A stretch of DNA of 44,131 nucleotides, from assembly GCA_036507075.1 (NCBI GenBank), contig DASXQR010000233.1:1-44131 (forward strand), written 5' to 3'. Shown piece after piece: positions 1 through 44,131 of the stretch. The notes under the pieces are model-generated. The model was given only the letters and a program-made list of their open reading frames with translations. It was not told where the DNA came from and searched no databases. Each line of letters begins with the position of its first letter. The first letter of the stretch is position 1. The translations under genes and the position numbers were made by a program. Source of the DNA: Acidobacteriota bacterium (GTDB lineage Bacteria > Acidobacteriota > UBA6911 > JACQSX01).

Positions 1-183
1 GAAACCAGCGCCGTGGCGCTGGTTTCGGAGCGACGAAGCCAGTGTGTGCGGTACCCCGGTAGGGTTTGTGTCGCAGTGAAGAATCGCGTTCACCACCGGG
101 ACAAGCCCGGTGGCGTCAATTTTTTCACACGTTCTTATGGGCGCGGTACTGATTCTTTCTCACGTTCCAAGCCCGGTGGCGTC
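1..183. repeat. REP-like palindromes
   Basis: Perfect 12-bp stem gaaaccagcgcc-gt-ggcgctggtttc (1-26); ccaccggg-acaag-cccggtgg (93-113); half-copy caagcccggtggcgtc repeated at 168-183. Confidence 0.7.
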
Positions 184-217
184 GGGCGCCGGCGATTCAC
201 ATATTGCAGTTCACTTG

Positions 218-260
218 AACCCGTAACTCGCAACCCGAAAACTCGTAACTCATAACTCGG
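218..260 (+). repeat. Short AAC(C/T)CG 7/8-mer tandem array
   Basis: aacccgt aactcgc aacccga aaactcgt aactcat aactcgg, directly upstream of the ATG at 264; same unit as at 11431-11490, 30738-30815 and 38389-38552. Confidence 0.85.
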
Positions 261-263
261 ACC

Positions 264-1655
264 ATGCGCGCCGTTTCCACCATCAATCAGCAGATTTTCA
301 TATTTGCACTGCTGAGCTTCCTCTGCGTCGGAGGGGCTTTCGCCATTTCGCGAGCCTCATTGCCCACGGCTCTTTTGCTGGCGTTTGTTTTGTTAGCCTC
401 CTCTGTCGCATTCATTAGATCGGAGATTGCCATTTACATGCTGATTGTGGCCATGCTCCTGTCCCCGGAGATGGCTCTCGGGCATGAAGTATCCGCGCGT
501 GCAGGAAAAGGCGTCACGCTGCGAATGGACGACGTGCTGCTGGTGATTGTGGGATTGGCCTGGTTCATAAAAAGCGCCGTGAACAAAGAACTCAACCTTG
601 TGGCGCACACCCGTTTGAACATGCCTGTCTTTCTGTATGCGTTCGCCTGTGTGCTCTCCACGCTGCTCGGTATGCAGGCCGGCAGAGTTGAGCTGGCTGG
701 AGGAGGGCTGTTCGTCATCAAGTACATCGAGTATTTTGTACTCTTCTGGATGGTTGTCAACGGCACGCACGACAGAAACCAGGTCAGACGTTATGTGATG
801 GTGCTTTTTGCGGTTGCGGTGATAGTGGCGGCCATTGCCATTTCGCAGATACCGAACAACCACCGAGTGAGCGCGCCTTTCCAGGGCGAGCACGGAGAGC
901 CCAACACCCTGGGAGGATACCTGGTTTTTATCATCGCTCTTATGCTCGGATTGGTTGTTACTTCGGCCCGGCATCGTTTCATTCTACTGGTTTCGATCGG
1001 TCTTCTTTCGGTTCCCCTGGTCTACACGCTCTCGCGTTCCTCTTACCTGGCGGTTGCTCCGGCTGTTCTTACCGTCTTTCTGATGGCCAGGAAACCCTGG
1101 TATATAGCGGCGGTTCTGATTCTTCTTCTGCTGGTGCTGCTGGCTCCATCACGCTTCCTGCCCCAGGCGGTGATGAATCGGATTGAATTCACCGTGAAGC
1201 AGGAAAGCAAGGAAGGCGTTATATTGCTGGGCCGGCGGGTCGATACATCGACTTCGGCGAGAATCGCGAGCTTCACTTATGCGGTCGGCGCGTTCCAGCA
1301 GAAGCCGGTTTTTGGATGGGGAGTGACCGGCTGGAGATTTATCGATTCGCAGTACTTCAGAACCCTGGTGGAAACCGGATTGTTTGGCTTCAGCATGTTT
1401 CTGTTCCTGATCTACCGGATATGGCGGGAGGGTCTCCATACCTGGGCATTTTTTCGGGACAAAGATGATTTTTGTTACGGACTTTCCTGCGGCTTCGTAG
1501 GCGGCCTGGTAGGGCTGTTGGTTCACGCCATCGGCGCAAACACTTTTATTATCGTGCGCGTAATGGAGCCGTTCTGGCTCCTGTGCGGAATTATCTACAT
1601 CCTTCCACGGCTGGCGGGAACTTCAGAGCCCCACCCGGCCGAATCGAGACGGTGA
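264..1655 (+). CDS. O-antigen ligase/Wzy_C family membrane protein
   Basis: Many hydrophobic TM segments, EPNTLG, TLSRSSY, a periplasmic loop ending in PVFGWG...IDSQYFRTLVETGLFG; polysaccharide context. Confidence 0.8.
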   Translation: MRAVSTINQQIFIFALLSFLCVGGAFAISRASLPTALLLAFVLLASSVAFIRSEIAIYMLIVAMLLSPEMALGHEVSARAGKGVTLRMDDVLLVIVGLAWFIKSAVNKELNLVAHTRLNMPVFLYAFACVLSTLLGMQAGRVELAGGGLFVIKYIEYFVLFWMVVNGTHDRNQVRRYVMVLFAVAVIVAAIAISQIPNNHRVSAPFQGEHGEPNTLGGYLVFIIALMLGLVVTSARHRFILLVSIGLLSVPLVYTLSRSSYLAVAPAVLTVFLMARKPWYIAAVLILLLLVLLAPSRFLPQAVMNRIEFTVKQESKEGVILLGRRVDTSTSARIASFTYAVGAFQQKPVFGWGVTGWRFIDSQYFRTLVETGLFGFSMFLFLIYRIWREGLHTWAFFRDKDDFCYGLSCGFVGGLVGLLVHAIGANTFIIVRVMEPFWLLCGIIYILPRLAGTSEPHPAESRR

Positions 1656-1663
1656 GTTCCTGA

Positions 1664-3529
1664 ATGTGCGGCATTGCCGGATTCACCGGCCGCTGCGACG
1701 CGCAGCTCCTGACGAATCTGCAGCGGGCGCTGCATCACCGCGGACCGGACGAGTCCGGCGTTCTGTGCAGCGATCAAATCGCCTTGTCCAGCAACCGCCT
1801 GGCTATCATCGACCTGGCGACCGGCCGGCAGCCCATTTTCAACGAAGACCGCAGTTGCGCCATTGTATTCAATGGAGAGATCTACAACTATCGCGAGCTG
1901 CGGAAGGATTTGGAGGCGCGCCATCAATTCTCCAGCCACAGCGACACCGAAGTGATACTGCACCTCTATGAAGAGGAGGGTACGGATGCTCCGCGACGCC
2001 TGCGGGGAGACTTTGCCTTTTGTATCTGGGATTCGCGCTCGCGATCGTGCTTTTTGAGCCGCGACCATATCGGCGTCAAGCCTCTCTATTATGCGCTTAC
2101 CCCGGAAAGAGAACTGGTATTCAGTTCGGAGATGAAGGCGCTGTTGGGCCATCCGCGGTTGCGCTGTGAATTGGACCTGGAGGCCGTGCTTGAGTACTTT
2201 TCTTACCTTTACATTTCCGCCCCCAGAACACTTTGCAGAGGTATCTACAAGCTTCGCGCCGGCGAGTCGCTGCTCTGGAAGGAGGGGACGCTCCGAACCT
2301 GGCAGTATTGGCACGTGCCGCACAGAACGGGTGATACCTCCGCCGCGGAATTTCGTGCAGGATCGGCCGAGCTGCTCCGAAATGCCGTAGCCCGGCGTCT
2401 GATTGCAGACGTGCCGGTGGGAGCGTTCCTGAGCGGTGGTTTGGATTCCAGTCTTATCGTGGCGCTTGCCGCGGAGCAGGCCGAAGGACTGAAAACATTT
2501 TCAATCGGATACGGGGAAGCGGATTTTGACGAGCTGCGTTTTGCCCGGCAGGTGAGTCGCATCTTCAGGACCGAGCACCACGAGCTGATTCTGAAGCCTG
2601 ACATAGAATCGCTGATCGAACAGGTAATCGCGGCCATGGACGAACCGATCGCCGACTCGTCTGCCATTCCCACCTTTCTGGTGGCGCGCGAGACGGCGCG
2701 TCACGTCAAGGCCGTAATGTCCGGAGTGGGTGGAGACGAGCTTTTCTCCGGCTATCCGCGCTATCTGGGAGCCAAGCTGAGCGAGCGCATTCCGCGCGTA
2801 TTAGCCGCGCCGGTGGCGCGTGCCGCCGCTGCCTTTCGAAGCGAACCGACCGGACGCGATCTGAGCGGCTGGATAAATAGATTCGGCAAAGGCCTGCTCC
2901 TTGATCCGCAGCGACGCTATGCCCTCTGGACTTCCTTTCTGGAGCAGGAGAATCGTGACGTCGTGTCGGCGCCGCCGCCCGAGCCGCTTTATTTCCAGAC
3001 TGAGCTCTCCGGGCTGTTTGAGCAGTCCCGGGATGCTTATATTGACGCCATTTTGCGCGTGGACCTGAATCGATATCTGCCCTCCGACCTTTTGAAGTTT
3101 GGAGACAACATGACAATGGCGAACTCTCTGGAACTTCGAGTTCCCTTCTGCGATGTCGACCTGGTGGAGCATGTCGCCAGGACCCCTGCGCGCGTTCGTT
3201 TTCCGGGCTGGACTTTGAAGCCGGTACTGAAATCGATAGCCGAATCGCACCTGCCCAGGGATTTGATTTATCGCAAGAAGCAGGGCTTCATGGTTCCCAT
3301 CGGGAAGTGGTTCCGATGCGAATTGAAGAGTTATCTAGACTCAGCCCTTCGTGCCGAAAAATTACCTTCGTTTCTGGCTCCGGCTGTCGTGTCCAGAATC
3401 GTCCAGGAGCATGTTTGTGCGCGCAGAAACCATACGCACCTTCTGTGGGCTTTGATTGTGCTGACCCGCTGGCTCGAGTTGAATCCTGTGGAGCACACAG
3501 TCGAGGCCGGAAGCCAGGGTGTGACGTGA
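1664..3529 (+). CDS. asnB: Asparagine synthase (glutamine-hydrolysing) family amidotransferase
   Basis: MCGIAG N-terminus, HRGPD, RLAIID, FNGEIYNY, SDTEV, FLSGGLDSS, SGVGGDELFSGY, SLELRVPF, KKQGF; probably amidates a polysaccharide sugar. Confidence 0.92.
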   Translation: MCGIAGFTGRCDAQLLTNLQRALHHRGPDESGVLCSDQIALSSNRLAIIDLATGRQPIFNEDRSCAIVFNGEIYNYRELRKDLEARHQFSSHSDTEVILHLYEEEGTDAPRRLRGDFAFCIWDSRSRSCFLSRDHIGVKPLYYALTPERELVFSSEMKALLGHPRLRCELDLEAVLEYFSYLYISAPRTLCRGIYKLRAGESLLWKEGTLRTWQYWHVPHRTGDTSAAEFRAGSAELLRNAVARRLIADVPVGAFLSGGLDSSLIVALAAEQAEGLKTFSIGYGEADFDELRFARQVSRIFRTEHHELILKPDIESLIEQVIAAMDEPIADSSAIPTFLVARETARHVKAVMSGVGGDELFSGYPRYLGAKLSERIPRVLAAPVARAAAAFRSEPTGRDLSGWINRFGKGLLLDPQRRYALWTSFLEQENRDVVSAPPPEPLYFQTELSGLFEQSRDAYIDAILRVDLNRYLPSDLLKFGDNMTMANSLELRVPFCDVDLVEHVARTPARVRFPGWTLKPVLKSIAESHLPRDLIYRKKQGFMVPIGKWFRCELKSYLDSALRAEKLPSFLAPAVVSRIVQEHVCARRNHTHLLWALIVLTRWLELNPVEHTVEAGSQGVT

Positions 3530-4623
3530 TACCGCTGCTGGATCTGAAAGCCCAATACCGGGGAATCAAGGACGAAATCGAGGCAGCGGTGCTGGAAGTG
3601 TTGCGGGGGACTCACTATGTCCTGGGCGAAGCGGTTGCCGACTTTGAGCAGGAATTTGCGCGCTTTTGCGGAACCGGGCATGCCGTAGCCGTGAATTCCG
3701 GTACCAGTGCCTTGCATCTGTCGCTGGCAGCGATTGGAATAGGCCCCGGCGACGAGGTGATCACAGTGCCTTTTACTTTTGTGGCGACTGTGGCGACGAT
3801 TTGCTATACGGGAGCGCGCCCCGTCCTGGTGGATATCGACCCGAGGTCGTACACCATAGACCCCGGGCAGATTGAAAAGGCGATTACGAAAAAAACGCGG
3901 GCCATCATTCCGGTGCACTTGTTTGGGCATCCGGCCGAGATGGATCCGATTTTGGAGATTGCGAGGGCTCGCAATCTGCACGTGATTGAAGACGCGGCGC
4001 AGGCTCACGGCGCGGAATACAAAGGCCGCCGGGTCGGAAGTCTGGCGGAACTCGGTTGTTTCAGTTTCTACCCCTCAAAGATTCTTGGCGCATGCGGCGA
4101 AGGGGGTTTGGTGACGACGTCAAACGCAGAGCTGGCGCGCAAGATTCGCATGCTGCGCAACTGGGGCCAGGAAGGGAAGTACGATCACGTGCTGCAGGGG
4201 TTCAACTATCGCATGGATGGAATCCAGGGTGCAGCGTTGGGTGTTAAACTGCGCCATCTTCATAAATGGATAGAGGGCCGTCGCAGCCGTGCTGCACTCT
4301 ACCATAAACTGCTTGATGGATTCGACGTGCAGCGTCCTTGGGAGGCGCCTCACTGTCGCCATATTTATTCCCTCTACACCATCTGTTCAGATCGGCGTGA
4401 AGCGATTCGCAACGGCCTGGAGGAGGCTGGAGTAGAAACGGCGATTCATTACCCGATCCCGGTGCATTTGCAAAAGGCATACGCCGCCTTGGGGTACGGC
4501 CCCGGAGCGTTTCCGGTCTCGGAAAAAATCGCCAGTGAAATTCTCTCGCTGCCGATATACCCTGAACTAATCGACGCGCAAGTTGAGAAAATCTGTTCAA
4601 GCATCGGCGAGGCGCTTCAGTAA
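3526..4623 (+). CDS. DegT/DnrJ/EryC1/StrS family PLP-dependent sugar aminotransferase
   Basis: IPLLDLKAQY, NSGTSALH, PVHLFG, IEDAAQAHG, SFYPSKILGACGEGG; start moved to GTG 3526, overlapping the asnB stop (GTGA). Confidence 0.92.
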   Translation: MIPLLDLKAQYRGIKDEIEAAVLEVLRGTHYVLGEAVADFEQEFARFCGTGHAVAVNSGTSALHLSLAAIGIGPGDEVITVPFTFVATVATICYTGARPVLVDIDPRSYTIDPGQIEKAITKKTRAIIPVHLFGHPAEMDPILEIARARNLHVIEDAAQAHGAEYKGRRVGSLAELGCFSFYPSKILGACGEGGLVTTSNAELARKIRMLRNWGQEGKYDHVLQGFNYRMDGIQGAALGVKLRHLHKWIEGRRSRAALYHKLLDGFDVQRPWEAPHCRHIYSLYTICSDRREAIRNGLEEAGVETAIHYPIPVHLQKAYAALGYGPGAFPVSEKIASEILSLPIYPELIDAQVEKICSSIGEALQ

Positions 4624-4649
4624 TACCCCCGGTTCGGACGACGCTACCT

Positions 4650-4790
4650 AGAGGCGCGACATGTCGCGTCTCCGGAGTTTCTACATTTTTGGGAGTGGAG
4701 AGACGGCCTGAGGGCCGTCTCAGGCGAACCAAGGCTTCGCTAGACGCGATGTATCGCGCCTCTCGGCGTTCTCGGCGGCTCTGCGGTGAA
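4650..4790. repeat. REP cluster plus a 9-mer repeat half-site
   Basis: agaggcgcgacatgtcgcgtct (4650-4671) and inverted copy agacgcgatgtatcgcgcctct (4742-4763) bracket GTGG-led REP gtggagagacggcc-tgag-ggccgtctc (4695-4721); 4762-4790 matches the 23237-23337 element. Confidence 0.8.
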
Positions 4791-4872
4791 CATAAGGTAG
4801 CCGTCTCCATTCTGTTCCGATGTGGGCAACACGCCCTTCTTCTTGTAATCCTGAAGCTAATTCGGACAGGCG

Positions 4873-4949
4873 TGACCTGCACGTGCACGTGGCCGTCCTC
4901 GGCTTTTTCTTCGGCTGCGGCCTAAGACCGCATCAGGGTTTTGTGGTGA
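4873..4949 (-). mobile_element. Truncated copy of the GTnnAC-hexamer element (family C)
   Basis: tgcacgtgcacgtggccgtcctcggctttttcttcggctgcggcc matches the terminus of the copies at 14337, 15945, 25753 and 41010. Confidence 0.8.
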
Positions 4950-4964
4950 AAATACATTCAGGTT

Positions 4965-6131
4965 CTAGGTAAAAGAATGCTCCTCGATCTTCAACGCGAT
5001 CTGTTCCCAGGAAAATTCGGCGCGGGCCTTTTGTGAATCCAATGCTGCCAGTTGGGTGTAATGGCCGATTCTTTCAAGCATCAGGTGGATTGTGTTTGCC
5101 AGTGCCTGGGGATTTCCCGCCTGAAACGACAGCAGTGAAGGGAACTGCCTGATGAGATTCTGCACCGGTGGAATATCTGAAATCACCGTGGGCCGGGCGC
5201 AGAAGAGATAATCGATCACCTTCAGCGGGGAAACCTCGCCTCTGTCCGGATCAAATGGCGCAAGACAGAAATCGGCTGCCCCAAGCATCACCGGCACCTG
5301 ATGGTATTCAATCTGTCCTGTGAAGCGGACCTTCGTCAAGCCCAGCGCGGCTGCGCGGGCCTCCCATGCGGCGCGCATCCGGCCCTCGCCTGCCAGCCAT
5401 GTCTCAAGCGAGTACAGCCTTGGATCTGCCAATGCTTCCAGCAGAGTATCGATCCCCTGATAAGCGAAAAAAGTGCCCGTGAAAACCGCCAGCCGGACAT
5501 TCTCAGAAATGCCGAGCTCGCGTCTGCATTCTGCCCGCGCGTGAGGATAAAAAATGCTCGAGTTGCTGCCGCTGGGAGCTACAAAAGTCTGTCCGGTGTC
5601 GGCGTTGAAGTCGCTGCGGATCTCGGATTTGAGTCCTTCGGTGAGCGCCACAATCCTGTCGGCACGCCGCAGGTTCCAGGATACCACGCGCTTCACCCAT
5701 TTTCCCCGCGGCTTCCGGTCAGTCCTGTAAAACTGAAGAGGGTTGCCATTGAATTCAATTACCAGCCTGGCTCCCAACAGCCAGGCGAGCAAGGGAGGAG
5801 CGAGGGCATTGAAAATGCGTTCATAGATGATGTGAGGGCGCCCGCGCGCGCATCTGTAAAGCATGGCGGGAATCAGCAGCAGGTTGAATGAGATGAGCCG
5901 CAGCAGCGGCTTGTCAATTACAGGCACCCAGACACAATCGATTTCCGTGTGACGGCGGGAATATGAGGGCGCAAAAACCGTAACTTTGTGACGGCGGCCG
6001 AATTGCGCCGCCAGCTCCAGCACTTTTTGAAATCCCCCCATGCCGGCCCGGACGGCGGGATCGTAGAGGTAGGACACCATGAATACTCTGAGCGGGCGCG
6101 TTTTTCTTTTGTTGCTGTTGAAATCATGCAT
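4965..6131 (-). CDS. Glycosyltransferase, GT4 family
   Basis: GMGGFQKV, FTGTFFAYQGID, SPLKVIDY, FSWEQIA; GT-B fold motifs. Confidence 0.85.
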   Translation of the reverse strand: MHDFNSNKRKTRPLRVFMVSYLYDPAVRAGMGGFQKVLELAAQFGRRHKVTVFAPSYSRRHTEIDCVWVPVIDKPLLRLISFNLLLIPAMLYRCARGRPHIIYERIFNALAPPLLAWLLGARLVIEFNGNPLQFYRTDRKPRGKWVKRVVSWNLRRADRIVALTEGLKSEIRSDFNADTGQTFVAPSGSNSSIFYPHARAECRRELGISENVRLAVFTGTFFAYQGIDTLLEALADPRLYSLETWLAGEGRMRAAWEARAAALGLTKVRFTGQIEYHQVPVMLGAADFCLAPFDPDRGEVSPLKVIDYLFCARPTVISDIPPVQNLIRQFPSLLSFQAGNPQALANTIHLMLERIGHYTQLAALDSQKARAEFSWEQIALKIEEHSFT

Positions 6132-7233
6132 CCAGTGCAGCCTTCAACTTTTCGTAACATTGGCGGGTTGTGAAATTCTCACGTACTGTCTGCAGACCGG
6201 CGGTCGCGAGTCTGCTTCTTAATGACGTGTCTTCCACCAATGCGGTTAGCTTCTGCAGCCACTCGTTGCTTTCCGCCAACAGGCCGTTCTCGCCGTCCCG
6301 GATCAGGCTGCGGGTTTGGCCGACCGGCGACGCCACCACACACGCCTCGCCTGCCATATAGACGGTCGCCTTCAGTACTCCGCGCGCCAGCGAATCCTCA
6401 ACGTCAAAAAGCGGAAAAAGCCCGATGTCCATCGCCAAAACTTCCCTGACCATCTGTTCCTGAGAATAGAAAGGAACCGTGGTGAGCTTCACTTTTTCAA
6501 ACCGTGGCAGCAGCCGCCAGTCGTAACCCGCTCCGATCAGTCGAAGTTGGATATTTTCGAAGCGCCGGAATAATCTCTCCAGCGCCTCCCATATAAGAAA
6601 AAGGTTGAACGCGGTTGAGGCGCTCCCAATCCATCCGAGTACAACGCAGGAATCGGATCCGCGCACTCGAGGACGCCACTGATCGAACAACTCGATCTGA
6701 GGCGGATCAGGAACCACAAAACCATCCGTGTTGTAGCCGCGCGCGAACTCCAGCCCGTCGGGATTGTCACAGGTAACAGCGTCTACCATCTTCAACATCT
6801 CGCCGACATTTCCACCCGCGAACCGGCCCATCCAGGGAAGCCACAGCCCATCATTGAGGTCGAAAACGAGCCGGGCGCGGGTCGAGCGCCGCAGCCTTGA
6901 AATCAACCGCGGCGAAAGCACTTTCTGCAGATAGACGGCATCGCAGGAGCGCGCTCTGCTCGCAATTCTCGCTTCTCCCAGCCGCGCCCAACAACGATTG
7001 GCAGCCGCCAGCAGGCGGCCGACTCCCAGATCCAAAATGCGCCTGCTGAGGCGTCCCGGATGAAGGATTGCTTTGGTCAGCGCTGGATTAAGACGGGTCC
7101 GGTATTGGACGTCAAACCCATCCGCGGCAAAGTACTTCCGATAGGAAAGGGCCCGAATGCGCCCGCTCGGCCAGGCGTCTCCAGCCTCAGTCACAATTAG
7201 TATGCGACGCCTGCTCTGCGGGGCGGTGCTCAT
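6124..7233 (-). CDS. Glycosyltransferase, GT4-like
   Basis: SGRIRA, LGWIGS, DIGLFPL, KATVYMAGEACVVASPVG, DGENGLL; start placed at ATG 7233 (alternative 7293). Confidence 0.82.
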   Translation of the reverse strand: MSTAPQSRRRILIVTEAGDAWPSGRIRALSYRKYFAADGFDVQYRTRLNPALTKAILHPGRLSRRILDLGVGRLLAAANRCWARLGEARIASRARSCDAVYLQKVLSPRLISRLRRSTRARLVFDLNDGLWLPWMGRFAGGNVGEMLKMVDAVTCDNPDGLEFARGYNTDGFVVPDPPQIELFDQWRPRVRGSDSCVVLGWIGSASTAFNLFLIWEALERLFRRFENIQLRLIGAGYDWRLLPRFEKVKLTTVPFYSQEQMVREVLAMDIGLFPLFDVEDSLARGVLKATVYMAGEACVVASPVGQTRSLIRDGENGLLAESNEWLQKLTALVEDTSLRSRLATAGLQTVRENFTTRQCYEKLKAALDA

Positions 7234-7300
7234 TTGACAGAGCGGCCGTGCCGCGTTCCGGGTGGTGCCAGAAATCGCTTGAACTTCCGGCAAGGGGGCG

Positions 7301-8257
7301 TCAACCGCGGCATAAAACGCCGCGTGTCTGGCGCGTGTTTCTTATCAGAGATACGGTCTCTCGAATGCCTTCGGCCAGGTCGCCACTGAACCGAAAGCCG
7401 CGCGACTGAAATTTTTCGCAGGAAACGGTATAGGAAAGCTGGTTCATGATGGGGGAATCGACAAACTCGACGCCAATCTCGGGAACCTCCTTGCGAATCA
7501 GGTCAATGATCTGATGGACCGTTGCGTTCACCGTAAGGATGTTATAAACCTCCTGATCGAAAAGACGGGAATCCAGGATGAAATCAATTGCGCGCACCGC
7601 GTCGCCCAAGTCGAGATAGGGCCGTTTCTGGTGCATTGCCGTGGGCCACACGGTGATGGGCTGACCTGTGCAGGCCTGCCATACGAATTTATTGATGGCA
7701 GTATGGAAACGCATTCCCGGCGAGGTGCCGAATATGGTGCCGAAGCGGCAGATGATGAAGTTCAGTGCGCCGCTCTTTCCCAGACCTTGCAGGTGTTGTT
7801 CCGCTCTCAGCTTGGCTTCGGCGTACGGGCTCTGCGGTTTCAATTCATCGATCGAACAGCCTTCATCGACGACGTCGTTTTGCGTTCCATAGACGCTCGT
7901 GGTGGAGACGAAAATCATGGCGCTGCCGCAGTCTGAGCAGGCCTGTGCCACGTGTTGGGTGCCTTCCAGATTGACCCGCTCTACTTCCTCGCGGCGCTCA
8001 AAGCTGCTGGGCGCATCGGTAATGGCCGCCAGGTGCAGGACCACATCCAGCTCTTCGAAGTGCTTGCGCAGATCTGCGGTGCAGATATCACCCTCGACAA
8101 ACCAGAAGGGCACCTTTTCAGGCAGGTCAAACAGCGAGCAGTAGCGTCGTGTGGAAAGGTTGTCCAAGAGCAACACCTTGTCAAAAACGCCCGGCTTAAT
8201 ACTGTGAATAAAACGGGATCCGATGTGGCCCAGCGCGCCGGTGACTCCGATTTTCAT
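7301..8257 (-). CDS. NAD-dependent epimerase/dehydratase (extended SDR)
   Basis: VTGALGHIG, HLAAI, STTSVYG, YAEAK (YxxxK), RFGTIFG. Confidence 0.9.
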   Translation of the reverse strand: MKIGVTGALGHIGSRFIHSIKPGVFDKVLLLDNLSTRRYCSLFDLPEKVPFWFVEGDICTADLRKHFEELDVVLHLAAITDAPSSFERREEVERVNLEGTQHVAQACSDCGSAMIFVSTTSVYGTQNDVVDEGCSIDELKPQSPYAEAKLRAEQHLQGLGKSGALNFIICRFGTIFGTSPGMRFHTAINKFVWQACTGQPITVWPTAMHQKRPYLDLGDAVRAIDFILDSRLFDQEVYNILTVNATVHQIIDLIRKEVPEIGVEFVDSPIMNQLSYTVSCEKFQSRGFRFSGDLAEGIRETVSLIRNTRQTRGVLCRG

Positions 8258-9234
8258 TTTGAAGGCGTGCTCTCCAATATGGCTTTAGTTTTCAGCAGCC
8301 CCTGTTCGAAGCTGAATCGCGGCCTCCAGCCGGTGATGCCGCGAAGCCGTTCGGAGGAAATTTGCACCCGCTCGATTTCAATCCGGCGGCGCTCTTCCGG
8401 CCAATCGACGTGAGTGACTTTTCCCCTTCCAAACACGGCCACTATTCTCCGTGCAATTTCGCCGACCGTCAAATGCTCATCGTGAACGGCGAAGTAGGTC
8501 TCTCCATAAAGACGCGGATCCTGCGCGGCCTGATGGAGAATGCTTGTGGCGTCATCTACGAACATTACGTTGCGCGTCTGGTCGCCCGATCCGAACAACT
8601 TGATCTCCTGATTGGTCCACGCCAGATGAATGAAGTAGTTCACAAATCCGAATTCGGGATATCCCTTTCCATAGGGACCGTAAAGGTTGGCGAAACGCAG
8701 CACTACGGTTTTCAGATCGTGGACGCGATTGTAGATGCGGTAATACTTCTCAGCCACCCCCTTGTTTGCCGAATAGATGTCCAGAGGCTTTTCGCCGTGA
8801 CTTTCATCGACCAGATCGTCTGTTGCCTTGCCGATCACCGTGCTGCTGGATGTATACACCACAACCGCAGTCCGGTTAAGCAGCCGGATCGCGTCCAGCA
8901 GCTTCAGGTTGCCGAGACAATTGATTTCGGCATCGAGCAGCGGCTGCTGCAAAGAGAGGGGATGCGAAGTCTGGGCTGCGCAGTTGAAGATAATGTCCTG
9001 TCCCTGAACGGCTTCTCCAATTACGGGCTCGTCGTTCATGCTGCCGCGGATAAAGCGTATTTGATTCCACACATCGCGCAGGTTCTCGGTCGAAGCGTGA
9101 AGGCGCGCTTCCAGAGAATCAAGGACGGTCACCTGATTTCCGGCCTGGTTGAGGCAATGGCGAACCAGATTGGAGCCGAGAAAACCGGCGCCTCCGATAA
9201 CCAGAATCTTACTGGAGTTGTTTCCTGCGCGCAT
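8254..9234 (-). CDS. NAD-dependent epimerase/dehydratase (extended SDR)
   Basis: IGGAGFLG, NCAAQTSH, YSANK, LRFANLYGP, FVDD. Confidence 0.9.
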   Translation of the reverse strand: MRAGNNSSKILVIGGAGFLGSNLVRHCLNQAGNQVTVLDSLEARLHASTENLRDVWNQIRFIRGSMNDEPVIGEAVQGQDIIFNCAAQTSHPLSLQQPLLDAEINCLGNLKLLDAIRLLNRTAVVVYTSSSTVIGKATDDLVDESHGEKPLDIYSANKGVAEKYYRIYNRVHDLKTVVLRFANLYGPYGKGYPEFGFVNYFIHLAWTNQEIKLFGSGDQTRNVMFVDDATSILHQAAQDPRLYGETYFAVHDEHLTVGEIARRIVAVFGRGKVTHVDWPEERRRIEIERVQISSERLRGITGWRPRFSFEQGLLKTKAILESTPSK

Positions 9235-10252
9235 ATAAGCAGATTCGGCTGGTTCGGCCCAGCAATGCCAGCGCCTGGCAAACAGGCGTCAAATAGCCGC
9301 CGGCTTTGAGCACGATGCCGTCCAGCAACATTTTTTTCCGGCGGGAGCGGCAAAGCGCGCTCTTCTGAAAGTCATTCAGGCTGTACTGATGATACCGTCC
9401 GGTCAGGACAAAATGTTTTGAAATCAGACGTCTAAGATCGATCTTCCGGAAAAGGGTGAAATGGCGCGGCAGGTCGAGGTTGTACCAGCACTCGCGGTAA
9501 ATTCGAAAATCAAGAGAGTCGACAGTGATAGTTGACAGGATCAGTTGCCCGCCGGGTTTCAATTTTGCGGCCACTGATCGGATAAAGAGTTGCGGATCCG
9601 GCAGGTGCTCCAGAACTGATCCGGCGATTATCACATCGAGGCTGCCGGGAGTAAATCGGTCGATGTTGTGTTCAACGGGACCTGGATATACCTGGAAGCC
9701 GCGCTCGCAGGCGCGACGGGCGGCCTGCAGATTGTATTCAATTCCCGCACATTCACTCCATCCCAATTCCCGCAGCAGCGAAAGCCGCTCCCCTGAGGCA
9801 CAGCCGATTTCCAGCAGTTTGCCGTCGGGAACATAGTCCGGCAGCATTTGAGCTCCGGCACTCCATGCGGCAAACAGCCGCCGCATCGGCCCGGGGGCAG
9901 GCCCGGCGTCCAGGTGGAAATAACCCTTTCTCTTCCTTAGGAGCCAGCGCGCAGTATCACTGATCTGTTTTTCCGGGAGGGAATAGGATTCGTAGTGGTC
10001 CGGATAGTACCGCTCCAGAAGCTCCGGAGCGATGCAGGGGTTTTGAAAAAGAGCCCCACAGCGGCTGCAGCGGCTCACATGAAACCAGCCAGGTACTTGA
10101 AGCAGGCGGTCTCGGCTTGAGATTACGACCTGACTTTCGACACTGGCGCATAAGGGACAGGCCCTGTGGACCAGCGAGGAATCTGGATCAATCGGGTTTT
10201 CCGCGGAATCGGATTCTGCAGCGCGCGCCGGCGGTTGATCAAGCGAAGCCAT
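9209..10252 (-). CDS. Class I SAM-dependent methyltransferase with N-terminal Cys4 zinc ribbon
   Basis: CPLC...CSRC, LLEIGCASG, VLEHLPDP, LKPGG, LPRH; start moved to ATG 10252, just after the upstream stop. Confidence 0.85.
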   Translation of the reverse strand: MASLDQPPARAAESDSAENPIDPDSSLVHRACPLCASVESQVVISSRDRLLQVPGWFHVSRCSRCGALFQNPCIAPELLERYYPDHYESYSLPEKQISDTARWLLRKRKGYFHLDAGPAPGPMRRLFAAWSAGAQMLPDYVPDGKLLEIGCASGERLSLLRELGWSECAGIEYNLQAARRACERGFQVYPGPVEHNIDRFTPGSLDVIIAGSVLEHLPDPQLFIRSVAAKLKPGGQLILSTITVDSLDFRIYRECWYNLDLPRHFTLFRKIDLRRLISKHFVLTGRYHQYSLNDFQKSALCRSRRKKMLLDGIVLKAGGYLTPVCQALALLGRTSRICLYARRKQLQ

Positions 10253-10262
10253 AGAAGCACAC

Positions 10263-11219
10263 CTAACGGGCCAGCCAGTAGTCGATGGTTCTGTCGATTC
10301 CTTCGACCAGGTCCGTCTCTGGTTTCCACCCGGTTGCCCGGCAGAACGCGGAAGTATCAGCCACAAAGTTGCGAGTTTCGATCTCGAGCTGAGGTGTGGG
10401 AGGTTGGATGCTTTTTACCGCCGGTTGCCGGCCGGTTCGATGTTTGACGCGCGCCGCCACCAGATGAATGGCCTCGGAGATCGTGCATCCTTTGCCGCTG
10501 CCGATCACAAAATGCCTGCCTGACGTCTGCGCGATGTGGTCGGAAGCCGCCACGAAGGCGTTTGCGACGTCGTCCACATAAACATAGTCCCTTACCTGTT
10601 CGCCGGCTCCGTATACGGTCAGCTCGTCTCCGTCCAGCGCCTTCTTGATCATCTGGTTCAGAATCCCGCGATCGGCACTGCTGCTTCGCGGTCCTGGTCC
10701 GTAAATATTGGCGAGCCTTAAGATGGCGCCGCTAACGACTCGCTGCCGGGTGTAATACTTAAGGTAATGCTCTGCCATCAGCTTGTGCAGATCATACACG
10801 GTCAAAGGATCGTCCGGATGTGATTCCGACACCGGCAATTGCCTGGGAATGCCTGCAATCGTGACTGTACTGGCGAACAGCAGCGCCGGGTGCAAGTCAC
10901 GACGGCGGCACGTTTCCAGCAACCGGAGAATCGGCAATACATTGATTTCAAGGTCCGCCTGTGGATCGCGGTTCGAGACGGAAGCGCTTGTCTGGCCGGC
11001 AAAATGGAAAATTGTGCCTGCGTCCTTTAAGATCGTGTTCCAGATTGAGGAATCCGCGATATCCCCCAACGTGTCTACAACAGGAAACCGGCTTTGGACC
11101 GGCGCCAACCGGCTGCCCGGGCGGGCAAAGCGGACTATTTGCGCATCCCGCGCACCGAGCACGCGAAGCAGCGCAGATGCCAGGTACCCGGCGGCGCCAG
11201 TAATCAAAACACGTTTCAT
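10263..11219 (-). CDS. NAD-dependent epimerase/dehydratase/reductase (extended SDR)
   Basis: MKRVLITGAAGYLA, YDLHK, LRLANIYGP, RDYVYVDD; start moved to ATG 11219 because the upstream extension is translated repeat. Confidence 0.9.
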   Translation of the reverse strand: MKRVLITGAAGYLASALLRVLGARDAQIVRFARPGSRLAPVQSRFPVVDTLGDIADSSIWNTILKDAGTIFHFAGQTSASVSNRDPQADLEINVLPILRLLETCRRRDLHPALLFASTVTIAGIPRQLPVSESHPDDPLTVYDLHKLMAEHYLKYYTRQRVVSGAILRLANIYGPGPRSSSADRGILNQMIKKALDGDELTVYGAGEQVRDYVYVDDVANAFVAASDHIAQTSGRHFVIGSGKGCTISEAIHLVAARVKHRTGRQPAVKSIQPPTPQLEIETRNFVADTSAFCRATGWKPETDLVEGIDRTIDYWLAR

Positions 11220-11220
11220 C

Positions 11221-11490
11221 GGGGTTCCGGATTTTCGAGTTACGGGTTTCGGGTTACGAGTTTCCGGGTTACGAGTTTCCGAATTCAAAATTCAAAAATT
11301 GAAGAATCCAGTGCGAGCTTCGACTTGGAACCTAAGGCTGACGTATGTTTTACCCGCCCTTCATCCCTGAATTCCTGAAACGAATTTTGAATTTTCAATC
11401 TTGAATTCGCAAACCGGAAGCCATTTTGCAAACCAACCCGCAACCCAAAAACCCGCAACCTGTAACCCGCAACCCGAAAAACCCGCAACT
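11221..11490. repeat. Nested inverted tandem-repeat element (CGGGTT/AACCCG outer arms, AATTCAA/TTGAATT inner arms)
   Basis: Left 11221-11303: (cg(g/a)gtt..)n then aattcaaaattcaaaaattg; right 11382-11490: gaattttgaattttcaatcttgaattcg then (aacccg..)n; ~80-nt unique core. Confidence 0.85.
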
Positions 11491-11493
11491 TGA

Positions 11494-11982
11494 TTATTTT
11501 ATTACCGGCCCCTTCAGCCAATCGTAGCCGATCACCGGATCGTCGTAGGGGATGCGGCCCTCATCGTTCGGGTCATAGACCCCGGATGTAACGTAGAACA
11601 GGTGTACAGGGCCGCTCAGGCATTTGCAGCCGTGCGCCACCCCGGGCGGAATTTTCAGCACCTGCGAAGGCTGATTGTCTCCCATCAGGATCTCCATAGT
11701 CTTGCGAAAGGTCGGCGAATCTTCGCGCGTATCATGCAGAGCTACCCGCAGAACTCCGCTTCCGACATACCACCAGTCGATCTGCTGTTTGTGTATGTGC
11801 CATGCCTTTGCCGTGTCCTGATACATCAGCGAATGACTCCACTGACCAAAACCTTCAGCGAAGAAGTCATCGGTAACGCGAATGATTTCGCGGAAGAAAC
11901 CACGGTCGTCGGCGTGAGTTTCCAGTGTCTTCAACACTATTCCGTCAATCACGATCCCTGCTCCTGTCAATGATGATTTCAT
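11494..11982 (-). CDS. dTDP-4-dehydrorhamnose 3,5-epimerase family (RmlC-like cupin)
   Basis: [44 protein letters not shown]. Confidence 0.88.
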
Positions 11983-13073
11983 CTGAAGGCCAGCACAGCG
12001 TCGATCACTGCCTGCAGTTCTGCCGCGCTCAGTTCCGGATACATCGGCAGCGAGAGAACTTCTCGCGCCGCCCGCTCGCTCTCGGGAAGTGAATCGCTCC
12101 CCCTGAGACGCCCTCGATAGGCGGGCTGCAGGTGCACGGCCACCGGGTAATGAACAAGAGCGCCGATGCCTTTTTGCTTCAAGAATGCCTGCAGCTCATC
12201 ACGTCTCGAGCAGCGAATTACATAAAGATGATACACGTGACGGGCAAGTGGCCGTACCAAAGGAGTGGCCGCTACCGGCGTACGCAGCGCTTCGTTATAA
12301 CGCGCAGCGTGTCGGGCACGTGTTTCGTTGTCACTGTCCAGATGCCCCAGCTTCACACGCAGCACTGCGGCCTGCACCTCGTCCAGCCGGGAATTCCATC
12401 CTGGAACGGAGCTGATATATCGCTCTGCCCAGCCATATTCGCGCAGCAGTCGCACTTTTTCCGCCAGCTCCGAATCGTTTGTCACAACCATGCCGCCATC
12501 ACCAAGCGCGCCGAGGTTCTTGGTGGGATAAAAGCTGAAGCAGGCGATATCTCCCCAGGAACCGGCCCGCCTGCCGTCATACACAGCTCCATGGGCTTGA
12601 GCGCAATCCTCCACCACTCGCAAGCGGTGCCGGCGCGCGATCTTCAGAATGGCTTCCAGGTCCGCCGGCTGTCCATAGAGATGGACCGGCACGACCGCTC
12701 TGGTCCGCGAGGTGATTGCCTGTTCCAACCGGGCTGGATCCAGCGCATAAAACTGCGGTTCGATGTCGACCAGAACCGGCGAGGCGCCGGTCAACTCCAC
12801 CGCTGCAACCGTGGCGACCGCCGTATGAGAGACGGTGATGACTTCATCACCCTGCTTGATTCCACACGCGGCCAAAGCCAGGTGCAGCGCTTCGGTGCCG
12901 CTGCCGACTCCAACAGCATGGTCCACCCCGATGTAGGCGGCAAATTCCCGTTCGAACGCCCGCACTTCTTCGCCGAGGATGAACCACCCTTTTTCCAAGG
13001 TCCGTTTCAGGGCCTGGTCGATCTGTTCCTGGTAGGCGCGGTACTGGGCCTGGGGATTGCCGCACAGAATCAT
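11979..13073 (-). CDS. DegT/DnrJ/EryC1/StrS family sugar aminotransferase
   Basis: [47 protein letters not shown]. Confidence 0.93.
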
Positions 13074-14290
13074 TCAATCACCTGCACCTTGGGCACATAA
13101 ACAATCCATTTGCCGCCCCGGTTTCGAAATTCCTGTTCTTTTGCCATGATTTCCTGCGCGTGATTCCATCCGAACAGCAACGCATAATCCGGATAGCGGG
13201 CGGCGAATACTTCCCGCGGCTTGACGGGAATGTGCACTCCCGGGCTGAATTTTCCCTGCTTGATCGGTGTCGTGTCGCTGATAAATTCCACCAGTTCCGG
13301 GGTGATGCCGCAATAATTGGTGACAGTAGTGCTCTTGGAAGTGGCAGCGTAGCCGGCAACGCGCTTGCCTTTCTCCTTGAGATCCCTCAGTAATCCAGCC
13401 AGTTCATCGCGTGAGTTTTCGATGCCGGCGCGCAACCTTTCAAAGGTGTCGGCAGTTTGGAGCCCCAAGGCCCTTTCCCGTTTCCGAAGATTTTCCACCG
13501 CGGGACTGGCTGCGTGCCGTCCTGCGTGCCCGATGGCGTACCGCATTGAGCCGCCGTGCACCGGCTGTGGCGACACATCGAACACTTCCAGGCCGTGCTG
13601 CTTCATGAAATAGCTGATGGAAGACTCCGAAAAATAAAAGGCATGCTCATCGTAGATCTGGTCGTAAGCGGTCTTTTCGACGATATCGCCCAGGTATGGA
13701 TCCTCGAACAGTAGAACGCCCTGCGGCTTGAGCAGGATCTTGATGCCTGCCGCGACCGAGTGCAGATAAGGGATGTGGCAAAAGACGTTGGCGCCGAGGA
13801 AGGCGTCAGCCTGGCCATGCTCTTCGACAATGCGTCGCGCCAGTTGCTCATCAAAAAAGCTGCAAATGGTGGTGATTCCCTTGCCGATAGCGACCTGGGC
13901 AACATTTGCGGAAGGCTCGATGCCGAGGTGACGGATTTTTCGCAGCGCGAAATGCTGGAGCATGATTCCGTCGTTGCTCCCGATTTCCACCACGAAAGGA
14001 TCGGAGGAAGGAAGATAGCGGGACATCACCAGTTCCGCGAATTCGCGAAAATGGGCCGCCATGAGGGACGATGTGGAGGAAAAAAATGCGTAATTGGCAT
14101 GGAACATTTTCTCCCGATCAACCAGTTCCGCCAGTTGCACCATGGTGCAACGCTCGCAGAAGCCAACCCTCAACTCAAAAAAATATTCTCTTGCAAACTC
14201 TTCCGGCGAAAGAAATCCGTTGGCAATCGGCATTTTGCCGAAAGACATGAACGGTTCAAACGAATTCCCGCAGATCAGGCATTGGGACAT
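13070..14290 (-). CDS. NDP-sugar C-methyltransferase (TcaB9/NovU-like, Zn-binding N-terminus)
   Basis: CLIC...[69 protein letters not shown]. Confidence 0.88.
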
Positions 14291-14336
14291 ACAGCATTTT
14301 CCCTTCGCGTCTTTCGCGCTTTAGCGGTCAAAAAGA

Positions 14337-14685
14337 TCACCACCAAGGCACAGCGCCGCCGTCGGCCGCAACCAAAGAAAAAGCCGAGGACGGCCACGTG
14401 CACGTGCACGTCAACGATAGACGTCAACAATAGACGTCAACGACCACATCTACGCTCACGAAGAAACATCGCAAGTTTGCCTGCTGGCTGTTTAGGTATG
14501 CCACAAGGCAACTCTTGGAACGTATCGTGTCGATGTTGACCAAAATGATTAAGCTCTAAATCTGTCAAGCAGCCTGGACATGTTCCGTGGACATTGACGT
14601 GCACGTGGTCGTAGACGATAAACGTCGACGTTGAGGTGAACGGATGTCTTCTGAAATCTTGTCAAAAAAACAAGAAGTTGCCAAC
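14337..14685 (+). mobile_element. GTnnAC-hexamer element (family C), longest copy
   Basis: Arms of degenerate gtgcac/gtcaac/gtcgac hexamers around a core; aligns over most of its length with inverted copies at 15945-16181, 25753-26025 and 41010-41258. Confidence 0.85.
14491..14559 (+). pseudogene. Probable 3' remnant of a four-helix-bundle (TIGR02436-like) gene
   Basis: Translates FRYATRQLLERIVSMLTKMIKL*; the homologous stop-containing segment is kept in two other copies; family assignment is from recalled C-terminal motif only. Confidence 0.55.
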
Positions 14686-14715
14686 TTGTTGGACAAAGGA
14701 TACAAGTACTGCTTC

Positions 14716-15894
14716 TCACGCACTGGCCACAGCCGACTTGAGTATCTCTTCGGCTCGCCGGCTCACAACCTTCTTATCCAATTCCGCAACAGCGCGCGCT
14801 CTTCCGGCCGCCGCCATCTGGAGGCGGAGCTCCGGCTGCTCTGCCAGAGTCTCGATCCGCGCTGCCAACTCGGCGCTGGAGCCGGCCTTTACCAGATAGC
14901 CGTCGATTCCATCACGCACGGCTGTAGGGTTGCCTCCCACACGAGTGGCAATCACCGGCAAACCTGAGGCCAGGGCTTCGGCGATAACCAGTGGAAAACC
15001 CTCTTCCCGAAAAGTGGAAAGCACAAAGGCGTCACTTTGTCGAAATATTTCAGCCACGTCAGTCGGGCCCAGGCCTCCGCGGAAATCGACGAGAGGGTCT
15101 ATTCCCAAGTGACGGCTCCGCCGCTGCAGTCGCTCCATTTCGGGACCGCGTCCTGCGACAGTCAATCGAAATAGATCAGGCTTCCTTTTGGCAAGTATAG
15201 CGACAGCATCCAGCAACACATCAAAACCTTTCTGACGGGACAAGGTGCCGGCTGAGATGATTCTGAAAGGATTGTTGCCGGAACGAGCAATATGCGGCGC
15301 AGCCAGGGATGATGGATGGAACAGCGCGGTATCCACCGGGGCTGGAAGGACGTCGATTTTGCTCGAGGAAATCCCGTAGAGCCGATGCAAAGAATTTCGG
15401 GTCTGCTCGGACACCGAGATCACCCGGGCTGAGCCCTGCATCAGTCTTCTTTGATCCCGATGCGACTCGCGCAGCGCATATCCGACCTCTTTCAGGCACA
15501 ACAGGACCGAACCTCGGCCTGCCGCCAGCATGCGAAGGGAACTGATCAAATCGACCAGACCGCTGCCCTGCACTATAGTGACAATCGGGTAGGAAAGACG
15601 GGTCAACGAGTGGGAGACAAACGAATTGCTGAGAACCACGTCCGGTCTTTCCGAATGACTGCGCACAAAATCAAAAAGCGCGAAGTCCCAGTCTCTCCCA
15701 CGCGCCCCCCGGGGCACGGGGAGCGGGTGAAAGCAAATTCCATCTCTCGATTCGACAAACGGCAATTGAGTGGTAAGCACCTTGATCGAATGTCCCAGTT
15801 CTGCCAGCCCTTGCAGAATCAGCTCGAAATACCGTTCCATACCGCCTGATACGCCATGCTGGGCGGTAAGGCTGGAAACGGCAAAGACTTTCAT
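14716..15894 (-). CDS. Glycosyltransferase, GT4 family
   Basis: SGGMERY, AGTLSRQKGFD, EEGFPLVIAEALASGLPVIATRVGG; SD-like caggag upstream. Confidence 0.9.
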   Translation of the reverse strand: MKVFAVSSLTAQHGVSGGMERYFELILQGLAELGHSIKVLTTQLPFVESRDGICFHPLPVPRGARGRDWDFALFDFVRSHSERPDVVLSNSFVSHSLTRLSYPIVTIVQGSGLVDLISSLRMLAAGRGSVLLCLKEVGYALRESHRDQRRLMQGSARVISVSEQTRNSLHRLYGISSSKIDVLPAPVDTALFHPSSLAAPHIARSGNNPFRIISAGTLSRQKGFDVLLDAVAILAKRKPDLFRLTVAGRGPEMERLQRRSRHLGIDPLVDFRGGLGPTDVAEIFRQSDAFVLSTFREEGFPLVIAEALASGLPVIATRVGGNPTAVRDGIDGYLVKAGSSAELAARIETLAEQPELRLQMAAAGRARAVAELDKKVVSRRAEEILKSAVASA

Positions 15895-15944
15895 TCATTC
15901 ACTCCTGAGGTGCCAGTGCTTGGTTGGGTGTAACAAAATGGAAG

Positions 15945-16181
15945 CTTCTTGTTTTTTCGACGAGATTTCAGAAGACAAGACATCCGATTACGTCAACGTC
16001 GACGTTTTGTCGTCTACGACCACGTGCACGTCAATGTCCACGGAACACGTCCAAGCTGGCAAACTTGCGATTTTTTCTTCGTGAGCGTGGACGTAGTCGT
16101 TGACGCCTATCGTTGACGTGCACGTGCACGTGGCCGTTCTCGGCTTTTTGTTTGGTTGCGGCCTATAGCCCTCTGTAGTGA
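15945..16181 (-). mobile_element. GTnnAC-hexamer element (family C), core deleted
   Basis: Inverted near-copy of 14337-14685 lacking ~90 nt of central core. Confidence 0.85.
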
Positions 16182-16287
16182 AAAAATCACTAATATCGAA
16201 TCATAGCCAATATTCCCACTTTGTTGCGATAATTTCATTGCCGTCGCCGCTGAGTCAGGATATCGGGCGGCCTTCCATCCTTTTGGA

Positions 16288-17439
16288 ATGTACAAGATCA
16301 CTCACATCAACTCATCGGCAGGGATCGGCGGAGGCGAGACACATCTCCTGCTGTTGGCCCGATACCTGCATGGCAACGGATTTCATCTTGACTTCGTGCT
16401 GCCGGAAGACGGGATCTTCTGTGATCGCCTGCATGCGGCAGGGTTGTCCCATCAGGTCGTGCCGATGACCAGTAAATTTCAACCGAATGCGCGGCGCCGT
16501 CTGCGTCAACTTCTGGAAAGAAGCTCTCCCGACCTGGTGCACTGTCACGGAGCCAGGGCCAACTGGTTTGGCAGGAGAGCCGCCCGCCAGGCCGGCGTGC
16601 ACACGGTGTTCTCTACCGTACACAACTCCCTGAAAGATTATCCGTACCCCGGTTGGCGGCGAAGATTCTACGTGATGTTGGAGAAGCGGACCGCATTTCT
16701 TGTATCACAGTGGATTGCAGTCTCTCAGAGTATCAAGTCCGACCTTGTCGAGTACTATGGCCTTCCGTCCGGAAGGATTGAAGTCATTCCCAACGGCGTG
16801 GATTTACGAGACCTTCAGCCTGCGACCCAACGTTCCGACATGCTCCGAGCGCTCAGCCTGCCGCCCGAAGTCGTCCTGATCATTGCTGCGGGCCGTATGA
16901 CCGAACAGAAAGGGCATCGCTACCTGCTGGCGGCCATCGCGCAGATCTACTCTGACTTTCCCACTCTCCACTGCGTGCTTGCCGGAGATGGTCCGCTTCG
17001 TGGAACGCTGGAAAACGAAGCGCGAAGCCTTGGTATCAGCGAGCGGGTGCATTTTGCAGGGTTTCGTTCGGATGTCCCCGACTTGCTGGCTGCCGCCGAC
17101 CTGTATGTACTTTGCTCAATCTCTGAAGGCATGCCGATTGGACTGCTGGAGGCAATGGCGCTCGGGCGTGCGGTTGTTGCTTCAGCGGTAAACGGAGTGA
17201 CCGAAGTCGTCCGCCACCAGGTCGACGGACTGCTGGTTCCTCCGGCTGATCCGGGCAGCTTGTCGCAGGCGATCCGGGAACTCCTGACCAATCTATCGCT
17301 GCGCAGACGTCTGGCCGAAGCCGGAAGAGAAAGAGTCGCACAAGACTTCACAGCCGAAAAAATGGCTCTTCGAGTGGCTGACTTATATCGTGCCCGCCTG
17401 GCCGAAACTCATTTAACCGCGTCAGCGCCTGGAATATAA
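16288..17439 (+). CDS. Glycosyltransferase, GT4 family
   Basis: IGGGETH, VIPNGVD, GRMTEQKGH, EGMPIGLLEAMALG. Confidence 0.92.
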   Translation: MYKITHINSSAGIGGGETHLLLLARYLHGNGFHLDFVLPEDGIFCDRLHAAGLSHQVVPMTSKFQPNARRRLRQLLERSSPDLVHCHGARANWFGRRAARQAGVHTVFSTVHNSLKDYPYPGWRRRFYVMLEKRTAFLVSQWIAVSQSIKSDLVEYYGLPSGRIEVIPNGVDLRDLQPATQRSDMLRALSLPPEVVLIIAAGRMTEQKGHRYLLAAIAQIYSDFPTLHCVLAGDGPLRGTLENEARSLGISERVHFAGFRSDVPDLLAAADLYVLCSISEGMPIGLLEAMALGRAVVASAVNGVTEVVRHQVDGLLVPPADPGSLSQAIRELLTNLSLRRRLAEAGRERVAQDFTAEKMALRVADLYRARLAETHLTASAPGI

Positions 17440-17473
17440 TCCCGCGTATTATTACTAATTCCAGGCAAGAACT

Positions 17474-17888
17474 TTTTCACGACAGAGGCACAGCGCAGGG
17501 GCGAGCAAGCAGCAGACCGCGAAGCGGTCAAAGAGAAGAGCCGGGGGTAAGCGCGTTTTCTGCGCGCCGCCCCCGGTCGAGCCCCCATCAGGAGCGACCC
17601 TGAAAGGGTCGAAGAGCGACGTGGTGACGGCGATCTTGAAAACGATTCTGGCACCCTTTCAGGGTGCGCTGGTTTGGGGAAGCTCACCGGGGGCGGCGCG
17701 CAAAAAAACGCGCTTGCCCCCGGCTATTCTGTTTGACGCTTTCAGCGTCCAGACCGACAATTCAATCCTTTAGACTGGTTCGCACTGGAACGTGCTCTCT
17801 TTGGTTGTGGCTCTGCCACTGCAAGCTCGTGAAGATGGACGCTTTTTTGGCTCCAGCCTGCGGCCGGGCTGTGCTTCTGTGGTGAGAA
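17474..17888. repeat. REPIN-like multi-hairpin element inside a 21-bp inverted repeat
   Basis: Outer IR 17474-17494/17868-17888 (3 mismatches); inner ~40-bp IR 17539-17577/17686-17725; small hairpins accctgaaagggt and accctttcagggt at 17595-17667. Confidence 0.85.
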
Positions 17889-17922
17889 TTCATAAGTAAG
17901 TTTGCGAGATTAAGTACTCCTG

Positions 17923-18711
17923 ATGGCGAAATACTCTCTCCAGGAAATCAGACAAAGCCATACCCAGAAGAAGCAGTTCGACAGCCAGTTTCCTTTCAGC
18001 GCCCGGGTGGTCCGGCCCCTGTCATTTTATTCTGCATGGATGCTGCTTCAACTCACCGAATCTCCCAGCCGGATTGCGTTCGCAGGCCTGGTGATCGGAA
18101 TAGCGGGATGTTTTTCCCTGACTCAAATCCCCGAGTGGACGGTCTGGCCCGCCCTGATATTGCTGCTCCTTTACGATCTGCTGGATGCTACCGACGGCAA
18201 CGTCGCCCGCGTGACAGGAAATGTAAGCTATTACGGAAAATTCCTGGATGGCGCGATCGGTAATCTCATCGAAGGCACCTACGCGCTATGGATGGGCGTG
18301 GGAATGTACAGGCTGTATCAACATCAGGCATGGATTGGCTGGCCGGGACCTGCGGGATATGCTTTAGTGGTGCTGGTCGCCGGAGCGACCATCACTTGGA
18401 CCACAATGTACAGCAGTCTGGTAAGGGACGCCTACTACGGTCATTATGAAACAATGCAGAGAATCGCCGCTCCCGGGCAGAAGAAGGATGCTCTGCGGCA
18501 GGAGATCGAAACATCCACATTCAGCCGATCACCATGGTATCTGCTGCATCTCAACGCCAGCTCCTTTGACATTCAGTTGCTTGTTCTTCTGATTTGCTCG
18601 GTGGCACGGCGCGTGGATGTGTTCCTGCTCGGCTACGCGGCGTACTTTGTGCTCCAGGCTTTCGCCTATCTGGCCTTTTACATCCGTCGCGCGCAGCGAA
18701 ACCTGATTTGA
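17923..18711 (+). CDS. CDP-alcohol phosphatidyltransferase family membrane protein
   Basis: DATDGNVAR...SYYGKFLD signature and TM helices; fourth signature Asp replaced by Gly. Confidence 0.8.
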   Translation: MAKYSLQEIRQSHTQKKQFDSQFPFSARVVRPLSFYSAWMLLQLTESPSRIAFAGLVIGIAGCFSLTQIPEWTVWPALILLLLYDLLDATDGNVARVTGNVSYYGKFLDGAIGNLIEGTYALWMGVGMYRLYQHQAWIGWPGPAGYALVVLVAGATITWTTMYSSLVRDAYYGHYETMQRIAAPGQKKDALRQEIETSTFSRSPWYLLHLNASSFDIQLLVLLICSVARRVDVFLLGYAAYFVLQAFAYLAFYIRRAQRNLI

Positions 18712-18712
18712 T

Positions 18713-19387
18713 ATGAATGCAGTCGCGCAATGGATTCGTGACATCACTTCCCGCTTTGATGAGAGTTGTGGCACCGGGGTCAAGCCGCTGCTCGGCAATT
18801 GTTACCGGCGATTGCGAAGCGGCTGGTCGCGGGTTCGCAGAAGATTGGATCCTCTGAGAATCAAGCTTCGTTACCTGCTTGGCAAGCCCGCACCGGTAAA
18901 ACTGCACCTGGGATGCGGCCCGAAACACTTCGAAGGCTACGTCAATGTGGATCTGTGGATCACCGACGCGACCGACGTCGTTTGTAATATTCAGAAGCTT
19001 CCCTGGCCGGACAGTGCGGCCAGCGTCATTGAATCTCATCACATGATCGAGCATATCTCTCACCGTGCCATTGAGGAGACTTTCCGAGAGTGGCATCGCG
19101 TACTCGTTCCCGGTGGTCTGCTGATACTGGAGACGCCTCATTTTGATGAGGCGGTCCGCCGGTACCTTGCGGGCGACGAAGAGAGGCTCTTAAGCATTTT
19201 TGGCAGGCAGCGGCGAACAGGAGACACGCACTTTTACGGATACAATCCATCCCGTCTGGAAAGTCTACTGAGCAGGATAGGCTTTCGTGATTTTGAACAA
19301 ACGAAGCCCCAAAGCCATCAATCGCTCGAAGAACCTGTGTTTCGTCTGGAGTGCAGGAAGGCAGCGCTCCCGGGGAAAGCTCACTGA
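18713..19387 (+). CDS. Class I SAM-dependent methyltransferase
   Basis: KLHLGCG, YVNVD, HMIEHI, EWHRVLVPGG. Confidence 0.85.
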   Translation: MNAVAQWIRDITSRFDESCGTGVKPLLGNCYRRLRSGWSRVRRRLDPLRIKLRYLLGKPAPVKLHLGCGPKHFEGYVNVDLWITDATDVVCNIQKLPWPDSAASVIESHHMIEHISHRAIEETFREWHRVLVPGGLLILETPHFDEAVRRYLAGDEERLLSIFGRQRRTGDTHFYGYNPSRLESLLSRIGFRDFEQTKPQSHQSLEEPVFRLECRKAALPGKAH

Positions 19388-20526
19388 TGCAGCGCGGCAA
19401 AGGCCGGATCGCCATCGTGCAGGAAAGATTCGGCGCCGGCGGACGCGAAAAGGTCGTCGCTGCAATGATCGAGGTCTTGAACTCGATGGGAATCACCCCC
19501 GATGTCATCACGCTGCAGAGCACAATTACCTCCCGGGAGGTGAGTCAACTGTTCGGCAGCCGGATCGATTATAACGTCCTGAAGCTCCCTGATCTTCTTC
19601 CCTCGGTCCTGAGTGGGGCTGAAGCACCTTACACAAACCTGCTGGCAAACCTGTGGACTCGAAAACACGACGGGGTAATCAACTTGAACAGCTCCATGGC
19701 ATTCTGTTCCTCCAGAGTCCCGACTATTTTCTATGTTACCGTTCCCGAGCGGTTCATCGTGCTCAGCCAGCGTGCCGGCAGGGAGGCTGGATTTTGGAGC
19801 CGATGGCGTGACCGCCTGCACCGGGCGTTGGTGCGCAGGTTTGACATTGTGAAGGCCGGGTTTATTGTCGTTTCTCTATGCGAACATACGCGGGATCTTC
19901 TGCAGAGCGTGCATCCAGGTATCGAAACGGCTGTGTTATACCCGCCTGTCGATGCAGCGGTGTTTGAGAACCGAGTGCAGAAAGAAAACATTATCGTCAA
20001 TCTGGGTCGTTACGCGACGCAAAAGCGCCAGCTCGATCTTCTTGCCCAGGCAAAACACCTTCCCGACTATCAGTTCATCTTCATGGGACCTGGACAGGGA
20101 AGCCGATACTTCCAGCGTTGCCGCGATTACGTCAAAGAGCAGGGATTGGCCAATGTGGAGCTTAAGGGGTTGGCGCCCTTGACGGAATTAAGGTCCACTC
20201 TGGCACGGGCCATGTTTTACGTGCACATGTTTCGGTCCGAGCCCTTCGGGATGGCCACTGCCGAAGCCATTGCTGCCGGTTGCATTCCGGTGGTGCCGGA
20301 TAGTTGGGGAAACCGGGAGATCGTGGTGAAACCCGAATTGAGATTCAAGCAGGACCAGGAAATTGTAAGCATCATTCGCAACATCGAAGGCAATCCCGCG
20401 AGGGCGGGGGATTACCGCGCCGACCTTCAAAAACACGTTCAGAAATTCGATAAGGCTGTCTTTACAGTCGAATTTCAACGGCTGGTTGACGAATTGATAA
20501 GCAGCAGCCGGCCGTCGGTAAATTGA
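19387..20526 (+). CDS. Glycosyltransferase, GT4 (ALG11-like)
   Basis: GAGGREKV, VLYPPVD, LGRYATQKRQ, EPFGMATAEAIAAG; start ATG 19387 overlapping the upstream TGA. Confidence 0.85.
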   Translation: MQRGKGRIAIVQERFGAGGREKVVAAMIEVLNSMGITPDVITLQSTITSREVSQLFGSRIDYNVLKLPDLLPSVLSGAEAPYTNLLANLWTRKHDGVINLNSSMAFCSSRVPTIFYVTVPERFIVLSQRAGREAGFWSRWRDRLHRALVRRFDIVKAGFIVVSLCEHTRDLLQSVHPGIETAVLYPPVDAAVFENRVQKENIIVNLGRYATQKRQLDLLAQAKHLPDYQFIFMGPGQGSRYFQRCRDYVKEQGLANVELKGLAPLTELRSTLARAMFYVHMFRSEPFGMATAEAIAAGCIPVVPDSWGNREIVVKPELRFKQDQEIVSIIRNIEGNPARAGDYRADLQKHVQKFDKAVFTVEFQRLVDELISSSRPSVN

Positions 20527-21533
20527 GCGGTGGAATGAAAGACATCTTTTTCGAACGAAACTTCTACTCTGATTTCGAGCAAAGCCCGCTCGTTCTGGTC
20601 GACGTGGGCGCCTCGGGAGGCTTGCAGCCTAAATGGTCCCGCGCAGCGCGGTTCTTGCGTGTTGTCGAATTTGAGCCCGACAAGGACGAGTTTCAGCGCC
20701 TCGTTGCAACCGGCGCTGGAAACATGCGGCGGGTTTTAAACACTGCCCTGTACAAAAGGCAAGGTATGTTGCCGTTCTATCGGACACGGGACCGGCAGTG
20801 GTCATCGATATTGAAACCTAATCACAGGGTGCTGGACAAATTTCCGCACAGCGAAGGCCACGATATCGAACAGGTGGGGGAAATTGAGGTGTCCCCACTG
20901 GACCAGCAACTCACACAGGCGGATATACAGGATGTTGATGTGCTCAAACTGGATACGCAGGGAAGCGAGTTGTTCATCCTGGAAGGAGCGCAGCAGACTT
21001 TGTCCAGAGTGTTCACGGTGGAAGTTGAGGTGGAATTCGTGCCGTTATATGAGGATCAGCCTTTGTTCAGCGATGTAGAAGCATTCCTGAAGAGATTCGG
21101 ATTCCAGCTCTTCGATCTCAACTCCCGCTACTGGAAAAGAAAGGCGGGAAAAGACTGCGGGAATCCCAAAGGCCAGCTTGTCTGTGCCGATGCCCTGTTT
21201 CTCAGAACCTCAGAGAGCTTCTTGTCGATGCTGCAAGCCGGAGGCCGGGCAAATTCCAGGCAGAAGCTGTTGCGCGCTCTCTCGCTGTGCGCGTTTTACG
21301 GTTACATCGACTACGCGCTGGAGTTGCTCGAAGGCAGCAAAGATCTGCTCTCCAAAGAACAAGTCACGCTTTTGGGCCGCATTCTGAAGAATGACATTCC
21401 GATTTCCACCAGAATTCCAAATATGCGGGGCCGCTGGAGAGCGGCAGAGTTTTTCTACCGCCTTTACAAGCTATTCAGACCCACCCGTGGAATTTACAGC
21501 TCCGGCGGCCGGGGGTTGGGAAACGTTGACTAA
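20523..21533 (+). CDS. FkbM family methyltransferase
   Basis: VDVGASGG, FEPD, LKLDTQGSELFILEGA, EVEFVPLYEDQPLF, ADALF; start TTG 20523 or ATG 20535. Confidence 0.88.
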   Translation: MSGGMKDIFFERNFYSDFEQSPLVLVDVGASGGLQPKWSRAARFLRVVEFEPDKDEFQRLVATGAGNMRRVLNTALYKRQGMLPFYRTRDRQWSSILKPNHRVLDKFPHSEGHDIEQVGEIEVSPLDQQLTQADIQDVDVLKLDTQGSELFILEGAQQTLSRVFTVEVEVEFVPLYEDQPLFSDVEAFLKRFGFQLFDLNSRYWKRKAGKDCGNPKGQLVCADALFLRTSESFLSMLQAGGRANSRQKLLRALSLCAFYGYIDYALELLEGSKDLLSKEQVTLLGRILKNDIPISTRIPNMRGRWRAAEFFYRLYKLFRPTRGIYSSGGRGLGNVD

Positions 21534-21538
21534 AAAGC

Positions 21539-21708
21539 TTGAACCGCGAAGAACGCTAAGAACGCTAAGCTCATCATCGGTCCGAACAACCGGCTGACTG
21601 CAAGGACTTAAAAGTTCTGAAGAAGTGTCACGCGCTACGTGCAATAACACTTGGACTGCCGGAGTGAAAAAGAAATTCTTAACGTTCTTCGCGTTCTTGG
21701 CGGTTCAA
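21539..21708. repeat. Inverted 9-mer (AAGAACGCN) repeat element
   Basis: ttgaaccgcgaagaacgctaagaacgctaag (21539-21569) pairs with 21678-21708 at 28/31; lies between convergent genes. Confidence 0.85.
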
Positions 21709-23207
21709 TTTTTTCTCGCGTTCTCAGCCGGCGCAGCGGGCCGCCTCATTACCGTCTGCAGCAGTTCCATAAAAAGATTCTTCTCTTTCCAACCGATGAA
21801 CAGCGCCGCCGCGACTCCGTAAGAGACCAGCAGAACGATGAACTGCGGGAGGCTTCGTGCGAATTTGTGGGCCGCCACTCCTAAAAGCCCCTGCAACGCG
21901 TAGAGAGGCCAGTAGCGGGCGAACAATCTCAGTGCCCTGCGTGGAACACCCGGCAACTGGGATCCCGTTCCAAACAAATGCAGGAAGAACGAGAACAATC
22001 CGACCACAAAGAGCCAGGCGGCGGCTCCCGAGATTCCGAATTTGAAAATCATCGGGAATACGCCCGCAGCGTAGAAGAGGAACTGGAGTGAGCGGAATTT
22101 CGCCTGAAGCTGAGGCATTCCCATTGAGTAATGAAGCGCCTGCCAGGTGAGGGTGAGCAGTTGCAGCCATTCGGCCAGGCAGAGCCAGCGAAGCGGTCCC
22201 ACGATCGGCATCCATTTTTCGCCGAGAAAAAGAGCCACCAGACCTTCCCCGAAAATCGCAAGCCCGATTAACAGCGGAACGCTGACCAGCATGGCCGTTC
22301 GCAGCAGACGAAGGTACGCGCTCTCCAGACGCTCTGAATCCTGGTGTATCTGCGACAGCGCAGGGAATGCCACTGTCGTGAGGAGCTGATCTATTGGACC
22401 CGACAGCATTCCCACCAGGCTCACCGCCAGAGCATAGTAACCATAACGTGCCACCCCCACGACCTTTCCCAAGATGAATTCATTCCCGCGAATCAGGAGA
22501 AAATAGGCGGCCACGGCAAAAAAAATGGCTCTGCCGAACCTGAGGAAAAATTTCAGCCTTTCCAACGAAACCCGTGGAGACGGCCGGAACGGAGCAATCA
22601 GGTAAGAAGTGATCAGCATGGCAGCCCCCTGGCCAAGATGGGCAAATACAAGTGCCCAGACAGAGCGGAGGTACCAGGCCAGGGTAACGGCGACTGCAAA
22701 CCCAACCAGGTTGGAGACCTGATGCACCATTGCCAGTCTGCGGAAATCCAGGGTTCTGTTGAGCCGGACTAGCCCGATGCTTTGCAGGCCGTCGAACAGA
22801 AAACCGAGCGCTACCAGGCGAAGCACAATCACCAACCTCGGTTCATTGAAGAAACGCGCCAACAGGGATGCCAAGGGGAGGAACAACAGAGAAAGTGCCA
22901 GTCCTCTGACCGCGTGCAGCCACCAGGCGGCATTCATGTCCTCCGCTTCGAGATCTTTCTTTTGAATCAGCGCGGTATAGGCGCCCGGGTTGGAAAAAAG
23001 ATTTATCGTGCTGGCCACTGCCAGAGCCAATCCCATCAATCCGAAGTCGAGCGGAGCGAGAAGCTTTGCCAGGATGAAGGTCTTTAGTCCGCCCAGCACC
23101 TTGGTGCCGAAATTATTCAGCAGCGACCAGAAGCCGCCGTACAGAGCGGCTCGCGTAAGAGATCCATCGGCGGGAGGTGCATTGCGTGGGCTGGGAGTCT
23201 TATCCAC
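21705..23207 (-). CDS. wzx: Wzx/PST family polysaccharide flippase
   Basis: LAKLLAPLDFGLMG, ALIQKK, LARFFNEPRL, RTLDFRRL, SVWALV, GYYALA, LFLGEKW; start estimated at GTG 23207 because the ORF-track extension overlaps a repeat and the next gene. Confidence 0.85.
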   Translation of the reverse strand: MDKTPSPRNAPPADGSLTRAALYGGFWSLLNNFGTKVLGGLKTFILAKLLAPLDFGLMGLALAVASTINLFSNPGAYTALIQKKDLEAEDMNAAWWLHAVRGLALSLLFLPLASLLARFFNEPRLVIVLRLVALGFLFDGLQSIGLVRLNRTLDFRRLAMVHQVSNLVGFAVAVTLAWYLRSVWALVFAHLGQGAAMLITSYLIAPFRPSPRVSLERLKFFLRFGRAIFFAVAAYFLLIRGNEFILGKVVGVARYGYYALAVSLVGMLSGPIDQLLTTVAFPALSQIHQDSERLESAYLRLLRTAMLVSVPLLIGLAIFGEGLVALFLGEKWMPIVGPLRWLCLAEWLQLLTLTWQALHYSMGMPQLQAKFRSLQFLFYAAGVFPMIFKFGISGAAAWLFVVGLFSFFLHLFGTGSQLPGVPRRALRLFARYWPLYALQGLLGVAAHKFARSLPQFIVLLVSYGVAAALFIGWKEKNLFMELLQTVMRRPAAPAENARKN

Positions 23208-23236
23208 TGGGGAATCCGGCTGCTGATTCTGAACAT

Positions 23237-23337
23237 CGCATTCACCGCAGAGCCGCCAAGGACGCCAAGTCTCGCAGAGATTAGCGCTGGAATCTCTGCG
23301 GAAACTCAGCGTTCTTTGCGGCTTTGCGGTGAATGCG
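23237..23337. repeat. Long hairpin of the 9-mer repeat family
   Basis: cgcattcaccgcagagccgc / gcggctttgcggtgaatgcg (19/20) outside, cgcagagatt / aatctctgcg inside. Confidence 0.85.
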
Positions 23338-23440
23338 GCGTATCCGTCTCGGGCCCGCTTCGGTTTTAGGCAACACGCACTTGCGTGCGCTGGCTCCGAC
23401 GATAGTGGCGCTTGTCGCGCCGGAAAAATCCAAACTCGAC

Positions 23441-23446
23441 TATAAT
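23441..23446 (+). promoter_or_regulatory. Candidate sigma-70 -10 box for the 23489 gene pair
   Basis: Perfect TATAAT in a divergent gap; no correctly spaced -35 seen. Confidence 0.3.
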
Positions 23447-23488
23447 CCGGAAACGAATTTACAACGCGCGCGCTCCGCTCTCCGTTGA

Positions 23489-24580
23489 ATGAAGATTCTA
23501 ATACTTTGCGATGTTTTGTTTCCACAGACTACGGGCGGCGCCGGTCGTGTTGCTCGAGAACTGGCTCTGGCAATTCGCGATCGTGGCACAGAGGTTCGGT
23601 TCCTCACCCGCCGTGTGCCGGATAAAGCCGCCGATGAGGGAATCCCCACAACTTATCTGCCCAAACCGGGGACCAGTTTTCCGTCTCAGTTTCGCCGTGC
23701 GTTTCGACGCACCGCGGCTGATTTCAAACCGGACATCATTCATGTCCACCAACCGTTGCCTGCCTGGCTGTCCATCCCGCCTGAGTCGTCCTGTCCCATC
23801 GTCTACACCTTTCATTCCTCCTGGCCGGAAGAGCTCAAGGTCAAAGCCTCGCCATGGCCGGCGGCAGTTCGCAGGCTTTGCAGCGTCGTCCTTGCGAATA
23901 TTGAGGCTTCTGTGATCCATCGCGCGGCGGCGGTAACCGTTCTCAGTGAATTCTCCAGCCGTGAAGTGAAAAGACTTTATAGACGTGAGGCAGAAGTTAT
24001 TCCCGGCGGGGTCGACACCGGTCATTTCCGGCCTTCCGGCGTGCCGCCGGCTGGATCCATAAAATTGATCACGCTGCGCAATCTGGTTCCACGCATGGGG
24101 TTGCGGCAACTGGTAAGAGCGATGCCGCTGTTGCCGGCTGAGGTGCATCTTGATATCGGCGGGGAAGGTCCGCTGCGGGGTGAGCTCCGGGCTTTGATTC
24201 AAAGTCTCAAATTAGATACACGCGTGCGCCTGCGTGGCCACATTCCGGATTCGGAACTGCCGGGATTTTATTCGTCGGGACACTGGTTCGTACTGCCGAC
24301 AGCGGCGCTGGAAGGATTTGGTCTGGTGATTCTGGAAAGTCTTGCCTGCGGAACTCCCGTGCTTGGTACGCGTGTGGGCGCGATTCCGGAGCTGCTGCAG
24401 CGATTCAATTCCGCCTGGCTGATTGAAAGATCGACGCCCGACGCCATCGCCGGAACGATCCGTTCCGCACTCGATCAACCCGGGCCGGAACGCGAGGAAT
24501 TGCACCGGCGCATTGAAGCTGAATTCGGCTGGAAGATCATAGCGGCGCAATACCAGCGATTATTTGACGGCCTGTTATGA
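23489..24580 (+). CDS. Glycosyltransferase, GT4 family
   Basis: TGGAGRV, IPGGVD, LRNLVPRMGL, EGFGLVILESLACGTPVLGT. Confidence 0.9.
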   Translation: MKILILCDVLFPQTTGGAGRVARELALAIRDRGTEVRFLTRRVPDKAADEGIPTTYLPKPGTSFPSQFRRAFRRTAADFKPDIIHVHQPLPAWLSIPPESSCPIVYTFHSSWPEELKVKASPWPAAVRRLCSVVLANIEASVIHRAAAVTVLSEFSSREVKRLYRREAEVIPGGVDTGHFRPSGVPPAGSIKLITLRNLVPRMGLRQLVRAMPLLPAEVHLDIGGEGPLRGELRALIQSLKLDTRVRLRGHIPDSELPGFYSSGHWFVLPTAALEGFGLVILESLACGTPVLGTRVGAIPELLQRFNSAWLIERSTPDAIAGTIRSALDQPGPEREELHRRIEAEFGWKIIAAQYQRLFDGLL

Positions 24581-25749
24581 ATTTGCCCGAGCGCCTCAAC
24601 ATCCTGCACGTGCACACGCTTCCCATTATCAGCGGATCGGGCATCAACACGCTGCTGACCATGATTGGCTCGCTCGAGCGCGGTCATGACGTCACCCTGG
24701 CCTGCGCGCCGGGCGGGCGCCTGGTCGAAAAGGCGCGGCAGGCCGGCGTTCGGGTGGAGCCGATCGCAGAACTTGGCAATGAGATCAATCCGGTGCGAGA
24801 CCTGGCAGCCGTCCGGTCGCTTTCCCGGCTGATGAAGCGAGGCAAATACCATCTGGTGCACACTCACAATTCCAAGGCCGGATTCATCGGAAGGCTGGCA
24901 GCCAGGCGCTCAGGCGTCCCAGTGGTGATTCACACCGTGCATGGTTTCGCTTTCCATGACGCGGAATCGAAAATGAGGCGTTTTCTGTTTAGAACGCTCG
25001 AGAGGATGGCGGATCGCTGGTGCGACGGAATGATCTTTATTTCCAGGCCGCTGAAGCAGTGGGCGCAAAAGGAAGGGATTGGTCGAAACTTGCCCCAAGC
25101 GGTCATTTACAGCGGGATCGATGTGAATGCATTTCAGGCAGCCAACGGTTCTGCCTTTCGCAAAGCTTTCGGCATTTCCGATCAGCAGTTGGTTGCGGGA
25201 ATCGTGTCCAAATTGTGGGAGGGAAAGGGACACGACATCCTGCTGCACGCGTGGCGGGAAGTTCTGAACACGGTTCGTAATCACAGCCCCCTGCTGCTGG
25301 TGGTAGGAGAGGGAAACCTGGAACCCTCTTTGAAGGGTTTGGCCGAACGTCTGGGTTTGGGCCATTCCGTGATCTTTACGGGCTTCCAGGAGGATGTGCC
25401 GTCGGCCACCGCCGCTCTCGACGTCTCGGTGTTGCCAAGCCTGTTTGAAGGCATGGGCCGTGTGGTGCTGGAGGCTTTTGCTGCCGGCAAGCCGATGGTA
25501 GCCAGCAAGGTGGGCGGGATTCCTGACCTCCTGAAACACGGGGAAAACGGCTTTCTGGTTGAACCCGGGAATCGGGCTTCTCTTGTCACCGCACTGCGTG
25601 AAATCCTGGCGAATTCCGCCGTACGCGAACGTCTTGCCTCCGGCGCCAGAAACAGCCTGCGACCCGAGCATTCTTCCCGATACATGGTCGAACAGATTCA
25701 TCGCTTCTATAGAGAGGTGGCCCAGGCCAAGTCTGTGTCCTCTGTGTAG
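24577..25749 (+). CDS. Glycosyltransferase, GT4 family
   Basis: VHTHNSKAGFIGR, HTVHG, KGHD, EGMGRVVLEAFAAGKPMVASKVGG. Confidence 0.92.
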   Translation: MNLPERLNILHVHTLPIISGSGINTLLTMIGSLERGHDVTLACAPGGRLVEKARQAGVRVEPIAELGNEINPVRDLAAVRSLSRLMKRGKYHLVHTHNSKAGFIGRLAARRSGVPVVIHTVHGFAFHDAESKMRRFLFRTLERMADRWCDGMIFISRPLKQWAQKEGIGRNLPQAVIYSGIDVNAFQAANGSAFRKAFGISDQQLVAGIVSKLWEGKGHDILLHAWREVLNTVRNHSPLLLVVGEGNLEPSLKGLAERLGLGHSVIFTGFQEDVPSATAALDVSVLPSLFEGMGRVVLEAFAAGKPMVASKVGGIPDLLKHGENGFLVEPGNRASLVTALREILANSAVRERLASGARNSLRPEHSSRYMVEQIHRFYREVAQAKSVSSV

Positions 25750-25752
25750 CAC

Positions 25753-26025
25753 GTTGGCAACTTCTTGTTTTTTTTGACGAGATTTCAGAAAAGACAAAAG
25801 CCGATCACGTCAACGTCCACGTTTAGCGTCTACGTCCACGTGCACGTCAATGTCCACAAGACGTCCAAATGCTGCTTGAAGGAATTCAGTGCTTGAACAT
25901 CTTGGTTGACAAGAGTGAGATTTGCGACTTTTTTCGTGCGGGTGGAGGTGGTCGTTGACGTCTATCGTTGACGTGCACCTGGCCGTCCTCGGCTTTTTGT
26001 TTGGTTGCGGCCTACGGCTGCGCTG
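25753..26025 (-). mobile_element. GTnnAC-hexamer element (family C)
   Basis: Homologous to 14337-14685 (inverted); enclosed by 16-bp IR tctgtgtcctctgtgt (25732-25747) / acacagaggacacgga (26028-26043). Confidence 0.85.
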
Positions 26026-26117
26026 AGACACAGAGGACACGGAGAATATGCGTGATTTCAGTCAGGAATGAGGCATAAATCACAGCCTGATCAAGACTTT
26101 GGGTTTATATTAGGTTC

Positions 26118-27281
26118 GTGCAAGCCCATCCGGAAATCGCCATCTACGGCTTTCTTTTCATCTTCTCGTTTTTCGTCACACTCGCTTCAGTGCCTATGAG
26201 CATCCAACTGGCCGGCCGGCTGCGAGCGCTGGATTATCCCGCCGAGCGGAAAGTCCACGGCACCCCGGTGCCCCGGCTGGGCGGCCTGGCGGTCTTTGCG
26301 GGCGTCTGGCTTGCCATCCTGGCAGGAAGCGGCTTCAATTCTTATCTGCGCGAAGGAATGCGGTCCATTCTGGGTATCGTGATCGGTTCACTGGTGATCG
26401 TGGGTCTCGGTATTGTCGATGACATTCACAATGCAAAACCACTGGCGAAACTGGCCGTACAGATCGTGGCGGCGGGAATTGCGGTTGCTATGGGAATTCG
26501 CTTTGAGCTCGCTTCCAATCCGCTGGCCAATGCCATGCGGGACTCATTCGATCTCGGAATCCTGGGGATTCCCTTGTCGATTTTGTGGATCATCGCGCTG
26601 ACCAACGCCATGAATCTGATCGACGGGCTGGATGGTCTGGCGACCGGTATTGCGATGTTTACGTCGATTGCGCTGTTCCTGATATCAATTAAGCAGGGTG
26701 CCGGCGTCGTGACATACTTTTATGCGGCGATCGCGGGAGCCACGCTGGCATTTCTCAAATATAACCACCATCCGGCCCGGGTTTTTTTGGGCGACAGCGG
26801 CTCAACCTTTCTCGGCTTCCTGCTCGCCTGTCTTTCCATCAAAGGCGCTCAGAAAAGCTACACGTTGACGGCCGTCTTTATTCCACTGATTGTCTTCGGC
26901 ATCCCGATTTTTGATTCCATAACTTCCCTGGTGCGGCGATATCTCGGCAAGCAGAAGGTGCACCATGCCGATTCGCACCACATCCACCATCGCCTGCTGC
27001 GCGCCGGCCTGAACCAAAAACAGGTAGTGTTTCTGTTATATGCAATCACTATTTTTCTTGGGATCATCGGGTTCTGCTTTACCGTTTTGCTCGACGAGTA
27101 CGCGGCTGTAATTGTGATCATTATCGGGTGGATCGCCGGGTTTACCGCCAAGGAGCTGGACCTTTTCGGAAGGCAGAGAAGGCAAATGGAAAGAGAAAAG
27201 GGCCTGACAGCGGGGACGGAGGAAGAATCGCACGAGAACGTGACCGAGGTTTCCAAGAGAGCGGCCCTTCAGAAACGGTGA
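26118..27281 (+). CDS. wecA: Undecaprenyl-phosphate GlcNAc-1-phosphate transferase (WecA/TagO, MraY superfamily)
   Basis: PRLGGLA, GIVDD, NAMNLIDGLDGLA, PARVFLGDSGS, HIHHRLL. Confidence 0.9.
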   Translation: MQAHPEIAIYGFLFIFSFFVTLASVPMSIQLAGRLRALDYPAERKVHGTPVPRLGGLAVFAGVWLAILAGSGFNSYLREGMRSILGIVIGSLVIVGLGIVDDIHNAKPLAKLAVQIVAAGIAVAMGIRFELASNPLANAMRDSFDLGILGIPLSILWIIALTNAMNLIDGLDGLATGIAMFTSIALFLISIKQGAGVVTYFYAAIAGATLAFLKYNHHPARVFLGDSGSTFLGFLLACLSIKGAQKSYTLTAVFIPLIVFGIPIFDSITSLVRRYLGKQKVHHADSHHIHHRLLRAGLNQKQVVFLLYAITIFLGIIGFCFTVLLDEYAAVIVIIIGWIAGFTAKELDLFGRQRRQMEREKGLTAGTEEESHENVTEVSKRAALQKR

Positions 27282-27322
27282 TCGCGTTACCCGGGGAACA
27301 GGAGGAGGATTTTACGGCGGAA

Positions 27323-27371
27323 GCTTGGTGTCTTGGTGGTAAAAAAAAATTGAACCACCAAGGCACCAAGC
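27323..27371. repeat. 9-mer family hairpin
   Basis: gcttggtgtcttggtggt-A9ttga-accaccaaggcaccaagc (17/18); near-identical direct copy at 30678-30717. Confidence 0.85.
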
Positions 27372-28972
27372 CGGACTTTCCATCTGTCAGATTCTCCGCC
27401 GTCCTTCTCTGCGGAATCTACTGCGCTTCCGTCGGTGGGCTGCAGTCTCTGCGCGCTTCTGCCGCCCTCATCAATCGTCCAACAGAGACGGTTATTCAGG
27501 GCCGCGACATCGGAATTCCCGGTAAAGGTGAGCAAGGCGTTTCTTCCGTCTCGTTTGAATCGCGTCAAGGTTACAGGCCGCTGGTGGCGGCTCTTCACGT
27601 TCACTCTCGCTTCAGCAACGGCCAATACGATGTCTTTGAGCTGGCAGCTTATGCCCACCAGAGAAATCTCGACGTTCTAGGTCTGACCGATTCCTTTCTG
27701 ACGCGAATTCGATACGGCCTGCCTCCAGCGAGGAAATTCCTTTCTCTCGTTATTTCGAGGGATTCGATTTCCAGTCATGGAATTGAAAAGTACTTCTCCG
27801 ACGTCAGGGTCGCACAGCAAAGGTTCAGCGGCGTGGTGCTGCTGCCCGGTCTTGAGGTCGCGCCCTATTACTACTGGCGTGGCAGCCTGACAGGTGGGCT
27901 GCGCCTGTTCGATTTTGACAGGCACCTGGTCCTCTTCGGCCTGCACGACCCTGAAGTGGTTCGTAATCTGCCGGTAATCGAAAACGACACAACCGGGAAT
28001 ATCTCGCTGGACTGGGAACGACTGGCAGGCCCGGTTCTGACGGCGCTGTGCGGCGTCCTGCTGCTTCTGGCAAGAAGAGAGCGAGTTGTCAAACTGCAAT
28101 TCTTCACACTCCGAAGGCGCCGCCGGTTCCCGTGGACGGGCGTTCTGTGCCTGGCGGTTGCGGGCGTGTGGGCTTATCGAGAATATCCGTTCGGCAGTGT
28201 GGCTGATCCATATTCCGGGAGGCACCAGTCTGTCCCCTATCAGAGGGTGATTGATTATGCGGCCCGTCATCGGGGAATAGTGTTTTGGAGCTATCCCGAA
28301 GCCCGTTACTCGGATGTGAAGATGAGCGGCGCGCGCATGATCAGCGACAGCCACCCGGAAGATTTGGCTTCTACAGACGGTTACCGCGGTTTTGAGGGGA
28401 TTTATGGCGACCGAATCAGCATCACGCAACCGGGTAATGTCTGGGATCAGCTCTTGATGGAATTCCTGCGCGGCGAGCGCCGGTCATGGCCCTCGGTGAT
28501 CACCGGAATTGACTTTCATTCTTTTCGCGGCGGCGGATGGTACGAGCTTGATCGCGGCCAGACGATCCTCTGGGCCGACGAAAAAACAGAGCGCGCCGTG
28601 CTCGACGCGCTGCGCGCGGGGCGCGGCTATGCGGCGTTCCAGGCCCGCCCGGCTGGAGATCTGCAGCTTCAAACCTTCACGGTCAGCTCGGGCGACCGGA
28701 CCGCACTGGCAGGAGAGGTTCTTGAAGCAGGCCGGGATGTCACGCTTACCGCGTCGATCGACTGGAAGACTGCGGCGAATTTCGACGATGGCGGCTCCGG
28801 CAGATTGCTCCTGATCCGAGACGGGAAGTTGATTGCGGAAATCGGGACGAGCCTGCCCGCGCGGCTGGAAAAAAAAGAGACACTGGCGCCGGGAAGGCAT
28901 TATTATCGATTACGGTTCGATTACGAAAGCTACCAGATCTTGTCCAACCCGATTTTTGTGACCGTAAAATAG
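27350..28972 (+). CDS. PHP-fold (CehA/McbA-like) metallohydrolase with internal TM hairpin
   Basis: ALHVHSRFSNG, LGLTD, LLPGLEV, GIDFH, LDALRAGRGY, C-terminal beta domain ending SNPIFV; start uncertain (GTG 27278 or TTG 27350). Confidence 0.65.
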   Translation: MNHQGTKPDFPSVRFSAVLLCGIYCASVGGLQSLRASAALINRPTETVIQGRDIGIPGKGEQGVSSVSFESRQGYRPLVAALHVHSRFSNGQYDVFELAAYAHQRNLDVLGLTDSFLTRIRYGLPPARKFLSLVISRDSISSHGIEKYFSDVRVAQQRFSGVVLLPGLEVAPYYYWRGSLTGGLRLFDFDRHLVLFGLHDPEVVRNLPVIENDTTGNISLDWERLAGPVLTALCGVLLLLARRERVVKLQFFTLRRRRRFPWTGVLCLAVAGVWAYREYPFGSVADPYSGRHQSVPYQRVIDYAARHRGIVFWSYPEARYSDVKMSGARMISDSHPEDLASTDGYRGFEGIYGDRISITQPGNVWDQLLMEFLRGERRSWPSVITGIDFHSFRGGGWYELDRGQTILWADEKTERAVLDALRAGRGYAAFQARPAGDLQLQTFTVSSGDRTALAGEVLEAGRDVTLTASIDWKTAANFDDGGSGRLLLIRDGKLIAEIGTSLPARLEKKETLAPGRHYYRLRFDYESYQILSNPIFVTVK

Positions 28973-28973
28973 G

Positions 28974-30668
28974 ATGCAGAAGTACCAGTGGAACCTGCGC
29001 CCGCGAGTCTCGGAAACCGAGGCGCAGTTGGCCCGCGACTTGGGGATCTCGCCTCTCCTTGCTTCACTGCTGGAAGCTCGCGGCCTGCGCGAGCCGGACG
29101 CCGCCGCCCGCTTTCTTTCTCCCTCTCTGAACCAGTTGCATGACCCCCTGCTGCTGCGCGGGATGGACCGGGTCGTGGAACGGCTGGAGCAGTCGATTTC
29201 CCGCGGCGAGCGGATTCTGGTTTACGGGGATTACGACGTCGACGGGATTACTTCGGTTGTGATCCTGAAAAAATGCCTCGAAATGGCGGGAGCAGCGGTG
29301 CAGTACCATGTTCCTGAACGGCTCGCGGAAGGGTACGGGCTGCGTCCCGATCGCATCCGAAAGGCGGCCGACGACGGAGTTGCTCTGATCATCAGCGTCG
29401 ACAGCGGTATCCGCGGCAAAGAGGCCGCCCAGGTTGCCAGGGACTGCGGAGTAGACCTGATCATCACGGACCATCATTTGCCCGAGCGCGAGCTTCCCGC
29501 CGCGTACGAAATCCTGAACCCAAACCGCCCCGATTGCGGCTACCCCAATAAGCACCTGGCGGGAGTGGGCGTGGCCTTTAAGGTTGTTCAGGCGATGCTG
29601 CAGCGACGAGGAAAGGAACACCTGATTCCCAGTTTCCTGAAAATTGTCGCCATCGGAACGATTGCGGATATTGTTCCCTTGCTCGGTGAAAATCGGGTCT
29701 TTGTGAAAATCGGACTGGATGGACTGAAGTCGCCGCGCAATCCAGGCTTGAAAGCCCTGCTGGATTCGGCGGGCGTGCTGGGAAGACAGATTGACTATTC
29801 GACCGTTGGATTCCGAATCGCGCCCCGCATAAACGCGGTGGGAAGAATGGGAGAAACCGCGGACGCCGTGCGGCTGTTTGATTCTCTTCAGGAGGAAGAA
29901 GCGCGGCGCATTGCCGAGAAATTGAACGATAAGAATCTGTGGCGCCAGCGCGAGCAGGAGGAGATTCTAAAGTCCATCCAGGTAAAGTTTCAGGCCGAGC
30001 CGGACGCCTTTGAAAAAGACGTGATCATCCTGTGGGATCAATGCTGGCATCGAGGCGTAATCGGCATTGTGGCCTCGCGAATTATGGATACCTACGGGCG
30101 GCCGGTGTTGATTGCTTCAGTGGAGGATAGCTTGGCCACCGGGTCAGGTCGCAGCTTTGGCGATTTTCATCTCTTGCAGTCGCTTGAATCCTGCGGTGAT
30201 TTGTTTCAACGTTATGGAGGACACCAGAATGCGGCCGGTTTTACTATGGATGCCGCGCTGCTGCCGGAATTGAGAAGCCGGCTGAACCGCTATGCCGCCG
30301 AGAAATTTCCGGAAAGGCCGAAGCCCGCGATCGCGGTGGACTCCCTGCTTTCAGTGAAGGATCTCAATTACCGCATCTGGGAGGACTTGGTCCGGCTGGA
30401 GCCGTTCGGATTCGGAAACCCGGTACCGGTTTTTCTGGACAACGAGGTTTGCATCAGAGCCGGTCCGTTTACTTTGAAAGAGAAGCATCTGAAATGGAAA
30501 TTATTCAGCCCCACCTGTTCTGAGGCCCTCTGGTGGAACCAGGCTGAGAAGTTTGAGTCGCTAAAACAACTGCGAAGCTTCCGCGCGGTCTACGAAGTAG
30601 AAATGAACGAGTTCAGGGGAGAACGCTCACTGGTAGCTCGCATCCGCGACTTAGGGTTGCCGTCGTAA
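28974..30668 (+). CDS. recJ: Single-stranded-DNA-specific exonuclease RecJ
   Basis: VYGDYDVDG, EGYGL, VDSGI, IITDHH, GTIADIVPL, IAPRINAVGR, WHRGVIGIVAS, GSGRS, GGHQNAAG, LEPFGFGNP. Confidence 0.96.
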   Translation: MQKYQWNLRPRVSETEAQLARDLGISPLLASLLEARGLREPDAAARFLSPSLNQLHDPLLLRGMDRVVERLEQSISRGERILVYGDYDVDGITSVVILKKCLEMAGAAVQYHVPERLAEGYGLRPDRIRKAADDGVALIISVDSGIRGKEAAQVARDCGVDLIITDHHLPERELPAAYEILNPNRPDCGYPNKHLAGVGVAFKVVQAMLQRRGKEHLIPSFLKIVAIGTIADIVPLLGENRVFVKIGLDGLKSPRNPGLKALLDSAGVLGRQIDYSTVGFRIAPRINAVGRMGETADAVRLFDSLQEEEARRIAEKLNDKNLWRQREQEEILKSIQVKFQAEPDAFEKDVIILWDQCWHRGVIGIVASRIMDTYGRPVLIASVEDSLATGSGRSFGDFHLLQSLESCGDLFQRYGGHQNAAGFTMDAALLPELRSRLNRYAAEKFPERPKPAIAVDSLLSVKDLNYRIWEDLVRLEPFGFGNPVPVFLDNEVCIRAGPFTLKEKHLKWKLFSPTCSEALWWNQAEKFESLKQLRSFRAVYEVEMNEFRGERSLVARIRDLGLPS

Positions 30669-30677
30669 GTTTGAGAG

Positions 30678-30815
30678 CTTGGTGGTAAGAAAAATTGAAC
30701 CACCAAGGCACCAAGCCAGCTCTATCCGCTTGGCATTAACCCGCAACCCGCCAACCCGCAACCCGCAACCCGCATTCGGAAACGCGCCAACCCGCGAGCC
30801 CGCCAACCCGCCAAC
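30678..30815. repeat. 9-mer hairpin followed by an AACCCGC(C) array
   Basis: cttggtggt..accaccaaggcaccaagcc (30678-30717); aacccgc/aacccgcc units at 30738-30815. Confidence 0.85.
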
Positions 30816-30825
30816 TTTTAATAAG

Positions 30826-30854
30826 TTGACCTGCCCGCCTCCAGGTTCTACCTT
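30826..30854 (+). promoter_or_regulatory. Candidate sigma-70 promoter, probably leaderless
   Basis: TTGACC-17 nt-TACCTT, then 6 nt before ATG 30861; no SD. Confidence 0.5.
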
Positions 30855-30860
30855 TTATAT

Positions 30861-33158
30861 ATGCGTTACAATCGCAAGCTGAAATTCAGCCTGATCGCGA
30901 TTTTTGCCGTTATCGTGCTGCTGGTGGCGGCCAGTTACCTGCAGCACACGTTTCAGATCCTGCGGCTTGTCTCCGACGCCGAAAAGCTCCCGCTTAACAT
31001 TAAACAGATCGCAAAACAGTTCGAATACATCGAAAGTCGAAGCGGTAAGCCGATTTTCCGCGTAGTGGCCTTGCGGAGCGTCCAGTCCTCTGAAGGAACA
31101 AACATGCTGGAAGGCGTGCTGCTGGAGAAATACGACGAGAACGGGAAGCCGTCGGACTCGATCCGCAGCGGCCGGGCCAGCTACCAGCCCAATACCAAGC
31201 AGGTGGAATTCAACCAGAAAGTGGAGTTGAGACTGTCCAGCGGATTGGTTCTCCGCACTGAACAACTGAAAGCCGACTTGAACAAACAGTATGCCCAGGT
31301 CGAAAACGGATATTTCTTTGAATCCGGAGATTATACGGGCCGGGGCTCGCGGCTGGCTTACAAGATTCAGGAGCGCGAATTGGAAATGACCGGCGGTGTT
31401 GAGATCATGCAGAAGCAGGGCGAGCAGGTCCAGGGCTTCGCCCGCTCCGACAACGCCCTGATGCTGCTGCTCAAAAACCAGATCTTTCTGCGCGGGCATG
31501 TTTTCGGTAAAAAGGGCGACGACACATTGAATGCCGGTTCCACCGATCTGGTTTATGACTTCGAGAAGAAACAACTGAACGAAGTCCGGGCTTTTGATCA
31601 GGCCGTGGTTAATTCCATGCACTCAAAGGGGAACCGGATGCTCGCCGCTGGCAGCATTACCGTACCCGTTTCCGAGGGACGGGCGACATCCTTTACCGCC
31701 CTGGGGGATGCGCAGCCGGCCCGCCTGGAAGTTCACGAAGCCGACAAAGGCCGCAGGCTGGACGCCGCCACGATCACCGGCAAGTTCGACAAGGAAGGAA
31801 AGCTCGCCTCACTGGATTCTCGACAGAACGTACATTTCGCTGAACTTCCGGCAGGGTCAAAGATCCAGTCCGACACGGCCAGCGCGTCGTTCGGCGGCGG
31901 CAAAATAAAGACTGCCGTCTTTTCCGAGCGCGTGAAGTTTCAGGATGAGGCACATGGACTCACCCTCGACGGCACAAGGTTGACGCTGGGGTTCGACGCA
32001 GCGGGCAGCGCCGATACGGTCCAGGCGGCAGGCCCGGCGGTATTGAACAGCGTTGCTCGCGATCATAAATCGGAGATAAATCTGTCGGCTGATCGAATGG
32101 AAGGAAAGCTCGCGCCAGGGGGCACCTTCGAAAAGGCCAGCGCCTTTGGCAACGCGCTGCTCAAGATGAAGACGATTGAAGACAATAAGCTGAAGACCAT
32201 CGCCGCCGGAAAGGTTGTTGGAAGTTTTGACGGGGCGGGCAATCTGAACGCTCTGTCGGCCGAGCAACAGGTGCACCTGACATTGGATGATGGAAAGAAC
32301 AAGCGAAATACCTACAGCGATTTTCTGGAATCCAGCCTTGCTTCAGGAAAGCTGGAAACAGCCAGACAGTGGCCTAACTTCCGGTTCGAGGATGAGGAGA
32401 CAAGGCTGAGCGGTGAGACCGCCACCTACCAGAAGGGCATAATCAACATACCGCGGCAAAAGAAGTACCCGGTTCTCACACGCAGCGATTCAAAGACCAC
32501 GGCTCAGCTATTTGTTGTTTACGAAAATGAGAACAAGCTGCTGGCCCAGGGAGATGTGAGGTCCGAGGTCAAAAGAAACGCGGCCGCGAATTCGAACTTC
32601 CCGACGTTCAAAGACGATGAGCCCGTCTTTATAGAATCCCGTGAGCTGCTGCTCGCGGATAAGGAAGCCGTTTATTCAGGAGAGGTCAAGGCGCACCAGA
32701 AGAACGATTTCCTATCGGCCGACAAAATGGCAATTCGATCTGAAAGCGGCATGACGGCCACCGGCCGCGTGAAGACCGTTTTCTACCGGGACTCAAAAGG
32801 TCAGTTGAAGAAAGTGACGACCGAAGCGCCACAGCTTGTTTACGACCGCGAAAACCGCACTGCGCGATATTCGGGGGGCGTTCGAATGGTCACGGATGAC
32901 GGCGTTGTCACTTCAAAACTGCTCGATCTTTATTTCAACAAGGACGATCAGATTGAAAACGCCGTGGCGCGTCAGAATGTGGTGATTCAGCAGGGATCCA
33001 GGACGGGAACCGGAAACGAGGCCGACTACAACTTTTCCGCCAACCGGATCAGCCTGACCGGATCGCAGGCCCGCATTGTCGACCCGGCGAAAGGGAAGAC
33101 CTCAGGACGGCGATTGACCTTTTTTATTGGCGATGATAGGATTCTCGTCGAAGGCTAA
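30861..33158 (+). CDS. Large LptC/LptA(OstA)-like LPS transport bridge protein
   Basis: N-terminal TM anchor, repeated beta-jellyroll-like segments, LptA-like C-terminus (ARYSGGVRM, ARQNVVIQQGSRTGTG, TSGRRLTFF); directly upstream of lptB. Confidence 0.75.
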   Translation: MRYNRKLKFSLIAIFAVIVLLVAASYLQHTFQILRLVSDAEKLPLNIKQIAKQFEYIESRSGKPIFRVVALRSVQSSEGTNMLEGVLLEKYDENGKPSDSIRSGRASYQPNTKQVEFNQKVELRLSSGLVLRTEQLKADLNKQYAQVENGYFFESGDYTGRGSRLAYKIQERELEMTGGVEIMQKQGEQVQGFARSDNALMLLLKNQIFLRGHVFGKKGDDTLNAGSTDLVYDFEKKQLNEVRAFDQAVVNSMHSKGNRMLAAGSITVPVSEGRATSFTALGDAQPARLEVHEADKGRRLDAATITGKFDKEGKLASLDSRQNVHFAELPAGSKIQSDTASASFGGGKIKTAVFSERVKFQDEAHGLTLDGTRLTLGFDAAGSADTVQAAGPAVLNSVARDHKSEINLSADRMEGKLAPGGTFEKASAFGNALLKMKTIEDNKLKTIAAGKVVGSFDGAGNLNALSAEQQVHLTLDDGKNKRNTYSDFLESSLASGKLETARQWPNFRFEDEETRLSGETATYQKGIINIPRQKKYPVLTRSDSKTTAQLFVVYENENKLLAQGDVRSEVKRNAAANSNFPTFKDDEPVFIESRELLLADKEAVYSGEVKAHQKNDFLSADKMAIRSESGMTATGRVKTVFYRDSKGQLKKVTTEAPQLVYDRENRTARYSGGVRMVTDDGVVTSKLLDLYFNKDDQIENAVARQNVVIQQGSRTGTGNEADYNFSANRISLTGSQARIVDPAKGKTSGRRLTFFIGDDRILVEG

Positions 33159-33188
33159 CCTAATAATAACAAAGGGTTTATCTCGTAG

Positions 33189-33304
33189 GTTGTCTGTAGT
33201 CAGTTGTCCGTTGTCCGTTGTCAGTCGTCCGTAGCCAGTTGTCGATTGTTATGCGTCGCAGACCAGTCTGGACGGAGCACGAACAACCGACCATGGACAC
33301 GGAC
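33189..33304. repeat. Inverted GTTGTC(C/A) 7-mer array
   Basis: About 9 units gttgtcc/gttgtca (33189-33250) and a degenerate complementary arm gaacaac cgaccat ggacac ggac. Confidence 0.75.
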
Positions 33305-33314
33305 GAAGACCTAG

Positions 33315-34040
33315 ATGAAAACACTCGCCAGTGAGGGACTGTCCAAGAGCTATCGGGGCCGGACAGTGGTTCGAGACATCAACATCGAAATCCAGGAGGG
33401 CGAAGTCGTCGGACTGCTCGGCCCAAATGGCGCCGGGAAGACCACGACGTTTTACATGATCGTCGGCCTGGCGCGGCCGGAATCAGGCCGTGTGATCCTC
33501 GACGGAGAAGACATTACCGACATGCCGATGTTCCTGAGGGCACGCAAGGGCGTCAGCTACCTGCCGCAGGAGCCTTCCGTGTTTCGCAAGTTGACCGTCG
33601 AAGAGAATCTTTATGCCATCACGGAGACTCTTGACCTTTCTCCGGGCGAGCAGGATCAACGCGTAAATGACTTACTTGAAGAATTTGGAATTGCGCACCT
33701 GCGAAGCCACCGCGCCTATACCTTGTCGGGAGGAGAGCGCCGCAGGCTGGAAATTGCGCGCTCGCTCGTGATCCGGCCGTCGTTCATCCTGCTGGACGAG
33801 CCGTTCGCCGGTATTGATCCGCTCGCAGTGCTGGATATTCAGCGCATTGTCACGCACTTGAAGCAGCGCGGCATCGGCGTGTTGATTACAGATCACAATG
33901 TCCGCGAGACGCTTAAAATCACAGACCGCGCGTATATCATCAAAGAGGGTAATATTTTCAAAACGGGTACTCCCTCCGTGCTATCATCAGACATTGAAGT
34001 GCGAAAAGTCTATTTGGGCGAGAACTTCCGATTGATTTGA
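33315..34040 (+). CDS. lptB: LPS export ABC transporter ATPase
   Basis: [67 protein letters not shown]. Confidence 0.97.
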
Positions 34041-34043
34041 TCA

Positions 34044-35648
34044 ATGGTTTTGCGACGCGGTGGCCTACGACCCTCCTTGAATGTCCAGCTCAGTCAGCGG
34101 CTGGCGATGACGCCCTCTTTACTTCAAAAAATCGAACTGCTGACTCTTTCGCGCATGGAACTCTCCGAAATGCTCACGGAAGAGCTGATGGAAAATCCCG
34201 TCCTGGAAGAAATCCAGGAAGCGGTGGATCAGGAAGTCTCAGATAGTGCCGAAGTCGAGATTGAGTTGGAAGCGCTGGCGGCGCGCAAGGAAAAAGAAAA
34301 GGAGCAGCCGCCCAATCAGGAGGAATATTCCGACGACGCCGATGAAACCATCCGCGAGATCGACTACTACTTCGATCAATATTCCGGTATGGGCAGTTTC
34401 AACACTCGGGAGTATCCCGATGAGGATCGTCCTTCATTCGAGACTTTTCTTGTCAGCCCGCTCTCACTTTTAGATCATCTGGAATGGCAGTTGAATTTGT
34501 CCGACGCTCCCGCGGACCTGTGCGAGATCGCCCGCTATTTGATCGGCAACATTACGGACGACGGTTATCTGACCGTCACCCTCGAAGAGGCAGCGCAGTC
34601 GATGCAGGCTTCGCTGGAAGCGGTGGAGAAAGCGCATCAACTGGTGATGCAACTCGACCCGGTGGGTGTGGGAGGGCGAAATTTTCAGGAATGCCTGCTG
34701 GTACAGATACGCCAGCTATCGGGGCCAGATACGATCGCCGAGCAGCTGATCCTGAATCATCTGCCTCTGATACAGCAACACAAATTGAAGGAGATAGCCA
34801 AAGAGCTGGGATGTACTGCGGAAGAAGTTACCGATGCGGTACAGGTGCTCAGGACGCTTTCTCCCAAGCCCGGCCAAAAATATAGCTCACAGAAACCGCG
34901 TTACATCGAACCTGATATTTACATTTTCAAGACCGAAGGTGTTTACAGTTGCCTGGAGCATCCGGAATATCGAATCTCATTGCCCGGCTTCTGTCCCGTG
35001 AAACTGAAAGACAGGGACGGTACGCTGATGAACACGCTGTGCGGCCGGGAACTGGTGGATTACGAGATTGAGATGAACGAAGACGGTCTGCCAAAGCTTC
35101 GTCTGAGCGCCTCGTACCGGGAATTGCTGAAGACCAATAACCTTCCCAAGGAGAGCAGGAACTACATCAAGGAAAAATGGCGCAGCGCGCAGGAACTGCT
35201 CAAGAGCGTAAGCCAGCGCAAGCACACCATCTATCGCGTGTGTGCCTCCATTGTCCGCAGACAGCGGGAGTTTCTGGAGCAGGGCGTTACTCAACTCAAG
35301 CCGATGCTGATCAAAGAGCTGGCAGACGAATTGGGTGTTCATTCCTCCACTATCAGCCGCACCGTGACCAATAAGTACGTGCACACACCGCAGGGAGTGA
35401 TGGAGCTGCGCAGCTTTTTCACCGTGGGCGTGGAGAGCAGTGAGGGCGACAACCTGAGCATCGTGCACGTGAAGCACAAGATCAAGCAGATTATTGAGAA
35501 CGAAAACGGCAAAAAGCCGTTGAGTGATCAGAAGATTGCCAACATGCTGAATCGTGAGGGCATTCAAATCACCAGGCGAACGGTCGCCAAATACCGTGAC
35601 CAGATGAGTGTCCCCGGATCGCGTGAGCGCAAATCCGCCCTGGTTTGA
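34044..35648 (+). CDS. rpoN: RNA polymerase sigma-54 factor with Cys/His-rich insertion
   Basis: QRLAMTPSLLQKIELL, ENPVLE, LDPVGVG, HSSTISR, KPLSDQKI, RpoN box RRTVAKYR. Confidence 0.97.
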   Translation: MVLRRGGLRPSLNVQLSQRLAMTPSLLQKIELLTLSRMELSEMLTEELMENPVLEEIQEAVDQEVSDSAEVEIELEALAARKEKEKEQPPNQEEYSDDADETIREIDYYFDQYSGMGSFNTREYPDEDRPSFETFLVSPLSLLDHLEWQLNLSDAPADLCEIARYLIGNITDDGYLTVTLEEAAQSMQASLEAVEKAHQLVMQLDPVGVGGRNFQECLLVQIRQLSGPDTIAEQLILNHLPLIQQHKLKEIAKELGCTAEEVTDAVQVLRTLSPKPGQKYSSQKPRYIEPDIYIFKTEGVYSCLEHPEYRISLPGFCPVKLKDRDGTLMNTLCGRELVDYEIEMNEDGLPKLRLSASYRELLKTNNLPKESRNYIKEKWRSAQELLKSVSQRKHTIYRVCASIVRRQREFLEQGVTQLKPMLIKELADELGVHSSTISRTVTNKYVHTPQGVMELRSFFTVGVESSEGDNLSIVHVKHKIKQIIENENGKKPLSDQKIANMLNREGIQITRRTVAKYRDQMSVPGSRERKSALV

Positions 35649-35654
35649 ACGAGA

Positions 35655-36173
35655 ATGCCCATGAAGCTTGAAATCACAGGCAGACACACCGAAATTACTC
35701 CCGCCTTGCGTGCCTTCATCGAAGAACATCTGGAGAAAATTCCGCGCGTTTTGGGGAATACTCTGGGAGTCCATGTGATTCTCACGGTCGAAAAGAAAAG
35801 GCACATCTGCGAGATCATCCTTAAATCCAAGACCGGACAACTGACAACGCTCGAGGAAACTTCCGACATGTACACCTCCATCACACGCGCCAGCCACAAG
35901 ATGGAGAAGCAGGTGCTGAAAACCAAAAAGAAGAAGGTGGAAGTCAAGCGACGGAAGGCCACGCCCCGGCGGCCACGGATTGAGGAAGCTCCACCGCAGG
36001 GACCGGCGGTAATCGAGGAGAGTATTTCCAAAAAGCCCATGGCGATCGAAGAGGCCCTCCTGAACCTCAACGAGTCCCGGAACGGGTTTGTGGTTTATCG
36101 CGATTCTGAATCCCGCACCGTGAGCGTTGTGTATCGGCGTCGTGACGGGAATATCGGGCTGATCCGGGCATGA
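35655..36173 (+). CDS. hpf: Ribosome hibernation promoting factor (long HPF)
   Basis: LEITGRHTEITPALR, DMYTSI, KPMAIEEA, VVYRRRDGNIGLI. Confidence 0.92.
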   Translation: MPMKLEITGRHTEITPALRAFIEEHLEKIPRVLGNTLGVHVILTVEKKRHICEIILKSKTGQLTTLEETSDMYTSITRASHKMEKQVLKTKKKKVEVKRRKATPRRPRIEEAPPQGPAVIEESISKKPMAIEEALLNLNESRNGFVVYRDSESRTVSVVYRRRDGNIGLIRA

Positions 36174-37057
36174 AGAGTCCTGTCATTCTGCTGTCCCTGC
36201 TGCTGTGGTTGCAGCAGGGAAGCGTTGAAGAGAGTGTCACTCTAAAACTTCGCGCCAGCATCAAACCGGGCCAGCCGGTTTCGGTAAGCCGGCTTTACAA
36301 CGAAGTGTTCGTCGATCCGGCGGAACGCAGAGTGCTGGAGCGGCTGTTCAATCTTTTCTTTAAGATCCCGATTTACATTGTCGAGCGGTACGAGTCGCAG
36401 AAGCGGCCGCCTACGCTGAGCGAGCTCTCCGCGCAGTTCCGCCTGACCGTGCCGGGCGAGGCCGATGTGCTGCTGACGGTGATGGAGGCAGACCCGCGGG
36501 TGCCGAAATTCTTCCGCCGCGACGCGGTGACAAAAGAAATCGTCGCAGTCGAACCGCAGGCGCTGCGCTCCAACAGTAACTTTTCCGCACGTCTGGATCG
36601 AAGCCTCGGCGGATTGGAGAATAAGCCTGCTCCCGACTTTAGTCTGAAGACGTTCGAAGGCAAAACGGTAGATCTGTCGAGTTATCGCGGCAGGACAGTT
36701 TTGGTTTACTTCTGGTTCACCGGCTGCCCTCCCTGCGGGCAAATCAGCCCTCATCTGGGTGCGTTGCAGGGCAGGTATGGGAACAGGAAGTTCCAGGTCC
36801 TCGGTTTGAATGCGGATCGAGTACTTGAGATTCCCAATGATGACGCCGAGCGCGCCGAATATGTGCGCGAGCGGGGCATGAACTTCACCAACCTGCACCT
36901 GGATCCTGAAACACTGAAGGCGTATGGCGATGTATCCATCTTCCCAACGCTGTTTCTGGTGGGACCGGACGGCATCATCCGGCGCCAGTGGTTGAATTAT
37001 CAGCCGCTTGAGAAGCTGGAAGCTGAAATCAAGAACCACCTTCCCGCAGTCCGATAG
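36170..37057 (+). CDS. TlpA/ResA-like thiol-disulfide oxidoreductase with extra N-terminal domain
   Basis: Signal-peptide-like start, PAPDFSL, VLVYFWFTGCPPC, FPTLFLVGPDG; ATGA overlap with hpf. Confidence 0.82.
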   Translation: MKSPVILLSLLLWLQQGSVEESVTLKLRASIKPGQPVSVSRLYNEVFVDPAERRVLERLFNLFFKIPIYIVERYESQKRPPTLSELSAQFRLTVPGEADVLLTVMEADPRVPKFFRRDAVTKEIVAVEPQALRSNSNFSARLDRSLGGLENKPAPDFSLKTFEGKTVDLSSYRGRTVLVYFWFTGCPPCGQISPHLGALQGRYGNRKFQVLGLNADRVLEIPNDDAERAEYVRERGMNFTNLHLDPETLKAYGDVSIFPTLFLVGPDGIIRRQWLNYQPLEKLEAEIKNHLPAVR

Positions 37058-37088
37058 GCGTGAGGGGAGGCTGCATCATTTTGGGATC

Positions 37089-37280
37089 GGAGAGACGGCC
37101 TGAGGGCCGTCTCTGGAGTTTGGCCATTTTCTGGTGTAGAGACGCGGCATGCCGCGGCGGTACGTTGGTAAATATCCAAACTGCGGGGCGTGGGCTCCCT
37201 TGCGCAGGCGCTGCTTTGCATGCGCCCTCTCTCCACGTCGCGTAAAATTCCCTGAGACGGCCCTCAGGCCGTCTCTCCAC
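37089..37280. repeat. REP doublet (GTGG/GTAG type) with internal degenerate REPs
   Basis: agagacggcc-tgag-ggccgtctct (37091-37114); inverted copy 37251-37280 identical over 30 nt to 4695-4724; gtagagacgcggcatgccgcg at 37136. Confidence 0.85.
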
Positions 37281-37341
37281 CTCTATTTCTCCTCCTGAAA
37301 TCAGCCTGGCGTGTTAAAAATACTGGTGATGAAACTGAACG

Positions 37342-38214
37342 ATGGAGCTTAAGACTCTTGTCATCATTACCGGCCTGAGTGGATCGGGCAAGCACACCGT
37401 CTTCAAGGCGTTTGAGGACCTTGGCTATTTCTGCGTTGATAACATCCCGATTCCGCTGATTCCCACACTGATCCAACTGACCGAGGCGACTGCCGGCCGC
37501 GTGGACAAACTCGCCGTGGTTATCGACGCGCGGCTGGGAGAAGCGATTCAGGATCTCAAAAAGCAGGTCGAAGAACTGCAGCAGTATCCCTTCAGGACGG
37601 TGCTGGTGTTTGTCGAGGCATCGGAAGCCGCGCTGGCGCGCCGCTACAGTGAAACCAGGAGGGTCCATCCGCTGGCACATGATCGCAACGTCATTGAAGG
37701 CATACGCGAGGAGCGCGAAAAGCTGCGCGAAATCCGCAGTCTGGCGGACCTGGTCCTGGATACCAGCGACTCCACGGTGCACGAGCTCCGCAGGCTGGTG
37801 GAAGACAATTTCCGCGATATTGAGCAGGCCGAAAGCCTGGTGGTGACAATCATGAGCTTTGGCTATAAGCACGGAATTCCTTTCAGCGCAGACCTGGTGT
37901 TCGATGTGCGCTTTCTGCCCAATCCGAACTTTGAGCCGCATTTGAAAAGCAAAACCGGAGCGGATCCGGAGGTGATTGCCTACATGAAGCAGTTTCAAGA
38001 TACTGAAATCATGCTCGGAAAGATTACCGACATGCTGCAGTACTTGATTCCCAAATACATCGAAGAGCGAAAGTCATATCTGACGATTGCCATTGGTTGC
38101 ACGGGGGGACGCCATCGCTCGGTAATGATGGCCTCGGCGCTGCGCGATCAGCTCGGCGCAAGCGGCCTAAAGATTAACCTCATTCATCGGGATATTCATA
38201 CGCAGGAGCCGTAG
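37342..38214 (+). CDS. rapZ: RNase adapter RapZ (YvcJ/YhbJ P-loop protein)
   Basis: TGLSGSGK, FEDLGYFCVDNIP, RRYSETRRVHPL, SFGYKHGIP, DVRFLPNP, IGCTGGRHRSV. Confidence 0.96.
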   Translation: MELKTLVIITGLSGSGKHTVFKAFEDLGYFCVDNIPIPLIPTLIQLTEATAGRVDKLAVVIDARLGEAIQDLKKQVEELQQYPFRTVLVFVEASEAALARRYSETRRVHPLAHDRNVIEGIREEREKLREIRSLADLVLDTSDSTVHELRRLVEDNFRDIEQAESLVVTIMSFGYKHGIPFSADLVFDVRFLPNPNFEPHLKSKTGADPEVIAYMKQFQDTEIMLGKITDMLQYLIPKYIEERKSYLTIAIGCTGGRHRSVMMASALRDQLGASGLKINLIHRDIHTQEP

Positions 38215-38218
38215 GCTT

Positions 38219-38552
38219 CGAGTTCCGGGTTTTCGGGTTCCGGGTTTTCGGGTTCCGGGTTTTAGGGTTCCGGGTTTTCGGGTTCCGGGTTTCCGGGTTC
38301 CGGGTTTCCGGGTTCCGGGTTTTCGAGTTACGGGTTGCGAGTTGGCGATTTGGGAAATTCACAATTGCGATCATTACAATTTCAATTTACAACTCGGGAC
38401 CCGTAACCCGGAACCCCGTAACCCGTAACCCGGAACCCGTAACCCGTAACCCGTAACCCGTAACCCGCAACCCGGAACCCCGCAACCCGCAAACCCGCAA
38501 CCCGCAAACCCGCAACCCGAAAACCCGAAAACCCGAAAACCCGAAAACCCGC
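38219..38552. repeat. Large inverted tandem-repeat element (CGGGTT(C/TT) / AACCCG)
   Basis: Left arm 38219-38343 of alternating cgggttc + cgggtttt units; ~45-nt AT-rich core; right arm 38389-38552 of ~22 (a)aacccg(t/c/g/a) units. Confidence 0.95.
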
Positions 38553-38558
38553 AGCGCG

Positions 38559-38588
38559 TTGGCAACTTCAACCAGAAAGGTTTACAAT
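38559..38588 (+). promoter_or_regulatory. Candidate sigma-70 promoter, probably leaderless
   Basis: TTGGCA-18 nt-TACAAT, then 6 nt before ATG 38595; no SD. Confidence 0.5.
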
Positions 38589-38594
38589 GAACAC

Positions 38595-40148
38595 ATGCGA
38601 AAGTGCTGGCTTGTGTCGGTTTTGTTCTCCTGCCTGATTTCCTATTCCGTGGCGGGCGTGTCGCCCCTCCGTTTGAGCGCGCTGGAAGGGGAAGCCGCCG
38701 TAAAACATGACACTTCCGACGACTGGGTGCCCCTGGAGCCTAACTTTCCTCTGACGGAGGGAGATCGCATCGTGGTGCAGCCGGGATCTCGACTGGAGTT
38801 GGAGGTCGGGATGCGTTCGGTCGTACGACTGGACTCCGGCGCAGACCTCTTGTTGGAGTCTGCGCAGCCTTTGCGGCTGGCGCTTTACAGAGGCAGCGCC
38901 ATTATCCGCACGGGCGGGCAAGAGGCGCGGTTGACAACCGCTTCATCGGAGATTCGCCTGCAGGCAAACGGCCGCTTTCGAATCGATGTGAACGAATTGT
39001 CCGCCCAGACCACAGTATTCAGAGGCAGGGCAGAGATCAATGGCAGGCAATTCTATTCCGGCTCGTCCGTTTTGGTGCAGGGCGGCAACCTCATGGCTCC
39101 GGGCGCCACCGTTCTTAAGGCCGATCTGTTTCAGCTCTGGAGCGAACGGCGCGATTCCAACTACGCATTTGACAGATCAGCAGAATACGTTCCTTCCAAT
39201 GAGATCGCGGGCGTTTCCGAACTGGACAGTTATGGAACCTGGTCATATTCCTCGGTTCACGGAAACGTATGGTACCCGTATGTCAATTTGGGGTGGTCTC
39301 CCTACGGCGCGGGTCACTGGTACTGCTCGCCAAACTTTGGATGGACCTGGATCAGTGCTGAGCCATGGGGCTGGCTTCCCTATCACTATGGCAGGTGGAC
39401 TCTGACTTCTCGCGGGTGGTGCTGGGTTCCCGGCAACGCGTCCTATTTCAGCACCTGGTCTCCTGCGCTCGTTTATTTTCTCAGAAGCAATCATTTCATC
39501 GGCTGGTTCCCGCTCGGTCCGGGAGATCGTGTTTCTGCAAGCTTGGCGTCTTCGGGCAGGACCTGGGGAAACACACCTACCTGCGCCAATTGGGGGGTTC
39601 CCGGCGCGTTGATGTTTCTTCCGGCTCAGCGGTTCGCCAGGGGCGAAGGTCCACAGCCTGGCGTGGTGGCTGCGGGCTGGAACCTGGGCGACGGCCAGAT
39701 CACGGCGGATGTGTCCGATGTACGACCGCAGGCGAGTTTGTGGACAAATAATTCCAGCGGCGCACCGGCGATTTCAAGGCAGCAAACCGGCACGCTTTGG
39801 GGACATTCCCCATCCAGTGGAATCAACGGCGGGGGTAATTCAGGCCTCCGGCGTACTGGGAACCAGTCCTTCGGTCCGCCTGCAGGCGGCGGGGCGGTGA
39901 TACCGCAACAGGGTGGTTCCAGGATCGTTATTCCCCAGGAAGGCGCAAGTCGCGTTGTCATTCCGCGCCGCGAGCTTCCATCTTCCAATGATCGTCCAAC
40001 GTGGTCCTCTCCCCCGCGGAGCTCCGGTTCCGGGGGCCAATCCGGTCCGCTTTGGGGCCGGTCACCTTCTTCTGGCAGCGGGCCCTGGGGATCGTCTCGC
40101 AGCTCCGGTCCCACTACCAGCGACAGCTCATCCAGACGTCGGCCGTAG
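38595..40148 (+). CDS. Secreted FecR-domain / DUF6600-like protein with Ser/Gly/Pro-rich tail
   Basis: Signal peptide, NFPLTEGDRI, ELDSYGTW, WSPYGAGHW, GWTWISAEPWGWLPYHYGRW, GWCWVPG, GWFPLGP; start moved to ATG 38595. Confidence 0.8.
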   Translation: MRKCWLVSVLFSCLISYSVAGVSPLRLSALEGEAAVKHDTSDDWVPLEPNFPLTEGDRIVVQPGSRLELEVGMRSVVRLDSGADLLLESAQPLRLALYRGSAIIRTGGQEARLTTASSEIRLQANGRFRIDVNELSAQTTVFRGRAEINGRQFYSGSSVLVQGGNLMAPGATVLKADLFQLWSERRDSNYAFDRSAEYVPSNEIAGVSELDSYGTWSYSSVHGNVWYPYVNLGWSPYGAGHWYCSPNFGWTWISAEPWGWLPYHYGRWTLTSRGWCWVPGNASYFSTWSPALVYFLRSNHFIGWFPLGPGDRVSASLASSGRTWGNTPTCANWGVPGALMFLPAQRFARGEGPQPGVVAAGWNLGDGQITADVSDVRPQASLWTNNSSGAPAISRQQTGTLWGHSPSSGINGGGNSGLRRTGNQSFGPPAGGGAVIPQQGGSRIVIPQEGASRVVIPRRELPSSNDRPTWSSPPRSSGSGGQSGPLWGRSPSSGSGPWGSSRSSGPTTSDSSSRRRP

Positions 40149-40155
40149 CGCGCCG

Positions 40156-40205
40156 ACCACCAACGCCAAAAGACTCTTTGTGCCCTTTGTGTCTTTGTGG
40201 TGAAA
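40156..40205. repeat. 9-mer family array
   Basis: ctttgtgcc ctttgtgtc tttgtggtgaaa preceded by a degenerate accaccaacgccaaaag arm. Confidence 0.7.
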
Positions 40206-40217
40206 TCCGTTTTTCGG

Positions 40218-41039
40218 ATGCGAAGATTCCTGGGATTGTGGTTCGTTCTGCTCGTTTCGTATGTTTTTGCCTGGGCAGTCATAGGGGGGATTGGATTTCA
40301 AGCTTGGGATTTGCGTTACGAGGTTTGGATTAAGATCGTCCTGCTGCCGTTCATCCAGTCACTGGTCATCGGCGCGGTGATCTTCGGGTGTTGTCTTCCC
40401 CCTGTCGGCACACTCTTGAGAAATTCGATTCGCCGTGTGCCTGTGATTGGCTTACTGCTGGTGATTGACACTTTCATTCTGCTGGCAGGATGGCTCTTGC
40501 CACATTCTCGCTGGACGGACCTGTCGGGCTCGGGAAGTATCCCCAGCAACTACACAGGCCTGAAAGGGCTGGCGGCTGCGTTGATGGTGACGCAGCTAGC
40601 TCTGAAAGGTTCGTGGAAAATCAGCCAAAGGGCATGGCTGATCCTGTTTGCCTTCGGCGTGGCCGCCTTTGGTCTGAATTTCTTTCTTGCCTGGCCGGCG
40701 CGCATTTCCCAGGGAATGCTTACCGAATTGCCCCTCTTGTTGCGTTGGATCGTTCTGTTTGTTCCTTTGCTTATTGCTTCCATTTGGGTGCTTCTCAAGG
40801 TGGAATTGATATGGCGGGGCTTTTCAGAGGCAGCGGGAATGTTAATCAACGTCGCAGTCACATTTGCCTTACTGGAGGTGATAGTGGTTGCAAGCAGTAT
40901 TTTCAACCGGCCTTACCTGCTTGCCCCGTGGTCTACACTGGCGCAAACTTTGGGATACCTGTTGATGACTTCCATCTGGATTTCTATTTTTGAGGTGCGC
41001 AGATCCGCACAAGCCGGTCACGTTGACGCCCACGTTTGA
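40218..41039 (+). CDS. Hypothetical multi-pass membrane protein
   Basis: About 8 hydrophobic segments; no family recognised; last residues and stop derive from the adjacent family C element. Confidence 0.65.
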   Translation: MRRFLGLWFVLLVSYVFAWAVIGGIGFQAWDLRYEVWIKIVLLPFIQSLVIGAVIFGCCLPPVGTLLRNSIRRVPVIGLLLVIDTFILLAGWLLPHSRWTDLSGSGSIPSNYTGLKGLAAALMVTQLALKGSWKISQRAWLILFAFGVAAFGLNFFLAWPARISQGMLTELPLLLRWIVLFVPLLIASIWVLLKVELIWRGFSEAAGMLINVAVTFALLEVIVVASSIFNRPYLLAPWSTLAQTLGYLLMTSIWISIFEVRRSAQAGHVDAHV

Positions 41040-41258
41040 GGTCTACGGCCACGTGCATGTCAACGTCTACCAGGTACCTCCAAATGCTCGAAGAATTCAG
41101 AGCTTGAAGATCTTGGTCAACAGAAGACAGACTTATGACCTTTTTTTCGTGGGCGTTGACGTGGTCGTTAACGCCTATCGTTGACGTGCACGTGCACGTT
41201 GCCGTCCCCGGCTTTTTGTTTGGCCGCGGACTACAGTTGCGCTGAGCCTTTGTAGTGA
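41010..41258 (-). mobile_element. GTnnAC-hexamer element (family C)
   Basis: Homologous arms, core and terminus (ctatcgttgacgtgcacgtgcacgt..ggctttttgtttgg..gcgctgagcctttgtagtga). Confidence 0.85.
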
Positions 41259-41276
41259 TTTTTTCACGGATAATCG

Positions 41277-42443
41277 ATGCCTCACGTGAAGCCTTCAAAT
41301 CAGCTGGCGGTCATCACTGATCAGTGGAATCCGCGGGCCGGCGGCAGCGAAGCTTACCTGGCTGATCTGGTCCAGGAAATCGTCCGTCGTGAGTGTTCGG
41401 TCCGCGTTTACTGCCGCGCTTCCTCAGCGGCGCCGGAAGGATTCCGGCTGAGCACGATCCGATCGTTGTGGTTTGCGAAGTCTTTGCGCGAACGGAATTT
41501 CTGCCGCAAGTCAGTCCGGCTGGCATCCCCGCAGGCAGCGGCGGCGGTACTTGCCACCCGCGCTATGCCTGGCGTTACACACTGCCAGCTTCTTGGCGGG
41601 CTTTACGGGGATGCGTTCGAAGCCGAGCGGGAAGCCATGGAACCTTCGCTGCGGAAAATCATTTTCCCGGCCGCAAACCTGCTGAACCCCAAACGGAGAA
41701 TGTTGCTCGCGCTTGAACAAAAAACCCTGAGCGGCCCCCGTGTCCCGCGCCTGTGGGTTAATTCTGAGATGATTCGGCAGCGCCTTGCCGAGCGGTTCGG
41801 CATATCGGCCGAAACTATTTCAATGGTGCGACACGGAATCTGTCTCCGCTGCTTCAGTCCCGTTGCGCCTTCCACTGCGGTTGAGCCGGTGGGGAGCGGA
41901 AAGAATTCAAGGGCCTTGAAATTACTTTTCGTTGCGCACAATTTTCTGCTCAAAGGCTTGCACTGTGTTTTTGCAGCGATGAGAGAGGCGCTCAGGGGCG
42001 GTGTTGAGACCACGCTTCAGATTGTGGGCAACGGCGATGTTCGGGCTTTCTACAAAATAGCGGCTGATCTTGGAATTTCATCTCAAGTCTCCTTTCAAGG
42101 AGGTACCGACCGAAATGCGCTTGTGGAGTTTTACCGCGGCAGTGATGCGCTCGTCCACCCTACGTTTTATGACCCCTGTTCATCGGTGGCCCTCGAGGCG
42201 CTGGCATGCGGATGTCCCGTTATCACAACGCAGCGCAATGGGGCATCTGAGTTGATTCAGAACGGTCGTGAAGGTTTTGTCGTGGATCATCCGCGGAACA
42301 CCTTCGCTCTGGTCAGGACATTTGAAACATTGCTGGTCCGGGAAAGAGCGATGCAAATGCGCCGCTCGGCTGCCTTGCTGGGCCAGAGCTTTGATCTGAC
42401 GGCCCATGTAGATGCGCTGATGGAATGGCTCGGGTTAAATTAG
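41277..42443 (+). CDS. Glycosyltransferase GT4, WaaG/RfaG-like
   Basis: AGGSEAY, LLFVAHNFLLKGL, HPTFYDPCSSVALEALACGCPVITT. Confidence 0.85.
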   Translation: MPHVKPSNQLAVITDQWNPRAGGSEAYLADLVQEIVRRECSVRVYCRASSAAPEGFRLSTIRSLWFAKSLRERNFCRKSVRLASPQAAAAVLATRAMPGVTHCQLLGGLYGDAFEAEREAMEPSLRKIIFPAANLLNPKRRMLLALEQKTLSGPRVPRLWVNSEMIRQRLAERFGISAETISMVRHGICLRCFSPVAPSTAVEPVGSGKNSRALKLLFVAHNFLLKGLHCVFAAMREALRGGVETTLQIVGNGDVRAFYKIAADLGISSQVSFQGGTDRNALVEFYRGSDALVHPTFYDPCSSVALEALACGCPVITTQRNGASELIQNGREGFVVDHPRNTFALVRTFETLLVRERAMQMRRSAALLGQSFDLTAHVDALMEWLGLN

Positions 42444-42529
42444 TCTGTCAGTCTCTTAGTCCGTCAGTTATTGCTACTCGGCGAGACTGACTGAGAGACT
42501 GAGAGACTGAGAGACTGAGAGACTGACGG
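42441..42529. repeat. Inverted 8-mer (CAGTCTCT/GAGAGACT) array
   Basis: tagtctgt cagtctct tagtccgt cagt ... gactgact (gagagact)x4 gacgg. Confidence 0.85.
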
Positions 42530-42538
42530 GAGCAATCT

Positions 42539-43837
42539 ATGAATATTCGTTCGGCGTCAAAAATTTCTGCCGTGTCCATCCTGTTGTTCATGATTTCGGC
42601 TTTAGCACAGTCCGGGTCGGTCAGCGCGCTGCGGTGCGGGCGACTCTTCAATCCGGTAGAGGGGACACTTTCGTCGCATGTCGTGATATTGATTCGCGGG
42701 AACAGGATTGAAGCTGCGGGCGATAACGTTCAGATTCCTGATGGCGCGCGCAGCATCGACCTTACCAATTACACTGTTCTTCCCGGCTTGATTGATTGCC
42801 ATACTCATATTCTGCTGCAGCCGGAAGACGAGCGCGGCGTTCCCCCGGTGATCACAAAATCGCAGGCCTTCCGCACCGTTCAGGGAGTGGCGGCGGCAAA
42901 GAAGGACCTGGAGGCCGGATTTACCACCATGCGCGATCTGGACAGCGAAGGCGCCGGGTTTGCCGATGTGGCCATTCGCGACGGTATCAATCAGGGGATC
43001 ATACCCGGACCGCGCATGCTGGTGTCCACCAATGCCCTTACCATTACCGGAGGGCATATGAACAACGCCGGCTTGAATCCTGATATACAGATTCCCGATC
43101 CCGCCGCGCTGACCGATTCACGCGATGCCATGATTGCAGAGGTGCGGCGGGAAATTAAGTACGGAGCTGACTGGATCAAAATATACGCCACCGGCACGCT
43201 GCGACATATCGACCGGGATACCCTGGAACCGCTCAGTCAGATGTCGGTCGAAGACGTGCGGGCAATCGTGGCCGAAGCGAAACGATGGCGTCGTGACGTA
43301 GCGGCGCACGCCTATGGCGGCACGGGAGCCAAAAATGCAATTGCGGGAGGCGTCCGATCCATCGAACATGGGATGTTGCTCGATGACGAGGCGCTGAAGA
43401 TGATGCATGACAACGGAACCTACTGGTGTCCCACGCTCTCTGTTTATCTGGCCGGCTCGGAAGACGAGATGACGGAGGTCAGGCGTCGCATCATTGGGCG
43501 CCACCGCGAAGTTTTTCAGAAGGCTCTCAAAGCGGGTGTAAAGATTGTTTTTGGCACCGATGTGGGAGCATTCGAGCATGGAACCTCGACGCGTGAATTC
43601 AAGCAGATGGTCGATTACGGCATGTCTCCTGTGGAAGCGATCCGTTCCGCTACGACGCGAGCAGCCGAGTTGCTTCGGATGGAAACGGAGATCGGCAGCA
43701 TTCGCGCCGGCAAGCGCGCCGATGTGATCGCGGTCGAGGGAGATCCCCTGCAGGACATTACTGCGCTCAGCCGGACGGTGTTTGTGATGAAGGACGGCGT
43801 TGTCTACAAACAGCGGCTTCAGCCGGTCGGTAAATGA
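42539..43837 (+). CDS. Secreted metal-dependent amidohydrolase family protein
   Basis: Signal peptide, LPGLIDCHTH, AGFTTMRD, ADWIKIYA, VAAHAYG, SIEHG, FGTDVG, GKRADVIAVEGDPL. Confidence 0.92.
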   Translation: MNIRSASKISAVSILLFMISALAQSGSVSALRCGRLFNPVEGTLSSHVVILIRGNRIEAAGDNVQIPDGARSIDLTNYTVLPGLIDCHTHILLQPEDERGVPPVITKSQAFRTVQGVAAAKKDLEAGFTTMRDLDSEGAGFADVAIRDGINQGIIPGPRMLVSTNALTITGGHMNNAGLNPDIQIPDPAALTDSRDAMIAEVRREIKYGADWIKIYATGTLRHIDRDTLEPLSQMSVEDVRAIVAEAKRWRRDVAAHAYGGTGAKNAIAGGVRSIEHGMLLDDEALKMMHDNGTYWCPTLSVYLAGSEDEMTEVRRRIIGRHREVFQKALKAGVKIVFGTDVGAFEHGTSTREFKQMVDYGMSPVEAIRSATTRAAELLRMETEIGSIRAGKRADVIAVEGDPLQDITALSRTVFVMKDGVVYKQRLQPVGK

Positions 43838-44131
43838 GTGGGAGAGCGGGGGAGTGGGAGAGTGGGGGAGTGGGAGAGCGAGAGAGTGGGGCTTCGCCGG
43901 TGTCCGAACCGCGCGCGTAAGCAAGCGGACCCTCGATGCGGCCAACTCTGCGTACACAGCACTACGCAGATAAAAATAGGTTAGAGTTTCAATAGCGGTG
44001 CAGAAGTGCTCAATCGAGGGTCCGCTTGCTTACGCGCGCGGTTCGGACGTGGCCGAAATCCCCCACTCTCCTACTCTCCCGCTCTCCCACTCCCCCACTC
44101 CCCCACTCCCCCACTCCCCCACTCCCCCACT
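43836..44131. repeat. REPIN-like element nested in inverted GGG(A/G)GAGT 8-mer arrays
   Basis: Outer arrays 43836-43891 and 44060-44131 (runs off the window); inner perfect 36-bp IR 43902-43937/44013-44048; small hairpin 43947-43970. Confidence 0.92.

Follow-up and report, generated by a model that had tools for sequence, protein, structure and literature searches.

A conserved HMBD-derived domain inserted at a hairpin tip of sigma-54 in one family of uncultured acidobacteria

Control of sigma-54 is generally regarded as coming from its activators, outside the protein itself, and the length of region III hardly varies. A sigma factor with a Cys-based metal module of its own, as in the protein analyzed here, has been described in the case of CorE and CorE2 of Myxococcus xanthus. 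Unlike sigma-54, these are sigma-70-family ECF factors, in which the module is a C-terminal Cys-rich domain plus a CxC linker; their metal dependence and metal regulon have been shown experimentally (PMC8999054). Homology to our insert is not expected. The insert itself leads to a different described system, the HMBD module (PF19335) found at the end of the metal exporters LpCopA and SilB/CusB. As described in PMC11970713, this fold, whose first and last strands pair in the LpCopA domain, acts as a metal sensor in LpCopA and SilB. The LpCopA domain holds Ag+ through M44, C59 and M61, and not through C42, C56 or the His, according to NMR and ICP-MS. In alignment, its residues C42, H45, C56 and C59 fall on the ligand positions of zinc-binding domains, a set that the work only calls compatible with zinc, without demonstrating binding.

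The region of sigma-54 that concerns us is the tip of a β-hairpin assigned to the modulation domain (PMC2715252) or, alternatively, to the start of the ELH-HTH domain (PMC11839083). What the tip faces is not stated in the portions available of PMC5095919, PMC10786286, PMC5505868, PMC10083551, PMC9770992 and PMC6028918. In an Ala-Cys scan of Klebsiella sigma-54, in vivo activity was 106% for substitutions at 281/282 and 102% for those at 283/284, with normal core binding. For pairs within 275-280, core binding was weak and activator binding weak or missing, and the pair 285/286 scored 7%, with core binding and activator contact weakened (PMC2715252). Because 281-284 tolerate substitution while 275-280 and 285/286 do not, the tip is permissive and the strands are important. 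In the literature, searched as full text with subscription journals mostly absent, no sigma-54 with an inserted metal-binding domain was found.

Here we analyze an rpoN gene carried by a 44,131-nucleotide stretch of DNA, hereafter the window (Table 1). Its product shares with ordinary sigma-54 (TIGR02395) the three Pfam domains (AID 11-56, CBD 132-302 and DBD 373-530), the RpoN box, the usual lptB-rpoN-hpf-rapZ cluster and the company of bEBP-like partners, 18 in this genome, and differs from it in that one hairpin turn carries a domain of 39-41 residues. The gene is present in single copy, with one tblastn match in the 6.1-Mb genome, and the named relatives of its product are all Acidobacteriota. 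At 30861-33158 the window encodes a 765-residue protein in which several stretches of LptA/LptD-N type come after an LptC domain; the protein is conserved in relatives. A TlpA/ResA-like thioredoxin-fold gene at 36170-37057 overlaps the hpf stop codon, and its product begins with a hydrophobic, signal-like stretch; a tie between this gene and the insert was rejected, since the gene occurs in the window and three relatives and was not found in two insert-bearing loci. An ORF of about 305 residues, presumably hprK-like judging by its position, precedes rapZ in the loci L041-L043 and is missing from the window and from L038. Finally, the family member L043 has no hpf match between rpoN and rapZ, and in L042 hpf is shorter, at 137 residues.

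Table 1. Positions in the window of the rpoN cluster, the insert with its putative ligands, and the strands of the host hairpin.
Feature	Position	Strand	Basis or remark
lptB	33315..34040	+	TIGR04406 above cut-off; 5' of rpoN; synteny kept in relatives
rpoN, sigma-54, 534 aa	34044..35648	+	TIGR02395 equivalog model, 405.8 bits versus cut-off 277
Host hairpin, first strand, D291-K296	34914..34931	+	Alignment with solved sigma-54 chains; strand in model
HMBD-derived insert, V300-V338, 39 aa	34941..35057	+	Alignment versus insert-less orthologues, PDB profile match 8OVL, Pfam HMBD
First pair of putative ligands (C303, H306); E305 takes the copper-binding Met position	34950..34961	+	C303/H306 invariant 9/9
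Third putative ligand, C317	34992..34994	+	Invariant 9/9
Variable extension in second knuckle, V319-L332	34998..35039	+	Predicted β-hairpin, strands 320-322 and 328-332
Fourth putative ligand C333, R335 (second Met position), closing strand to V338	35040..35057	+	C333, L337, V338 invariant 9/9
Host hairpin, second strand, Y340-N345	35061..35078	+	Alignment with solved sigma-54 chains; Y340 invariant
hpf (ribosome hibernation factor)	35655..36173	+	Directly downstream of rpoN
rapZ	37342..38214	+	3' member of rpoN cluster

An earlier note on this DNA had pointed to a heavy-metal-binding-domain-like module at 34944-35057, and in the rpoN frame this stretch is indeed Y301-V338, with C303, H306, C317 and C333 as claimed. 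Alignment with orthologues delimits 39 residues that are absent from ordinary RpoN, the edges in Table 1 being the best placement, with an uncertainty of about two residues. In the protein the insert follows the core-binding domain and precedes the extra-long helix, at a hairpin tip where ordinary sigma-54 has a turn of two residues. Y340 corresponds to residue 285 of a 477-residue solved sigma-54 chain, which we take to be the Klebsiella protein, and the insert thus stands in place of the turn near 283-284; none of the solved sigma-54 chains that were aligned has an insert at this turn. The span from PGQKY to NEDGLP measures 75-77 residues in five family loci, versus 37 in the single locus of the same order and 36 in 22 class loci, while two of the 30 loci gave no match to the span pattern and show a short hairpin in the alignment. 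The spacings noted earlier are also correct: 10 residues separate H306 from C317, as in HMBD, and the 15 between C317 and C333 exceed the canonical 2 by 13. The claim that both Met are lost stands for the HMBD positions, with the amendment that the first is occupied by E305 rather than L304 and the second by R335. The window's insert does contain M329, which is not conserved in relatives.

Sequence comparison shows homology of the insert with the HMBD module, an origin borne out by the PDB profile match, the Pfam HMBD score of one relative, and the alignment. A profile of six inserts found the LpCopA metal-binding domain (8OVL) as the best of 177,635 PDB sequences (E=3.3e-5), in a match covering the first 20 positions only. 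Against Pfam HMBD, the window's insert reaches 15.4-15.7 bits (E=0.018), below the gathering cut-off of 23.6, and among five further cut-out inserts one lies above the cut-off (26.4 vs 23.6 bits) and two have no match. With a profile built from 35 canonical units, seven of the nine known inserts outscore the best shuffle (11.6 bits; 1,589 of 1,800 shuffles scored), and all nine contain the HMBD core of C-x2-H-P, 10 residues and C-P. Like the domains of LpCopA and SilB/CusB, the insert shows Y-x-C-x2-H-P-E, P-G-x-C-P and C-G-x-x-L with the 10-residue His-to-Cys spacing; it is also predicted to have their strand pattern, with terminal strands that would pair. Unlike the insert, those domains keep the Met ligands and a two-residue last Cys spacing, and they form the end of a metal exporter, whereas the insert is a single copy inside a cytoplasmic transcription factor. 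The CPxCG rubredoxin-like knuckle is not kept: in the inserts the last two Cys are separated by 15 or 17 residues, where 211 of 215 canonical units have 2. MAFFT placed the 35 canonical units on the insert with a single gap and the last HMBD Cys on C333; the placement depended on query trimming, and two alignments that misplaced the HMBD rows were discarded.

All five genomes of the family, which consists of uncultured acidobacteria, carry the insert, and it has no counterpart in the sole other genome of the order or in the class loci read. When an insert-less query was compared with 151 phylum genomes, 148 matched. The match was split only in the window's genome, and in the other 147, three of which are marked unpublished, it formed one piece of 225-255 bases, except in G043. 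The latter shows a 276-base match (G043:C62:5991-6266), approximately 8-9 residues longer; beyond it and the insert bearers, no RpoN of the phylum is extended around this region. A query that included the insert matched none of 300 other phylum genomes at E<=1e-12. Protein searches yielded seven matches among 19 candidates and eight among 2,176, every one insert-bearing, and a metagenome scan matched two of 132 stretches; one of these (L039) was a 14-residue chance match and was rejected as an insert carrier, leaving one added locus. In a profile search of 1.84 billion representatives, the 92 matches comprised 91 multi-copy HMBD-type proteins and P0016, a repetitive chance match that was rejected as an HMBD relative. 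No RpoN was among these 92; a single canonical unit would score below them, and an HMBD-bearing RpoN of another phylum could thus exist. The ESM Atlas gave only sigma-54 clusters scoring under 0.9, and no usable match beyond these. A midpoint-rooted tree of 27 RpoN sequences with the insert cut out supports one gain (support 100/99, and 100% of 200 bootstrap trees): the insert was gained once, in frame, in the ancestor of the family.

Conservation was assessed on nine distinct insert-bearing sequences that are 67-91% identical. All four Cys/His residues are invariant in these relatives. Nine of the 18 columns in 301-318 and three of the six in 333-338 are invariant, against none of the 14 in the loop before C333. 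The pN/pS ratio, calculated without correction from six genes with synonymous sites near saturation and therefore useful only for ranking regions, rises from 0.11 in the helix and DNA-binding part through 0.18 (insert core) and 0.30 (core-binding domain) to 0.64 in the loop. The insert is a real part of the protein and is under selection. On the outgoing strand of the extra hairpin, the loop keeps the pattern K/R-[V/L]-K/R-x-K/R, with K/R at 320 (8/9), V/L at 321 (9/9), K/R at 322 (9/9) and K/R at 324 (8/9). The earlier note had considered a DNA-contacting ribbon. A strongly basic ribbon is disfavored by the net charge of -2 to +1, which makes the insert about neutral overall, whereas a contact surface is plausible, because the outgoing strand keeps this basic pattern.

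The metal ligands set the insert apart from its parent fold. Neither Met of the Met-Cys-Met trigonal sulfur site (M44, C59, M61) is found in any of the nine inserts; the first Met position holds E or D in all nine and the second (335) holds K/R in eight. The pair is hence acid/base in eight inserts and acid/Leu in the ninth, compared with Met/Met in 199 of 210 canonical units (drawn from 88 of the 92 profile matches, four being left out). Loss of the two Met would mean that the insert has no Cu(I)/Ag(I) site. The acid/base pair may instead form a salt bridge at the same tip, which is reasonable given that both Met of LpCopA contact a single ion. The earlier suggestion of a Cys3His zinc site gains support, since the four putative ligands are invariant, stand in two pairs and keep the zinc-type positions. 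The two Met ligands of copper are gone from the alignment, and we infer zinc at the Cys3His site. Judged by its domains and alignments, the protein is a sigma-54 of the ordinary kind whose architecture is new, and its insert is HMBD-derived and outside the copper-binding HMBD type.

Met-less units with the same exchange were observed in a family of 63 HEAT-repeat proteins, which have two to four tandem HMBD-like units annotated as PF19335; P0026, P0078, P0087 and P0109-P0171 are proteins of this type. The three proteins that come with an organism name are from Planctomycetota, and 31 of the 63 have a lipobox-like N-terminus. None of the 202 pattern-matched units has either Met. These units resemble the insert in that an acidic residue (D/E) and a basic one (K/R) fill the two Met positions (163/202), in a G-[R/K]-[E/D]-L tail (108/202) and in the wider spacing of the last Cys pair (4 residues in 126/202), and differ from it in being tandem copies with a last Cys spacing of 2 or 4 rather than 15-17. 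A profile of the Met-less units outscores the canonical profile on all nine inserts, the two profiles not being calibrated against each other, and in eight of them its match takes in the C333 tail as well.

A model of residues 291-368 (pLDDT 90.8, pTM 0.60) contains both strands of the host hairpin, strands in the HMBD pattern and, between C317 and C333, an additional hairpin formed by 320-322 and 328-332; its alignment of 58 rows combined 6 inserts, 17 insert-less RpoN sequences and 35 HMBD units, which makes the fold partly circular. In a full-length AlphaFold2 model from seven RpoN sequences alone, residues 274-354 fall below pLDDT 50. Foldseek ranked 8OVL first for the insert model, but at a non-significant E=1.0 and rmsd 4.3. 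VIA-align gave no match at Z>=5; only the zinc module of SIRT6 (Z 2.1-2.8) and Nop10 (Z 2.0) appeared, with scores in the chance range, and 8OVL was absent from the rows with Z>=2. The zinc of SIRT6 occupies a structural site in which a loop splits the last two Cys, according to PMC9662279. This module is like the insert in being a zinc ribbon with a loop inserted between the last two Cys and in the weak structural match, and unlike it in being a Cys4 site of a eukaryotic enzyme, and we use it as an analogy only.

We regard it as moderately probable that the insert is a Cys3His zinc micro-domain with a structural role, from which an additional contact hairpin projects. This reading starts from the single gain in the family ancestor, in which one micro-domain of the HMBD fold entered sigma-54 in frame at the permissive hairpin tip. 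There the paired first and last strands (the fold according to PMC11970713, the fit according to our model) would let the domain sit in the turn with the host sheet intact. The Cys-His-Cys-Cys set would have been kept most likely around one structural Zn2+, and the zinc core would hold the extra hairpin with its basic strand outward from the holoenzyme. The hairpin could then offer core RNA polymerase, an activator or DNA near the -12 region a permanent surface to contact, and the effect would be a tuning rather than a switching of sigma-54 transcription. The invariant ligands do not single out this model; a sensor would also be expected to keep them, and so would a passenger whose only requirement is to stay folded. 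It also counts against this model that RpoB and RpoC have no family-specific indel matching the insert.

A possible, though unlikely, alternative is that the insert is a built-in switch responding to zinc availability or thiol redox state: loss of zinc or oxidation of the Cys3His set would unfold the insert, distort the host hairpin and turn down the whole sigma-54 regulon. The location speaks for this, as substitutions in the strands that flank the insert impair core binding and activator contact (PMC2715252), and so does the sensing role of the parent fold in LpCopA and SilB (PMC11970713), with CorE and CorE2 as sigma factors that have metal sensors of their own (PMC8999054). However, the known sensing ligands of the HMBD fold are lost, and such a switch would be global, because one sigma-54 serves 18 bEBP-like ORFs in the genome. 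The genome has 16 strict -24/-12 sites, hardly above the 5-18 obtained with control spacers, and the 18 ORFs downstream of 15 of the 16 sites reveal no metal-homeostasis theme; they include one outer-membrane efflux and one HlyD-type gene, whose substrates are unassigned.

It is rather doubtful that the insert is a folded passenger, inserted by chance at a tolerant tip and kept since exact excision is rare, with selection acting only for folding. The tolerance of the tip in the Ala-Cys scan (PMC2715252), the narrow distribution in one family, the drifting loop, with its high pN/pS and its two lengths, and the lack of a co-occurring RNA polymerase indel would all suit a passenger. Against it, the basic pattern at 320-324 is kept in eight or nine of nine sequences, the insert is never lost or shortened in nine sequences of such divergence, and the hairpin span is otherwise constant in the 147 genomes.

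Copper or silver sensing in the manner of the canonical HMBD of CopA and CusB/SilB is very improbable. The homology to HMBD, the retention of the Cys equivalent to C59 and the presence in all five family genomes of canonical HMBD genes, a possible source of the insert, would favor it, but no insert has an equivalent of M44 or M61, and copA/cusB-like genes have no -24/-12 site (<=1 mismatch) within 600 bases upstream (5/7 family loci read). The small probability that remains goes to another metal, such as iron, at the Cys3His site. An artefact (assembly chimera, intron, intein or mobile element) is scarcely credible: the genome is a metagenome assembly and nothing else favors this, whereas the insert occupies the same place in nine divergent sequences, a contig of a different study spans both junctions (34830-35200) with one difference, the codons of the putative ligands change synonymously while the amino acids stay fixed, the flanks show no duplication at the in-frame offsets that were tested, inverted repeats do not exceed 6 bases, and the terminal His-Asn in which inteins end is absent. 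The identical insert also occurs in three other database records, possibly including the source of this DNA.

Because region III is constant in length and control of sigma-54 is regarded as external, a conserved, folded, putative metal domain in this region is a new architecture however it works. If structural, it marks a site at which sigma-54 tolerates a grafted folded domain, and points to a family-specific holoenzyme contact. If it were a switch, it would add a new level of control over the whole sigma-54 regulon, above all enhancer-binding proteins, a mode that we otherwise found described only for sigma-70-family ECF factors. For the HMBD fold, exchange of two Met for an acid/base pair would turn a copper sensor into a probable zinc finger, which bears on the annotation of PF19335 matches. 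The scope of the finding is one small uncultured family, known here from sequences alone.

Some further observations concern the transcription machinery. The -24/-12 consensus is matched strictly about 310 bases upstream of rho (L081, G000:C31), which may be due to chance. RpoC has no family-specific indel accompanying the insert, and a role of the insert as replacement of the β' zinc domain was rejected, since that domain is intact. In RpoB, a variable insertion of 10-31 residues near residues 281-307 (L096) is absent from six outside genomes; it was rejected as a co-evolved indel, as it occurs in four of five family genomes and is absent from the insert-bearing G002. A second RpoB insertion, of 61 residues near the N-terminus (L096:368-550, G000:C213), is absent in G021, has weak double-zinc-ribbon Pfam matches, and contains eight invariant Cys in 10 of the 11 class genomes aligned.
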